In this document: one piece after another, positions 1 to 64,000 of the stretch
Position numbering within the stretch: position 1 is the stretch's first letter
Layout of the letters: each line of letters begins with the position of its first letter
Assembly: GCA_963828255.1 (NCBI GenBank)
Contig: CAWHDZ010000030.1
Location: 128,001-192,000 of the forward strand
Origin: an uncultured delta proteobacterium
GTDB taxonomy: Bacteria; Myxococcota; Myxococcia; Myxococcales; Anaeromyxobacteraceae
Direction of reading: 5' to 3'
DNA: 64,000 bases
Notes under the pieces: model-generated
What the model was told of the DNA's origin: nothing
The model's database searches: none
Seen by the model: the letters and a program-made list of their open reading frames with translations, nothing else
Position numbers and translations under genes: made by a program

Positions 1-415
1 TCACCACCCGGTCCACCTCGGTGGGAGCATCCCTGGAGATCTCCCTCGCCAGGTAGCCTCCCAGGCTCCAGCCGACGAGCCGGACCCTTCGGCCGGTTGC
101 GCGGTGGAGCGCGCCGACGCGCGAGACGAGCAAGGGCAGGAGTCTGCGGACGTCGCCGTCGTTGCGCCCCTGCCCCCAGGGGTGGACTTCGTGGCCCAGG
201 AAGGAGAGGTAGCCACGGAGCAGCGCCGTCGCCGGGTCGCCGGTCGCGAAGCCGGGCAGGACCATCACCGGGCCTCCGTCGCCGCGCGGCGCCCGGGCCA
301 GCGCCGGGGCGCGCAAGAGGAGGCGTGGGAACTCGAGGAGCCCTGCGACCTCGCCCCATGCGGCGCGACGGTCCGGGGGGCGGATCGCTCCCCGCGATTC
401 CGATGCCGGGTTCAA
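1..415 (-). CDS. Alpha/beta-fold hydrolase (esterase/lipase-like), runs off the window start
   Basis: Not in the ORF track. Manual minus-strand translation from TTG at 415 gives ...GDGGPVMVLPGFATGD...GHEVHPWGQGRN...VRLVGWSLGGYLAREISRDAPTEVDRVV, which contains a GxSxG nucleophile elbow. Confidence 0.8.
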   Translation of the reverse strand, partial: MNPASESRGAIRPPDRRAAWGEVAGLLEFPRLLLRAPALARAPRGDGGPVMVLPGFATGDPATALLRGYLSFLGHEVHPWGQGRNDGDVRRLLPLLVSRVGALHRATGRRVRLVGWSLGGYLAREISRDAPTEVDRVV

Positions 416-591
416 CGGGGGTCCCGGGAACCGGGAGCCCACTCCCGCGCGGCGACCGCGCGCCCAGGATCTTCGGCGCCGTCCTGCACCGCTGAGCGGC
501 CGTCCCAGTTCACGCGCACGCGTCCCAGCGTGAGCACCGTCACCACGAGCGCGAGGACGAGGGCGATCGAGGAACGGAGGATGGAGATCAC
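412..591 (-). CDS. Small hypothetical protein (59 aa) with a hydrophobic N-terminus
   Basis: GTG at 591 gives VISILRSSIALVLALVVTVLTLGRVRVNWDG...; its TGA overlaps the TTG start of the hydrolase (TTGA). Confidence 0.4.
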   Translation of the reverse strand: MISILRSSIALVLALVVTVLTLGRVRVNWDGRSAVQDGAEDPGRAVAAREWAPGSRDPR

Positions 592-680
592 GAATCCAAG
601 CCTAAGTCCGGGGGCGACGGTTGCAAGCGCCGGCCGCCCCGCATCACCCCCGCCTTGACCCGAGCCAGGCCGGGCGACAT

Positions 681-1448
681 ATGAGCCCGGTGAGCTTCGC
701 GGTCCCCGGAGATGCCTACGATCGGTTCGTCGGGAGGTACTCCCGGCAGCTGGCGCCGCGCTTCCTCGACTTCACCGGCGTGGAGCGCGGGCCGGTGCTC
801 GAGGTGGGGTGCGGCCCAGGCGCCCTCACCGCCGTCCTGGCCGCCCGGTTCGGCCCGGCGTCCGTCGCGGCGGTCGAGCCATCCGACTCCTTCGCCGCCG
901 CCTGCCGCGCCCGCGTACCCGGAGCCGACGTCCGTGCCGCCGGCGCGGAAGCTCTCCCGTTTCCGGACGACGCGTTCGGCGCCGTGCTCTCGCAGCTCGT
1001 CCTCTCCTTCGTCGGCGACGCGCCTCGGGCCATGGCGGAGATGCTGCGGGTGGTCCGCCCCGGTGGCGCCGTCGCGGCCTGCACCTTCGCGGCCGACGGC
1101 TTCGCCCTCGTCGGCACGTTCTGGCGCGCCGCCCTCCGGCTCGACCCGGCCGCCCCAGACGACGCGCGACTCCCGTTCCGCGACGAGGGATCGCTCCTCG
1201 CCCTCTTCCAAGGCGCGGGCCTGCGGGATGTGACGCTGGGCAAGATCGACCTCGAGGCCCGCTACGAGGACTTCGACGACTACTGGGAGCCGCTCGCCGT
1301 CGGCATCGGCCCGACCGGAAGCTACCTGCTGCGCCAGTCGCTGGCACGGCGAGACGAGCTCCGCGAGGGCTGCCGCGCATTGCTCGGGCGCCCCACTGGC
1401 CCCTTCACCCTTCCCGCAACCGCGATCGCCGTGCGCGGGGTCCGGTAG
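681..1448 (+). CDS. Class I SAM-dependent methyltransferase
   Basis: VLEVGCGPG motif I; AEALPFPDDAF; EMLRVVRPGG; ATG at 681. Confidence 0.9.
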   Translation: MSPVSFAVPGDAYDRFVGRYSRQLAPRFLDFTGVERGPVLEVGCGPGALTAVLAARFGPASVAAVEPSDSFAAACRARVPGADVRAAGAEALPFPDDAFGAVLSQLVLSFVGDAPRAMAEMLRVVRPGGAVAACTFAADGFALVGTFWRAALRLDPAAPDDARLPFRDEGSLLALFQGAGLRDVTLGKIDLEARYEDFDDYWEPLAVGIGPTGSYLLRQSLARRDELREGCRALLGRPTGPFTLPATAIAVRGVR

Positions 1449-1561
1449 GGCTTTCGAGACACTCCACCCGCGGATGACCGCCCGCAGCCCCCCACGAGGC
1501 GCGCTGTCCGCGTCGCCTTCGGCCTCCCGGAACGAAGGCGATCCGTGCTTCCGCGCTCTCC

Positions 1562-2251
1562 TCAGTGGTTGACGCCGTGCGCGACCCGGTTCGTCCGGAA
1601 TCCGCCCGGCCCCCACGAGAAGAGCGCATTCCACGCGCGCCCCTTCACGCGGTCCACCGGTACCGGCCCGAAGACGCGGCTGTCGGCGCTGTGGTCCCGG
1701 TGGTCGCCCACGAGGAAGACCGTCCCGGCGGGCACCACGGTGGGGGGGATGTCTCCGCAGTCGGCGCCGGGCGTGCAGTAGGTGAGGTAGGCATGGTTCC
1801 CCAGCCGTTCCTCGGCCGCGGTGCACCGCTCGGTGCGCCAGGGGCCGCCCTCCATACGGTTCTCGTAGGAGCACGGACCGTCGAGGGGGCGCCGCGGAAC
1901 CGCCTGCCCGTTCAGCCAGAGCGCCCCGTTCCGGACCTCGACGGTGTCGCCGCCCACCGCCACCACCCGCTTGATCAGGTCGTCGTTGCGCGGGTTGCCG
2001 GGAGGCGCCAGCAGCACCACGATGTCGCCCCGCTCCGGCGAGGACCACATGAATTGTGCACGGTCCGTGAATGGCAGGCGAAACCCGTAGGCCCACTTCT
2101 CCACCACCACGTAGTCGCCGATCTGCAGGGTGGGGATCATCGACCCCGACGGGATGTAGACCGCCTCGTAGAGCAACGTCCGGAATGCGAGCACGGCGAG
2201 GATGGTGATCGTCCACCCCCGGATCTCGCGCTTGACCTTCGCCTTGTCCAC
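1562..2251 (-). CDS. lepB: Signal peptidase I
   Basis: IPSGSMIPTLQIGD (catalytic Ser), LIKRVVAVGGD (catalytic Lys), GDHRDHSADSR. Confidence 0.95.
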   Translation of the reverse strand: MDKAKVKREIRGWTITILAVLAFRTLLYEAVYIPSGSMIPTLQIGDYVVVEKWAYGFRLPFTDRAQFMWSSPERGDIVVLLAPPGNPRNDDLIKRVVAVGGDTVEVRNGALWLNGQAVPRRPLDGPCSYENRMEGGPWRTERCTAAEERLGNHAYLTYCTPGADCGDIPPTVVPAGTVFLVGDHRDHSADSRVFGPVPVDRVKGRAWNALFSWGPGGFRTNRVAHGVNH

Positions 2252-2272
2252 GATCTCCGACGGCCCCTTCCC

Positions 2273-3502
2273 TCACTCCGTGCGCATGGCCTCGACCGGA
2301 TCGAGGCGGCTGGCGCGGATGGCCGGGTAGATGCCGAACACGACGCCTGCGCCCGATGCGGAAAGCAGGGACAGTAGCACCGCCCAGGCCGGGACGCTCG
2401 AAGGAATGGCCCAGACCTCGCGGGCCAGGATGGCCCCCCCGGCGCCGAGCAGCACGCCCAGGATGCCGCCCAGGAGCGACAGGGTGACCGCCTCGATGAT
2501 GAACTGGGACAGGATGCGGCGGCGCCGGGCCCCCAGCGCCATGCGGACGCCGATCTCCCGGGTCCGCTCGGCCACCGAGACCAGCATGATGTTCATGACC
2601 CCGATGCCGCCCACGATGAGCGCGAGCAGCGTCACGGCGAAGGTGGCGGCCGCCACGACGGCGGCGAACTGGTTGAAGGTCCCGGTCATGGCCTCGTTGG
2701 TGCGGATGTCGAAGTCGTTCTCCTGGATGCCGCGCAGGCCTCGGATGGACCGCATCCGTGCGATGACCTCGTCCTGGGCCTTGTTGTAGTCCTCGGGCGT
2801 GAGGGCCTGGATGGCGATGTTGTGGTTCGTGACCTTGCCGGTGACCTGGTAGAACGGATCGAGGGGGATGAGCACCCAGCCGTCCCGGCTGCCCCCCAGG
2901 GTGCTGCCCTGCCGCTCGGCGACGCCCACCACCGTGAAGGGGCTCGACCGGATCCGGATCTCCTTGCCGACCGCACTCTCCCCCGGGAAGAGCACGTCGG
3001 CGACGTCGGCGCCCACCACCGCGACCCGCCCCCCGACGGCGATGTCGGTGTCGGTGAAGAAGCGGCCGTCGGCGATGGTGACCGCATTGGCGTACTGGTA
3101 GTCCGGGAGCCCGCCGATGATCTCGATGTTGGGCTTGGTGGCCCTGTCGCGGGTGGCGACCCGTTCCGGGCGGCCGTTGTGGTAGGCCTCGATCGAGACG
3201 TGGCCGACATGGGGCAACGACCGCATCGCCTCCCCCTGCTCGCGGGTCAGGTCCGGTCGCTTGGCGTATTTGGCCCGGTCGAAGTGGCCGAAGGTGGCGG
3301 GCCACTTCTGCACCTGAAAGGACCCGGCCCCCAGCCCCTCCAGGTCCTTGTTCACGCTGATGCGGAAGCCCTCGACGAGCGACATCATCGCGACCACCGT
3401 GGCGGCGCCGATGACGATGCCGAGCAGCGTGAGCAGCGAGCGCAGCGGGTTGCCCCGCAGCGTGCTCAAGGCGAGGCCCATGTTGTCGAGGAAGGCCCTC
3501 AT
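2273..3502 (-). CDS. MacB/FtsX-family ABC transporter permease
   Basis: Starts [12 protein letters not shown] at 3502; [50 protein letters not shown]. Confidence 0.93.
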   Translation of the reverse strand: MRAFLDNMGLALSTLRGNPLRSLLTLLGIVIGAATVVAMMSLVEGFRISVNKDLEGLGAGSFQVQKWPATFGHFDRAKYAKRPDLTREQGEAMRSLPHVGHVSIEAYHNGRPERVATRDRATKPNIEIIGGLPDYQYANAVTIADGRFFTDTDIAVGGRVAVVGADVADVLFPGESAVGKEIRIRSSPFTVVGVAERQGSTLGGSRDGWVLIPLDPFYQVTGKVTNHNIAIQALTPEDYNKAQDEVIARMRSIRGLRGIQENDFDIRTNEAMTGTFNQFAAVVAAATFAVTLLALIVGGIGVMNIMLVSVAERTREIGVRMALGARRRRILSQFIIEAVTLSLLGGILGVLLGAGGAILAREVWAIPSSVPAWAVLLSLLSASGAGVVFGIYPAIRASRLDPVEAMRTE

Positions 3503-4746
3503 TCGTAGCGCAGCGCCTCCACCGGATCGAGGTTGGCGGCGCGCCAGGCCGGCCAGATGCCGAAGATGAGCCCCGTCGCCGTCGAGAAGGCGATTCCGAA
3601 CACAACGGCTGAGAGCGTGGCGGCGGCCGCCAGCGGGGAGAGGAGGGCGACGAGCATCGCCACCCCCAGCCCGACCGCCGTCCCCACCGCTCCGCCCAGC
3701 GCCGCCACCGCCGCCGACTCGATGAGGAACTGCATGAGGATGGTGCTGCGGCGCGCCCCCAGGGCACGGCGCACGCCGATCTCGCGGGTCCGCTCGTGCA
3801 CCGAGACCAGCATGATGTTCATGATGCCGATGCCGCCCACGATGAGCGTGATGAGCCCCACCCCCACCGCCATGCCGTAGAGGGCGCCGGTGAGCTGCTT
3901 GTACAGCTTGAGGAACTGCTCCTGCCGGTTGAAGGCGAAGTCGTCGGGCTTGCCGGGGAGGACGTGCCGGGCCCTGCGCAGGATGGGGGTGAGTTCGCTC
4001 TCCAGCTCCGAGACCTTCCCGGGCGGGGCCGCCACCGAGAGCACCATGTTGCGCTGGGTCCCGAAGATCCGGCCGAAACTGGGGTGGGGCATGATGGCCA
4101 CGTTGTCGAGCGGCATGCCGAGCATCTGCCCCTGCCGCTCGAGCACCCCCACCACCTGGAACGGGCGCCCGGCCACCAGCACCTTCTTGCCCACCGCTGC
4201 CGCGACCGGCTCGTCGGGGAAGAGCCGGTCCACCACGTCGGTGCCGAGCACGACCGACGGCCGGACCAGCTCCACGTCGCCGGCCACCAGGAACCGTCCG
4301 GCCTGCACCGAGCCGCCGTTCGCGTTCAGGTACTCCTCGCTCGTGCCCCGGATGATCACGCTCTCCAGCTCGACGTTGCCGCGCGCCACCTTGCCGCGGA
4401 CGCCGGACATGGGGGCGACCGACAGGGCGAGCTGGGACTCGCGCTGGACGGCCTTGAGCTCCTCCACCGTAATCTTCTTTCGGTTGCGGTACATCCACCA
4501 GGTGTCGTCGCTCTGGATCCAGGGATGGCGGTCCACGTAGAGCGTGTGGGCGCCCAGGAACTGGATCTGCTCCTCGAAGCTGCGGTCGAGCCCCTGGATG
4601 ATGGCCACGATGGCGATCACCGTCGAGACGCCGATGACGATCCCCAGCGTGGTGAGGAAGGTGCGCAGGCGCGCGCCCACGAGCGCCCCGAAGGCGATGC
4701 GGAAGCCCTCGACGAGCTCCGCCCAGGCGCGGCGGGCCCTCTTCAC
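3499..4746 (-). CDS. MacB/FtsX-family ABC transporter permease (second paralogue)
   Basis: GTG at 4746 overlaps the upstream stop; [50 protein letters not shown]. Confidence 0.93.
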
Positions 4747-5492
4747 GCGACCGCCCCGTGGTGCGGCGGCTGGAGCGGGGGTGCGCCGATGGTCGCCACC
4801 TCGGCGCCCGGGCCGTCGGCCACCACCTTGCCGTCGGAGAGCCGGATGGCGCGCGGGCAGCGGGCCGCGAGGCGCGGCTCGTGGGTGACGAGAAGGATGG
4901 TGTGGCCACGCTGGTTCAGCTCCCCGAAGAGCCGGATGATGTCCTCGCCGGTGGCGCTGTCCAGGTTGCCGGTGGGCTCGTCGGCGAGCAGCAGAGAAGG
5001 GTTTCCCACCAGCGCCCGGGCGATGGCGACGCGCTGCCGCTGCCCTCCCGAGAGCTCGTTGGGCTTGTGGTGCATGCGATTTCCCAGCCCCACCGACTCG
5101 AGCGCCTGGACCGCCTTCTCCTTCCGCTCCTTGCGGGGGAGACCGCGGTAGACCAGCGGCAGCTCCACGTTGGCGAGCGCGGTGGATCGGGAGAGCAGCT
5201 GGAAGGTCTGGAAGACGAAGCCGATCTCGGTGTTGCGCAGGTCGGCCAGCTGATCGTCGCTCATCTTCTCGACGTCGTTGCCGTTGATCCGGTAGGAGCC
5301 GCCGGTGGGGGTGTCGAGCGCGCCGATGAGGTTCATGAGCGTGGACTTGCCGGAACCCGACTGCCCCACCACCGCCACCCACTCCCCGCGCCGGACGTCG
5401 AAGGAGACGCCGTCGAGGGCGCGGACCTCCTCCTCCCCGACCTTGTAGTGGCGGGTCAGGTTCTCCACCGAGATGAGGGGGGCCTCGGTCAC
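4743..5492 (-). CDS. ABC transporter ATP-binding protein (LolD/MacB type)
   Basis: Walker [10 protein letters not shown], signature LSGGQRQR, Walker [13 protein letters not shown]. Confidence 0.95.
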
Positions 5493-6814
5493 GACCCGCT
5501 CGCTTCCTTCTTGGTCTTGGTCTCGCCCGACACCTTGGGCCCCGCCTTCTCCTTGTCCTTCTCGGGCTTCTCGGTCTTGACGGGCTTGCCGTCGGCGAGC
5601 TCGCGCGAGAGCAGCTTGTAGGGCCCCTCCACGATCACCTCGCCCTCCTTCACGCCGGACACGAGCTCGATGTCGTTCTCGCTGGCGAGGCCGGTCTCGA
5701 CCCGGCGGACCCGGGCCTTGCCCTCCTCGACCACGAAGACCACCTTCTGGAGGGGCTCGCGCGTGGCCTTCTTGACCCCCGTCGCCGCGGGCGCCGCCTC
5801 GGGGGCCCCGCCGTCCTTGGGATCCTTTCCGGCCGCGAGCTGCTTCTCGGTGCGCACCGTGACCGCCTGGAGCGGGACGATGAGCGCCAGGTCGTGGGTC
5901 TCGGTGGAGATGGTGGCCTGCCCGCTCATGCCCGGCAGCGCGCCCGGCACGGGCACGGTGAGCGCGATGCGGACCGGGAAGGTGGTGACCTCGGCGTCGG
6001 TCCCGGCGTTCTTCACCGTGGCGTTCTTGGCGATCTCGATGACCTGGGCAGGGAACTTCCGGTCCGGGAAGGCGTCGATCTCGATCTCGGCGGCGTCCCC
6101 CTCGTGCAGGTGGACCACCTCGTGCTCGCCCACCTCGACCTTCATCTCCATGCTGGAGAGGGTGGCGATGATGACGATGGGGTCCTCGTTGAAGTCGGAG
6201 CCGCGCACCCGCTCGCCCACCTGCTTCAGGCGGGAGGTGAGGATGCCGTCGATGGGGGCGGTGAGGGTGGTGAAGGAGAGCAGGAAGCGGGCCTCCGCCA
6301 GGCTCGCGCTGGCGTTCCGGATGCGGTCCTTGGCCGACTGCACGCGGGCGGCGGCGCCGTCACGCTCGGCCACGATCTTCTCCAGCTCGGCGGCGCTGGC
6401 GCTGTCCTGCTTGACGAGCTTCTCCACGCGCTTCACGTCGGCCTCGAGCCTGGCCAGGTTGACCTCCTCCACCGACAGGTCCGAGCGGGCGCTCTGCTCC
6501 ATGGCCTCGCGCTGGTGCAGCTGGGCCTCGTAGCGCCGCGAGTCGATGCGCCCGATGTACTGCCCCTTCTTGATCTTGTCCCCCTCGCGCACCGGCAGGT
6601 CGAGCAGGTCGCCGGAGAGGTTGGAGGAGAGCTTCACCTGCGTGGCGGCCTGGAGCTTTCCGGCGGCCGAGACCTTGCGGGTGATGGGCCCCTTGCGGAC
6701 CGTCGAGGTCTGCACGGTGACGGGCGGGTCCTTCTTGGGGGCGAGCGACGCGCCCACGATGCCGACGACGGCGAGCACGAAGACGGCGACGATGATGCGC
6801 TTGGTCCAGGACAT
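5489..6814 (-). CDS. Periplasmic adaptor / membrane fusion protein (MacA/YknX-like)
   Basis: N-terminal TM anchor, lipoyl half-motifs ([19 protein letters not shown]), coiled-coil hairpin, [10 protein letters not shown]. Confidence 0.92.
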
Positions 6815-6833
6815 GGAACGGGCTTCCTTTCGG

Positions 6834-8201
6834 CTACAGCGCGCCGCCCACGGCGCGGTTCAGGTCGGCGCGGGCGATGATGGCGTCGATGCGGGCCTGG
6901 AGCAGGACGAGCTCGGCCCGGGTGAGGTTGAGAAGCGCGTCGCGGACCTCGACCTGGGTCCCGGCGCCGGCGTCGTAGCGCCGCTCGGCGAGGGTCATGT
7001 TCTCCCGGGCCGACCGGAGGTTCTCCTCCGCGAGCACGGCCGAGGTGGAGAGGGTCTGGTAGCCGACGCGGGAGCGGGCGATCTCGCTCGTGACCGTCAG
7101 TAAATTTTGCTCGGAGACCAGCCGGATCCGCTGGTCGTTCAGGTTGGCGCGCTGGACGTTGGCGCTCGTGGTCCGCCCCTCGAAGAGGTTCCAGTTCACC
7201 GCGATGCCGAAGGTGGCCACGTACTGGCCGGTGGGGTCCCCCCACACGCCCTGCGGGCCGGCGATGTACGGCCCCTGGCGGTTGTAGCTCGCCTGGGCCG
7301 ACACGTTCGGATAGTAGCCGGCATGGGCGGAGCGGATCTCCTCGGAGGCGGCCTGGATCCTCTGCTCGTCGGCGTTGAGCAGGGGACGCTTGCGCCGGGC
7401 CAGGTCCACCAGGGCCGCCTGCACGGGGGGCTCCCGGAACGCCACCTTGTCGAGGTCGACCGGCGGGACGACCCTCAGCTCGGGATCGGCGCCGCGGCCC
7501 AGCGCGAGGGAGAGCGCCACCCTGGCGTCGCTCACCCGGGCCAGCTGCTGCTCGGCCGAGATGCGGTCGTTGCCGAGCGTGACCCGCGCCGCCCAGGTCT
7601 CGCTGCGGGGGGCGCGGCCGGCCTCGTAGAGGGCGTCGGTGCGCCGGACCAGGATCTCGCTGCGCTGCACCGCCTCCTGCAGCACCTTGAGGCTGCGCTC
7701 GGCGCGAACGACCTCGTAGAACCGCCTGGTGACGTCGAAGGCCACGTTGAGCGAGGCCTCGTCGTAGGTCTTGTCGGCGGCGCGCAGCAGGGCCTTGGCC
7801 CGGGCGATCGTGGCCCAGTTCCGCATGCCGTCGAAGATGGGGACCCTGAGGGTGAGGCCGAGGGCGTACTGCTCGACGTAGTTCGCCGGCAGCGACTGCA
7901 GATCCTGCTTGTAGCCGATGTCGATCACGGCGCCGGACGGGTCTCTCACCAAGACGATGCTCGCGATGTCCTGGACGCTTGGCGCCGTGTACTGGCCTCC
8001 GAAGGTGGCGTCCAGATCGAGACGGGGCAGCACGCCGGCCCAGCTGGCGTACTCCTCCACGCCCACCAGCGCCCGGTCGGTCCCGGCGATCTTGAGTTCC
8101 ACGTTGGATCGGGCGGCCGAGGCCAGCGCCTCGTCGAGCGTGATGGGCCCGGTGTCGGCCGCGGCGATCGCGAGGGGAAGCAGGAGCAGGATCGGGTGCA
8201 T
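6834..8201 (-). CDS. TolC-family outer membrane efflux protein
   Basis: Signal peptide MHPILLLLPLAIAA; ITLDEAL; PIFDG and WNLFEG repeats; RRYDAGAGTQVEVRDA. Confidence 0.9.
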   Translation of the reverse strand: MHPILLLLPLAIAAADTGPITLDEALASAARSNVELKIAGTDRALVGVEEYASWAGVLPRLDLDATFGGQYTAPSVQDIASIVLVRDPSGAVIDIGYKQDLQSLPANYVEQYALGLTLRVPIFDGMRNWATIARAKALLRAADKTYDEASLNVAFDVTRRFYEVVRAERSLKVLQEAVQRSEILVRRTDALYEAGRAPRSETWAARVTLGNDRISAEQQLARVSDARVALSLALGRGADPELRVVPPVDLDKVAFREPPVQAALVDLARRKRPLLNADEQRIQAASEEIRSAHAGYYPNVSAQASYNRQGPYIAGPQGVWGDPTGQYVATFGIAVNWNLFEGRTTSANVQRANLNDQRIRLVSEQNLLTVTSEIARSRVGYQTLSTSAVLAEENLRSARENMTLAERRYDAGAGTQVEVRDALLNLTRAELVLLQARIDAIIARADLNRAVGGAL

Positions 8202-8203
8202 GT

Positions 8204-8911
8204 CTACCTCGGGCCCCCCAGGGTGGGGAGCGCCACCTGGAAGACCGCCACGTAGGAGAGCCAGAGGACGACCACGGTCACGAGCGCGCGCCGGACCGGG
8301 ACCTTCGCCACGCCGGCCATCCCGGCGGCCACGATCCAGACCGACCAGATCGCGAACAGGTCCATCGCCCCGAGGAACGAGGCGAGCGGGCCGGTCATGC
8401 CCGCCGGGAGGAGCACGCCCAGGTTGCCGGGCAGGACGGAGGCGAGCTGCTCGACCGGGATCGTCTTGCGCATGAGCAGCGCGGGCACGCTCAGGATCCC
8501 CTCGATGGCCCCGGGCAGGAGCGCCCAGCACGCCACCGTGAAGGTCTGGGGGAAGCCGGGCTTGTCGCCGACCACCCGGAAGGCCAGCCAGAGCCCGAAC
8601 GCGGCCAGGAGCGCGGAGAGCCCGGTGCCGAAGGCGGCCCCGGTGTAGGCCGCCAGCGCGCCCACCTTGCGCCCCTGCTCCAGCTTCACCTCCCGGTCGT
8701 GGGGGGTCATCTGGGCCGCGCCCTCGCTCCGGTCGAGCGCGTCAGCGACGGCCCGCTCGAAGTCGATGCGCGGCACGGCCACGATGGCGAAGATCAGCGC
8801 CGCGGCGGTGGCGAGCAGGAGCGGCACCCAGTACTGCCGCTGCTCCGCGGCGCGGGGGAGCTGGGTGGTGGGGTGGAGGAGGGGGGACTGGGCGAATCGT
8901 TCGGCGGACAT
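8204..8911 (-). CDS. Yip1/YknW-like integral membrane protein
   Basis: About five hydrophobic segments, DLFAIWS motif; first gene of the MacAB-TolC-type operon. Confidence 0.7.
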   Translation of the reverse strand: MSAERFAQSPLLHPTTQLPRAAEQRQYWVPLLLATAAALIFAIVAVPRIDFERAVADALDRSEGAAQMTPHDREVKLEQGRKVGALAAYTGAAFGTGLSALLAAFGLWLAFRVVGDKPGFPQTFTVACWALLPGAIEGILSVPALLMRKTIPVEQLASVLPGNLGVLLPAGMTGPLASFLGAMDLFAIWSVWIVAAGMAGVAKVPVRRALVTVVVLWLSYVAVFQVALPTLGGPR

Positions 8912-9057
8912 TGGTCTCCCGTCTGGGACCGACGCTCCAACGGATGGGGCGCGACCTTATTTCAGAGGGAAGGTCGAGGTGGTGGGGGAAAGTGTGGCCG
9001 TGCTCTTACTGCGAAAACGGCCGTCGCGCCACGATTCCGAGGGGTTACCCCCATGCG

Positions 9058-10578
9058 TTACCGGTGCGCCGCGATCTCCAGCCGCCGCCCGAAGACCTTG
9101 CGAAACAGGACACCCTCCCGCTCCGCATCCCAGATCTCCAGGTCGATCGGCCCCCGCGACCGGAGCGAGATCCGGACCGCCCCTCCGGAACCCTGGACGC
9201 GGACCCCCTTCACGAGCTGGTGGTGGCTTCGGTCGCAGGAATCGGCGAGGCGAAGCAGGGTGGCGAGCTTGCGGACGGTGCGGAAGTCGGCCGGCGTGAG
9301 CACGGCCAGGTCGGGGCGGTCCCGGTCGGGCGGGCTGCGCCGGTGGTACCGGGCCACGAGCGCCACGATCTCCCGCTCCTTGTCGGAGAAGCCGGGGATG
9401 TCGCCGTTCGCGATCAGGTAGAAGGTGTGCTTGTGGTGCCTGGAGTAGCTGACGGCGCTCCCCACGTCGTGGAGCAGCGCCGCCGCCTCCATGACGGGGC
9501 GGGCCGAGGCGGGCAGGCCGTGCAGGCTGGCCAGTTCGTCGAAGAGCGTGAGCGCCACCCGAGACACCTGATCGGCGTGGGCCTCGTCGAACGCGAAGCG
9601 GCGTCCAAGCGCCCGGGCGGCCTCGCCCGTGCTGGCGTCGGGCGCGTGGCGGGCCTGCCGCTCCAGCATGTCCACGAGCAGCCCTTGCCGCAGCCCGGTC
9701 TCGACCGCGGTCACGCTCTCCAGGCCGAGCGCGCCCATGAGCGCCTCCAGCACCACCGCACCGGCCACGACGATCTCCCCGCGGCGGGCGTCGAAGATGC
9801 GCCGCCGCTCGTCGAGCCCCATGTCGGCGAGCACGCCGACGGCGCGCCGGATCCGCTTGCGGGTGGCCACCTTGCCGCCGCCCTCGGCGGCGAAGGAGAC
9901 GATGGTGCCGATGGTCCCCGAGCTGCCCAGCGCGCGGTGCGGGTGGGCGAAGCGCGGGAGCGAGCGCTGGAAGGCCTCGGCCGCGAAGGTGCGCATGAGC
10001 TCGAGCTGTTTCGGCGACACCTTTCCCATCGAGTCGAAGGTCTCGGCGAGCCGCACCGAGCCGATGGCCACGCTGTAGAGGCTCGTGGGGTGGTCGCCCA
10101 CCGCGACCGCGATCTCGGTGGAGCCGCCGCCGATGTCCACGACCAGGTTCCGGGCCCGCGGGGGCTGGCCGCGCAGGACGCCGAGCGCGATGAGGCGCGC
10201 CTCCTCCTTGCCGGAGATGACCTCGAGCTCGAGCCCGGTGGCGGCGCGCACCCGGGCCACCACGTCGGGGCCGTTCTTGGCCTCGCGGACGGCGCTCGTC
10301 GCCACCGCCCGGACCAGCGCCCGGTGGCGGCGGGCCAGGGCCGCGTAACGCCGGAGCGTGGAGAGGAGCCGCTGCTCGACCTCCTTCGGGATGCGGCCGG
10401 TCTTGAAGACCCCTTCGCCGGGGCGGACGGGGTCACGCTCGGTGTGGACGAAGTCGAACGAGCCGTCGGGGAGCGGCCGGGCCAGCTCCAGCCGGACCGC
10501 GTTGGTGCCCACGTCGATGGCGCCGAGGATCCGGGAGTGGGGCCCGCGGGAGGGGGATGCGCTGCGCGAGGTGGGCAC
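9058..10578 (-). CDS. ppx: Ppx/GppA exopolyphosphatase with HD domain
   Basis: AIDVGTNAVRL, VATSAVREA, ISGKEEARL, DIGGGSTE, AALLHDVG. Start chosen at GTG 10578 and is approximate. Confidence 0.92.
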   Translation of the reverse strand: MPTSRSASPSRGPHSRILGAIDVGTNAVRLELARPLPDGSFDFVHTERDPVRPGEGVFKTGRIPKEVEQRLLSTLRRYAALARRHRALVRAVATSAVREAKNGPDVVARVRAATGLELEVISGKEEARLIALGVLRGQPPRARNLVVDIGGGSTEIAVAVGDHPTSLYSVAIGSVRLAETFDSMGKVSPKQLELMRTFAAEAFQRSLPRFAHPHRALGSSGTIGTIVSFAAEGGGKVATRKRIRRAVGVLADMGLDERRRIFDARRGEIVVAGAVVLEALMGALGLESVTAVETGLRQGLLVDMLERQARHAPDASTGEAARALGRRFAFDEAHADQVSRVALTLFDELASLHGLPASARPVMEAAALLHDVGSAVSYSRHHKHTFYLIANGDIPGFSDKEREIVALVARYHRRSPPDRDRPDLAVLTPADFRTVRKLATLLRLADSCDRSHHQLVKGVRVQGSGGAVRISLRSRGPIDLEIWDAEREGVLFRKVFGRRLEIAAHR

Positions 10579-10680
10579 GGGATTCCAGGTTACCGCGCCG
10601 ATGCCCGAGATGCCCTCCGAATCGGGGAATGGCTCCCTTTCGTCTCGGGCGCGGAGGAACTCCGCCGCTAGAATGAACGG

Positions 10681-11301
10681 ATGCGCCTCGTACTCGCCGT
10701 CGCCGCCTGGGCGCTCGTCTCGACCTTCCCCCAGGGGAAGCTCTACCGGATGGAGCGGGAGGAGAGCGACCTCGTCGCCCTCCGGGCCGAGGGGCGCATC
10801 CAGGCTCCGGCCTGGGCGGTCCGGGACGTGCTCCGTCGCGGCTTCGAGAGCGACCGGATCTCCCCCTACCTGGCCCAGCGCAAGGTGCTCCACGCCGAGG
10901 GCTGCCGGCCGGGGGCGAAGGACCTCCCCGGTTGCAAGAAGGTGTGGGTCTACGAGCGGTACGAGCCGCCCCTCATGAGCGCCCGCGACTACGCCTTCCA
11001 CATGGAGGTCGCGGTGGACGACGTGGACGACGGCGGGGACTTCGAGCTCCGCTGGCAGCTCGACGAGCGCCACGGCGCGCCGCCCGAGGGGGCCGTCCAC
11101 ATGCGCCGGAACACCGGCGCCTGGGAGATCTCCCCGTCCGGCAGGGACGAGAGCAGGTTCACCTACCGGATCGACATCGACCCGGGCGGCAGCGTGGCCA
11201 GCTGGATCGTCAACATGGCGAACAAGTCGCAGGTGCCGTCGGTGATCGCGGCCGTCGAGGACGAGGCCCGGAAGCGGGTCGCGGCCCGGGCCCAGAAGTA
11301 G
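10681..11301 (+). CDS. Secreted START/SRPBCC-domain protein
   Basis: Signal-like N-terminus; PPLMSARDY, GAWEI, DPGGSVASWIVN are typical of START domains. Confidence 0.75.
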   Translation: MRLVLAVAAWALVSTFPQGKLYRMEREESDLVALRAEGRIQAPAWAVRDVLRRGFESDRISPYLAQRKVLHAEGCRPGAKDLPGCKKVWVYERYEPPLMSARDYAFHMEVAVDDVDDGGDFELRWQLDERHGAPPEGAVHMRRNTGAWEISPSGRDESRFTYRIDIDPGGSVASWIVNMANKSQVPSVIAAVEDEARKRVAARAQK

Positions 11302-11309
11302 GAGGGGGC

Positions 11310-12251
11310 ATGCGCATCGCCGTCGTCGGAGCCGGGGCAGTGGGAGGCGTCTTCGGGGGACTCCTGGCCCACGCCGGGCACGAGGTCGCGTTCGTGGCCC
11401 GGGGCGAGCACCTCGAGGCCATCCGGGCCGGGGGGCTCAAGGTCCACGGCCCCTGGGGAACGCACCTGGTCCATCCGCGGGCCGCTGCCGAGCCCGCCGC
11501 CCTGGCGGCCGCGGGCCCCTTCGACGCCGTGCTGGTCTGCGTGAAGGCCGGGCAGGTGGCGGAGATCGCCCCGTCGCTCCGCGCGCTGGTCGGGGAGGGG
11601 ACCGTGGTCATCCCCCTGCAGAACGGGGTCGAGGCCGCCGGGGTGCTCTCCGGGGTGCTCGGTGCGGAGCGGGTGGCGGGAGGCCTGTGCCACGTCTTCG
11701 CCTGGCGCGAGGGACCGGGCGAGGTGCGGACCACGGGCGCCCCGCTCCAGGTCACGATTGGTGAAATCGGCCGGCCCCCGGGCCCGAGGCTCGCCCGGCT
11801 GGCCGAGGCGATCCGCGAATCCGGCGCCGGGGCGGTGCTGGCCGCCGACGTCGAGGCCGCGGCCTGGGAGAAGTTCCTCTTCATCGACCCCTTCGGAAGC
11901 GTCGGAGCCGTCACCCGGGCGCCGCTCGGGGTGACCCGGTCGGAGCCCAGGACCCGGGCCCTGCTCGTCGCCGCGGTGGAGGAGGTGGCGGCGGTCGCCC
12001 GGGCGCGGGGCGTGGCCCTCCCGGCCGACGCGGTGGCGCGGACCCTGGCCCGCTACGACGAGCTGCCGGCCGAGGCCACCGCCTCCATGCAGCGGGACGT
12101 TGCCGCCGGCCGCCCGTCCGAGCTGCACGAGCAGACCGGCGCGGTGGTGCGCCTCGGGGAGGCCGCCGGAGCCGCGGTTCCCGTCCACCGGCTCCTCTAC
12201 GCCGCCCTGCTCCCCCAGGAGGCAGCGGCGCGCCGGGTCGGGTCGGGGTAG
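11310..12251 (+). CDS. panE: 2-dehydropantoate 2-reductase
   Basis: MRIAVVGAGAVGG, LQNG, WEKF, SMQRDVAAGRPSE; GGAGG RBS upstream. Confidence 0.92.
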   Translation: MRIAVVGAGAVGGVFGGLLAHAGHEVAFVARGEHLEAIRAGGLKVHGPWGTHLVHPRAAAEPAALAAAGPFDAVLVCVKAGQVAEIAPSLRALVGEGTVVIPLQNGVEAAGVLSGVLGAERVAGGLCHVFAWREGPGEVRTTGAPLQVTIGEIGRPPGPRLARLAEAIRESGAGAVLAADVEAAAWEKFLFIDPFGSVGAVTRAPLGVTRSEPRTRALLVAAVEEVAAVARARGVALPADAVARTLARYDELPAEATASMQRDVAAGRPSELHEQTGAVVRLGEAAGAAVPVHRLLYAALLPQEAAARRVGSG

Positions 12252-12260
12252 AGTCGCCGG

Positions 12261-13910
12261 ATGTCCTGGACGACCCTCCGCGTGGCCAGCCTGGCCGCCC
12301 TCGTCACCCTCGCCTCCGCCTGCGACCAGGCGCCGCCCCCCCCGACCATCGTCGTCACCGTGGCGCCGGAGGTGGCGGCCGTCGATCCCGGGAAGACCCA
12401 GCCCTTCGTGGCCACGGTCTCCGGCATCGCCAACCAAGCGGTGGTCTGGTCGGTGACGGAGGCGGGCGGAGGCACAGTCACCGCCGCCGGCATCTACACC
12501 GCCCCCGCGGCCAGCGGGACCTACCACGTGGTGGCGACGAGCCAGGTGGACCGGACCCGCCAGGCCACCGCCACGGTCTACGTGGGTGGCTCCGGGACCT
12601 GCCTCCTCAACACGCCCCAGCCGAGCGCGCTGCCCGCGGCGCAGGTGGTCTCGCTGGGCACCCATGCGGTCGGCGACACCGTGACCTTCGCCGTCCCCGC
12701 CGGGACCGGGAGCGTGACCATCCTGCAGCAGGGGGTGGAGCAGCTGGCCGCCCGGTCGGTCACCTGGAGCGGGGTGCGGCTCGAGAACACCGTCGTTCCA
12801 CTCACGGTGAGCGTGGACGGCGTGAAGTACTTCGACGACTCGATCATTCCCCCCGACGACCCGGCAGAGTGGGGACCGCCCGACGGCACCGGGGTGGGCG
12901 CCATCTATTCGTACATCCCGTCCCCCTGGACCGGGGCCATGACCGTGCCCAACACCTCGAGCGCCCTCCAGTACGTGGCGGACCACGGCGGGGTGCCGTC
13001 CGGAACCTGGTCGGTGGTGGTGAACGACTACGCCGCGGAGTGCAAGGCGCTGGGCCCGCCCGGCTGCCTGGTGGGCGACGGGACGACCGCCTACCCGGAC
13101 GGCCGGTACGACGTGACGGTGCTGGTGAAGCCCGGCGCGGTGGCCTCCACCGGGACCATGGACGTGAACCTCCACCTGGTGACCAACCGCTACACGGCGG
13201 CCAGCGCCGCCGCCGACCCCTCGATGGCCCGCATGCGCGAAACCCTCGCGACCTACCTGGCCCGCGCCGGGATCGCGCTGGGGGCGGTCAACTTCGTGGA
13301 CGAGTCGGCCACGGTGAAGGCCCGCTACGCCGGCGGCGTGAGCGTGGACGACCTCTCCCCCTGCGGCGAGGTGGCCACCGTGCTGCGCCTGGCGGTCCCG
13401 GGGAACGCCATGAGCCTCTTCCTGGTGAACAGCCTGACCACCTCGCTGGGCGGCTACACGGTGGTCGGCCAGGACGGGACCATCCCCGGGCCGGCGTCGG
13501 TGGGAGGGACGGTGGCGAGCGGGGCGCTGGTGTCGATCGAGGACCTGGCGCAGACCATCACTCCAACGTCCTGCCAGGGGGCCATCGACCTCAGGGCCTG
13601 CGGGGCCGACATGACCGCCTACATCGGCGCCCACGAGACCGGCCACTTCCTCGGCCTCTACCACGTCACCGAGAGCGCCGGCACGCTCTTCGACCCGGTC
13701 AAGGACACGCCCCTCTGCCAGGTCTCGGTGTGCGCGCCCGGCAAGGTGGAAGTGGTGAACGCCGAGTGCACGAAGCAGCTCGTGGACCCGGCCAGCACCT
13801 GCGGCGGCGGCGACAACCTCATGTTCTGGCTGGTGGACCAGGTGCTCTCCACCGGGACCATCTCGGCCCAGCAGTCCAGCATCGTCCGGGCCAGCCCGGC
13901 CGTCCGATAG
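12261..13910 (+). CDS. Lipoprotein with an Ig-like domain and a C-terminal metzincin zinc-metalloprotease domain
   Basis: Lipobox LASAC; Ig-like VVWSV...GIYTAP; HETGHFLGLYH (HExxHxxGxxH) with NLMF Met-turn. Confidence 0.8.
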   Translation: MSWTTLRVASLAALVTLASACDQAPPPPTIVVTVAPEVAAVDPGKTQPFVATVSGIANQAVVWSVTEAGGGTVTAAGIYTAPAASGTYHVVATSQVDRTRQATATVYVGGSGTCLLNTPQPSALPAAQVVSLGTHAVGDTVTFAVPAGTGSVTILQQGVEQLAARSVTWSGVRLENTVVPLTVSVDGVKYFDDSIIPPDDPAEWGPPDGTGVGAIYSYIPSPWTGAMTVPNTSSALQYVADHGGVPSGTWSVVVNDYAAECKALGPPGCLVGDGTTAYPDGRYDVTVLVKPGAVASTGTMDVNLHLVTNRYTAASAAADPSMARMRETLATYLARAGIALGAVNFVDESATVKARYAGGVSVDDLSPCGEVATVLRLAVPGNAMSLFLVNSLTTSLGGYTVVGQDGTIPGPASVGGTVASGALVSIEDLAQTITPTSCQGAIDLRACGADMTAYIGAHETGHFLGLYHVTESAGTLFDPVKDTPLCQVSVCAPGKVEVVNAECTKQLVDPASTCGGGDNLMFWLVDQVLSTGTISAQQSSIVRASPAVR

Positions 13911-13919
13911 GAGCCCGCC

Positions 13920-14456
13920 ATGCACGCCGCCACAGCGCTCCTCGCCGTCCTCCTCCAGGCCGCTCCCGCCATGACCGATGCGGAGGTGAGGGGGCGCGTC
14001 GAGGCCCTGCTCGGCGCCATCGACCGTCCCATCCGCGCCGAGCAATGGAAGGCGCTCGGCCCCGCGGCCATCCCGGTGCTCGTCGAGGTCGCGGCCGGGG
14101 GCGACCAGATGCCGTCGAGGCGGTCCAAGGCGCTCGGGGCGCTGGCCGCCGTGGACCCCGGCCAGGCCGAGCCGCTGGCCCGCGCGCTCGCCGACGCCGA
14201 CGGCGCACCGCTCACCGTCCGCGAGACGGCGGTGCGGGTGCTGGGGCGGATGCTCCCCCCGGCGGGGCTCCGCGCTGCGCTGGCGCCGGTGCTGCGGGCT
14301 GCGCCGGATGCGGCGCTGCGGGCCGTGGCCGCCGAGACCCTGGCGCGCCACGCGCCCGGGATGGCCTGCCCCGAGGTGATGGACCAGGCCTCGCTCGAGC
14401 CGGCCCTCGACCGGGTGGCCTTCGAGCGGGCCGCGGCGCTCTGCTCCGGACGCTAG
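13920..14456 (+). CDS. Secreted HEAT-repeat-like helical protein
   Basis: Signal peptide; Ala/Leu-rich helical repeats (ALGALAAV, VRETAVRVLG, LRAVAAETLA). Confidence 0.65.
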   Translation: MHAATALLAVLLQAAPAMTDAEVRGRVEALLGAIDRPIRAEQWKALGPAAIPVLVEVAAGGDQMPSRRSKALGALAAVDPGQAEPLARALADADGAPLTVRETAVRVLGRMLPPAGLRAALAPVLRAAPDAALRAVAAETLARHAPGMACPEVMDQASLEPALDRVAFERAAALCSGR

Positions 14457-14481
14457 ATCGGCCGCCGGGCCGGGCTCCGGG

Positions 14482-16233
14482 TCAGATGGTGTCCCAGGTG
14501 TAGCCTTCCTTCTCGAAGGCGTGGTCAGCCACCAGCTTCACCAGCTCGTCGTCGTTGTCGTCGATGCGGTTCAGGTTGCTGCGCATGCGGCGGCGGGCCC
14601 GGCCGGCGAAGATTTCCAGGATGGCGAGCTCCTGCGCCGCGCCCTCCTCCCCCCTGGCCTCGACGGCGGAGTTGACGCGCGAGAGCACGGTGGAGAGGAC
14701 GAAGAGGTCGATGAGGATGTCGGCCAGCCGGTGGGTGGCGAACTGCTTGCCCACCACCTTGCCCCCGTGCTTGCGGAGGATCCGGTCGGCGGCCAGCGCC
14801 ACGTCGCGGGTGCCCTCCTCGACCACGGTGGCCGCCTTCTTCACCGCCGGTACGAGCAGGGTGAAGCTGCGCCGCTCGCCCACCAGGCCAGTGGCCAGCG
14901 AGGCCCGCTTGCGGGCGTAGCCGGAGAGGACGCCGAAGCCCTTGATGGGGTCGGCCACCCCGCTCTTCACCACCCCGGCGATCTCCTTCAGTTGCTGCCC
15001 CACGTCGTTCATCGCCATGAGCGCGATGAAGAGCCGCAAGATCTCGTTGGTCCCCTCGAAGATGCGGTTGATGCGGCTGTCGCGCATCGCCTTCTCGTAG
15101 GGGAACTCCCGCATGTAGCCGTTGCCGCCGGCGACCTGCAGGGCCTCGTCGGAGGTGCGCCAGAGGGCCTCGGTGGCGAAGACCTTGGAGATGGCCGCCT
15201 CCACCGCGTAGTCCTCGTACCCCTGGTCGATGAGGCCGGCCACCATGCTCACCACCGACTCGGCGGCGAAGGTGTCCACCACCATGATGCCCACCTTCTC
15301 CTTGATCATGCCGAACTCGGAGATGGGGCGGCCGAACTGCTGCCGCTCCACCGCCTGCTTGGCCGAGAGCGCGATGAGCCGCTTCATGCCCCCCACTGCG
15401 CCGCCACCCAGGCCGGTGCGGCCGGAGTTGAGGATGCGCATGGCGGCCTTGAAGCCCTGCCCCACGCCACCCAGGACGTGGTCGCCGGGGACGCGCACCT
15501 CGTCGAGGCGCACCGTGGTTGTCGAACTGGCCCGGATCCCCATCTTGTCCTCGTGGGGGCCGGTGGAGACGCCGGGCAGGTCGCGGGTGACGACGAAGGC
15601 GGTCAGCGCCGCCTTCCCCTTCGACTGCACGTCCGGGGTCTTGGCGAAGACCGTGAAGAAGTCCGCCATTCCCCCGTTTGTGATCCAGATCTTCTCGCCG
15701 TTCAGGATCCAGTCGTTGCCGTCGCGCCGCGCCGTGGTGCGGACCGCGGCGGCATCGGAGCCGGCGCCCGGCTCGGTGAGGCAGAAGGCGGCGATCATCT
15801 CTCCGGTGGAGAGCTTCGGCATCCAGCGGGCCTTCTGCGCGTCGGTGCCGAAGAGGAGCAGGCCGCGCATGCCGATGGAGCTGTGTGCACCCACGGTGAG
15901 GGCCACCGAGCCGTCGAACTTGGCGATCTCCTGGAGCACGCGGGAGTAGGCCGTGGAGCCGAAGCCGATCCCGCCGTGGGCCTCCGGGATGACGAGGCCG
16001 AAGAGGCCGAACTGGCGCAGCTCCTCGAGGAAGGCGCCGGGCATCTCGGCCTTCGCGTCCCACTCCCGGAACTCCTTCTCCCGGCCGCCGAGCAGCTGCC
16101 GCACCGAGGCGAGCACCTGGCCGAGCGTCTCCTTCTCCCCTTCGGCCATCTCCGGGAAGGGGACGATGATCTCTTCCTCGATCTCCCCCATGCAGAGGGA
16201 CTGGACGTAGCTGGCGGTCTTCCGGTCGGGCAC
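14482..16233 (-). CDS. Acyl-CoA dehydrogenase (ACAD9/VLCAD-like long form)
   Basis: AFCLTEPGAGSD, LNGEKIWITNG, KMGIRASST, QVAGGNGYM, RIFEGTNEILR. Confidence 0.95.
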   Translation of the reverse strand: MPDRKTASYVQSLCMGEIEEEIIVPFPEMAEGEKETLGQVLASVRQLLGGREKEFREWDAKAEMPGAFLEELRQFGLFGLVIPEAHGGIGFGSTAYSRVLQEIAKFDGSVALTVGAHSSIGMRGLLLFGTDAQKARWMPKLSTGEMIAAFCLTEPGAGSDAAAVRTTARRDGNDWILNGEKIWITNGGMADFFTVFAKTPDVQSKGKAALTAFVVTRDLPGVSTGPHEDKMGIRASSTTTVRLDEVRVPGDHVLGGVGQGFKAAMRILNSGRTGLGGGAVGGMKRLIALSAKQAVERQQFGRPISEFGMIKEKVGIMVVDTFAAESVVSMVAGLIDQGYEDYAVEAAISKVFATEALWRTSDEALQVAGGNGYMREFPYEKAMRDSRINRIFEGTNEILRLFIALMAMNDVGQQLKEIAGVVKSGVADPIKGFGVLSGYARKRASLATGLVGERRSFTLLVPAVKKAATVVEEGTRDVALAADRILRKHGGKVVGKQFATHRLADILIDLFVLSTVLSRVNSAVEARGEEGAAQELAILEIFAGRARRRMRSNLNRIDDNDDELVKLVADHAFEKEGYTWDTI

Positions 16234-16305
16234 GGGATCCTCCTGATTCGAGAATCAACATTTTGACGCGACGCGGTAGCCGATGCAACTGGGAAACAGG
16301 CCGGG

Positions 16306-17247
16306 TCACATCAGCTTGTAGACCAGGACCAGTTCCGTGAAGGTATCCCAGGGGTTGGCCAGCGGCTGGTAGCCGGCCGCCCAGGAGAACCCGGCCGGCG
16401 GGGGCCTCGGCGCGGGTGCGGAGTCGTAGAGCGCCCGGAAGCGGAAGCCCATGCTCCCGTCGCCGAAGATCTTCCAGGTCACGCCCAGCTTCCCGACGGC
16501 CCGGTTGTCGCCGAACGCGCCCACGCGGCCGGTGGGGGTGTTCTGCTCGCTCAGGTTGCCGAGGTACTCGACGCTGGCGTTGTAGGAGAGGTCCTTGGTC
16601 GGGTTCCCCAGGTAGCCCAGGAAGGCGCGGACCGCGGCGAAGTTGATGGAGTTCGGGTCGCCCACCACGTAGCGCTGGTACGAGTAGTCGAGGCCGGCCT
16701 CGCCGATGAGCTCGCCCGTGGCATTCCGGAACAGGACGCGTGAGTAGCCGGCCTGCACGCTGCCCACGAACTGCTTGCCCGCCGGGATGTCGCCGCCCGC
16801 GAGGATGAGCCCGTACACGCCGTTCATCGGGTCGAAGAAGTGGTCGTAGCGGAGCCGGGTGCCCCAGGCCTCGGAGACCGACTGGGTGATGTCCAGGACC
16901 TCGTTGGGAGTGATCACCCCGTCCGCCGGGTCGTTGTCGACGGCGGTCTGCACGGTGCTGCGCTGGAAGGCGACCGTGGCGTCGAAGGTCAGGAGGTCGC
17001 TGTCCCCGAAGCGGTGCGAGACCATCCCCGCGCCGGTGAAGTTGACGCTCTGTGCGTTTCCCGTGGTCATGCCGAAGCCGGCCGTGACCGACGCCGCCCA
17101 GGGCGGAAGCTTCGCCACGTCGTCGGCCTTCCCGTGAGCGAACTTGGGGTCGTCGGCCCGTGCGGGGGCGGGGACGAGGTGGAGAGCCGCGGCCAGGGCT
17201 CCGAGCAGGAAGAAACGGCCGGACTTGGTGGCTGGTTGGAATCGCAT
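16306..17247 (-). CDS. Outer-membrane beta-barrel protein (DUF481-like)
   Basis: Signal peptide; TTGNAQS; alternating beta-strand pattern; C-terminus LVLVYKLM. Confidence 0.7.
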   Translation of the reverse strand: MRFQPATKSGRFFLLGALAAALHLVPAPARADDPKFAHGKADDVAKLPPWAASVTAGFGMTTGNAQSVNFTGAGMVSHRFGDSDLLTFDATVAFQRSTVQTAVDNDPADGVITPNEVLDITQSVSEAWGTRLRYDHFFDPMNGVYGLILAGGDIPAGKQFVGSVQAGYSRVLFRNATGELIGEAGLDYSYQRYVVGDPNSINFAAVRAFLGYLGNPTKDLSYNASVEYLGNLSEQNTPTGRVGAFGDNRAVGKLGVTWKIFGDGSMGFRFRALYDSAPAPRPPPAGFSWAAGYQPLANPWDTFTELVLVYKLM

Positions 17248-17299
17248 TTTCGAACCCCTCCGGGAAAAGGACGCCGGGGATGGTAGTCGAACCGGCTCG

Positions 17300-18196
17300 C
17301 TAGCGCTCCTCGATGTCGATGCGCCAGCCCATCTGCTCCTCGGCGTCGGCAGCCAGCGCCCGGCCCGGCGCTCCGCCGGAGAGGCCGGCCCGGACGCGGA
17401 CCCAGGCCGAGAGCGCCCAGAGCTCCTCCGGGGGAACGGCGGCGTACGACGGCATGGGGGTCCCGTCGAGGCCGGTCGCGAGGGTGAGCCAGAGATCGGG
17501 GAGCGAGTTCCCGCGCCGGAAGCGCCCCGCCGAGAAGGGCAGCGGCCGGATGGGGGTGCCTCCGTCGCGGCGCAGCGTCGGCGCCGACGGTCCGTCCCCC
17601 TCGCCGGCCTCCCCGTGGCACTTCCCGCACCCGTTCTGGACCCAGGCGGCCGCCCCGAGCGCGACGAGCGCCGGGGTCTCGGCCGGCGCCGGCGGGACCA
17701 CCACCGGATCTCCCGCCCCCTCCTCCCGGAAGCGCGGCGAGAAGGACTTCACGTGCTCCACCACCGCCCAGCGCTCGGCGTCCCCGAGCCAGTTCCAGGG
17801 GATCATGGCCGTGCCGTGCACGCCCCGGGAGACGGTGCGGAAGAGGTCCAGGTCGGTGGGCAGGGCCCCGGTCGGGGTGGAGCGGAACCCGTATACACCC
17901 TTGGTGAAATCGCGGGCCGGCACGGTGAGGCGCGCGGCGTGGATGCCCTTGCCGTTGCCGTTCACGCCGTGGCAGGGGATGCAGCGGAGCCGGTAGACCT
18001 CCGCGCCCAGCGCCAGGAAGCCCCGGTCCACCGGGGGGCGAGCCGCGGCCGGTGCGCCGTCGGGGGTGGCCCCGGCGAGCCAGAGGCGCACGCCGTCCTG
18101 GGCTGCCGGGGGGATGCCGCGGGTGGCCGGGGGAGGCCTCTCGCAGGCGCAGAGGGCCGCGGAGAGCAGGAAGGGGATGGCGAACGGTCTGCGCAC
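17300..18196 (-). CDS. Diheme c-type cytochrome (probable lipoprotein)
   Basis: CIPCH and CGKCH motifs, each followed by GTAM/GTPM axial Met; LCAC lipobox-like. Confidence 0.88.
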   Translation of the reverse strand: MRRPFAIPFLLSAALCACERPPPATRGIPPAAQDGVRLWLAGATPDGAPAAARPPVDRGFLALGAEVYRLRCIPCHGVNGNGKGIHAARLTVPARDFTKGVYGFRSTPTGALPTDLDLFRTVSRGVHGTAMIPWNWLGDAERWAVVEHVKSFSPRFREEGAGDPVVVPPAPAETPALVALGAAAWVQNGCGKCHGEAGEGDGPSAPTLRRDGGTPIRPLPFSAGRFRRGNSLPDLWLTLATGLDGTPMPSYAAVPPEELWALSAWVRVRAGLSGGAPGRALAADAEEQMGWRIDIEER

Positions 18197-18313
18197 GCGC
18201 CGAGTCTAACCGGCCCCGCCGCCCTGCGCGGCCCGGGGAGCCCGGCGTCAAACCCGATCGGGGGTGCCGTTTTGGGGGGGCGCTCCTCGACGAGACGCAC
18301 TACATTTCGCGAC

Positions 18314-18478
18314 ATGCGCCCTGTCCGCCGCCTGATCAAGACGGAGATCGTGCTCCCGCAGTCTCGGGCGGGACGGGCGCTCGTCATCGGCGGCCTCGTC
18401 GCCGGGGGCACGGTAGCGGTGATGATGGTCGCCCTCTTCACGGCCTTCATCTTCGAAACGGTCCGTACGTACAGGTAG
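18314..18478 (+). CDS. Small membrane protein (54 aa)
   Basis: ATG at 18314 gives MRPVRRLIKTEIVLPQSRAGRALVIGGLVAGGTVAVMMVALFTAFIFETVRTYR; one TM helix; typical codon usage. Confidence 0.55.
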   Translation: MRPVRRLIKTEIVLPQSRAGRALVIGGLVAGGTVAVMMVALFTAFIFETVRTYR

Positions 18479-18545
18479 CGACCCGTTCCGCTGGCGGGGA
18501 ATTGCCGCCGCCTGCTAGTGTTCCGGGACCGAGGGGAGCGTCTTC

Positions 18546-19523
18546 GTGTCGAACGTCGGGGCCTTCGTCCAGAATCCGCGCAAGTTTCCGAGGGTCCAGG
18601 CCAGGTACCGCGTGGTGGTGAGCCACGCGGGCGCCGGGTGGTCCGCGGAGACCTACGACATCTCGGCCACCGGCTGCCAGATCGTCACTCCCCGTCTCCT
18701 CCAGATCGGCTCGGCGACCAAGCTGGTCATCGAGGTCCCGAATCTCCCCCCGCCGCTCTCGGTGTTCGGCTCGGTGGCCTGGGTGGCCGACCAGGGGCGC
18801 ATCCGCGCGGGGATCGTCTTCGCCGAGCGGCAGCCCGACGGGGACCCCTCGGCGTGGTTCAAGAAGCTGCTCGCCAGCCAGCCCGGCATCGAGGGCTCGA
18901 TGCGGAAGCTGCCCGAGCGGCTCCCCATGGAGACGAAGCTCTTCCTCCGGCCGCCTCCGCAGTTCATCTTCGACTTCGGCCCGGACGAGGTGGGGCTCCT
19001 CAGGGCGCTCGGCGACGGGACCACCATCGCCAACCTGGTGCGCGCGGGCCCCTTCACGGCGACCCAGGTGGCGCGGATGGTCTTCGCGCTGCTCGAGCAG
19101 AAGGTCATCACCCTCTCGCTCGGCGAGGCGGCCCCGGCCTGGAAGTGGAAGGCCGCGCTCGCCGACTTCGAGTCCCAGGGTGGCGAGCGGCAGCCCGCGT
19201 CGGCGCCTGCCCCACGGCCGGCACCTCCGCCCCCACCGGCTCGCGCTGCCGCCGCAGCCGTGGCAACTCCCGCTCCCGCCCCGGTCGCTCCCGCTCCCGC
19301 AGCCGCGCCGTCAGCCCCCGCTGCAGCGCCACGCCCCCCGGTGGTCCGCACCCCGGAGGCCCAGGAGTGCCTCGATCTCGCCGTCTCCGCGGTCTCGATG
19401 GGGGAGATCTCGACCGCCATCGGGCTCCTGCGCCGGGGCCTCCAGCTCTCGCCACGCGACCCGGAGATCTCCGCCCTGCTCGGCCAGCTCGCCTTCCGCG
19501 ACCGTCAGGTGGGGCAGAAATAG
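18546..19523 (+). CDS. PilZ-domain protein with Pro/Ala linker and C-terminal TPR
   Basis: RKFPR (RxxxR) and DISATG (DxSxxG); C-terminal AIGLLRRGLQLSPRD TPR-like segment. Confidence 0.8.
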   Translation: MSNVGAFVQNPRKFPRVQARYRVVVSHAGAGWSAETYDISATGCQIVTPRLLQIGSATKLVIEVPNLPPPLSVFGSVAWVADQGRIRAGIVFAERQPDGDPSAWFKKLLASQPGIEGSMRKLPERLPMETKLFLRPPPQFIFDFGPDEVGLLRALGDGTTIANLVRAGPFTATQVARMVFALLEQKVITLSLGEAAPAWKWKAALADFESQGGERQPASAPAPRPAPPPPPARAAAAAVATPAPAPVAPAPAAAPSAPAAAPRPPVVRTPEAQECLDLAVSAVSMGEISTAIGLLRRGLQLSPRDPEISALLGQLAFRDRQVGQK

Positions 19524-19534
19524 TCCCGTCCGGC

Positions 19535-20182
19535 ATGCCATCGCTCCCCTTCGACGCCACCTGGCGGAGGGCCTGGGCCGATCCTGGGTTCCGCTGGCGG
19601 CTGCTGCTCACCCCGCCGGCGCTCGTGGCCACGCTCTCGGCGCTGGCCGCGCTGGTGAAGTGGGTGGAGCGAAGGCCCGGCGCGATCCTGGCCGACCCGG
19701 TGCTGGCGCTTCTCCCCCCGCGCGACGTCACCTGGCCCATCTTCACCCTGATCTACGTGGGCATCCTGCTCGCGGTCTCCCTGCTGGTCCGCATGCCGGT
19801 GCGCCTCCTCCTGGGCGTGCAGGCCTACGTCGTGATGGCGCTCCTCCGGATCGTCGTGATGTGGGCCACCCCGCTCGACCCGCCGCCCGGGATGATCGTG
19901 CTCGAGGACCCGCTGGTGCAGCTCTTCGGGGGCGCCTCCCTTCCTCTCACCCGCGACCTCTTCTTCTCCGGCCACACCTCCACGATGTTCCTGCTCTTCC
20001 TCGCCGTCCCCGGGAGGCCCGCCAAGGCCTTCTTCATGGCCTGCACCGCCAGCGTGGCCCTCCTCGTCCTGGTGCAGCACGTCCACTACGCGGTGGACGT
20101 GCTCGCCGCCCCGGCGTTCGCCTATGCCGCCTGGCGGATCGCCCGGAAGGGTTGGCCCTCGGCGGGGGGCGCCCGGAAGTGA
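19535..20182 (+). CDS. PAP2-superfamily membrane protein, sphingomyelin/IPC-synthase-like
   Basis: About six TM segments; DLFFSGHT and HYAVDV motifs. Confidence 0.8.
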   Translation: MPSLPFDATWRRAWADPGFRWRLLLTPPALVATLSALAALVKWVERRPGAILADPVLALLPPRDVTWPIFTLIYVGILLAVSLLVRMPVRLLLGVQAYVVMALLRIVVMWATPLDPPPGMIVLEDPLVQLFGGASLPLTRDLFFSGHTSTMFLLFLAVPGRPAKAFFMACTASVALLVLVQHVHYAVDVLAAPAFAYAAWRIARKGWPSAGGARK

Positions 20183-20219
20183 GGTTCCCCCGTGATCCCT
20201 GGCCGCGTAGGATCCGGGG

Positions 20220-20618
20220 ATGCCAGAGGGTTCGACTCCTGTCCCGGGTTCCCGGCCCCGCGTCCTCGTCGTGGACGACGAGAAGGTCGTGCGCCGGGCG
20301 CTGCAGCGGATCCTGGAGCGGGACGGCCACAAGGTGACGCTGGCCGAGTGCGGCCAGGAGGCAATCGACCTCTACGGCGCGCACTGGGAGGAGATCGACG
20401 TGGTGGTGCTCGACGTCATGATGCCCGACGTCGATGGGCGCGAGGTGCTCCGCCGCATGCGCGAGCTGAATCCGGACGTCCGGGTCATCCTCTCCTCCGG
20501 CTTCACGGTCGAGAGCGATCCCACCCTCTCGGTGGCCGGGACCTGGGTCCTGCAGAAGCCCTACACGCCCGACCAGGTGCGGGCTTCCATCGCCGACGCC
20601 GCGGCCGGGACGAAATAG
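20220..20618 (+). CDS. Single-domain response regulator
   Basis: VLVVDDE, LDVMMPDVDG, ILSSG, LQKPY. Confidence 0.92.
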   Translation: MPEGSTPVPGSRPRVLVVDDEKVVRRALQRILERDGHKVTLAECGQEAIDLYGAHWEEIDVVVLDVMMPDVDGREVLRRMRELNPDVRVILSSGFTVESDPTLSVAGTWVLQKPYTPDQVRASIADAAAGTK

Positions 20619-20662
20619 GCCGGAGGTCCGTGCGTAGGCACTGGAACCCCGGAGGTTCCACC

Positions 20663-21184
20663 TTGCGTCCGTCCGCCCCGCTCGCCATCCTCGCCGCCCT
20701 GGCTCTCCTCGCCGCGACCCCAGCCCGCGCCGGTGACTGCAACGTGGAGGTCGGGCCCAACGACCGGGTGTCCCGTGGGGAATCGCTGGTCATCCGCTCC
20801 GGCGAGCAGGTGGAGAATGCCGTCGCCCTCCACGGCGATCTCACGGTCGAGGCGGGAGCGGTGGTGGAGAAGGCGGTGGCCGTGGGTGGCTCGGTCACCA
20901 TCCGCTCCGGCGGGCGGGTGAAGCAGGATGCGGTGGCCCTCGGCGGGGACGTCGTCGTCGAGGCCGATGGAAGGGTCGGGAAGGACGCGGTCTCGCTGGG
21001 CGGGCAGGTCCAGGAGTCGAAGGGATCGCGGATCGAGGGCAGCGTGGTCGGGCTGGCGTTCCAGGGGGGCAAGTCGTCGCTCTCCAAGGAGATCCTCAAG
21101 GGCCTCACCTCGATCAAGGGCTGCAAAATCGAGTTGAAGGGCGGGACCGGGGGGAGCGACGCGATTACAATCCGCCGTCCATGA
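20663..21184 (+). CDS. Secreted beta-helical (bactofilin/polymer-forming-like) repeat protein
   Basis: TTG start with GGAGG RBS; signal peptide; about four 18-aa repeats of AVA(L/V)GG(D/S)V. Confidence 0.65.
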   Translation: MRPSAPLAILAALALLAATPARAGDCNVEVGPNDRVSRGESLVIRSGEQVENAVALHGDLTVEAGAVVEKAVAVGGSVTIRSGGRVKQDAVALGGDVVVEADGRVGKDAVSLGGQVQESKGSRIEGSVVGLAFQGGKSSLSKEILKGLTSIKGCKIELKGGTGGSDAITIRRP

Positions 21185-22245
21185 GCACGACACCGGACGG
21201 GCGGCGGCAGTTCGCGAGCGACAACTACGCAGGCATCTGCCCGGAGGCCTGGGAGGCCATGGCCCGCGCCAACGTGGGGCACGTGCAGTCCTACGGCGAC
21301 GACCCCTGGACGGCCCGGGCGGCGGACCTCCTGCGGGAGCTCTTCGAGACCGACTGCGAGATCTTCTTCGTCTTCAACGGCACCGCGGCCAACTCGCTGG
21401 CGCTGGCCTCGATGTGCCAGAGCTACCATTCCATCGTCTGCAGCGAGACCGCCCACGTCGAGACCGACGAGTGCGGCGCCCCCGAGTTCTTCTCCAACGG
21501 GACCAAGGTCCTCACCGTCGAGGGCAAGCTCGGCAAGATCGACCCCGCCGCGGTGGACTGGGCGGTGCGGCGCCGCACCGACATCCACTACCCCAAGCCC
21601 CGGGTGGTGAGCCTCACCCAGGCCACCGAGCTCGGCACGGTCTACGCGCCCGACGAGCTGAAGGCCATCTGGGCCCGGGCCAAGTCCCACGACCTGCGCA
21701 TCCACATGGACGGCGCCCGGTTCGCGAACGCCGTGGCCTCGCTGGGGTGCGCCCCCAAGGAGATCACCTGGCAGGCCGGGGTGGACGTGCTCTGCTTCGG
21801 GGGCACCAAGAACGGCATGGCGGTGGGCGACGCGGTGGTCTTCTTCGACCGGAACCTGGCCCGCGAGTTCGACTACCGGTGCAAGCAGGCCGGGCAGCTC
21901 TCCTCCAAGATGCGCTTCCTGGCCGCGCCCTGGGTGGGCATGCTGGAGGGGGGCGCCTGGCTGCGCAACGCCCGCCACGCCAACGCCATGGCCGAGCTGC
22001 TGCACGGGCTCGTGAAGGACGTCCCGGGCGTCGAGGTGCTCTACCCCCGGCAGGTGAACAGCATCTTCCTCAAGCTCGCCCCGGCGGTCCGCGACGCCCT
22101 GCACGCGCGCGGCTGGCACTTCTACGACTTCATCGGCTGGGGCGGGGCGCGTCTCATGTGCTCCTGGGACACCACCGAGGAGGACGTGCGGGCCTTCGCG
22201 CGCGACCTCTCCCAGGCCGCGGCGAAGAACCCGTCGGTGCCGTGA
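21181..22245 (+). CDS. ltaE: Low-specificity L-threonine aldolase
   Basis: FASDN, FNGTAAN, HMDGARFANA, FGGTKNG (PLP Lys), SKMRF. Confidence 0.93.
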   Translation: MSTTPDGRRQFASDNYAGICPEAWEAMARANVGHVQSYGDDPWTARAADLLRELFETDCEIFFVFNGTAANSLALASMCQSYHSIVCSETAHVETDECGAPEFFSNGTKVLTVEGKLGKIDPAAVDWAVRRRTDIHYPKPRVVSLTQATELGTVYAPDELKAIWARAKSHDLRIHMDGARFANAVASLGCAPKEITWQAGVDVLCFGGTKNGMAVGDAVVFFDRNLAREFDYRCKQAGQLSSKMRFLAAPWVGMLEGGAWLRNARHANAMAELLHGLVKDVPGVEVLYPRQVNSIFLKLAPAVRDALHARGWHFYDFIGWGGARLMCSWDTTEEDVRAFARDLSQAAAKNPSVP

Positions 22246-23381
22246 CGGTGGGGCCAGAGGCGCAGGCCTGAATCACTACGGGTGAACTCCGCCGCGCCGT
22301 CCCCGAAGGCCCCGGCCACCTCCTCGTTCTCCTCGCGGCGCAGCGTGCAGGTGGCGTAGACGAGCCGCCCGCCGGGCCGGACGTGCCGGGCGGCCCGCTC
22401 GAGGATCGAGAGCTGGAGCGCTGGAAGCGCGGCGAACGACGCCGGGTCGATGCGAAAGCGCAGGTCCGGGCCCCGCCGGAGCGTGCCCAGCTCGGAGCAG
22501 GGGGCGTCCACGAGGACCCGGTCGGCGAGGAGGCCCACGGGCGCCTCCGGGCCGTGCACGGTCACGACCGCCCCGGCATGGGCGGCCCGGGTGCGCAGCC
22601 GGGAGAGGCGGGCCTCGTCCGGGTCGCAGGCGTGGACCGTTCCGGCCGGACCGACCGCCGCCGCGAGCTGGAGTGTCTTCCCGCCGGCGCCGGCGCAGAG
22701 GTCGAGCACCGTCTCGCCGGGAAGCGCCCCCACCGCCTCGCCGACGAGCTGGCTCCCCTCGTCCTGCACCTCGAGCAGCCCCTCCCGGTAGGCGCGGAGG
22801 GCGAGCAGGTTGGGGCGGGGGGAGAGCACCTCCAGGCCGTCCGGGGCGACCAGGGTCGGGCGGGTCGCCACTCCTTCCGCGGCAAGGCGGACGGCGAGGT
22901 CGTCGCGCGAGGTCCGGGCGCGGTTCACCCGCAGGAAGATCGGACCGGGGAGGGAGAGCGCGTCGGCGAGGAGCGGGGCCTCGTCGCCCACCTCGCGCAC
23001 CAGGATGTCGGCGAGCCAGCCGGGCAGGGAGTGGCGGGTCGCCAGGTCCGCGGGCGGCGCGACGGGAGGCGGCAACGCGCCGGAGGGGAGGGCGCAGAGC
23101 CGCTCGGCGTCGTCGCGACCGGCCAGGTCGCGCAGGAGCGAGGCGAGGAGCAGGAGCGGGGGCGCCGGGTCGCCAGCGTGGAAGCGGAGCCGGCGGCGCC
23201 AGAGCCCCACGCCGAAGATCGCCTCGGCGGCGGCCTGCCGGCCCCGCGCATCGAGGTCGCGGCGGGAGCGGAGGAAGCGGTCGAGGACCCGCTCGGCTGC
23301 AGCCCCGGAGAGCACCGCGCCGAGGGGCGCCGCGAGCGCGGGGGCGAGCCGGGCCAGCGCATCCCAGGGGAGGGCGCGCAG
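22122..23381 (-). CDS. RsmB/NOP2-family RNA m5C methyltransferase (start uncertain)
   Basis: EVQDEGSQL, DLCAGAGGKT, VLVDAPCS, LVYATCT, PHRHGTDGFF. No clear ATG/GTG at the expected start. Confidence 0.88.
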   Translation of the reverse strand: MRALPWDALARLAPALAAPLGAVLSGAAAERVLDRFLRSRRDLDARGRQAAAEAIFGVGLWRRRLRFHAGDPAPPLLLLASLLRDLAGRDDAERLCALPSGALPPPVAPPADLATRHSLPGWLADILVREVGDEAPLLADALSLPGPIFLRVNRARTSRDDLAVRLAAEGVATRPTLVAPDGLEVLSPRPNLLALRAYREGLLEVQDEGSQLVGEAVGALPGETVLDLCAGAGGKTLQLAAAVGPAGTVHACDPDEARLSRLRTRAAHAGAVVTVHGPEAPVGLLADRVLVDAPCSELGTLRRGPDLRFRIDPASFAALPALQLSILERAARHVRPGGRLVYATCTLRREENEEVAGAFGDGAAEFTRSDSGLRLWPHRHGTDGFFAAAWERSRAKARTSSSVVSQEHMRRAPPQPMKS

Positions 23382-23407
23382 CCGGGACGCGGCCCGATCG
23401 GGCGGGG

Positions 23408-23959
23408 CTACTTCGCCGCCTCGACCCAGAGGAAGCCCCGGAAGTCGCCCTCGGCGTAGCCCACGGCGCGGTCGGCGGGGTAACGGGCCGCGATGGCCTC
23501 CTTCACCGTGGGTTGAAGGGATGCGGCCGGGCCGTGGCAGCCCAGGCAGGCCGACCCGACCGTGATGGGGAGCAGCACCCCGACCTTCCCGCCCAGGTCG
23601 ACCGCGACGGGCTTCACCTCGGCGCCCTTCTTCCCGGCGGCGGCCTCGAGGGGCGCGCGGGTCCAGTCGGGTGGAACGTTGGCGGGGTTGCGCAGCCGGT
23701 CCGAGGTGCGCCCCATCTTCACGCCGGCGGAGGCCGAGGTCTCGCCGGCGATGCGCGCCGCGTCCCTGGCGCAGACGTCGATCGCGGCCGGGGGTCCACC
23801 CTGCTTCATCGCCTCGCCGAGGCGCGCCTGGAGCGCCTTCTGGAAGGCACGGCCAGACTCCTGGGCTTTCTCGATGGCGGAGCCCCACGCGGCCGGGGCG
23901 TCGGAGAGAGGAACGGCAGGAGCGGCCAGGACGGTGGTGAGGACGAGGGCGACGAGCAA
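23408..23959 (-). CDS. DUF3365/Tll0287-like monoheme c protein
   Basis: RTSDRLRNPANVP, CLGCH, YPADRAVGYAEGDFRG. Confidence 0.88.
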   Translation of the reverse strand: MLVALVLTTVLAAPAVPLSDAPAAWGSAIEKAQESGRAFQKALQARLGEAMKQGGPPAAIDVCARDAARIAGETSASAGVKMGRTSDRLRNPANVPPDWTRAPLEAAAGKKGAEVKPVAVDLGGKVGVLLPITVGSACLGCHGPAASLQPTVKEAIAARYPADRAVGYAEGDFRGFLWVEAAK

Positions 23960-24055
23960 GGGAGCCTCCGGGGCGGGTGACGGAGAAGGACTCTAGCCCA
24001 GTGGCGGCGGCCCGGGGAGTTGCCTCGGGGGGCCCTCTCTGGGACAACGGGGTCC

Positions 24056-24538
24056 ATGTCGATCGCGCTCTACTTCGCCGGTGTCGTGCTCCTCGCGGCG
24101 GGGGTGGCCGGACTCGTGCTGCCGGTCCTCCCCGGCGCGGTTCTGCTCGTCGCCGGCGTCGTGGCGCTGGCCTGGGCCGGAGACTTCGCCATCCTGGGAT
24201 GGGGCACCGTGGCCTTCGCCGGCGTGATGGGGCTCGCCATCACCGCGGTGGACTGGGCCGCGAGCATCCTCGGGGCCAAGGCCTTCGGCGCCTCGAAGTG
24301 GGCGGTGATCGGCTCGGCAGTCGGGCTCGTGGTGGGGCTCTTCCTCGGCCTGCCCGGCATCATCCTGGGGCCGGCGGTGGGAGCGCTCGCCTTCGAGTAC
24401 GCCAAGGACCCGAACTTCGAGCGGGCGCTCAAGGCGGGCGTGGGGGCCTTCCTGGGCTTCGTGCTGGGGAGCGTGCTCAAGGTGACGCTCGCCTTCGTGC
24501 TCGTCGGCGTCGTGGCGCTGCGCTACCTCTTCCGCTGA
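24056..24538 (+). CDS. DUF456-family membrane protein
   Basis: LPVLPG, AKAFGASKWA, GIILGPAVGA; several TM segments. Confidence 0.85.
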   Translation: MSIALYFAGVVLLAAGVAGLVLPVLPGAVLLVAGVVALAWAGDFAILGWGTVAFAGVMGLAITAVDWAASILGAKAFGASKWAVIGSAVGLVVGLFLGLPGIILGPAVGALAFEYAKDPNFERALKAGVGAFLGFVLGSVLKVTLAFVLVGVVALRYLFR

Positions 24539-24547
24539 GGGCGCCGC

Positions 24548-24955
24548 CTACCGCCGTGTGCCCCTGCCCCTCCCGCCCGCGAGCCCTGCGCGGAGCAGGG
24601 CCCCTCCCACGCCTCCGATCGCGACGACGACGCCCGTGAACCCCGCCAGCTGGGCGATGGAGGCCCAGGTGCTGGGGTGCTGCGCATCGGTCAGGCCGAT
24701 GGCCAGCTTGATCACGTGGGGTGCGGGCAAGGCGGCCCAGACGATGGCCGCGGCCGGCCACCCCGAAAAGCCCCAGAGGCCGCCGATGGCCGCCGACGCC
24801 GCCAGCAGCAGGGCGACGACGACGACCGGGCTCACCTCGCCCCCGTTCGCGAAGCCGTCCACCAGGGCGATGCCGACCCCGCAGGCGATCCCGAAATCGA
24901 GGCGGGTCGGGTGGGAGATGGAGAACCTCACCCCGACGACTCTAGCGCCTTGCAC
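24548..24955 (-). CDS. Hypothetical membrane protein
   Basis: Four hydrophobic segments filling the gap between DUF456 and upp. Confidence 0.5.
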   Translation of the reverse strand: MQGARVVGVRFSISHPTRLDFGIACGVGIALVDGFANGGEVSPVVVVALLLAASAAIGGLWGFSGWPAAAIVWAALPAPHVIKLAIGLTDAQHPSTWASIAQLAGFTGVVVAIGGVGGALLRAGLAGGRGRGTRR

Positions 24956-24984
24956 CCCTCCGCGCCCCGGGGCAGAGTGCGCCG

Positions 24985-25800
24985 GTGCGCGACACCCTCT
25001 ACGACAGCGTTCCCTTCCGCGTCCCCGAGATCGAGCATCGCTACGGGGCCAACGTCCACCTGCTCGCCGATCCGCTCATGCTCGACCTTCTCGCCAAGCT
25101 CGCGGCCAGGGAGACCGAGCAGCCCACGGTGAACAACCTGGTGGTGGACATCTACCGCGGCCTCTCCCGCGTGGTGCTGAACGCCGAGTTCCCGCGGAAG
25201 ATCGTCGAGGTCCCCACCCGGATGATCGAGCACACGCCCGAGGGCGTCTGGCGCGGCCAGATCCTCGAGCCCGAGACCCGTGCGGTGACCGTGAACATCG
25301 CCCGCGCCGGGGCGGTACCGTCGCACACCGTGTACGGAATCCTCAACACGGTGCTCGTCCCGAGGCTGGTCCGGCAGGACCACATCATCATGAGCCGCAT
25401 GCTGGGCGACGCCGAGCAGGTGGTGGGCGCCGGCATCGGGGGCATGAAGATCGGCGGCGACGTGGACGGGGCCTTCCTGCTCTTCCCGGATCCCATGGGT
25501 GCAACCGGGTCGTCCCTCTCCATGGCGCTCGACACCTACAAGAAGAAGGTGCCGGGCACGCCGCGGAAGATCATCGCGCTGCACCTCGTGGTCACGCCCG
25601 AGTACCTGAAGCGCATGCGGAAGGACCACCCGGAGGTGGTGGTCTACGCGGTGCGGCTCGACCGCGGGCTGTCGCCCGAGAAGGTGAAGGGCACCGTCCC
25701 CGGGACGTTCTGGGACGAGGAGAAGGGCTTGAACGACCACGACTACATCGTCCCCGGGGCCGGCGGCCTCGGCGAGGTGATGAACAACGCGTGGGTTTGA
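24985..25800 (+). CDS. upp: Uracil phosphoribosyltransferase
   Basis: IARAG, PRPP loop FPDPMGATGSS, C-terminal GLNDHDYIVPGAGGLG. Confidence 0.88.
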   Translation: MRDTLYDSVPFRVPEIEHRYGANVHLLADPLMLDLLAKLAARETEQPTVNNLVVDIYRGLSRVVLNAEFPRKIVEVPTRMIEHTPEGVWRGQILEPETRAVTVNIARAGAVPSHTVYGILNTVLVPRLVRQDHIIMSRMLGDAEQVVGAGIGGMKIGGDVDGAFLLFPDPMGATGSSLSMALDTYKKKVPGTPRKIIALHLVVTPEYLKRMRKDHPEVVVYAVRLDRGLSPEKVKGTVPGTFWDEEKGLNDHDYIVPGAGGLGEVMNNAWV

Positions 25801-25835
25801 CGGCGCCGGCTTCAGCCGGCGCAGGAACCACTCAC
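25743..25835 (+). repeat. Direct repeat copy 1: upp 3' end plus downstream hairpin
   Basis: 25743-25800 is identical (58 bp) to 26452-26509; similarity continues with a few mismatches through GCGCCGGC-TTCA-GCCGGCGC to CCACTCAC. Confidence 0.95.
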
Positions 25836-25894
25836 GGAACCGTCTCCGGCCAGCCCTGCTTCCACTCCCACGCGCCTGGGCCTACAATTCGTCC

Positions 25895-26185
25895 GTGCGT
25901 CGTGCCGATGCCATCGCGTTTTTCGCCTCCCACCGGGACGACCTGCGCCGGCTCGGGATCAGCTCGCTCCTCGTCTTCGGCTCCGTCGCGCGAGACCAGG
26001 CCCGGCCCGACAGCGACATCGACCTCATCGCCGAGTTCGACCATCCGGTCGGCTACCTCGGTCTTGCCCGGGTCCAGCATGAGCTCGAGCGGCTCCTCGG
26101 CCGCAGCATCGACCTGGCCACGCCCGGAATGATCCGCCCGGAATTCCGTGACCGGATCTACGGGGAGGCCGTGCGTGCCGCCTAG
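25895..26185 (+). CDS. mntA: Minimal nucleotidyltransferase (MntA-type antitoxin)
   Basis: VFGSVARDQARPDSDIDLIAEF (GSx10DxD); LERLLGRSIDL; 96 aa. Confidence 0.9.
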   Translation: MRRADAIAFFASHRDDLRRLGISSLLVFGSVARDQARPDSDIDLIAEFDHPVGYLGLARVQHELERLLGRSIDLATPGMIRPEFRDRIYGEAVRAA

Positions 26186-26425
26186 AGAGTCGATGCCGTC
26201 AGCTACGCCATCGTCGTCATCGGCGAGGCTGCCAACGCGCTGAAGGACATGGGTCCCAGGCTGGCACCCGAGATCCCCTGGCCCGACATCCGTGGGATGC
26301 GGAACCAGGTCGCGCATGAGTACTTTGGAGTCGACGTGAAGGTCCTCTGGCAAACCGTGCGAGAGGACCTGCCGCCGTTGCTCGCATCCCTTCGAGCTCT
26401 TTCCGCGCGTTCCGATCCGGCTTGA
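26175..26425 (+). pseudogene. hepT: HepT/DUF86 HEPN ribonuclease toxin, N-terminally deleted and frameshifted
   Basis: GTG-CCG-CCT-AGA-GAG start at 26175 is out of frame with VDAVSYAIVVIGEAANAL...PEIPWPDIRGMRNQVAHEYFGVD...LWQTVREDLPPL* (26189-26425); Rx4HxY motif is intact. Confidence 0.85.
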
Positions 26426-26451
26426 AACAGCTTCCTTGAGCAAGCTTGCTG

Positions 26452-26545
26452 CTACATCGTCCCCGGGGCCGGCGGCCTCGGCGAGGTGATGAACAACGCG
26501 TGGGTTTGAGCAGCGCCGGCTTCAGCCGGCGCAAGAGCCACTCAC
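26452..26545 (+). repeat. Direct repeat copy 2: displaced upp 3' fragment (att-like) plus hairpin
   Basis: Encodes YIVPGAGGLGEVMNNAWV* again; preceded by the perfect palindrome AGCAAGCTTGCT (26439-26450). Confidence 0.95.
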
Positions 26546-26590
26546 TCATCCGCTTCCGGGATCACGAAGATCCCACCCCCTGACGCACGA

Positions 26591-26621
26591 AGGCCCCGAT
26601 CGCTCGCGCGACCGGGGCCCC
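26591..26621 (-). terminator. GC-rich hairpin after the Cys-rich lipoprotein gene; near-copy of the mdh terminator
   Basis: AGGCCCCGATCGCTCGCGCGACCGGGGCCCC matches 31129-31159 at 29 of 31 positions. Confidence 0.7.
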
Positions 26622-26633
26622 ATCACATCACGA

Positions 26634-29600
26634 TCACTGCCGGGTGAGAGTGACCACGGGATAATGGATCACGATCGGGGACTCGCTCTGAAGGTCATAG
26701 AAGAGCATCCGCAACTCGTTCCCTGTGGACCCGAAGTACGGGCGCAGCGGTTCGAAGGCCACCCCGTTCCAGCCGCAGATGGGCGTCAACAGGAGCTGGG
26801 AGCCCGACACCTGATAGGCGGTCGTGCTGCGCACTTCGCCCACTCCGCTGCGCCAGTCCACGACCTGCATGGTGCCCGACTGCAAGGAATAGGCGCTCCT
26901 CGCCGTCCAGGAAGTGGGGCCCGACGGTCCTGCCGGGCTGGAGTAGATGTTGCTCCCGGTCAGGATGTACGTACCCTCCACGATCGAGGCCGCCCCCAAC
27001 GCCGATGTCGGCGGGCTGGACGGCACATACACTGGCTGTACTTCCGTGGCGGCGTTCACCAGGTCGTTGCACGCGCAGGCGCCGCCGGCGCAGACCATCG
27101 GGCTGTACGCGGCCAGTTCCGAGGTGGTCGTGGCCGAGGGAGTCGCCACGGCATACGTCAACGACTTCACCCGTCCCACCCCGGGCGCATACCAGGCGAT
27201 GAAAACTGACGACGGGGCGTTCGAAAAGGCGATGAGGGTCGTCACCTTGAGTGCCGAGAACGTTCCAGCCGGCACGGTGACGGACTCGACTCCATTGACC
27301 GTCAGGTTCCGGGTCTGCGTGGCTACTCCCGGCGAGACGGTGGACGTCCTCGAAGCCGTCGCTCCCGGGAAGATGTCGGGCGGTAGGAGCAACGCCGGTG
27401 GGCTGTAGGCAAAGCTCGAGGTCAGCGATCCGGTTGCCGAATAGAGCAAGGAACTGACCACACCCAGGCCGCCGCCATCGGACGTCAAGGAGGAGACCTG
27501 GTAGGGGCCTTGATCGTAACGAGCCACGCCCGTCGCCTGGTTGGTGCTGGTGATTCTCCTGGTGAAAGAGGGCAGGGTGTACCCGACTGCTTCATCGGTC
27601 TGGATGGTGGGAGTGCCAGTAGAAGGCGTGACGACATAGCTTCGCGCAACAGAAGCCCCAGCCAGGTCCGGTGAGCCCGAAAATCCGCAGGCGCCCGTCG
27701 AGCAGGTGAGGCCGTTGCCGCAGCTGGTGCCGTCGGGTTGGTTGCCGGACACGCCGCAGGTCAGGAACCCGTCTGCGTCGCAGGTGGTCGCGTAGGTCTT
27801 GCACGGGTTCGCGGTTCCGGCAGGTGTGCAGGCGGTACCGGCGGCGCACGCCTGAGGTTGGCAAGTTCCGGTCGAGCAATTCATGGGGGCGTATCCCGAG
27901 AGTTCCGAGACGGTGCTACTCGACGGAGTGGCGTTCTCGAAGTTGAGCGATTTCACGAGCCCGAACCCTCGCACGAACCAGGCCACGGAGGTTCGCGGCG
28001 TGGTCGTTCCCGTGATGGTCGTTCCCGTGATGACGGTCGTGATCTTGAGGGCGGAGAACGTGCCGGCGGGTACCGATACCGACTCGATTCCGTTGACCGT
28101 CCAGGAACGGAGCTCCGTGAAGGTCGTCGTCCCGCTCGCACCTGTCCGGGTGACGGTCGACTGGGTTGTACGAGTGACGCCCGGCGTCGTGTCCGCGGGG
28201 ACGATCGGTGCTGGGGGATCGTACGTGTAGGTGGAGACCGTCTCGGTGCCGCCAACGACCTCGTGCAGGACGTATCCACTCATCGAGACCGCCCCACCGG
28301 ACTGGACGAGGGTCATCACCGAGTAGTTGGCGCGGTTACTCGCGGTCGACTTGATGGTCCAGGTCGGTGGCGTGTACGTGAGCGGCACGACGTCCTCGGT
28401 GAAAGCAACACCGGGGGAGGGAGGAGTGGCGCGATACCGTGACGCCATGCCGATGGGGAAGTAGTCGGTCGAACCGGACGAGCCGCAGGTCCCGGCCTGG
28501 CATGTGAGGCCCGTGCCGCAGCTGGTGCCGTCGGCCGCATTTCCGGACACGCCGCAGGTCTGGACGCCGCTCGTGTCGCAGGCGGTCGCGTAGGTCTTGC
28601 AGAGGTCGGGCGTGGTGGGGGGAGTGCAGGTCTGGCCGGAGGTGCAGGCTGGTGCTTGACGTAGCGTGTACACCATCAACGTCCCCATCGAAGGGCCACT
28701 CGCAGCGAGGGTGCGAAGTTCGGTCGCCGTTGCCGTGTAACCCAACGTGTATCCCACCTCCCCGCCTCCGCAGACCGAGGATGTGACCGTGTAGGTGGTC
28801 CCCACGAGGGAGTAGGTGACAACGGTCGGCGTCACCGGCTGGGAAGGACTTTGGCCGTAAGCGATCACGGCCTGCAGTGTTCCTCCGGAGATCACATTCA
28901 TCCCGGCGTAAGGGCTTGGCTGGGTTCCCGTGATACCGCCGGGCCCGGTGTAGATGATGCGGGCCGTCAAGTCGTAGACGCCATCGATGATGGTGCCCCC
29001 AAGAGGCGTCGGTGGGGCAGCCGCCACCCTGGTTTCCTGGATCTGCGTGAACGTGTTTGCGACCGGGCTGCAACTCAGTGGGGTGCAGGTTCCTGCCGTG
29101 CACGTGTTGCCGCTGCCGCACGGTGTGTAGTCGGTCTCGTTGCCAGACACGCCGCAGGTCTCGAGCCGCTCGTGTCGCAGGCGGTCGCGTAGGTCTTGCA
29201 GGAGTCGGCGTCCCGGTCGGCGTGCAGGTCTGGCCCGCGGTGCACTGCGTGCGCCGCAGACACCGGCGGTGCACACGTTGACGCCGCCGCACGCGGCCCC
29301 ATCCGCCACGACTTCGCCGCCGTGTCCGCGCACGCCGGCGTCCCGTTGCAGGTGGTGCGCCGACATGACAGGCGTTCGCCGGCGTGCAAGCGGTGCCGAC
29401 GGCGCAAGCCGCGCCCACGAAGCCGATGCTGAAGTGGGTGACCTGGGGCGAGCGGTCGTACCGCTCACCGTGGCGGGCAGGACGTCCCACTCGGTCGTGC
29501 TTCCGGGCTTGGTCCAGTAGACGGCGACGTCGGCGGACCTGGTGCCGGCCGGAACCGGGAAGCTCACCGTCACGGGAGCCGCGAAGGTCGTGCCAGCGGG

Positions 29601-29859
29601 TCCGAACTGATAGAGCGAGGAGACCGCACCGGCCGGAGCGGTGGCGGTGGACGCCGCGACCGTGATGGTGGTGTTCGCGGAAAGTGCTCCGGCAGGCACG
29701 GTGACCGTGGGGCCGCTCGCCATCGGACGGTTCCGCCCGCCGTCCCGACGGTGCCGGGGTCCGGAATCGGGATCGGCGCTCGCCGCCACATCCGGACAGG
29801 CTCAATCCACAAAGAAGGGCCGCGCAGGCAGCGGCGAACATCGCTCTCGAACGTCGCAT
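26634..29859 (-). CDS. Large modular Cys-rich surface lipoprotein; N-terminal ~720 bp multiply frameshifted (assembly error or pseudogene)
   Basis: Lipobox LSGC in the frame starting at 29859; ZU5-like TVTVPAGAL...FGPAGTTFAAPVTVSF; three CKTYAT(A/T)CD..G..TCGVSGN Cys modules; two ESV.VPAGTFSALK domains; open reading from about 29160 to 26634. Confidence 0.75.
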
Positions 29860-29964
29860 CGGTGGTCTCCCCCAAGAGCGCCCACGAAGGGGGGCGCTAC
29901 CAAGTGGGGAATCCTGCCAGGACGGCTTACACGGAATCTCTGGGGGAAACCCCAGAACGAACGC

Positions 29965-31008
29965 TTACCTGCCCGCGTCGGTCCAGAACCGCGCCACCAG
30001 CTCCGCGCGCCCCTCGACGTCGTACCGGCGGAGCAGTGCGGACACGTGCTGCTCCACGGCGCTCTCGCTGCAGGAAAGCGTTCCCGCGATGACCCGGTTG
30101 GAGTGGCCCTGCGCCACGAGCTCCAGGACCTTCCCCTGGCTCCGGGTGAGCGCCATCCGGGCCACGGCCAGGGCCGCGCGCGGACCGGGGTCGCACGGCG
30201 GAGCACGGCGCATCGCCAGGTAGTGGTCCGGTCCGTCTACGTCGGAGAGCCGCTGGACGATCCAGGTCCCGTCCCCACGCCCGGCGATCTCCTCCCGGAG
30301 CCCGGCGAGCAGAGCCGCCCGGTCGGACTCGAGCAGCGCTCGCGCCGCGGGGTTGCAGTGCAGGAGGCGAAGGGGGCGGCGGAAGACGACCGTCGCGGCG
30401 CCCGTCGCGGAGAGCGCAGCCTTCATCGCCGACTCGGCCCATTGCACGGCGGCGAGCCGCCCCTGGAGCGTCAGCCGATCGCGCAGCGGCCTCAGCAGCC
30501 GTGCGACGTGTTCGCGCTCTCGCCCGCCGAAGGGGCGGTCGCGGAAGGCGCCGAACCAGGCGAGGAGGACCGGCCCGTCGCAGAGGAGCGTCCGGACCAC
30601 GTCGGAGAGCGAAAAGCCGCTGTGGAGGAGGAGCTGACCCACGGGGGTGCTGCGGACGGACCGCCCGGTCATCCGCTGGAGGTCCGCGAGGGAGAGGACG
30701 ACGTTCCGCTGGGCGGGATCGGGAGCGGTGGGGTCGAAGGTCGCCCCGCTCCGTGGATTGCGCTCGACCAGCTCCCGCAGCCGGCGCTCGACCCGGACCG
30801 CGCCATTGAACGGGGATCGCACGGAGGCCAGGGAAACGCCTCCGTCCGAGACGTCGAGCCGGAACCCGACGGTCTGCTCGGTGTCGAGGACCGGGGCGAC
30901 CTCGCGGGCGGCGATGTCGAGGACGTCCGCACCCTTGGGCGCCCCGCTCCGGATGAACTCGGCGAGGTCGCGTGTGCGCTTGCGCGCGGCTGTGACACCG
31001 AGGCTCAT
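29965..31008 (-). CDS. LuxR-type HTH transcriptional regulator
   Basis: C-terminal LTRSQGKVLELVAQGHSNRVIAGTLSCSESAVEQHVSALLRR. Confidence 0.85.
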   Translation of the reverse strand: MSLGVTAARKRTRDLAEFIRSGAPKGADVLDIAAREVAPVLDTEQTVGFRLDVSDGGVSLASVRSPFNGAVRVERRLRELVERNPRSGATFDPTAPDPAQRNVVLSLADLQRMTGRSVRSTPVGQLLLHSGFSLSDVVRTLLCDGPVLLAWFGAFRDRPFGGREREHVARLLRPLRDRLTLQGRLAAVQWAESAMKAALSATGAATVVFRRPLRLLHCNPAARALLESDRAALLAGLREEIAGRGDGTWIVQRLSDVDGPDHYLAMRRAPPCDPGPRAALAVARMALTRSQGKVLELVAQGHSNRVIAGTLSCSESAVEQHVSALLRRYDVEGRAELVARFWTDAGR

Positions 31009-31128
31009 GCGAACCGCATATCTTCAAAGACGGACCAGGAAGGAATTCCTGACCGGGATCACGAACGAAATCTTACCCCCCAAAAAGGCGACGATCAGGC
31101 CGCGCCCATGACGTGCCCGGACACGACG

Positions 31129-31159
31129 AGGCCCCGGTCGCTCGCGCAACCGGGGCCCC
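31129..31159 (-). terminator. Probable intrinsic terminator of the icd-mdh operon
   Basis: 12-bp stem GGCCCCGGTCGC/GCAACCGGGGCC about 28 bp after the mdh stop. Confidence 0.7.
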
Positions 31160-31187
31160 TGGATCAACCGGAAGTCGCAGCCGGGAC

Positions 31188-34565
<3,378 letters not shown>

Positions 34566-34673
34566 CTAGACACCAAGTCTGGTGGACCCTGTCAAGGCGA
34601 AATGGGACATCCACTGGCCGCAAACGATGCGTCGTGGACCCGATCGGTCACTGATCCCCCGAAGGTCGGAGAA

Positions 34674-35258
34674 TCAGCTTCCTCTCATCCAGGACGCGGC
34701 GCTCCGGAGTGCACCCCAGGCCGCCCGCGCGAGGAGGAAGAGCAGGACGAGCAGGGTGAAGGCGGCGGCCAGCGCCACCCACGGATGGCTCCAGACCAGC
34801 CAGGCCATCCCGGCGACGGTGGAGAGCTCCGCGCCGGTGGCCACCGCGTTCGAGACCGGCTCGGGCGAGGCGTCGATGGCGGTGCGGAGCTTGAGCTTGG
34901 TGGCCGTGGTCACGGCGCCCAGCGTCCCGCCCAGGAGGCCGGCCACCACGACCAGCACCGGGTTCGCGCCCCAGGTGGCGAGGACGGCGAGGGCCGCCGC
35001 GGCGACGGGGCGGATGGCGGCGTGGAGGGCCTCCCAGGCGGTGGCGATTCCCGGAACGAGCGTCGCGGCGACCTCGACGCCGGTGAGGAGGAGGGCGATC
35101 CCGATCACCCAGGAGCTCTCGAGGACGTGCAGGCCGTCCGGGAGGGCCACCCAGCCGAGCCGGCCGGCCAGGCCGGTGAAGGCCACCGTGGCGTAGAGGC
35201 TGACGCTCGACGACCAGGCGATGCCGAGGGCCGAGGCGAGCGCGGTGAGGGTGACCAT
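34674..35258 (-). CDS. DUF4126-family membrane protein
   Basis: GIAWSSSVSLYA, IRPVAAA, SPEPVSN motifs. Confidence 0.8.
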   Translation of the reverse strand: MVTLTALASALGIAWSSSVSLYATVAFTGLAGRLGWVALPDGLHVLESSWVIGIALLLTGVEVAATLVPGIATAWEALHAAIRPVAAAALAVLATWGANPVLVVVAGLLGGTLGAVTTATKLKLRTAIDASPEPVSNAVATGAELSTVAGMAWLVWSHPWVALAAAFTLLVLLFLLARAAWGALRSAASWMRGS

Positions 35259-35387
35259 GTGGGGAGCATGCAGCGACGCCTTCAGGCGGCGCAATGGTCG
35301 TGTCCGGAACCCGTCCGGGGTGGGTCCGATTCCGTCCTACCGGTAGGACGCCCCCGGGCGCCCCCAGCGCACGGGCGCTGCGGCTCG

Positions 35388-36353
35388 CTATGCAGGAATT
35401 CCCTCGAACAGGATCGACGACAGGTACCGCTCCCCCGCATCCGGGAGCACGGTGACGAGCAGCTTCCCCTGGTTCTCCGGGCGCGACGCCACCTTCACCG
35501 CGGCCGCCACCGCCGCGCCGCAGGAGATGCCGCAGGTGATCCCTTCCTCCCGGTGAAGCCGCTTGGCCATCTCCACCGCCTCGTCGTTCGTCACCTGCGC
35601 CACCTCGTCCACGACCGAGAGGTCGAGCACGTCCGGCTTGAACCCCGCCCCGATGCCCTGGATCTTGTGCGGCCCGGGCTTGGGCGGCTCTCCGGCGCGG
35701 ATGGCGGTGAGCACCGGCGAGTGGGTGGGCTCGACGGCCACCGACCAGACCGCCCTCTTCTTCTCGTTCTTGAGGTAGCGGGTGACGCCGGTGATGGTGC
35801 CGCCGGTGCCCACGCCGGCCACGAAGATATCCACCTTGCCGTCGGAGTCGCGCCAGATCTCCGGCCCGGTGGTCTCGAAGTGGATGCGCGGGTTGGCGGG
35901 GTTCTCGAACTGGCCGGCCAGCCAGTACTTCTTCGGGTCGCTGGCCACGATCTCCTTGGCCCGGGCGATGGCGCCGGCCATGCCCTTCGCACCCTCGGTG
36001 AGAATCAGCTCGGCCCCGAAGGCGCGCAGCATGCGGCGGCGCTCCACCGACATGGTCTCCGGCATGGTGAGGACGACGGGGTATCCCCGCGCCGCGGCCA
36101 CGAAGGCCAGCGCGATGCCGGTGTTGCCCGAGGTGGGCTCCACGATGGTCACGTCGCGGGAGCCGGGCTTGAGGATGCCCTTCTGCTCCGCGTCCCAGAT
36201 CATGGCCGCGCCGATGCGGCACTTCACCGAGTAGGCCGGGTTGCGCCCCTCGATCTTGGCCACGATGGTGGCCGGGAGCCCCTTCGAGATGCGGTTGAGG
36301 CGGACGAGCGGGGTGTTCCCGATGGAGCGGCTGTTGTCCTCGAAGATCGGCAT
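35388..36353 (-). CDS. cysK: Cysteine synthase A
   Basis: [53 protein letters not shown]. Confidence 0.97.
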
Positions 36354-36382
36354 GGCGTTCTCTCCTGGGCGCCGGGCGCCCG

Positions 36383-36832
36383 TCAGATGCTGAAGTCAGG
36401 TACGCCCGAGGATTCCTGGACGCGGCGGGTGAGGTCCTCGAGCGAGACCCCGTCGAGCGACGCCGCCAGGGCGCGCTCCGCCTCCGTCCAAGTCTGGTGA
36501 AGTACGCGGCTGCTGCCGGCGGCGGCTCCGGGCGACGGGCGCCGCCGGACCGGGCGGACGGCCAGCCCCTCTGGCCCCTCCACGGCGCGGACCACATCGC
36601 CGGCGCCGATTCGCGACGGGGCGAGGGCGAGCCGGTGGCCGCCCCGGGAGCCGCGCTCGCTCTCCACCAGGCCGGCGCGGCGAAGCTGGCCGAGGACGGT
36701 CTCGAGGAACTTGGCCGGGGCGCCGGTGCGGCGGGCGACGTCCGAGGTCCGGGCGAGCTTCGAGGCCGACGCGTGGAGCGCGAGGTCGAGGGAGGCCAGG
36801 AGGGCGTATTCGGATTTGAGGCTGAAGCGCAC
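36383..36832 (-). CDS. Rrf2-family transcriptional regulator (CymR-like, no Fe-S cysteines)
   Basis: GTG at 36832; [31 protein letters not shown]; directly upstream of cysK. Confidence 0.9.
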
Positions 36833-36835
36833 GGT

Positions 36836-36861
36836 TAATCCATATAAAGCTGATAGGATTA
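36836..36861. promoter_or_regulatory. AT-rich inverted repeat, candidate Rrf2 autoregulatory operator
   Basis: TAATCC-ATATAAAGCTGATA-GGATTA lies 3 bp upstream of the Rrf2 start in a GC-rich background. Confidence 0.6.
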
Positions 36862-36972
36862 CTACCATCGGTTCGGTGGACCTGCAAGCCCCGACAGGGT
36901 ACAGGGAGTCCAAGGTCGTGAATTCGCTCCCCGGGCGGATTCCCAATAGGATGCCGTGGTTGGAGGGATCTC

Positions 36973-38532
36973 GTGCGTTTCACCTGCCAGAGCTGTGGCC
37001 GTGCCTACGCCGTCGCCGGCGAGCTGGCCGGTCGCTCCTTCAAGATGAAGTGCAAGAGCTGCGGTCACATGATCGTGGTGCGCCCCTCCACGCCCGCCGA
37101 GGGGGCTCCGCCGTCCCCGCCTCCGTCCCAGCCACCCACTCCGAGGGCCGAGCCGCCGGCCGAGCGCCATCCCCTCTCGACCCCGCTCGTCGAGGTCGCG
37201 GGGGCTGCCGGGGTCGTCATCACTCCCCACCCGCCGCCGCTTTCGGACTTCACCCCGACACCCCCGCCGGTGCAGCCGCCTACGCCGGGCGCCGCACCGC
37301 CGGTCGCCGCCGCGCCGAAGCCGGTTCTTCCCACGGTCATCGACGACGGGAACGATCCGTTCTCTGGGCTCATGGAGCTGAAGACCGCGGAGCTGCAGCT
37401 GCTCCGCCGCGCCGCCACCCCGGAGCCACCTCCCGCGCCGCCACCTCCGGCGGAAGCCCCTCCCGAACCCCCTCCGGCCCGCGCCGAGGCCGCCCCGAAG
37501 CCCTCACCCGGCGCTGCGGAGAAGTCCGCGACCAAGCCCGCCCCCGACACGGCTCCCGCGCCTCCCGAGGGGCCTCGTCGGGTGATCGCGCTCCCGCCTC
37601 CGCGCTTCTCGCCGCTCCAGGTCGCGGTGGCGGTCGTGGCGGTGCTCCTCATCGTCGCCGCTGCCGGGTACTGGTTCGTCGCGGGCAAGAAGGAGCCCGC
37701 CAACCGCACCGCGGCATCCCCGGTCGAGGCGCCGCAGCCCGAAGCGGCCGCCCCGGCGATCCCTTCCGCCGGAAATGCGCCGGAGCCCGCCGCGCCCGCT
37801 CCCCAGCCGGCGCCCCAGCCGGCGAGGGTCGAGGCGCCCCCGCCTCCGGCGCCAGCCGAGCCCAGGGCGTCCCCTGCTCGCGCCGAACGGGCGCCGCCCA
37901 CCCGGGGCGCGGCGCCAGCCCCCGAGCCCTTGCTGCCGCCGACCGCCTCGCTCCCCGCCACCGCGCCCCCGGCGCGCACCGAGCCCAGGCCCGAGCCCAG
38001 GCCGGAACCAGCTCGCGAGGTCAGGCCTCCACCGGTGGCCGCGACCGTAGCCGCACCGTCGATCCCGGCCCAGGCAGCCGCCCCGCCCCCCGCGAATCCG
38101 CCCGTGGAGGCGGCCCCGCCCCCGGATCCCGTCGCGGCCCCGCCCCAGGTCGCAGCCCCGGTCCCCGTCCCGGCCGCCACGCAGCCTGCCGCCACGCAGC
38201 CGGCGCCCCCGGCCGAGTCCGCGGCGGACGGTCCGCGCTACGTGGGCGACGGATTCCTCTCGCCGAAGCTCATCAGCCGGACCTGCATCTCGGAGAACCT
38301 CCGGCTCCCCGCCCAGCTGACGGGCGCCGTTCCGGACACGGTCACCGCGCGGATCGCGGTCTCCGCGACGGGGCAGCCGTCGGCAGTCCAGGTGATGGGA
38401 CAGGTCGCCGACCCCCGGATCTCCGAGGCGGTCCGGCGCGCCGTGCAGGCCTGCGACTGGGTCCCGGGAGCGGACGCAGAGGGCAAGCCCACCGCGCTCT
38501 GGGTGGTGCTGCCCATCCGGCTCACGCAGTAG
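36973..38532 (+). CDS. Zinc-ribbon / Pro-rich / TM / TonB-C-terminal protein (AgmX/GltJ-like)
   Basis: CQSC...CKSC zinc ribbon; TM VAVAVVAVLLIVAAAGYWF; C-terminal TonB-C-like domain (IAVSATGQP, WVPG, VVLPIRL). Confidence 0.75.
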   Translation: MRFTCQSCGRAYAVAGELAGRSFKMKCKSCGHMIVVRPSTPAEGAPPSPPPSQPPTPRAEPPAERHPLSTPLVEVAGAAGVVITPHPPPLSDFTPTPPPVQPPTPGAAPPVAAAPKPVLPTVIDDGNDPFSGLMELKTAELQLLRRAATPEPPPAPPPPAEAPPEPPPARAEAAPKPSPGAAEKSATKPAPDTAPAPPEGPRRVIALPPPRFSPLQVAVAVVAVLLIVAAAGYWFVAGKKEPANRTAASPVEAPQPEAAAPAIPSAGNAPEPAAPAPQPAPQPARVEAPPPPAPAEPRASPARAERAPPTRGAAPAPEPLLPPTASLPATAPPARTEPRPEPRPEPAREVRPPPVAATVAAPSIPAQAAAPPPANPPVEAAPPPDPVAAPPQVAAPVPVPAATQPAATQPAPPAESAADGPRYVGDGFLSPKLISRTCISENLRLPAQLTGAVPDTVTARIAVSATGQPSAVQVMGQVADPRISEAVRRAVQACDWVPGADAEGKPTALWVVLPIRLTQ

Positions 38533-38552
38533 GGACCAGCCCGCCCGTACCC

Positions 38553-38996
38553 TCAGCGGACCGGCAGCACCTTGCGCATCTTGACGTGCGGGACGCCCTC
38601 CTCGAGGAAGGTCTCTCCCTCGGCGACGTAGCCGCGCCGGGTGTAGAACCCCACCGCCGGCAACTGGGAGTGAACCACCACCTCCCGCAGGCCGCGCAGC
38701 TCCGCCATCCGCTCCAGGGCCTCCAGCACGGCGCCGCCCACGCCCGCACCCCGCTGCGTGGGCGACGTGGCCATGCGCCCGATCTGGCAGGTCCGGGTGT
38801 CGAGCCGGACGGCGCGGCCGGTGCCCACGCAGGCGCCACCCTCGTCGAAGACCACCGCGTGATCGGCGTTGAAGTCGTAGGCGTCCCGGTCGAGAGGACG
38901 CGGCACCCCCTGCTCCACCTCGAAGACGAGGCGGCGCAGCTCGTAGGCGAGGTCTCGATCCTGGGTCGTGGAGGCGAACCGGACGGTGTGGGCCAT
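38553..38996 (-). CDS. GNAT acetyltransferase (ElaA/YjcF-like)
   Basis: LRRLVFEVEQGVP, QRGAGVG, FYTRRGY, FLEEGVPHVKM. Confidence 0.92.
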   Translation of the reverse strand: MAHTVRFASTTQDRDLAYELRRLVFEVEQGVPRPLDRDAYDFNADHAVVFDEGGACVGTGRAVRLDTRTCQIGRMATSPTQRGAGVGGAVLEALERMAELRGLREVVVHSQLPAVGFYTRRGYVAEGETFLEEGVPHVKMRKVLPVR

Positions 38997-39070
38997 CCGG
39001 GATCCTTAACCGAAACCGGGTCGGTGATGCCAGGGGGGCGCACCGGACGCGGCCGTGCTACCAAGGCGGG

Positions 39071-39850
39071 ATGCAGCCCTGGGAGACGGTGGACCGCGCA
39101 AAGGTCGCCGGCGGCACCGAGCTCGTGCTGGCACGGCGGGGCGACGAGTGGGTGGTGCGCAACGACGGGCGCGTGCTCATGTCGAGCCGGCAGCACGGCT
39201 CGGAGGACGCGCTGGCGGCGCTGGCGCTCGAGAAGGTGGAACGCACCGGTGGCGCACGCACGGTGCTCATCGGCGGGCTCGGCCTGGGGTACACGCTGCG
39301 GGCCACCCTCGATCGCATCGGCCCTGAAGCCCGGGCCGTCGTCGCCGAGATCTCGCCGGAACTGGTGGGCTGGAACCGGGGGCCGGTGGCCCACCTGGCC
39401 GGGCGCCCCCTCGACGACCCACGCACGCGGCTTCAAGTGGGCGACGTGGTGTCTCGCATCGCCGAGGCCACGGGCGCCTTCGACGCCATCCTGCTCGACG
39501 TGGACAACAGCCCCTCCTCGATGGTGCTGGCCGGGAACGACCGGCTCTACGGCCCGAAGGGCGTGCGCGCCTGCGCCGCGGCGCTCTCCGCGGGAGGGGT
39601 GCTGGCGGTCTGGTCGGCCGGACCCGACGACCCGTATCTGGAGAGGCTCGAGAAGGCCGGCCTCCGGGCCCGCGCCGTCGTCGTCCCCGCCCGCGGCGTC
39701 GGCGGGGGCGGGGCGCGCCACGTCGTCTTCCTGGGAGTGAAGAAGGCGGCTAACCCTCGCCGCCCCGGAAGAGGCGAACCCCCAGCGCGAAGCCCGCCAG
39801 CCCCACGAGGACGAGCACCGCGAGCGGCGTCGCCATCTCGGCGGCGCTGA
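39071..39850 (+). CDS. Spermidine synthase-like SAM-dependent transferase
   Basis: LMSSRQHGSE, VLIGGLGLGYT, FDAILLDVDN, GGVLAVWS. Confidence 0.85.
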   Translation: MQPWETVDRAKVAGGTELVLARRGDEWVVRNDGRVLMSSRQHGSEDALAALALEKVERTGGARTVLIGGLGLGYTLRATLDRIGPEARAVVAEISPELVGWNRGPVAHLAGRPLDDPRTRLQVGDVVSRIAEATGAFDAILLDVDNSPSSMVLAGNDRLYGPKGVRACAAALSAGGVLAVWSAGPDDPYLERLEKAGLRARAVVVPARGVGGGGARHVVFLGVKKAANPRRPGRGEPPARSPPAPRGRAPRAASPSRRR

Positions 39851-41030
39851 AGCCGCGCCAGGTCGCCCCCTCCAGCGCCACGATCCCCCACTTCACCGGG
39901 GAGAGGTTGCTCACCGTCTGCATCCAGGAGGGCATGACGAAGAGCGGGATCATGCCGCCGCCGAACATGGAGAGCGGCATCATGATGGCCCAGCCCAGGC
40001 CGCCGGCCGACTGCTCCGTCTTCCCCAGCACCGCCACCGTCATCATGATCCCCACGAAGCAGGCCGCGACCGAGAGCGTCGCCGCGGCGAGCAGGAGCCA
40101 GGATGCCGGGCGGATCCCGAAGAAGGCCACCCCGAGCAGGAGCAGCATCGACTCCACCGCGGCGATGGCGACGAAGCAGGCGAGCGCCTTTCCCACCAGC
40201 ACGTCGAGCCGGGAGAGCGGCGAGGTCTCGAGCCGCAGCAGCGTCCCGCGGGTCCGCTCGGTGACGAGGGAGAGGGCGAAGCCCAGGGCGCTCCCGATGA
40301 CGCCCCAGAGGATCCCCTGCGGGAAGGTGAAGTCGAAGGCGGATCGCGGCCCGACCTTCTCCCGGCGCACCTCGCGCCGCTCGATCTCGAGCGGCTTCCA
40401 GCCCGGGCCCGCTCCCTCGCCGGCCTGCGCCTGACGGGGACGCTCCACGAAGCTGCGCAGCTCGCCCAGGAACTTCCGCGTGGAGTCGCGCCCCTCCGAG
40501 TCGGAAGCCGATCCCAGGTCCGCGATGGACCGGTCCACCATGCCGATGGTCTTCGACGGATCGGTGAAGAGTTCCTGCATCGACTGCATCGCGGCGCCGG
40601 TGAGGATCCCCTCGATCATCGCCCCCTCGGCGGTGCGCGCCGGGTCCACCTCGAGCTCGAGCTTCCGCGGGGCCCCGTGGAAGAGCCGGCCGGCGGCCTC
40701 GCCGTAGCCCGGAGGCACGATCACCGCCGCCGAGCGCTTGCCCTGCCGGACGAGGCGCGTGGCCTCCTCGCGCGGAGCGGCCGTGATCTCGAGCCCGGCG
40801 GTGGCGGTGAGCCGGGCGACGAGACGGGCAGATTCGCCGGTGCGGTCCTCGTCCACGACCACGACCGGGATCCGCCCCTTCTCCCCGCCGCCCCCGAAGA
40901 CGTAGCCGAAGAAGAGGGCCATGAGGACCGGCCAGGCCAGCGCGAAGAAGAGCGTGGCCCGGTTGCGGGAGAGCAGGCGCAGGTCCTTGCCGGCGAGCGC
41001 CAGGACGGCGCGGGTGCGGGAGGCGCTCAT
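39750..41030 (-). CDS. ABC-2 type transporter permease
   Basis: KDLRLLSRNR, VVDED, ERTRGTLLRL, GGGMIP, SPVKW. Confidence 0.9.
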   Translation of the reverse strand: MSASRTRAVLALAGKDLRLLSRNRATLFFALAWPVLMALFFGYVFGGGGEKGRIPVVVVDEDRTGESARLVARLTATAGLEITAAPREEATRLVRQGKRSAAVIVPPGYGEAAGRLFHGAPRKLELEVDPARTAEGAMIEGILTGAAMQSMQELFTDPSKTIGMVDRSIADLGSASDSEGRDSTRKFLGELRSFVERPRQAQAGEGAGPGWKPLEIERREVRREKVGPRSAFDFTFPQGILWGVIGSALGFALSLVTERTRGTLLRLETSPLSRLDVLVGKALACFVAIAAVESMLLLLGVAFFGIRPASWLLLAAATLSVAACFVGIMMTVAVLGKTEQSAGGLGWAIMMPLSMFGGGMIPLFVMPSWMQTVSNLSPVKWGIVALEGATWRGFSAAEMATPLAVLVLVGLAGFALGVRLFRGGEG

Positions 41031-41875
41031 TCGTCGCGCAGCCTCCGGCCGGTGAGGTGGAGGAAGACCGCCTCGAGGTCGGCCCGCTCGACGCGAAAGT
41101 CCTCCACGCGCCCGGCGGCCAGGATCCGGGACAGCTCGCCGGCCGGGTCGCGGGTGGAGATGCGCCGTTCCACGCCCCCCTCGACCACCACCAGCGTCGG
41201 GTCGCCCCCGTGGCGGGAGACCAGGTCGGACACCGTGCCGAGCGCCAGCATCCGCCCTTGGTCCACGATGGCGATGCGGTCGCAGATGCGGGCCGCCTCG
41301 TCCATGTAGTGGGTGGTGTAGACGACCGCCCGGTCCGCTCCGCGCAGCTCGACCACGCGGTCCAGGATGGCGTTGCGCGACTGGGGGTCCACGCCCACGG
41401 TTGGCTCGTCGAGCAGGATGAGGGCCGGGTCGTGGACCAGCGCAGCCGCCATGTTGAGCCGCCGCTTCATGCCCCCGGAGAGCGCGGCGGTCCTGTCGCG
41501 GCGGCGGTCGGCGAGCGCGGCGAAGTCGAGGGCCCATTCGACGCGTCCCGCGAGGGCCGCCCCGGAAAGTCCCTGGACGCGCCCGAAGAATCTGAGATTT
41601 TCTTCGGGAGTGAGCGCCTCGTAGAGTGCGATGGCCTGCGGCGCGACGCCGAGCATCCCTCGGACGGCCGAATTCCGCGGAGATCCGCGCCCGTCCACGT
41701 CCACCTCGCCCCGATCCGGGTCGAGGAGCCCCACCGCCATGTGGATGGTGGTGCTCTTTCCCGCCCCGTTGGGGCCGAGCAGGCCCAGGATCTCCCCGCG
41801 CCGGACCTCGAGCGAGAGCCCGTCGACCGCGACCCGCTCGCCGAACCGCTTGTGGAGGTCGCGGAGGGCAAGCAC
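41027..41875 (-). CDS. ABC transporter ATP-binding protein
   Basis: GPNGAGKST, LSGGMKRR, LLDEPTVGVD, TTHYMDEA. Confidence 0.95.
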   Translation of the reverse strand: MLALRDLHKRFGERVAVDGLSLEVRRGEILGLLGPNGAGKSTTIHMAVGLLDPDRGEVDVDGRGSPRNSAVRGMLGVAPQAIALYEALTPEENLRFFGRVQGLSGAALAGRVEWALDFAALADRRRDRTAALSGGMKRRLNMAAALVHDPALILLDEPTVGVDPQSRNAILDRVVELRGADRAVVYTTHYMDEAARICDRIAIVDQGRMLALGTVSDLVSRHGGDPTLVVVEGGVERRISTRDPAGELSRILAAGRVEDFRVERADLEAVFLHLTGRRLRDE

Positions 41876-41986
41876 CGGGCCATCCTAGGGAAGGGGCGGG
41901 GGCGGGGCAACGCCGCGCCACCCGTTCGTGTCGTTTCGTTAAGCGGAGACGGCGTGTCCGCCGGTCGGATACATTCGGGTGGCGCC

Positions 41987-42418
41987 ATGCTCACCAGCTC
42001 GCCCAGGATCATGGTCGTGGACGACCTCGTCGATCACCGCGAACTGCTCTCGCAGGTGCTGGTGGACCTCGGTTACGCGGTCGACACCGTCGGTGACGCC
42101 CACACCGCGCTCGACGCTATCCGGCGCGGTCCGCGGCCCCAGCTCGTCCTGGTGGACTTCTGGATGCCGGGCATGGGCGGCAACCAGTTCCTCGCCATCC
42201 TGCGCGCCGACTCCGATCCCGAGCTGTCGCGCATTCCCGTCGTGGTCATGACCGCCGACGCCGACGGGGTGGCCGAGCTGCTCGCGTCGACACCCCCCGA
42301 CTTCCTCCTCGAGAAGCCCTTCGGCCTGCGGGAGCTCCGGCGCGTGGTGGTCCGCTTCTGCGGCCAGGGCGCGGGAACCCACCGCTGGGGCGCCTCGACG
42401 AATCACGATCCGGCGTAG
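41987..42418 (+). CDS. Single-domain response regulator
   Basis: IMVVDD, LVDFWMPGMGG, VVMTA, LEKPF. Confidence 0.88.
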   Translation: MLTSSPRIMVVDDLVDHRELLSQVLVDLGYAVDTVGDAHTALDAIRRGPRPQLVLVDFWMPGMGGNQFLAILRADSDPELSRIPVVVMTADADGVAELLASTPPDFLLEKPFGLRELRRVVVRFCGQGAGTHRWGASTNHDPA

Positions 42419-43170
42419 CCCGCGGCCCGGTACACCATCCGTCCGGCCAGCTCCCGCAAGGCAGCGGTGCTCCGCTCGAGCGACTCCACCCGCGGCAGCC
42501 AGCCGCCGTCCTTGATTCCGTACCGGTGGTCCACCGGCAGGACGTCCACCTCGAGACCGGCCCTGCGGAAGGCGGCCGCGGCCCGGGGCATGTGCATGGC
42601 GCTGGTGACGAGGAGCAGCGTCTTCCACCCCCGCTCCCGGACGACGACGGCGCTCCGCTCGGCGTTCTCCCGCGTGTTCCGGCTCTCGCGCTCGAGCACC
42701 ACCCGATCCCCCGGCACGCCGAGACGAAGGTAGAGCGAGGCGCCCCAGTCGGCCTCGACCGGCTCGCCGGGCACGGGGCCGCCGGCGGAGAGCAGGAGGT
42801 TCCGCACGCGCCCGGAGCGGAACAGCTCGTACCCGGTCACGACCCGGTCGCCTCCGGCGTTCAGCTCGATTCCCCCGCTCCCCCTCGACGCGGCGGGGTC
42901 GATGCCCCCGCCCAGCACGATGGCCGCGTCGTAGACCACCTCGGGGCGCAGCGTCGATCGCACCCCGGCCTCGGCGTGCCGGCTGAGCGCGTTGGCCACC
43001 GGCTCGACCGAGAAGACCCAGAGCACCGCGCCCGCCGCGGCGACGAGCCACGCCCCGGCGGGGCGCCTCCGGGAGAGCAGGCCGGCCAGGACGAGGAGCA
43101 GCGTCCAGGTGAGCGGGGCGAGGAGGAGGTCGAGGACCTTGGAGAGGAGGTAGAACACCGAATGGATCAT
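42403..43170 (-). CDS. YdcF/ElyC/SanA (DUF218) family protein
   Basis: AIVLGGG, ESRNTRENA, LLVTSAMHMPRA. Confidence 0.9.
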   Translation of the reverse strand: MIHSVFYLLSKVLDLLLAPLTWTLLLVLAGLLSRRRPAGAWLVAAAGAVLWVFSVEPVANALSRHAEAGVRSTLRPEVVYDAAIVLGGGIDPAASRGSGGIELNAGGDRVVTGYELFRSGRVRNLLLSAGGPVPGEPVEADWGASLYLRLGVPGDRVVLERESRNTRENAERSAVVVRERGWKTLLLVTSAMHMPRAAAAFRRAGLEVDVLPVDHRYGIKDGGWLPRVESLERSTAALRELAGRMVYRAAGYAGS

Positions 43171-43204
43171 AGCCCCACCGGCGGTGGCCGCTAAGATGTG
43201 GCGC

Positions 43205-44415
43205 ATGAGCAGACCCGCCGCCGGGGGCCCTCGCGGCGCCTTCCAGAGCTTCTTCCACTCCGAGGCCTCGGGGAGCGTCCTGCTCCTCCTCTTCACCGGG
43301 GCGGCGCTCCTCTGGGCCAACTCTCCCTGGACCGCGTCCTACGAGCGCATGCGGCACGCGCCCATCGGGGTCAGCGTCGCTGGATGGGACTTCTCCATGT
43401 CGGCGGCCCACTGGGTCAACGACGGCCTGATGGCGATCTTCTTCTTCGTGGTCGGGCTGGAGATCAAGCGCGAGCTCTCGGTGGGCGCGCTCTCCACCTT
43501 CCGGAGCGCGCTCCTCCCGGTGGCGGCGGCGCTGGGCGGACTGGCGGCGCCGGCCCTGATCTACGCGGCGCTCAACGCCGGGGGCCCGGGGCGGCGGGGT
43601 GGGGCGTGCCCATGGCCACCGACATCGCCTTCGCGCTGGGTGTGCTGGCGCTGCTGGGGCCGCGGGTGCCGCTGGGGCTCAAGATGTTCCTGACCGCGCT
43701 GGCCATCGCCGATGACCTGGGGGCCGTGCTGGTCATCGCCGCCTTCTACACCGAGCGCATCAACCCGGTCGCTCTGGCCGTGGCGGCCGGGAGCCTGGGA
43801 CTGCTCTACCTGGCCACCCGGCTCTCGGTGCGCCGGTACGGGGCCTATTTCCTGCTCGCCTTCGCGGTGTGGGCCGCCACGCTCGCCTCCGGCGTCCACG
43901 CCGCCGTGGCCGGGATCCTGATCGCGCTGACCGTGCCGGTGCGATCCGGCATCGAGCCCGGCGCCTTCCTGGCCACCCTGCGCGGGAGGCTCCAGGAGCT
44001 GGAGCGGGGAACCCTGACCCGCGAGAGCACGGTGCACCACCCGGAGCAGATGGCGGCCGTCGAGGAGATCGGGATCGCCACGCTCGACTTCCTTCCCAAC
44101 GGCTTCGCGATCGAGCGCTACCTCCACCCCTTCACGGCCTTCTTCGTGCTGCCGGTCTTCGCCCTCTTCAACGCCGGGGTGCGGCTCGACGGACGGATCC
44201 AGGAGACGCTGCTCCAGCCGGTCAGCCTGGGCGTCGTCCTCGGGGGCATCGGCTTCACCATGTCGATCTTCGTGGCCGGCCTGGCCTTCCCGGAGGGACC
44301 GCTGCTCGCCGCGGCGAAGCTCGGCATCCTGGCCGCCTCCTCCGTCTCGGGGGTGGTCGGCTTCGCCGTGCTGAAGGCCATCCTGGCCCGGGCGCCCGAC
44401 CCCAGTGCGCCGTGA
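43205..44415 (+). pseudogene. nhaA: Na+/H+ antiporter NhaA, frameshifted and with an apparent internal deletion
   Basis: WVNDGLMAIFFFVVGLEIKRE in one frame; GWGVPMATDIAFA and ALAIADD in the next (shift near 43590). PVSLGVVLG joins directly to GIGFTMSIF, so the GKPxGI segment is absent. Confidence 0.85.
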
Positions 44416-44831
44416 CCAACGAGCGCCCCGACCTCTGCGCCGCCTGCGGCGAATGCTGCCGGACGCGCCCCGGGGCGGAGGAGCCCGCCCGCTTCCTCGC
44501 CGCTCCCGACCCGGCCGGAGCCCTGGCGCGCGCGCTCCGGTCCGGCGACTGGGTGCTGGCCAGGCTCGCCGGCATCCGCTACCCGCGCCCGGCCACGGTG
44601 GCGGAGCGGGCCGCCGGGACGGTTCATCGAGGCGCGGAGGCCTCCCCCTGCGTCTTCCTCGGGGAATCGGGGTGCAGGCTGCCCTTCGCGGACCGGCCCC
44701 GGATGTGCCGCGAGCTCGAGCCATGGGCGAACGGCGAATGCCAGGCCGGCTGGGACCTGCCCGAAGCCACCCGAGCGTGGGCTACCTGCCAGGGGCTTGT
44801 CGATGACGCACTACGGGTCACGAGCCCGTGA
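44412..44831 (+). CDS. YkgJ-like Cys-cluster (CxxCxxCC) protein
   Basis: GTG at 44412; CAACGECCR, PCVFLGESGCRL...RPRMCR. Confidence 0.8.
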   Translation: MTNERPDLCAACGECCRTRPGAEEPARFLAAPDPAGALARALRSGDWVLARLAGIRYPRPATVAERAAGTVHRGAEASPCVFLGESGCRLPFADRPRMCRELEPWANGECQAGWDLPEATRAWATCQGLVDDALRVTSP

Positions 44832-46697
44832 AGAACCGCTCGTCTGCTGGCGCCGGCCGCCATCGTCCTCGCCGGCGCCCTCGCCTACGCGAGCGCCTTC
44901 CCGGGCGCCTTCGTCTTCGACGACGCCTTCAACGTGGCCGGGAACCGTGGGCTCGACCGGCTCCCCGACTTCCTTCCCGGCGGGCCGGGCTGGTCGGCCC
45001 AGCCCAACCGGGCCTTCACCTTCGCCACCTTCGCGCTCGACCGGGCCGTCGCCGGCAACGACCCAGGCTTCCACCGCGCGGTGAACCTGGGCATCCACCT
45101 CGCCGCGGCGCTCCTCGTGTTCGCCCTGGCGGTGGCCGCCTTCCGGGCGCCCCGCCTGCGCGGCTCGGCGCTGGCGCCGGAGGCCTGGGCGGTCGGGCTC
45201 GTGGCCGGCCTGCTCTTCGTCGCCCACCCCGTCCAGACGCAGGCGGTGACCTACGTCGTGCAGCGGCTCACCTCGCTCGCGGCCCTCCTCTACCTCGCCT
45301 CGGCCCTGCTCTACCTCCGCTGGCGGGTCGCCCGGGAGGGGGGCGCCTCCGGATGGCGCTCCTGGATCCCCTACGCCGGCGCCTTGCTCGCCGCCCTGCT
45401 CGCCATGCGGTCGAAGGAGATCGCCTTCACCCTGCCGGTGGCGCTGCTCCTCATCGAGGCGGCGCTCCTCGACGGACCGTGGAGGCGGCGCCTCCTCGGC
45501 CTCGTTCCCTTCGCGGCGACCATGGTCCTCATCCCGGCGACGCTCCTCCTCGCGGCCGCGCCCTCCGGCGCACCCCAGGTGAACCTGATCGAGCCCCTGC
45601 GCGTGCAGACCGACATGGCACGCCTCGACTACCTCCTCACCCAGGCCACGGTGGTGGTCCGCTACCTCGGCCTCCTCGTCCTGCCGGTGGGGCAGACCAT
45701 CGACCACGACGTCCCGCTGCGGACGTCGCTCGCCGACCCGGCCGTGCTGGCCGCGGCCGCGGTCCTTCTCGCCCTGGCCGGCGCGGCCGTGGGCCTGCTC
45801 CTCGCCGCGTCGTCCCGACGGGCCCGCCCCGCCGACCCGGCACTCCGCCTCGCCGCCCTGGGGATCGGCTGGTTCTTCCTCGCGCTCTCGGTCGAGTCGA
45901 GCCTCATCCCCATCGTGGACCTCATGGTGGAGCACCGGGTCTACCTGCCCTTCGCCGGGCTCTCCCTCACGGTGGCCACGCTCCTGGCCCTGGGCGCGCG
46001 CCGCCTCGTCCCTGGCCGCGCGGCGGTGTTCACCTTTGGTGTAGGCCTGCTCCTCGCCGCCCTGCTGGGCGGGGCCACCTGGAAGCGGAACGGGGCCTGG
46101 GCGAGCGAGGTGGCGCTCTGGACCGACGCCGTGGAGAAGGCGCCGGCCAAGGCCCGCCCCCGCCACAACCTGGGCGTGGCCCTGAACGCGCTGGGGCGGC
46201 GCGCCGAGGCGATGACGCTCCTGCAGGAGGCCGTCCGGCTCGACCCGGGCTACGCCCAGGGGCACGACAGCCTGGGGGTCGCGCTCGCCGACGCGGGGCG
46301 CCCCGCCGAGGCCGAGGTCCACTTCCTCCGCGCCATCGAGCTCGACCCGAGGCTCGCCACCCCCTGGTTCGACCTGGGGACCCTGCGCTTCGAGTCGGGG
46401 CGGTACGCCGAGGCCATCCCGCTCCTCGAGCAGGCCATCGCGCGCCACCCCGACCACTCCGCCGCCTACGCCAACCTGGGCGCCTCCTGGAACGCCCTGG
46501 GGCGCCCGGCCGATGCGGTGCGGGTGCTGCAGGGGGCGCGGGAGGTCATCCGCGACAGCGCGCTCGCCCGCGCGCAGCTGGCGCTCGGGCTGGCCCAGCT
46601 CGGCGACCTGGCCGCCGCGCGGCGCGAGGCGGACGCCATCCGGCGCCTCTCGCCGGGAATCGCCGCCCAGGTCCAGCGTTACATCGAGACTCCATGA
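44828..46697 (+). CDS. TMTC-like GT-C membrane glycosyltransferase with C-terminal TPRs (start out of frame)
   Basis: The frame extends upstream of 44934 as RLLAPAAIVLAGALAYASAFPGAFVFDD; HPVQTQAVTYVVQR, SKE, EHRVYLP, four or more TPRs. GTG at 44828 is 1 nt out of frame. Confidence 0.8.
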
Positions 46698-48796
46698 CCC
46701 CCGCACTCCTCGCCCTCGCTCTCGCCGCCACGCCCGCATCCCCCCCGCCGGGCGCGAACCCGCTCCTCACCGCGTGGACCGCGCCCTTCGGGCTGCCCCC
46801 CTTCGGGGAGATCCGGTCCGAGCACTTCCGCCCGGCCTTCGACGCGGCCATGGCCGCGCACCGCGCCGAGGTGGAGGCCATCGCGGCGAACCCCGACGCC
46901 CCCACCTTCGCGAACACGGTGGCGGCGCTGGGGATTTCGGGAGAGCGGCTGGCCTCGGTGCAGGCGGTCTTCGGGACGCTCGTCTCCGCCCAGTCCACCG
47001 AGGAGATCCAGGCCATCCAGCGGGAGATGGCGCCACGCCTCACCCGCCACCGCGACGACACCATGCTCGACGACCGGCTCTTCCGCCGGGTGAACCTGAT
47101 CCGGGAGTCCCCCGCGGCGCAGGCGCTCGAGCCCGACCAGAAGGTGCTGCTGGAGCGGACCTGGAAGGGCTTCGTCCGGTCCGGGGCCGGGCTCGACCCG
47201 GCCCGCAAGGAGCGGCTCAAGGCGCTGAACGGGGAGCTCGCATCACTCGGAGTGAAATTCGGCGACAACCTGCTGGCCGCCACCAACGGGTGGAAGCTGG
47301 TCCTCGACCGGGAATCCCAGCTGGCCGGGCTGCCCCCGGGCCAGGTGACGGCCATGGCCGAGGCGGCGGGCAAGGCGGGGCTCCCGGGGAAGTGGGTGGT
47401 GACCCTCCACGCGCCCAGCCTCTGGCCCTTCCTGAAGTACGCCGATGACCGGGAACTGCGCCGCCGGGTCTTCGAGGCCTACGCCTCCCGGTGCGACCAG
47501 GGCGGGCCCACCGACAACAAGGCCGTCGTGTCGCGCACCGCGGCGCTGCGGGTCGAGAAGGCCCGGCTGCTCGGCTACCCGACCTGGGCCGACTACGTCC
47601 TCGACGACCAGATGGCCGGGAACCCGGCGGCCGCCTACGGGCTCGTGACCCAGCTCTGGGGTCCGGCCAAGGGGGCGGCGGCGCGGGAGGCCCAGGTCCT
47701 CGAGGAGGCCATCCGCGCCGACGGGAAGAGCCACCCGCTCGAGCCCTGGGACTGGTTCTACTACACCGAGAAGGTGAGGAAGAGCCGCTACGACCTGGAC
47801 GAGAGCGAGCTGCGCGCCTACTTCCCCATCGACAGGGTCCGCGACGGAGCCTTCGGCGTCGCCACCCGGCTCTACGGCATCACCTTCACCGAGCTCCGCG
47901 ACGTCCCGCGCTGGGATCCGGAGGTCCGGGCCTTCGAGGTGAGGGACCGCGACGGCTCCCACCTGGCCGTCTTCCTGGTGGACTTCCACCCCAGGCCCGG
48001 GAAGCGGTCGGGCGCATGGGCCAGCGGCCTGCGCGGACAGTGGGTGAAGGACGGCAGGGAGGTCCGCCCCATCGTCACCAACACCTGCAACTTCACCCGG
48101 CCGGCAGGCGACGCCCCGGCGCTGCTCTCGCAGGAGGAGGTGGAGACCCTCTTCCACGAGCTCGGCCACGGGCTCAACTCCATCCTGGCGCGGCGGCGCT
48201 ACGAGGGCTACGGCCCCATGCCGCGCGACTTCGTGGAGCTCCCCTCGCAGATCATGGAGAACTGGGCCTTCCAGCCCGAGGTGCTGGCCTCCTACGCGCG
48301 CCACTGGAAGACCGGGGAGACCATCCCGCCGGCGGTCGTCGAGAAGATCCGGCGCAGCGCCCGGTTCGACCAGGGGTTCAAGAACACCGAGTACCTGGCG
48401 GCCGCGCTGCTCGATCTGGAATGGCACACCCTCTCCGCCGCCGGCGAGCCCGATGCCGCGGCCCTGGAGCGGATCGCGCTGTCGCGCATGGGAATGCCGT
48501 CCGCCATCCTGCCGCGCTACCGCACCACCTACTTCCAGCACGCCTTCGGCCCGGGCGGGGGCTACGCGGCCGGGTACTACAGCTACAAGTGGGCCGAGGT
48601 GCTCGACGCCGACGCCTTCTCGCTCTTCGAGGAGAAGGGGCTCTTCGACCCGGCCACCGCGCTGGCCTTCCGGCAGCTGCTCGAGAAGGGGCGCTCGGTG
48701 GACCCCATGGAACTCTACGTGAAGTTCCGCGGGCGGGCGCCCTCGGTGGAACCGCTCAAGCGGAAGCTCGGGCTGGAGGCGCCGGCGGCCCGCTGA
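46694..48796 (+). CDS. dcp: M3-family metallopeptidase (peptidyl-dipeptidase Dcp-like)
   Basis: Signal peptide; NPLL; GKRSGAW; TLFHELGH; DFVELPSQIMENW; GYAAGYYSYKWAEVLDAD. Confidence 0.9.
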   Translation: MTPALLALALAATPASPPPGANPLLTAWTAPFGLPPFGEIRSEHFRPAFDAAMAAHRAEVEAIAANPDAPTFANTVAALGISGERLASVQAVFGTLVSAQSTEEIQAIQREMAPRLTRHRDDTMLDDRLFRRVNLIRESPAAQALEPDQKVLLERTWKGFVRSGAGLDPARKERLKALNGELASLGVKFGDNLLAATNGWKLVLDRESQLAGLPPGQVTAMAEAAGKAGLPGKWVVTLHAPSLWPFLKYADDRELRRRVFEAYASRCDQGGPTDNKAVVSRTAALRVEKARLLGYPTWADYVLDDQMAGNPAAAYGLVTQLWGPAKGAAAREAQVLEEAIRADGKSHPLEPWDWFYYTEKVRKSRYDLDESELRAYFPIDRVRDGAFGVATRLYGITFTELRDVPRWDPEVRAFEVRDRDGSHLAVFLVDFHPRPGKRSGAWASGLRGQWVKDGREVRPIVTNTCNFTRPAGDAPALLSQEEVETLFHELGHGLNSILARRRYEGYGPMPRDFVELPSQIMENWAFQPEVLASYARHWKTGETIPPAVVEKIRRSARFDQGFKNTEYLAAALLDLEWHTLSAAGEPDAAALERIALSRMGMPSAILPRYRTTYFQHAFGPGGGYAAGYYSYKWAEVLDADAFSLFEEKGLFDPATALAFRQLLEKGRSVDPMELYVKFRGRAPSVEPLKRKLGLEAPAAR

Positions 48797-48904
48797 CGCA
48801 GCGGCGCGCGGGCCCTCCTGGAGGACGCCGGGCCCGGGACGGGGCCAGCGGCGAACCTGGGGGGAAATGCAACAAGATCCCGGGTATCATGCTGCCCCAG
48901 CGCC

Positions 48905-50182
48905 ATGGCCCACCACGGCTCCCGATCCGTCTACGATCGCCTCACCGAGCGGCTGAACCGCTTTCCCCAGGGTGCGCCCCCGTCGGAGAGCCTCTTCGAG
49001 ATCCTGAAGATCCTCTTCAGCGAGCGGGAGGCGGCGCTGGTCTCGACGCTCCCCATCCGCCCGTTCACGGCGTCCCGCGCGGCCGGGATCTGGAAGATCC
49101 CCGAGGCGGAGGCGCGCCGCACGCTCGAGGAGCTCGCCGGGAGGGCGCTCCTCGTGGACTGGGAGGGGGAGCAGGGGACCGAGTACGTCCTGCCGCCGCC
49201 CATGGCCGGCTTCTTCGAGTTTTCGATGATGCGGGTGCGCACCGACGTGGACCAGAAGGCCCTCGCCGAGCTCTTCCACCAGTACCTCAACGTGGAGGAG
49301 GACTTCGTCCGGGAGCTCTTCGCCGGGGGCGAGACCCGGCTCGGGCGGGCCTTCGTGCAGGAGGAGGTGCTCTCCCCGGAGAACGCGCTCCACGTGCTCG
49401 ACTTCGAGCGGGCCAGCGAGGTGGTGCGCACCGCCACCCACCGGGGCATCTCGCTCTGCTACTGCCGCCACAAGATGGAGCATGTGGGCAAGGCCTGCGC
49501 CGCGCCGCAGGACATCTGCATGACCCTCAACGCCTCGGCATCGGCGCTCATCCGGCACGGGCACGCCCGGGAGGTCGGGGTGGGGGAGGCGCTCGAGCTG
49601 CTCCATCGGGCCCAGGAGCGCGACCTCGTGCAGTTCGGCGAGAACGTTCGCGAGGGCGTGAACTTCATCTGCAACTGCTGCGGGTGCTGCTGCGAGGCCA
49701 TGATCGCGGCCCGCCGCTTCGCCGCCGCCCACCCCATCCACACCACCCCGTTCCTCCCGGTGGTGGACGAGGGCGCCTGCACGGGGTGCGAGCGCTGCGT
49801 ACGCAGGTGCCCGGTGGAGGCCCTCGCGGCGGTCTCGGCCAACGATCCGAGACGGCCGAAGCGAACGGTGGCCCGGCTGGACGCGGAGCGGTGCCTGGGC
49901 TGCGGGGTCTGCGTCCGGGCCTGCCGCGAGGAGGCGCTGCGGCTCGAGGAGCGCGGGAGGCGGGAGCTCACGCCCCTGAACGGCGCCCACAGGGCGGTGC
50001 TCATGGCGCTCGAGCGCGGCAAGCTCCAGGACCTGGTCTTCGACAACCGGCTGCTCTGGAGCCACCGGGCCCTGGCCACCTTCTTCGGGGCCGTCCTCTC
50101 GCTGCCGCCGGTGAAGCGGCTGGCGGCGACCGAGCAGGTGCGGTCCCGCTACCTGGAGGCGCTGGTGCGAAGGGTGGGATAG
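48905..50182 (+). CDS. 4Fe-4S dicluster protein
   Basis: CYCR, ICNCCGCCC, CTGCERCVRRCP, CLGCGVCVRAC. Confidence 0.88.
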   Translation: MAHHGSRSVYDRLTERLNRFPQGAPPSESLFEILKILFSEREAALVSTLPIRPFTASRAAGIWKIPEAEARRTLEELAGRALLVDWEGEQGTEYVLPPPMAGFFEFSMMRVRTDVDQKALAELFHQYLNVEEDFVRELFAGGETRLGRAFVQEEVLSPENALHVLDFERASEVVRTATHRGISLCYCRHKMEHVGKACAAPQDICMTLNASASALIRHGHAREVGVGEALELLHRAQERDLVQFGENVREGVNFICNCCGCCCEAMIAARRFAAAHPIHTTPFLPVVDEGACTGCERCVRRCPVEALAAVSANDPRRPKRTVARLDAERCLGCGVCVRACREEALRLEERGRRELTPLNGAHRAVLMALERGKLQDLVFDNRLLWSHRALATFFGAVLSLPPVKRLAATEQVRSRYLEALVRRVG

Positions 50183-50220
50183 AATCCCTGCACGGCGCCG
50201 GTGCGCGCACGGAGGAAGCG

Positions 50221-50412
50221 ATGCCCGTCAGCAAGAAGCGCAAGAAGGATGGCAAGCCGGTCCACCGCAGCGTGGCGCCGCCCCCGGCGGCAGCCGCTCC
50301 CGACGATCCGGCCACGCCGGTCGTGGAGGCCGAGGCTCCCAGGCGCTTCGGGAAGCCCTCGAACCCGTTCGTGGCCCGCAAGACCGGCCGCTCTGCCCAG
50401 CGGGGCCGCTGA
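50221..50412 (+). CDS. Small basic hypothetical protein (63 aa)
   Basis: GGAGG RBS; MPVSKKRKKDGKPVHRS...KPSNPFVARKTGRSAQRGR. Confidence 0.6.
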   Translation: MPVSKKRKKDGKPVHRSVAPPPAAAAPDDPATPVVEAEAPRRFGKPSNPFVARKTGRSAQRGR

Positions 50413-50419
50413 GCCGGCC

Positions 50420-51844
50420 GTGGCCGCGGCGCGCCGGGGCTGGCACGTCTACCTCCTGCGCTGCGGCGACGGAACCCTTTACGCCGGCGCCACCAACGAC
50501 CTGGCCGGCCGCCTGGCACGCCACGCCGCGGGCAGGGGCTCCCGCTACACGCGTTCGCGCCTCCCCGTGGAACTGGCCTGGTCGGCGCGTGCCAGGGGGC
50601 GCGGGGGAGCGCTGCGGCGGGAGGCGGCCTTGAAGAGGCTCTCCCGCGCCGAGAAGCTCGCGCTGGTGGAGGGCGCGAGCCTCCCGGGACGGAAGCCGAC
50701 CCGCAATCCGGCCACGGACCTCCGTGGCGCGACCCGGCTCGTCGTCGACGCCACCCAGGGCGTGGCCGGCATCGTCGAGGACATGCAGGGGCCGACCTTC
50801 GGGATCGCCGGGCTCGTCCACCTGGGCATCCGGGGAGTGACCCGGCTCGTGGGCGGAGGGGTGGATGCGCTCCTCGCCCCCTTCGTGCCGCTCCTCGGCG
50901 AGACCCGCTCGCGCCCGGCCATGGAGGCCGCGCTGGCGGTGCTGAACGGGGTCGTCGGGGATCACCTGGCCGAGACCGGCAACCCGCTCGCCATCCCCAT
51001 GCGGCTGCGGCGGGAGGGCGAGCCGCTCACGGTGGAGCGCCGCGCGCTGGCCGCGGCGCTCCCCGAGGCCACCGGGAAGGTGCTGGTCCTCGTTCACGGA
51101 TCGTGCATGAACGACCTCCTCTGGAGCCGCCGCGGTCACGACCACGGCGCCGCGCTGGCCCGCGACCTGGGCTACACCGCCGTCTACCTCCACTTCAACA
51201 GCGGCCTCCACGTCTCGGTGAACGGGCGCGAGCTGGCGGCGCTGCTCGAGCGGCTGGCCGCGGCCTGGCCGGTGCGGCTGGCCGAGCTGTCCGTCGTCGC
51301 CCACAGCATGGGCGGGCTCGTGACCCGGAGTGCATGCCACCAGGCGGCGCAGGCCGGGATGCGCTGGCCCCGCAGGCTCCGGAAGCTGGTCTTCCTGGGG
51401 ACGCCCCACCACGGAGCGCCGGCCGAGCGCCTGGGCAACTGGGTGAACGTGGTGCTCGGTGCGGCGCCCTTCACCGGGCCGCTGGCCCGGCTGCCGCGGA
51501 TCCGCAGCGCCGGCGTCACCGACCTGCGCCACGGGAACCTCCTCGAGGAGGACTGGCGGGGATCCGACCGGTTCGGGGCGGGGCCGGATCGCCGGCGCCC
51601 GGTGCCGACTCCACCTGGGGTGAAGTGCCTGGCCGTGGCCGCCTCGGCGTCGAAGGGTCCTTGCGCCCGGCCCCGGGGCGACGGGCTCGTGCCGGTGGAC
51701 AGCGCGCTGGGCCTGCATGCCGATCCGGCGCGGACGCTCGACCTCCCCCCTGAAGGTCGCTTCGTCGTCCACGGGGCGGGGCATCTCGACCTGCTCGATC
51801 AGCCGGAGGTGTACGGGCGGCTGCGGGAGTGGATGGGCGGCTAG
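50420..51844 (+). CDS. GIY-YIG nuclease (YhbQ/UPF0213-like) fused to a PGAP1-like alpha/beta hydrolase
   Basis: HVYLLRCGDGTLYAGATNDLAGRLARH...REAALKRLSRAEKLAL, then VLVHG, AHSMGGL, FLGTPHHGA, GDGLVP, HLDLL in one open frame. Confidence 0.8.
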   Translation: MAAARRGWHVYLLRCGDGTLYAGATNDLAGRLARHAAGRGSRYTRSRLPVELAWSARARGRGGALRREAALKRLSRAEKLALVEGASLPGRKPTRNPATDLRGATRLVVDATQGVAGIVEDMQGPTFGIAGLVHLGIRGVTRLVGGGVDALLAPFVPLLGETRSRPAMEAALAVLNGVVGDHLAETGNPLAIPMRLRREGEPLTVERRALAAALPEATGKVLVLVHGSCMNDLLWSRRGHDHGAALARDLGYTAVYLHFNSGLHVSVNGRELAALLERLAAAWPVRLAELSVVAHSMGGLVTRSACHQAAQAGMRWPRRLRKLVFLGTPHHGAPAERLGNWVNVVLGAAPFTGPLARLPRIRSAGVTDLRHGNLLEEDWRGSDRFGAGPDRRRPVPTPPGVKCLAVAASASKGPCARPRGDGLVPVDSALGLHADPARTLDLPPEGRFVVHGAGHLDLLDQPEVYGRLREWMGG

Positions 51845-53688
51845 GAGGCGAGCGGCGGCACGGGGCAGCCGAGCGACGCGGCCACCGCCCGGACGATCCC
51901 GCCCTCGCCCGGGACCACCTGCCGGTCGGCCAGCGCGCAGGCTGCACAGGCGGTGAGGATCCGCTCCTTGAGCGCGGGCGCCGCCTCGTCGAGGCGGGCC
52001 AGGACCTTGTCGAGCCGGCCCCCGTCCACCCGGTCGCCCGGGAGCAGGCGCCAGGAGGTGGGGACGCCCAGGGCCGCGAGCCCGGCCTGGAGCGCACGCT
52101 GCGCACCCGCCGGATCGGCCGCGCCCGTCCAGGCCAGCGCGGAGAGGAGCTCGAGGCACTCCACCTGCACCTCCTCCAGCGTCCAGGCCCGGACCGGCGC
52201 CGACCGGCGCCCGCCCAGCAGCGGCGTGAGCCTCCGCTCGATCACCCGGCGGACGGCCCAGCGGAAGAGCTCCGGACGGGCCTGCAGGGAGGCGAGGGCG
52301 TCCAGGTCCCGGAGCAGCTCGCCGGCCTGTCCGGGGGACAGGTGGTCGAGCGCCGGCAGCGCCAGGTCGAGGAGGGCGAGTCGCGCCGACGGGTCCAGGA
52401 TCCCGACGGCGGAGGCGAGCGCGCGGATCCCGGCCGCGATGGACGGGTCGCGGTCCAGGGCCAGGAGTTGCCGCTCCAGGACTCCCGGATCGCCGTCCAG
52501 GAGCAGGGCGCAGGCCACGCCGCGCGCGCCCAGCGGCTCGCGCGCGCGGTCCACCAGCCCGGGTGGGAAGGTCGCCAGGATCACGACGGCCCGCTCGATG
52601 TGCTCCGGCCCCGGGCGCCCCACCGTCGCCGCGGCGGCCAGCACCGGGGCCGGAAGGGGGGCGCCGCCCTGCACCCGAGCGAGCCGGGCCGCAGGACGCG
52701 GCTCCACGGGCGGGGATCCTGGTTCACCCTGGGTGATCCTCCGGATCCGCTCCTCCAGGGGCGGGTGGGTGGCCATCATGCTCCCGAGGAAGCCGCCCAC
52801 CCCCTCGGCGAAGAAGAGGTGCGAGGCCTCCAGCGCCTCGGGCGAGGAGAGCCGGGAGCCCTGCTTCTCGATCTTCGCGAGCGCGCGGGCCAGGCCGCCC
52901 GGGTTCCGGGTGAACTGCACGGCCGCCGCGTCGGCCAGGAACTCCCGCTGCCGCGAGACCGCGAGCCGGATGAGCCGGCCGAAGAAGGCCCCGATCGACC
53001 CGGCCACCAGGAGCGAGAGCCCGGCGCCGAGGATCACGCCTCCACGCCCCTTGCCCCGGCCGTCGCCGCCCCGGAGGAGGATCCTTCCCAGGAGCGCCAG
53101 CACGGTGAGGCCGCCCACCATCGCCATGAGCCGGGTGCTGAGCCGCGTGTCCGCGTTGAGGACGTGGGAGAGCTCATGGGCCACCACGCCCTGCAGCTCG
53201 TCCCGGTCGAGGCCGTCGAGTGCGCCGCGGGTGACCGCGACCACCGAGCGCTCCGGGGTGAAGCCGGCGGCGAAGGCGTTCATCCCGGGCTCGCCGTCGA
53301 GGACGTAGAGGCGCGGAACCGGGAGCCCCGATGCGATGGCCATCTCCTCGACGACGTTCACGAGCCGTCGCTCGGCCGGATCGGTCGTCTGCCGGTCGAC
53401 CGCCCGGCCCCCGAGCATCCGCGCCACCGCGTCGCCGCCGCCGGCCGCCAGGCGCACGGCGTGGAAGGCGCTGCCGCCGAGGACCACCAGCGTCACCACC
53501 CCCGCCATCGGCAGGAGGAGGGCGACCGGGTCGAGCGAGAACGCCAGCGCGAAGCCCACGTCGGCGAGGACGATGGTCGCGAGCCACGCGAAGACGAACA
53601 GGAAGACGAGGAGACCCGTGTTCCGGCGCGCCCTCGATTGGGCGGCGAAGAAGTCGAGGGTCCTCCGCGCGGGGAGCGGAGCGGGCAT
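51841..53688 (-). CDS. M48 (HtpX-like) zinc metalloprotease with C-terminal extension
   Basis: VEEMAIASG, NAFAAG, ELQGVVAHELSH, SRQREFLADA, THPPLEERI. Confidence 0.92.
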   Translation of the reverse strand: MPAPLPARRTLDFFAAQSRARRNTGLLVFLFVFAWLATIVLADVGFALAFSLDPVALLLPMAGVVTLVVLGGSAFHAVRLAAGGGDAVARMLGGRAVDRQTTDPAERRLVNVVEEMAIASGLPVPRLYVLDGEPGMNAFAAGFTPERSVVAVTRGALDGLDRDELQGVVAHELSHVLNADTRLSTRLMAMVGGLTVLALLGRILLRGGDGRGKGRGGVILGAGLSLLVAGSIGAFFGRLIRLAVSRQREFLADAAAVQFTRNPGGLARALAKIEKQGSRLSSPEALEASHLFFAEGVGGFLGSMMATHPPLEERIRRITQGEPGSPPVEPRPAARLARVQGGAPLPAPVLAAAATVGRPGPEHIERAVVILATFPPGLVDRAREPLGARGVACALLLDGDPGVLERQLLALDRDPSIAAGIRALASAVGILDPSARLALLDLALPALDHLSPGQAGELLRDLDALASLQARPELFRWAVRRVIERRLTPLLGGRRSAPVRAWTLEEVQVECLELLSALAWTGAADPAGAQRALQAGLAALGVPTSWRLLPGDRVDGGRLDKVLARLDEAAPALKERILTACAACALADRQVVPGEGGIVRAVAASLGCPVPPLAS

Positions 53689-53712
53689 GACGGGGCGCGT
53701 GCCGGCGGCCGG

Positions 53713-54294
53713 CTAGAAGGAGACCTTCACCGGCTCCCGCTCGGCCGGGACCTCGACGGCGAAGGACTGGGCGGCCGGGAAGCCCCCGGCCAGGATCATC
53801 CCGGGGAAGGTCTCGCGGGAGTTGTTGTAGGCCATCACCGCGTCGTTGTAGGCCTGCCGGGCGAAGGAGATGCGGTTCTCGGTCGAGGAGAGCTCCTCCA
53901 TGAGCTGCGCCATGGTCTGGTTGGCCTTGAGGTCCGGGTAGGACTCGGCCACCGCGAGGAGGCGGGAGAGGGTGCCGGTGAGGGCGCCCTCGGCGCTCGA
54001 CAGGCCCTGCATGGCCTGTGGGTCGCCGGGGTTGGCGGCCGCGGCGCGCACCGCCGTGACCGCCGTGTTTCGGGCCGACACCACGGCCTCGAGCGTCTCG
54101 CGCTCGTGCTTGAGGTAGGCCTTGGCGGTCTCCACCAGGTTGGGGATGAGATCGTGGCGCCGCTTGAGCTGGACGTCGATCTGGCTGAAGGCGTTCTTGT
54201 AGGCGTTCCGGCCGGTGACGAGGCCGTTGTAGATGGAGATCACCGCGAACACGACCGCGGCGGCGATGCCCAGCAGCAGAAGGAAGGCGACCAT
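53713..54294 (-). CDS. lemA: LemA family protein
   Basis: YNGLV, QIDVQLKRRHDLIPNLVET, ESYPDLKAN, TENRISFARQAYN. Confidence 0.95.
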   Translation of the reverse strand: MVAFLLLLGIAAAVVFAVISIYNGLVTGRNAYKNAFSQIDVQLKRRHDLIPNLVETAKAYLKHERETLEAVVSARNTAVTAVRAAAANPGDPQAMQGLSSAEGALTGTLSRLLAVAESYPDLKANQTMAQLMEELSSTENRISFARQAYNDAVMAYNNSRETFPGMILAGGFPAAQSFAVEVPAEREPVKVSF

Positions 54295-54382
54295 GTGTCC
54301 CCCGGGGGCGCAGTCGGGATCCGCGCGCGGAGCAAGGATGGCACACCTGGAACCGGATGGGCCGGGATATCCTCCCCGGATC

Positions 54383-55282
54383 ATGAAGGAGCTCGCCGGA
54401 AGGACCGCAGTGATCACCGGGGCAGGGAGCGGCCTCGGCCTGGAGATGGCGCGCCGCGCCCACGCGCTGGGCATGCGCCTCGTCCTCGCCGACGTGGAGC
54501 CGGGACCCCTGGCCCGCATCGTCGGGGAGGTCCAGGCCGCCGGGGGATTCGCCTTGGGTGAACCGACCGACGTCGCCGACGACGCCCAGGTGGCCCGCCT
54601 CGCCGACCGCGCCTTCGCCGAGACCGGCGACGTGGGGCTGCTCGTCAACAACGCCGGCGTGGGAGGCGGCGGCTACGTCTGGGAGACCAGCGAGAAGGAG
54701 TGGCGCTGGGTGCTGGGCGTGAACGTGATGGGCGTGGTCCACGGGCTCCGCCGGTTCGTGCCCCGCATGCTCGAGGCCGAGGCGCGCGGCCGCACGTCAC
54801 ACGTCGTGAACACCGCCTCCATCGCCGGCTGGCTCGCCCCGCCCATGTTCGGCGTCTACAGCGTGTCCAAGCACGCGGTGGTGGCGCTCACCGAGACACT
54901 CTTCCACGACCTGCGGATGGCCGGGTCGGGGATGGGCGTCTCCCTGCTCTGCCCGGCCTTCGTGCCCACCGGAATCTCCCGCTCGGAGCGGAACCGCCCC
55001 GCCGACCTCTCCGACGCGGCGCCGGAGACGGCGTCCCAGGCCCGGGCCCGGGCGGCGGTGGAGAAGGCGGTGGCCGGCGGGAAGATCGGCGCCGCGGACG
55101 TGGCCCGGATGACCTTCGACGCGGTGGTGGAGGACCGGTTCTACGTCTTCACCCACCCGCAGATCCTGCCTTCGGTGCGGGCCCGCCACGAGGCTGCCCT
55201 CTCCGGGGGCCCGCCCGCCGATCCCTACGGCCAGCGCCCGGAGCGGCGACCCGGCGCGGCGCGGGAAACGCCCAAGGGCTAG
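54383..55282 (+). CDS. Short-chain dehydrogenase/reductase
   Basis: VITGAGSGLG, NNAGV, VNTAS, YSVSK (YxxxK). Confidence 0.93.
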   Translation: MKELAGRTAVITGAGSGLGLEMARRAHALGMRLVLADVEPGPLARIVGEVQAAGGFALGEPTDVADDAQVARLADRAFAETGDVGLLVNNAGVGGGGYVWETSEKEWRWVLGVNVMGVVHGLRRFVPRMLEAEARGRTSHVVNTASIAGWLAPPMFGVYSVSKHAVVALTETLFHDLRMAGSGMGVSLLCPAFVPTGISRSERNRPADLSDAAPETASQARARAAVEKAVAGGKIGAADVARMTFDAVVEDRFYVFTHPQILPSVRARHEAALSGGPPADPYGQRPERRPGAARETPKG

Positions 55283-55992
55283 CGTCCGGCCCGGGCCGCC
55301 CGCCCCGACTCCACCCACTCCCGCAGCACCCGCTCCATCTCCTGCGCGAAGACGAGGCGCACCGCCTCGAGCGCGATGGGGCGGAGCTGGCGCAGCGCGA
55401 CGCCGAGGGGAGGTGCGCGGCCGGCGGCGGCCCGGCGGGCCCGGCGGGCCAGGAAGGGCTCGGCCAGCTCCTCGGCGGTGCGGGAGAGCCGCTTGCGCAG
55501 CGTGCGCTGCAGGCCGGCCACCGCCTCGAGGTCGATCCCTGCGGCCTCGAGCCGGACGGCGAGCGCCAGCATGGCCACGCTGGGGACCAGGAAGTCGGCG
55601 CCCCGGCGGGTCACCAGGCCGTGGCGGACCAGGTCGGCGAGGCGGCCGGGCCTGAGCTCCCCCGCCAGCGCGGAGAGCTCCTCCGTATTCACGATCCGTG
55701 ACTGGTCCTCGGCCCATGGCTCCCGCAGCCGGTCCTCCAGGCCCAGCCACTCCTCCAGGCGGGTCTCGCCCCGCTCGACGCGACCGAGCAGCTCCTGGAT
55801 CGCCTTGATCTTGAGGCCGCGGTCCTGGAGCTGCGCGATCCGCCGGAGCCGCTCGACGTGTCCGGGGCCGTAGTGGGCGACGCGGCCGCGCATCTCCGGC
55901 CGGGGCAAGAGCCCCTTGGTCTGGTAGAAGCGCACGGTGCGGCTGGGGATCCCGGCCTCGCGGGCCAGGTCGTCGATGGTGAGGTCGCTCAC
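55279..55992 (-). CDS. MerR-family transcriptional regulator
   Basis: GTG at 55992; LTIDDLAREAGIPSRTVRFYQTKGLLP...HVERLRRIAQLQDRG. Confidence 0.9.
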   Translation of the reverse strand: MSDLTIDDLAREAGIPSRTVRFYQTKGLLPRPEMRGRVAHYGPGHVERLRRIAQLQDRGLKIKAIQELLGRVERGETRLEEWLGLEDRLREPWAEDQSRIVNTEELSALAGELRPGRLADLVRHGLVTRRGADFLVPSVAMLALAVRLEAAGIDLEAVAGLQRTLRKRLSRTAEELAEPFLARRARRAAAGRAPPLGVALRQLRPIALEAVRLVFAQEMERVLREWVESGRAARAGR

Positions 55993-56648
55993 CGGGCCAC
56001 CGGGAGGACGAGCAGCACCACCGCCAGGAAGTGGCAGGTGCTCCCCCCGAGGACGAAGCCGTGCCACACCGCGTGGGCGTAGCGGACCCGCTTCATCACG
56101 TAGAAGACGGTCCCGAGGGAGTAGAGAAGCCCCCCGGCCACGAGCAGGGGGAGCGCACCGGGCGGGAGCGCGTCCACGAGCCGTCGCCCGGCCAGCACCA
56201 CCATCCAGCCCATGGCCAGGTAGACCACCGCCGAGACCCACTTCGGGCGGTAGACCCAGAAGGCCTCCATGCCCACGCCGGCGAGGGCGAGCACCCACAC
56301 CGCGGCGAAGAGCCCCCAGCCCACGGGCCCGCGCAGCGCCAGCAGGGTGAAGGGGGTGTAGCTCCCGGCGATGAGCAGGTAGATGCTGGCGTGGTCGAGG
56401 ACCTTGGCGACGTGGCGCGCCCGGGGGGACGAGGAGGCGTGGTAGGCCGTCGAGGCCGTGTAGAGGAGGATCATCGTGGCCCCGAAGATGGCGGTGCTGG
56501 CGACGTGCCAGGCGTCCCCGAACCAGGTCGAGAAGACCAGCAGGACGGCCAGCCCGGCGCCGCTGGCGATGGCGCCCAGGCCGTGGGTGGCCACGTTGGC
56601 GGCCTCCTCGCCGGGGGAGTAGGGGGAGATCTCCGGGTGGCGCAGCAT
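55989..56648 (-). CDS. Hemolysin III / PAQR-family membrane protein
   Basis: EEAANVATHG, STAYH, LDHASIYLLIAGSYTP, HAVWHGFVLGG. Confidence 0.93.
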   Translation of the reverse strand: MLRHPEISPYSPGEEAANVATHGLGAIASGAGLAVLLVFSTWFGDAWHVASTAIFGATMILLYTASTAYHASSSPRARHVAKVLDHASIYLLIAGSYTPFTLLALRGPVGWGLFAAVWVLALAGVGMEAFWVYRPKWVSAVVYLAMGWMVVLAGRRLVDALPPGALPLLVAGGLLYSLGTVFYVMKRVRYAHAVWHGFVLGGSTCHFLAVVLLVLPVAR

Positions 56649-56652
56649 ATGA

Positions 56653-56688
56653 TGTGACACCTATAACCGTTACACCAAACGATGTCAA
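56653..56688 (-). promoter_or_regulatory. Candidate sigma70-type promoter with overlapping inverted repeat for the hemolysin III-MerR operon
   Basis: Minus strand TTGACA (56688-56683), 17 nt, TATAGG; imperfect inverted repeat TGTGAC(56653)-N10-GTTACA(56674). Confidence 0.55.
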
Positions 56689-56739
56689 TACGGACGGACC
56701 GGGAAGCAATCCTGCCGCACCGCGTTATGATCCTCCGCG

Positions 56740-57894
56740 ATGCTGGAGATCCTCGAGACACCCGTGAAGCTGAGCCTGCCCCTCGGGCAGCACCCGCACT
56801 GCCTGCTGGCCCAGATCCCCGACCACCTGGTGCGCGGCGACCTGGGCTACGTGGTGCCCGGGCCGGAGGAGCAGTGGGCGCGGGTCCGGTCGGTGCTGGA
56901 CCTGGTGACCGAGGGGAACGGCGGCTTTCGCAAGCTCCACTTCCTGGTCTTCCCCGAGGGCTGCCTGCCGCTCTCCCACCTCGACGACATGCTGGGCGCC
57001 ATCGAGCGGCAGATCCAGGCCAGCACGGTGACCATGTTCGGCCTCGAGCACGTCCCGCTCGAGACCTTCCACGGGCTCCTGATGCGCTTCCGCGACGACA
57101 ACGCCCGGGCGCTCGCGCTGGTGGAGGAGGACCTGGAGTCGGGGAGCGACCCGGCCATGCCGGTGAACCTCTCCTGCGTGGTGGTCCGGGAGGACGACGG
57201 AAAGGTCCGGGTCTTCCTCCAGGCCAAGGGGCACCCCTTTCACGGGGAGGAATACCTGGACAAGAGCCACGACCTCTACCGGGGGCGGATCGTCCACCAC
57301 TTCCGCGGGACGTCGTCCTTCAACTTCATGGTCCTCATCTGCCTCGACTACCTGTACCGGGACCTCTTCTCCTCGAACATCCGGCGCATCGTGGACCACG
57401 CCAACCAGAACTTCTTCCGGACCCGCCAGGGCCTGGACGCACTCTTCGTCATCCAGGCCAACCCCAAGCCGGAGCACCGGGCCTACCGGGAGGTGCTCTC
57501 CGGCTTCTACGGGGAGTACCTGGAGGACACCCCGGGGGTGCGCGACACCGTGACCGTCTTCGGGAACTGCTCCGACGAGAGCCACATCGAGGGCGGCGAG
57601 GGGCACGGCGCCTACGGCGTGTCGTCGGCGGTGATCGGCCCCCGGCACAACCTCGTGAGCGTGGCGCTGTCCGAGTTCTCCACCGACGACTTCGGCGGAG
57701 CCCCGCTGTGCCGGCTGCGCTTCGGCACCGCCACGCGCCTCTACTACTTCAACCTCCCGCTCCACCACGAGCTCGACCCGCGGTCGTCCCGGCTGCCCCT
57801 CAAGGTGCACGGCATCTACTGCCCGACGCCGGAGGGAGGGTGGCGGAAGATCTCGGGCGACGAGATGGTGCAGGGGGTGGGCGCGGCCGGGTAG
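56740..57894 (+). CDS. Hypothetical protein with carbon-nitrogen hydrolase (nitrilase)-like motifs
   Basis: FLVFPE, QAKGHPF and VLICLD occur in the Glu-Lys-Cys order; strong coding bias. Confidence 0.65.
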   Translation: MLEILETPVKLSLPLGQHPHCLLAQIPDHLVRGDLGYVVPGPEEQWARVRSVLDLVTEGNGGFRKLHFLVFPEGCLPLSHLDDMLGAIERQIQASTVTMFGLEHVPLETFHGLLMRFRDDNARALALVEEDLESGSDPAMPVNLSCVVVREDDGKVRVFLQAKGHPFHGEEYLDKSHDLYRGRIVHHFRGTSSFNFMVLICLDYLYRDLFSSNIRRIVDHANQNFFRTRQGLDALFVIQANPKPEHRAYREVLSGFYGEYLEDTPGVRDTVTVFGNCSDESHIEGGEGHGAYGVSSAVIGPRHNLVSVALSEFSTDDFGGAPLCRLRFGTATRLYYFNLPLHHELDPRSSRLPLKVHGIYCPTPEGGWRKISGDEMVQGVGAAG

Positions 57895-57943
57895 GCCGTC
57901 GGCCCCTGTGCCGCGGCCGCGCCTTGGTCTACAAGTGCTGCTC

Positions 57944-59045
57944 GTGACCCGCGAGCCCTACATCCTGCGCCAGCGGTCGGAGCACGGCCGCAAGTCCGTC
58001 GCGGTCCTCCCGGTCCACTACCCGAAGGAGCTCCTCACCGCGCTCGACCTGCTCGCCGTCGAGGTCTGGGGACCGCCGGGCGCGCCGCGCGGGGACGACG
58101 CCGGTCGCGATCCAGACCTACGTCTGCGCGGTGGTGCGCAACGCCCTCGGGTTCCTGGCCTCGGGCGGCGCGGACATGGTGGACGCGGCGCTCTTCCCCC
58201 ACACCTGCGACTCGATCCAGCAGCTCGCCACGCTGGCCCCGGACTTCGGGGGCTGGAAGAAGCCTTCGATCACCTTTCTCCACCCCAAGGATCCCGGCCG
58301 CCCCAGCGCCCGTACCTTCGCGCTGGCCGAGCTTCACGCCCTGGCCGGGAAGCTCGAGGCCGTGGCGGGAAGGAAGCTCGAGCCCGACCGGCTCGCCGCC
58401 GCCATCCGGCTCCACCGCGAGATCGACGCCTGCCGCGCGGCACTGCTCGACGGGCGCGCCTCGTTGCCCCTCGACGACCGCGAGCTCTACGCGCTGCTGC
58501 GGCGCGGCGAGTGGCTCTGGCCCGAGGAGCACCTCTCCGAGCTCCGCGACGCCCGGGCGCGCCTCGGGACGGGGAAGCCGCAGGCGGGAGTCCCGGTGCT
58601 CGTGACCGGCTACGTGCCCGAGCCGGCGGCGTTGCTCGGGATCCTGAACGGCGCCGGCGCCTTCGTGGCCGCCGACGACTACGCCGCGGTGGGGCGCCGT
58701 CTGGTGCGCGAGGCCGATCTTCCCGTCGCCGACCCCTGGGCGGCGCTCCTCGACAGGTACCTCGCGGCGCCTCCCTGCCCGACCCGGTCGGCCGACCAGG
58801 GCGCCCGGATGCGCCACCTCGAGACCCTGCTCGACCGCAGCGGTTCACGCGGAGTGGTCATCCACGTGGTGAAGTTCTGCGAGCCCGAGCTCTTCGACGT
58901 CCCGGCCATCCGCCGCACCTTCGCGTCCCGCGGCGTCCCGGTGCTCCACCTGGAGGGCGAGCTGGAGCGGCAGCTCTCCGGTCAGGTGGAGACCCGCATC
59001 GAGGCGTTCGCCGAGATGATCTCCGGCCCGGGAGGTGCGGCGTGA
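57944..59045 (+). CDS. 2-hydroxyacyl-CoA dehydratase/BCR-family subunit, single frameshift near 58109
   Basis: HYPKELL...EVWG in one frame; IQTYVCAVVRN, FPHTCDSIQ, VKFCEPELFD, TRIEAFAE in the next. Confidence 0.85.
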
Positions 59046-60355
59046 TCCTGCGGCGCGCGCAGTACGAGCTGGCGCATCGCGCGGTGGGCCCCTTCCTGGC
59101 CGCGCTCGACGACTGGCAGCGGCGGCGCACGAAGCGACCGGCCCGGGAGAGCCCGTTCGCCCCCCCGCTCGAGTCGCTCCACGCCCTCAAGAGCTTGATG
59201 ATGAAGCACTACTTCGAGGGGCGGTACGCCGACGGCGCCGTTCCCGTGGCCTGGGTGACGAGCGGGTTCCCGGTGGAGTTCCTGCGGACCCTGGGATTCC
59301 ACACCGTCTACCCCGAGAACCACGCGGCCATCTGCGGGGTGGGCCGGCTCGTCCCGGCGCTCTCCGATGCGGTGGAGGCGGAAGGCTATTCGCGCGACCT
59401 GTGCAGCTACGTCCGCTCCGATCTCGGCTCGATCGCCACCGGCAAGTCGCCGGTGGGGCGGCTCCCACGCCCCGACCTGCTCGCCTGCTGCACGAACATC
59501 TGCCAGACGGTCCTCTACTGGTACCGGGACCTGGCCCGCCACTTCGGGGTTCCGCTCGTCCTCGTCGACACCCCGTTCGTCTACGGCGAGCCGTCCGCCC
59601 ACCAGACGCAGTACGTGGTCGACCAGCTCGAGGAGGGCATCGCCATCGCCGAGCGGGTGGCGCGTCGGCCGCTCGACCGGGAGAAGCTCTCCGAGACGGC
59701 GCGCCTCTCCCGCGAGGGGAGCGAGCTCTGGGGACAGTGCCTGGAGACCGCCCGGACCCGCCCCGCTCCCTGGACCGGCGTGGACGGATTCTTCCACCTG
59801 GGACCGGTCGTGGCGCTGCGCGGTTCCGAGGAGTGCAACGCCTACTACCGGGTTCTGCTCGACGAGCTGCGCGACCGGGTGGCGAAGGGAATCGGGGGGC
59901 TCAAGGGCGAGGAGAAGCACCGCCTCCTGTGGGACAACCTGCCCATCTGGTACGCGACCCGCGAGATCACGACGCTGCTCGGGAGCCAGGGCTTCAACTT
60001 CGTCTGCACGACCTACACGAACGCCTGGGCGGAGGCCTCGAGCGGCATCGACCCGGCCGATCCGGTTCGCTCGGCGGCCACCACCTACTCGCAGATCATG
60101 CTGAACCGCGATCTCCCCAACAAGCTCCGGCTGATCTCGCAGATGGCGCGGAAGTTCGAGGCCGACGGGGCGGTCCTCCACAGCGACCGCTCCTGCAAGC
60201 CCTACTCGATCGGGCAGATCGACCTGAAGGACAGGCTTTCGAGCGACCTGGGGATCAAGGCGCTGCTCCTCGAGGCCGACCACAACGACCCCCGCTCCTG
60301 GGCCAGCGAGCTCTCCCAGAACCGGCTCGGCGCCTTCATGGAGAGCTTCGGATGA
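59042..60355 (+). CDS. 2-hydroxyacyl-CoA dehydratase/BCR-family subunit
   Basis: YPENH, GYSRDLCSY, CTNIC, RSCKPYS, RLGAFME; GTGA overlap with the upstream gene. Confidence 0.9.
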   Translation: MILRRAQYELAHRAVGPFLAALDDWQRRRTKRPARESPFAPPLESLHALKSLMMKHYFEGRYADGAVPVAWVTSGFPVEFLRTLGFHTVYPENHAAICGVGRLVPALSDAVEAEGYSRDLCSYVRSDLGSIATGKSPVGRLPRPDLLACCTNICQTVLYWYRDLARHFGVPLVLVDTPFVYGEPSAHQTQYVVDQLEEGIAIAERVARRPLDREKLSETARLSREGSELWGQCLETARTRPAPWTGVDGFFHLGPVVALRGSEECNAYYRVLLDELRDRVAKGIGGLKGEEKHRLLWDNLPIWYATREITTLLGSQGFNFVCTTYTNAWAEASSGIDPADPVRSAATTYSQIMLNRDLPNKLRLISQMARKFEADGAVLHSDRSCKPYSIGQIDLKDRLSSDLGIKALLLEADHNDPRSWASELSQNRLGAFMESFG

Positions 60356-61119
60356 GCGGGGCCGCGGCAGTCGGCGTGGACGTCGGTTCGACCACCTGCA
60401 AGGTGGTCGCCATCGACGGCGCGGGAGCCATCGTCGCCCGGCGCGTCGAGTCGACCGATCCGCGGATCGAGCGGCAGGTGGAGCGGCTCCTGGGGGAGCT
60501 GCTCGGCGAGGCGGGGCGCGGGCTTCCGGTCGGCGCCACCGGGTACGGCCGCAAGCGGGTTCCCGGCGCCCGGGCCCTCACCGAGATCACCTGCCACGCG
60601 CGCGGCGCGTTCGCGCGGGCCGGCCGGGCGGCCGTGCTCGTGGACATGGGTGGCCAGGACACCAAGGTGATCCGCATCGGCGCCGCGGGGGACGTGGTGG
60701 ACTTCGCCATGAACGACAAGTGCGCCGCAGGCACGGGTCGGTTCCTCGAGGTGGTGCTGGGACGGCTTCACGTTCCGTTCGAGGGGCTCGCCGAGATGGT
60801 GGCCGCCGCGCCGCGCGCCGTCCCGGTCTCGAGCACGTGCACCGTCTTCGCCGAGAGCGAGGTCATCTCGCTCGTCGCCGCCGACGAGCCCGTCGAGGGG
60901 ATCGTGAAGGGGCTGCACGTCGCGCTGGCCTCCCGGGTGGCGTCGCTGGCCAGGGGTTCGCTCGGCGGTGAGGAAGTCCTCATGAGCGGTGGGGTGGCGC
61001 TGAACGGCGCCATGGTTGCGGCGCTGCGGGACGCCCTGGGCAGGCCCATACGGGTGCTGCCCGAGCCGCAGCTCACCGGGGCGCTGGGGGCTGCGCTGTC
61101 GGTGCTCCCTGGTCGGTGA
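60352..61119 (+). CDS. CoA-substrate-specific enzyme activase (HgdC-like ASKHA ATPase)
   Basis: GVDVGSTTCK, ATGYGR, EITCHARG, DMGGQDTK, MNDKCAAGTGRFLE, STCTVFAESE. Confidence 0.93.
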   Translation: MSGAAAVGVDVGSTTCKVVAIDGAGAIVARRVESTDPRIERQVERLLGELLGEAGRGLPVGATGYGRKRVPGARALTEITCHARGAFARAGRAAVLVDMGGQDTKVIRIGAAGDVVDFAMNDKCAAGTGRFLEVVLGRLHVPFEGLAEMVAAAPRAVPVSSTCTVFAESEVISLVAADEPVEGIVKGLHVALASRVASLARGSLGGEEVLMSGGVALNGAMVAALRDALGRPIRVLPEPQLTGALGAALSVLPGR

Positions 61120-61362
61120 CGCGGGCCGGGGCGGGGCCGCTGCGAACGCTCCGCATCATCTGGCATGCCAGGATTTGCGTGAAAATGTGTCAAGTTAAAT
61201 CAATAAAATCATACATGTAAGCGATTTCTCGAAATCTCTCATCACGCTTGCGCCGGTGCTTGACTGCCTACACGGACTTCTGTCCGTATGCGTCAATGTC
61301 ACATGAATATGTGTCGTTGGTTCATGGGACATTTTCAGTCAGCCCAAACCAGGAGCGTGCAA

Positions 61363-63273
61363 ATGAGAAAGACATCATGGTCCGTCGGGATATCGCTTGT
61401 GGTGAGCGTCATCGTCCTCGGCTGCGGCGGTTCAAGCGGTAGTCAAAGCTCCACCGCGCCAGCAAGCCTGGCGGGCATCGCCTCATCCGACTCCCCGGTC
61501 GCCTCGGTGTCCCTGAAGGATTCGGCGTCGCCTCGGCGCCACGTCGTGACGACCCCTGACACCAGCGGGAGCTTCTCCTTCGACGTGGCGGATTTCACCC
61601 CGCCGTTCGCCCTGAAGGCGAAGACGGCTTCCGGAGCCGAGTACGCCATCGCGGCGAAGAGCGGTGTCGCCAACGTCAACCCGATCACCACCGTTGCAGC
61701 CTACGCAGCCTACGAAGCCGATGATGACGATGATGACGACGATGCCGAGGAGTCCTGGTCGGGCGGCAGCGCCGGGTCATCCAAGGACATCGAGCGGGTG
61801 ATCAAGAGCCTCAGCACGGTGCTCCGGCCGCTCTTCGACCTCTACGGGATCCGGCGCATCGGGGAGGACGACGAGGGCTGGAGACTCCGTGCCCTGCTCC
61901 GCGACGTGAGCTTCCAGGTGAAGTCTGGCGTGGTCACCGTGACGAACAGGGCGACCGGCGGCATCATCTTCACCGGCAAGATCAGGGACCTCTCCTCGGG
62001 CACGTTCTACCCCGAGAACATGCCCGCTGGACCCGGCGGGGGCACGCCTTCGACCTGCACCGGGTTCACGTACAACCCCTGGGGCGCCTGCCAGTCGAAC
62101 AACACCCAGACCCGCACGGTGGCGTCCTCGTCCCCGAGCGGCTGCACGGGCGGGACGCCGGTCCTCACCCAGGCGTGCACCTACGTGCCGCCTCCGCCCG
62201 CTGCCTGCCAGTACACCTACACCAGCTGGGGCGCCTGCCAGTCGAACGGGACGCAGACCCGCACCGTGGTCACGTCCGGCCCCACCGGATGCACGGGTAC
62301 CCCGGTCCTCTCCCAGTCCTGCACCTACGTGCCTCCTCCGGTGACCTGCAGCTCCTTCACCTACTCGGCGTTCGGAGCCTGCCAGTCGAACAGTACGCAG
62401 ACGCGCACCGTGCTGACCTCGTCCCCGACGGGCTGCACGGGCGGGACGCCGGTCCTCACCCAGGCGTGCAACTACGTGCCGCCGGTGGTGACCTGCAGCT
62501 CCTTCACGTACTCGGCGTTCGGAGCCTGCCAGCCGAACAACACGCAGACGCGCACCGTGCTGACCTCGTCCCCGACGGGCTGCACGGGCGGGACGCCGGT
62601 CCTCTCCCAGTCCTGCACCTACGTGCCTCCTCCGGTGACCTGCAGCTCCTTCACCTACTCGGCGTTCGGAGCCTGCCAGTCGAACAGTACGCAGACGCGC
62701 ACCGTGCTGACCTCGTCCCCGACGGGCTGCACGGGCGGGACGCCGGTCCTCACCCAGGCGTGCAACTACGTGCCGCCGGTGGTGACCTGCAGCTCCTTCA
62801 CCTACTCGGCGTTCGGAGCCTGCCAGCCGAACAACACGCAGACGCGCACCGTGCTGACCTCGTCCCCGACGGGCTGCACGGGCGGGACGCCGGTCCTCAC
62901 CCAGGCGTGCAACTACGTGCCGCCGACCTGCACGTACACGTACTCGGCGTGGAGCACCTGCTCCTCCAGCGGGACGCAGACCCGCACCGTCGCGTCGTCC
63001 ACGCCGGCCGGCTGCGCGGGGACCCCGGTCCTGACGCAGACGTGCACGCCTCCGACGCAGTCGTGCAACACCTGCCACGGGGTCCCTCCCTCCACCGGGG
63101 CGCACTCTTTCCACGGGAACACGTGCGGCAATTGCCACTCCGGATACACCTCGACGAGCGCCAACGCGGCGACGCACATGAATGGCACGAAGGATGTGAA
63201 CGGGACCCGGATCACCGCCTGGGATGCGTCGACCAAGCAGTGCACGGGGTGCCACGGCTCGGCTACCTGGTAG
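61363..63273 (+). CDS. Surface lipoprotein with seven TSP1-like Cys repeats and a C-terminal triheme c domain
   Basis: AGGAG RBS; lipobox VLGC; ANVNPITT N-terminal domain; poly-Asp tract; seven repeats; CNTCH, CGNCH, CTGCH. Confidence 0.85.
   Translation: MRKTSWSVGISLVVSVIVLGCGGSSGSQSSTAPASLAGIASSDSPVASVSLKDSASPRRHVVTTPDTSGSFSFDVADFTPPFALKAKTASGAEYAIAAKSGVANVNPITTVAAYAAYEADDDDDDDDAEESWSGGSAGSSKDIERVIKSLSTVLRPLFDLYGIRRIGEDDEGWRLRALLRDVSFQVKSGVVTVTNRATGGIIFTGKIRDLSSGTFYPENMPAGPGGGTPSTCTGFTYNPWGACQSNNTQTRTVASSSPSGCTGGTPVLTQACTYVPPPPAACQYTYTSWGACQSNGTQTRTVVTSGPTGCTGTPVLSQSCTYVPPPVTCSSFTYSAFGACQSNSTQTRTVLTSSPTGCTGGTPVLTQACNYVPPVVTCSSFTYSAFGACQPNNTQTRTVLTSSPTGCTGGTPVLSQSCTYVPPPVTCSSFTYSAFGACQSNSTQTRTVLTSSPTGCTGGTPVLTQACNYVPPVVTCSSFTYSAFGACQPNNTQTRTVLTSSPTGCTGGTPVLTQACNYVPPTCTYTYSAWSTCSSSGTQTRTVASSTPAGCAGTPVLTQTCTPPTQSCNTCHGVPPSTGAHSFHGNTCGNCHSGYTSTSANAATHMNGTKDVNGTRITAWDASTKQCTGCHGSATW
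62056..63063 (+). repeat. Intragenic tandem array of about 147-bp (49-aa) units, seven copies
   Basis: Near-identical units start at 62347, 62494, 62641 and 62788 (147-bp period, alternating A/B variants); diverged units start at 62056, about 62206 and 62929. Confidence 0.95.
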
Positions 63274-63315
63274 CGGAAAGCTAGACCGGAGCCTGTCACC
63301 CGACAGGCCTCCCAC

Positions 63316-63354
63316 GGGGCACCCCGTCCTCCGGGACGCGGTGCCCCTTCTCTT
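63316..63354 (+). terminator. Intrinsic terminator after the repeat cytochrome gene
   Basis: GGGGCACC-CCGTCC...GGACG-CGGTGCCCC hairpin followed by TTCTCTT. Confidence 0.7.
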
Positions 63355-63647
63355 GCCCGTCGTCCCCGGGCCCGGCGCGCCTCCTCGATCTGGTTGCGAA
63401 GCCACTCGATCCCATCGATGCTGGCTGTCGTCTGCCCATCAGGGAAGCAAGCGTCCATCCACGCCCTCGGCTCCGTCGCGCACTTCCCGGCCAGCCCATG
63501 GCTCCCGTGCTCGCTGCGCACAAGATGAACCGTGACGCCAAGCAGCGCGGCGACCTGCATGTCCTTGAGCGAGGCCAGGGAGACCTGGCGGTGGGACCGT
63601 CACGCTGGCGGGATTCACCGCGACCGCAATGGTCCGGAAAACGAGAA

Positions 63648-63682
63648 GGGCGGAGGCGCCTGCGCGCCCCCGCCCCATTTTC
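63648..63682. terminator. Probable terminator for the minus-strand cytochrome gene (possibly bidirectional)
   Basis: GGGCGGAGGCGC-CTGC-GCGCCCCCGCCC hairpin flanked by A-rich and T-rich tracts. Confidence 0.6.
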
Positions 63683-63714
63683 ACGGAGAGTCGGTGCTCT
63701 CCGTCCCCGTCAGG

Positions 63715-64000
63715 CTAGGGGATGGTCGACGCCGCGTCGATGATCGTCTGCCGGCCGTTCTCGAACGTGGTCGGCACCCAGCCCTGGCCGTAGGCGTGGA
63801 TCCGGAGACCGAACTGCGTGGACTGCACGCCCGACTGGTGGCAGCTCATGCAGGAGGCCGCAGTCGCGCCCATGAGCACGTCGTCGAGCTGGTTGCCCCA
63901 CGGCGCGGCGCCCGGGTCGGTGATGAGGGCGACGCCCTTGGTGGCGTTCACCGTCTCCTGGACCCAGCCGTCGGAGTGGCAGGCCGCGCAGTTGTTGATG
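63715..64000 (-). CDS. C-terminal part of a multiheme c-type cytochrome (OmcA/MtrC-like), 5' end outside the window
   Basis: INNCAACHSDG...GATAASCMSCHQ...RIHAYGQG; two CxxCH motifs in the last 95 codons. Confidence 0.8.
   Translation of the reverse strand, partial: INNCAACHSDGWVQETVNATKGVALITDPGAAPWGNQLDDVLMGATAASCMSCHQSGVQSTQFGLRIHAYGQGWVPTTFENGRQTIIDAASTIP

Follow-up and report, generated by a model that had tools for sequence, protein, structure and literature searches.

A PgcA-type lipoprotein cytochrome with seven four-cysteine modules, predicted to be folded, between its non-heme domain and a terminal triheme head

The gene at positions 61363 to 63273 (forward strand, as are all features below) of the 64,000-nucleotide stretch of DNA analyzed here (the window) encodes, in a single open frame, a 636-amino-acid PgcA-type lipoprotein cytochrome in which a domain homologous to the non-heme domain of Geobacter PgcA is followed by seven four-cysteine repeats and a head with three CxxCH heme motifs. 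With modest confidence, we read it as a PgcA-type lipoprotein whose jointed spacer, predicted to be folded, lets the triheme tip swing between cytochromes of the cell surface and an outside acceptor such as an Fe(III) or Mn(IV) oxide. An earlier note on this DNA had proposed extracellular electron transfer or redox sensing, combined with adhesion; extracellular electron transfer is the likely job, and the kinship of the N-domain with the PgcA non-heme domain favors it.

The open frame begins with an ATG preceded by AGGAG, has a GC3 of 0.85 to 0.96 in each of the gene's three parts, and specifies 35 cysteines (1 + 28 + 6). The signal peptide and lipobox (61363 to 61425) were recognized from the sequence VLGC, as the earlier note had claimed, with Cys21 as the predicted lipid anchor; 90% or more of the 61 proteins in an alignment have this residue. 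The N-terminal domain, put at about 200 amino acids in that note, is a domain of about 190 (amino acids 33 to 222, 61459 to 62028); in one of its loops, which varies among homologues, lies a run of eight aspartates (amino acids 120 to 127, 61720 to 61743), one longer than previously stated. The seven repeats with four cysteines each and the three C-terminal CxxCH motifs (at amino acids 568, 588, and 627) are present as described there, and neither the three CxxCH motifs nor a single repeat motif arose in 20,000 shuffled versions of the protein (0/20,000 in both cases). The whole protein had no match above cut-off in Pfam or NCBIfam; matches to Med7, ModE, and the P11 sRNA were dismissed as noise.

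The N-domain, whose relationship was overlooked in the earlier note, is, as judged from its sequence and predicted structure, the non-heme domain of PgcA. Searched with phmmer against the PDB, it returned two matches, 9I0D (E 6e-20) and 9I0E, both titled “non-heme domain from PgcA,” and the same entries ranked first when the full-length model was searched with Foldseek (E 3e-14 and 2e-11, with a TM score of 0.73 of the target for 9I0D). PgcA (GSU1761 of Geobacter sulfurreducens, the type of the “microbial heme-tethered redox strings”) is described as a secreted lipoprotein triheme cytochrome required for Fe(III) oxide reduction (PMC11520253; PMC10570954; PMC5732950), with (PT)x linkers that connect its monoheme domains, serving as tethers without binding mineral (PMC11520253). 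Both proteins possess a lipobox, homologous non-heme domains (about 32% identity), three heme motifs in total, and a heme-free spacer; however, the spacer of PgcA is disordered (PT)x, whereas here it consists of seven four-cysteine modules that are predicted to be folded, and the three separate monoheme domains of PgcA contrast with hemes that are clustered in one terminal module of the CxxxxCH type. Two hallmarks of PgcA are thus missing, namely, unstructured PT or PA linkers between heme domains (the hemes lie at the tip, and the spacer is predicted to be folded) and monoheme OmcF-like helical domains (the head is TIGR01904-like). The protein likely operates in the manner of PgcA, with its defining N-domain, yet without those linkers and separate monoheme domains. 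Asp208 and Asp212 of PgcA, which are mutated in 9I0D, align to Arg176 and Arg180, which counts against full equivalence with PgcA; aspartates are retained at these positions in Geobacteraceae genes and in three Nitrospirota genes, and literature searches found no published reason for the D208A/D212A mutant. The genome itself yielded no paralogue of either the N-domain or the repeat. To the author of the earlier note, no protein of this architecture was known: the exact architecture does appear to be undescribed (no published description was found in literature whose coverage of subscription papers was thin and that included the accessible portions of PMC12977616, PMC11492766, and 10.1101/2023.11.21.568195), but the N-domain ties the protein to the described PgcA family.

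The stalk is built from repeats 1 (amino acids 232 to 272, 62056 to 62178), 2 (282 to 320, 62206 to 62322), 3 (329 to 369, 62347 to 62469), 4 (378 to 418, 62494 to 62616), 5 (427 to 467, 62641 to 62763), 6 (476 to 516, 62788 to 62910), and 7 (523 to 561, 62929 to 63045), with first-to-last cysteine distances of 39 to 41 amino acids and a period of 47 to 50 (n = 7), joined by proline-rich hinges of 6 to 9 residues. Each repeat features four cysteines, a Y-xx-W/F motif, and one arginine; the W/F position of the earlier motif is indeed aromatic, being Trp in three repeats and Phe in four. The four cysteines are invariant across 40 aligned repeats, and all four are retained in 614 of 676 repeats counted. 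The repeat DNA constitutes one array (period 147, 5.7 copies, 86% matches), within which repeats 3 to 6 are 94 to 100% identical, repeats 3 and 5 being 100% identical. Repeats 3 to 6 thus appear to be a recent expansion, and because they are nearly identical in DNA, the exact count of seven could be sensitive to assembly.

We modeled a fragment comprising repeats 6 and 7 and the head with AlphaFold2, which assigned a pLDDT of 91 to 97 to the repeats (above 90 for both) and about 40 to 50 to the head. The pTM values of this fragment (0.47) and of the full-length model (0.42), in which repeats 4, 5, and 7 collapsed, do not fix the overall shape. A structural search of 48,161 chains gave 21 matches at a Z score of at least 2, and 18 of the 20 listed are proteins bearing thrombospondin type-1 repeats (TSRs); these were recognized by title or, for five of the 18, as known TSR proteins. 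Their Z scores are 2.2 to 3.8, under the search tool's caution level, and for single modules the root mean square deviation is about 3 Å over 41 to 49 residues; repeat 7 gave the best matches. This comparison of the repeat with TSP1, which the earlier note had proposed as a check, thus points in the anticipated direction, at Z scores of at most 3.8. Foldseek detected no match to the repeat fragment at E 0.001 (best E 2.7e-2, with nearly all rows being TSR proteins), a search with the full model matched properdin at E 1.4e-4, and language-model neighbors in the ESM Atlas included TSP1 at 0.76 to 0.80 (all below 0.9, and so a lead only). We regard the fold of the repeat as predicted to be TSR-like, at low structural scores.

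At the level of sequence, the four-cysteine pattern appears closest to the C-domain of pleiotrophin and midkine, not to Pfam TSP_1. No match to TSP_1, TSP1_spondin, or TSP1_ADAMTS was found in the protein or in any of 61 family members (0/61), nor did the TSP_1 group match heme-free repeat proteins (0/56 at E 1e-5). The sole PDB match of a 40-repeat profile is the pleiotrophin C-domain (E 0.66), which is also matched structurally (Z score of 2.5). The corresponding Pfam family, PF01091 (PTN_MK_C), scores the protein at 14.6 bits versus a cut-off of 25.3 and matches 19 of 61 family members at E ≤0.01 (best, 2.6e-15), and some repeat-bearing relatives exceed the cut-off (e.g., 43.8 bits summed over repeats). 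Four cysteines, an opening of the form C-x-aromatic-x-aromatic-xx-W-xx-C, and a T-R-T strand are common to both. The pleiotrophin C-domain is described as a three-stranded TSR with two disulfides, and pleiotrophin as binding glycans through a basic surface (PMC9363672); on the pleiotrophin pattern, we propose that the cysteines pair as C1-C3 and C2-C4. Here, in contrast, the module forms a tandem array in a bacterial lipoprotein, scores below the PF01091 cut-off, and is without the basic heparin- and glycosaminoglycan-binding surface of pleiotrophin and midkine, the 330 residues of the stalk including 7 Arg and three Trp but neither Lys nor acidic residues. Nothing in this composition points to adhesion, a role that the earlier note had inferred for the protein. 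With the TSRs themselves (PF00090, PF19028, and PF19030, as in TSP1, properdin, F-spondin, MIC2, and TRAP), the repeat shares, by prediction, an elongated three-stranded module, but TSRs have six cysteines, WxxW(xxW), and an Arg ladder, whereas the repeat has four cysteines, no WxxWxxW, and one Arg. The likeness to TSP1 put forward from the sequence therefore holds for the predicted fold but not for Pfam membership or the cysteine pattern. Similarly, the disulfide-stabilized rod that was envisaged survives as a heme-free spacer that is predicted to be folded, but its rigidity is not supported, given the proline-rich hinges and the pTM values.

Whether the 28 cysteines of the stalk form disulfides bears on this prediction. 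Neither DsbB nor VKOR was found in this genome, DsbB was found in none of 41 genomes, and VKOR was absent from all 14 genomes of the genus searched, which seemed to speak against disulfides and would suit a reading, to which we give hardly any credence, in which the cysteines bind metal or stay reduced. This objection is answered by the presence of MauE (E 3.4e-27, with a CGC motif; also in 11 of 13 same-genus genomes), which is reported to substitute for DsbB experimentally (bioRxiv 10.64898/2026.03.05.709764). The genome also encodes DsbA-like CPYC/CPFC proteins, the stalk contains no CxxC pair, and the retention of four cysteines in most of the repeats counted likewise argues against metal binding or a reduced state.

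All three CxxCH motifs lie in the terminal head (63055 to 63270), which upholds the argument of the earlier note that the stalk is heme-free, cannot serve as a wire, and needs a partner. The head is homologous to the three-heme unit of CxxxxCH/CxxCH multiheme cytochromes (TIGR01904), to which it scores 22.1 bits (E 9.5e-5; cut-off, 27), and a BLASTP alignment of 77 columns (E 3e-22) shows 53% identity between it and the final three-heme unit of a CxxxxCH/CxxCH multiheme protein from the same genome. Unlike those cytochromes, the protein has a single unit, below the cut-off, and its third motif is CxxCH, compared with Cx3CH (29) or Cx4CH (12) in 41 homologous heads. Three spare histidines (His581, His584, and His605) occur without exception in 39 sequences that were selected for having this type of head, and three bis-His hemes are predicted on that basis. 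No PDB sequence matched the head at better than E 0.15, and at its model pLDDT, no structural assignment was made.

The architecture is that of a widespread modular family in which heads and repeat numbers are freely interchanged. Among 7,998 scored proteins, 986 are homologues at E 0.001 or better, and in 117 of the best 120 of these, the N-domain is joined to 2 to 10 repeats (the N-domain is missing in three), so the search for homologues of the same architecture that the earlier note had advised was productive. Heme motifs are present as well in 113 of the 117; after the last repeat, there is one motif in 48, two in 18, three in 47, and none in 4, the last being broken or cut sequences. A TIGR01904-like triheme head occurs in 41 of the best 120 homologues, heads interchange with PgcA-like monoheme domains, and hemes occur before or between repeats in 31 of the 120, such that the repeats occupy the place of the (PT)x linkers of PgcA. 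A search with an alignment query located homologues at 40 genome loci in Nitrospirota, Anaeromyxobacteraceae/Myxococcota, and Geobacteraceae, several of them frameshifted; cultured carriers include Anaeromyxobacter oryzae Red232 and A. terrae SG22. The gene is missing from about half of the close relatives and is, for that reason, taken to be accessory. In a tree of 35 N-domain sequences (rows with fewer than 140 profile positions were excluded), the N-domain of the protein groups among Anaeromyxobacteraceae genes, which points to that family as the probable home of the genome, repeat-bearing and repeat-less genes are intermixed, and the linker type switches five times, at least three of these on well-supported branches.

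The repeat is not confined to cytochromes: its profile matches 1,823 clusters at E ≤0.001, and among the best 150 of these, the N-domain is found in 22, heme alone in 20, and neither of the two in the remaining 108. Many of the heme-free proteins (56 of the 108 were scanned) carry Ig, PKD, LamG, cohesin, peptidoglycan-binding, protease, or glycosidase domains, and our impression is that many resemble surface proteins of CPR bacteria or archaea, all of which suggests that the repeat behaves as a general surface spacer. It is possible, though we hold it doubtful, that the cytochrome arms of Myxococcota and Nitrospirota have borrowed a prokaryotic TSR-fold spacer (about 1,800 clusters, heme-free surface proteins included) as a tunable ruler, with the number of repeats setting the reach of the heme tip, up to tens of nanometers, without a chain of hemes, and that this prokaryotic module is related to the TSR/pleiotrophin domain of animals. 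PgcA provides the precedent for electrons crossing nanometers by tethered diffusion with no heme chain. In the natural series of 2 to 10 modules and one to three hemes, reach and stiffness would vary independently of the redox part, making the distance limit of tethered diffusion directly testable; PgcA-type electron transfer would extend to soil and sediment Anaeromyxobacteraceae and to Nitrospirota, and an uncatalogued prokaryotic TSR-like module would bear on how a fold commonly regarded as eukaryotic arose.

Met220-Pro221 (62020 to 62025), which in an alignment of 61 proteins corresponds to Met252-Pro253 of PgcA and closes the non-heme domain in both proteins, presents the main difficulty for reading the protein as an arm. 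The proline is present in 61 of 61 aligned proteins and the methionine in 51, and N-[MLIV]-P is retained in 104 of the 117 homologues (from the best 120) that have the N-domain and repeats. What counts against an arm is that, with all hemes at the tip, cleavage at Met220-Pro221 would leave the stalk tethering nothing. Such a cut would agree with an alternative that we think unlikely, in which a 42-kDa piece composed of repeats and head diffuses as a shuttle that its Ser/Thr-rich modules hold near the cell by binding to mineral, matrix, or a partner cell. Serine and threonine make up 34% of the stalk, and TSR domains in animals are binding modules. Recombinant PgcA is reported to be cleaved between Met252 and Pro253, and a truncated, soluble form of PgcA is reported as well (PMC11520253); however, this cleavage was observed when PgcA was expressed heterologously, and the motif, which also closes the domain, may be structural. 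Furthermore, the stalk is without the basic surface that pleiotrophin is described as using for glycans, and the variation in repeat number and the placement of repeats between many unrelated domains are spacer-like.

For a tethered arm, which we still prefer, we infer every functional step. After Sec export, the protein would be lipidated at Cys21; hemes would be attached and ligated in bis-His fashion, a CcsB-like protein being encoded (143.7 bits, below the cut-off); 14 disulfides would be formed by DsbA-like proteins with MauE; and the PgcA-type N-domain would deliver the protein to the cell surface. The genome (4.3 Mb, 71% GC, 99% complete, 6.6% contaminated) contains 48 frames with at least three CxxCH motifs, some of them overlapping, and the tip could be loaded by MtrC/OmcA-type cytochromes (an OmcA/MtrC decaheme protein scores 300.6 bits versus a cut-off of 209.3) or by the giant CxxxxCH multiheme cytochromes encoded elsewhere in it; no MtrB/PioB porin was matched in the genome by a search whose control likewise matched nowhere. 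The tip would pass its electrons to the mineral by tethered diffusion, the mechanism measured in PgcA, and the stalk, carrying no electrons, would set the reach and resist proteases. A rough upper bound for the stretched reach, estimated from residue counts, is 30 to 45 nm; in PgcA, heme domains I and III were measured to be 18 nm apart.

The same parts could instead face the periplasm, the triheme tip ferrying electrons between inner- and outer-membrane cytochromes. Disulfides would form in that compartment, Asp208 and Asp212 of PgcA's secretion domain have given way to Arg in this protein, and PgcA is reported to be able to support periplasmic electron transfer (10.1101/2022.08.12.503762), but that role surfaced on deletion of the lipobox (10.1101/2022.08.12.503762), which is intact here, and other carriers of the repeat look surface-exposed; we regard a periplasmic arm as quite improbable.

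No GEMM-I riboswitch was found at the present locus. An Rfam scan covered 26 of the 40 genome loci (related loci are not independent) and found such a riboswitch upstream of nine of nine repeat-bearing Nitrospirota genes, two of which have the exact layout of the gene described here, and of three of three Geobacteraceae controls. The single Nitrospirota gene without repeats had none, nor did any of 13 Anaeromyxobacter-type loci (0/13); 15 shorter loci of relatives also gave none (0/15). GEMM-I control is thus common to pgcA, which is described as being under a cGAMP GEMM-Ib switch (PMC6456294), and to Nitrospirota family members. Eight of the nine Nitrospirota switches are 86 to 91% identical to one Geobacteraceae switch, and because of this identity, their ligand specificity may be the same as in Geobacteraceae.

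That the gene is accessory and apparently monocistronic and that only three hemes cap a costly stalk would fit a protein that is not a respiratory carrier but serves, held out at some distance, as a redox sensor, electron store, or oxidant scavenger, and PgcA is reported to help peroxide tolerance (10.1101/2022.08.12.503762). The protein has no signaling domain, though, and no regulator neighbors it; together with the interchange of heads with PgcA-like monoheme domains and the pgcA-like riboswitch in Nitrospirota, this renders such a function very improbable in our view, and we retain the arm.

The gene appears to stand alone. We rejected an operon shared with the 2-hydroxyacyl-CoA dehydratase genes that lie upstream (a 243-base AT-rich gap intervenes, with no conservation), and no homologue of any of five neighbors checked in the window was found at 53 other loci, so gene context does not name the partner. 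Scans for sigma-70 promoters and terminators found nothing for this gene; an upstream element, TTGAC ... TTCATGG (61260 to 61327), common to some relatives, is a candidate promoter or operator. Parts of the gene are spanned by contigs of sequencing runs from freshwater sediment and from freshwater, the best of which may be its source. A single RNA run (n = 1) contained only short, diverged pieces matching the gene and gives no evidence of expression.

The PgcA-type gene is preceded by an AT-rich gap (45% GC) that holds, on the forward strand at window positions 61260-61327, the element TTGAC ... TTCATGG. TTCATGG lies 5′ of 10 of the 26 Anaeromyxobacter-type genes (0.03 occurrences expected per region), and TTGAC precedes it in seven of the Anaeromyxobacter-type upstream regions. 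The element is a candidate promoter plus operator that would stand in place of the GEMM-I riboswitch.

The source genome encodes MauE (contig C13, 1184-1564), which is present in 12 of 14 genomes of its genus; neither VKOR (0/14) nor DsbB was found in the 14 genomes of the genus looked at, and VKOR occurs in 9 of 11 other genomes from the same family but outside the genus. For the MauE disulfide pathway this genus is a natural test case, in which the 28-cysteine PgcA-type protein would be the substrate.

The four-Cys repeats also occur in a second cytochrome family, in which the heme domain is N-terminal and the PgcA domain is missing (P0155, P0160, P0171, P0174, P0182, P0200, P0223, and P0257). 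In a variant (L005:1297-3441, P0057), an additional heme-free domain separates the repeats from the triheme head. Frameshifts are common in the homologous genes, often within the repeat array (loci L002, L007, L012, L037, L042, L050, L055, L058, and L063), and may be either assembly errors or real phase variation.

Convergent with the PgcA-type gene (61363-63273) is the C-terminal half of an OmcA/MtrC-type cytochrome with five CxxCH motifs, encoded on the reverse strand from window position 63718 through 64000 and on to position 192695 of the contig (C30). No N-terminal half of this cytochrome was seen, and 514 bases at the upstream end of the half-gene match another contig at 93%. An integrase gene and hydrolase genes lie beyond it on C30, which suggests the edge of an island.

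Upstream in the window are a 2-hydroxyacyl-CoA dehydratase pair and a BadF/BcrA-type activator (57945-61119), the first gene of the set having an apparent frameshift near 58100, and a 384-aa protein (56740-57894) that matched no Pfam family above noise and whose motifs we take to be carbon-nitrogen-hydrolase-like in appearance.

Elsewhere in the genome, giant multiheme cytochrome clusters (C7, 208488-244718; C27, 170977-188940) contain up to 49 CxxCH motifs per frame, internal duplications, and overlapping frames, the last of which may be frameshifts. Two MtrC-like genes lie in tandem on C27 (224773-229433): the upstream one is split across two frames, and the intact one encodes a signal followed by a collagen-like stretch.
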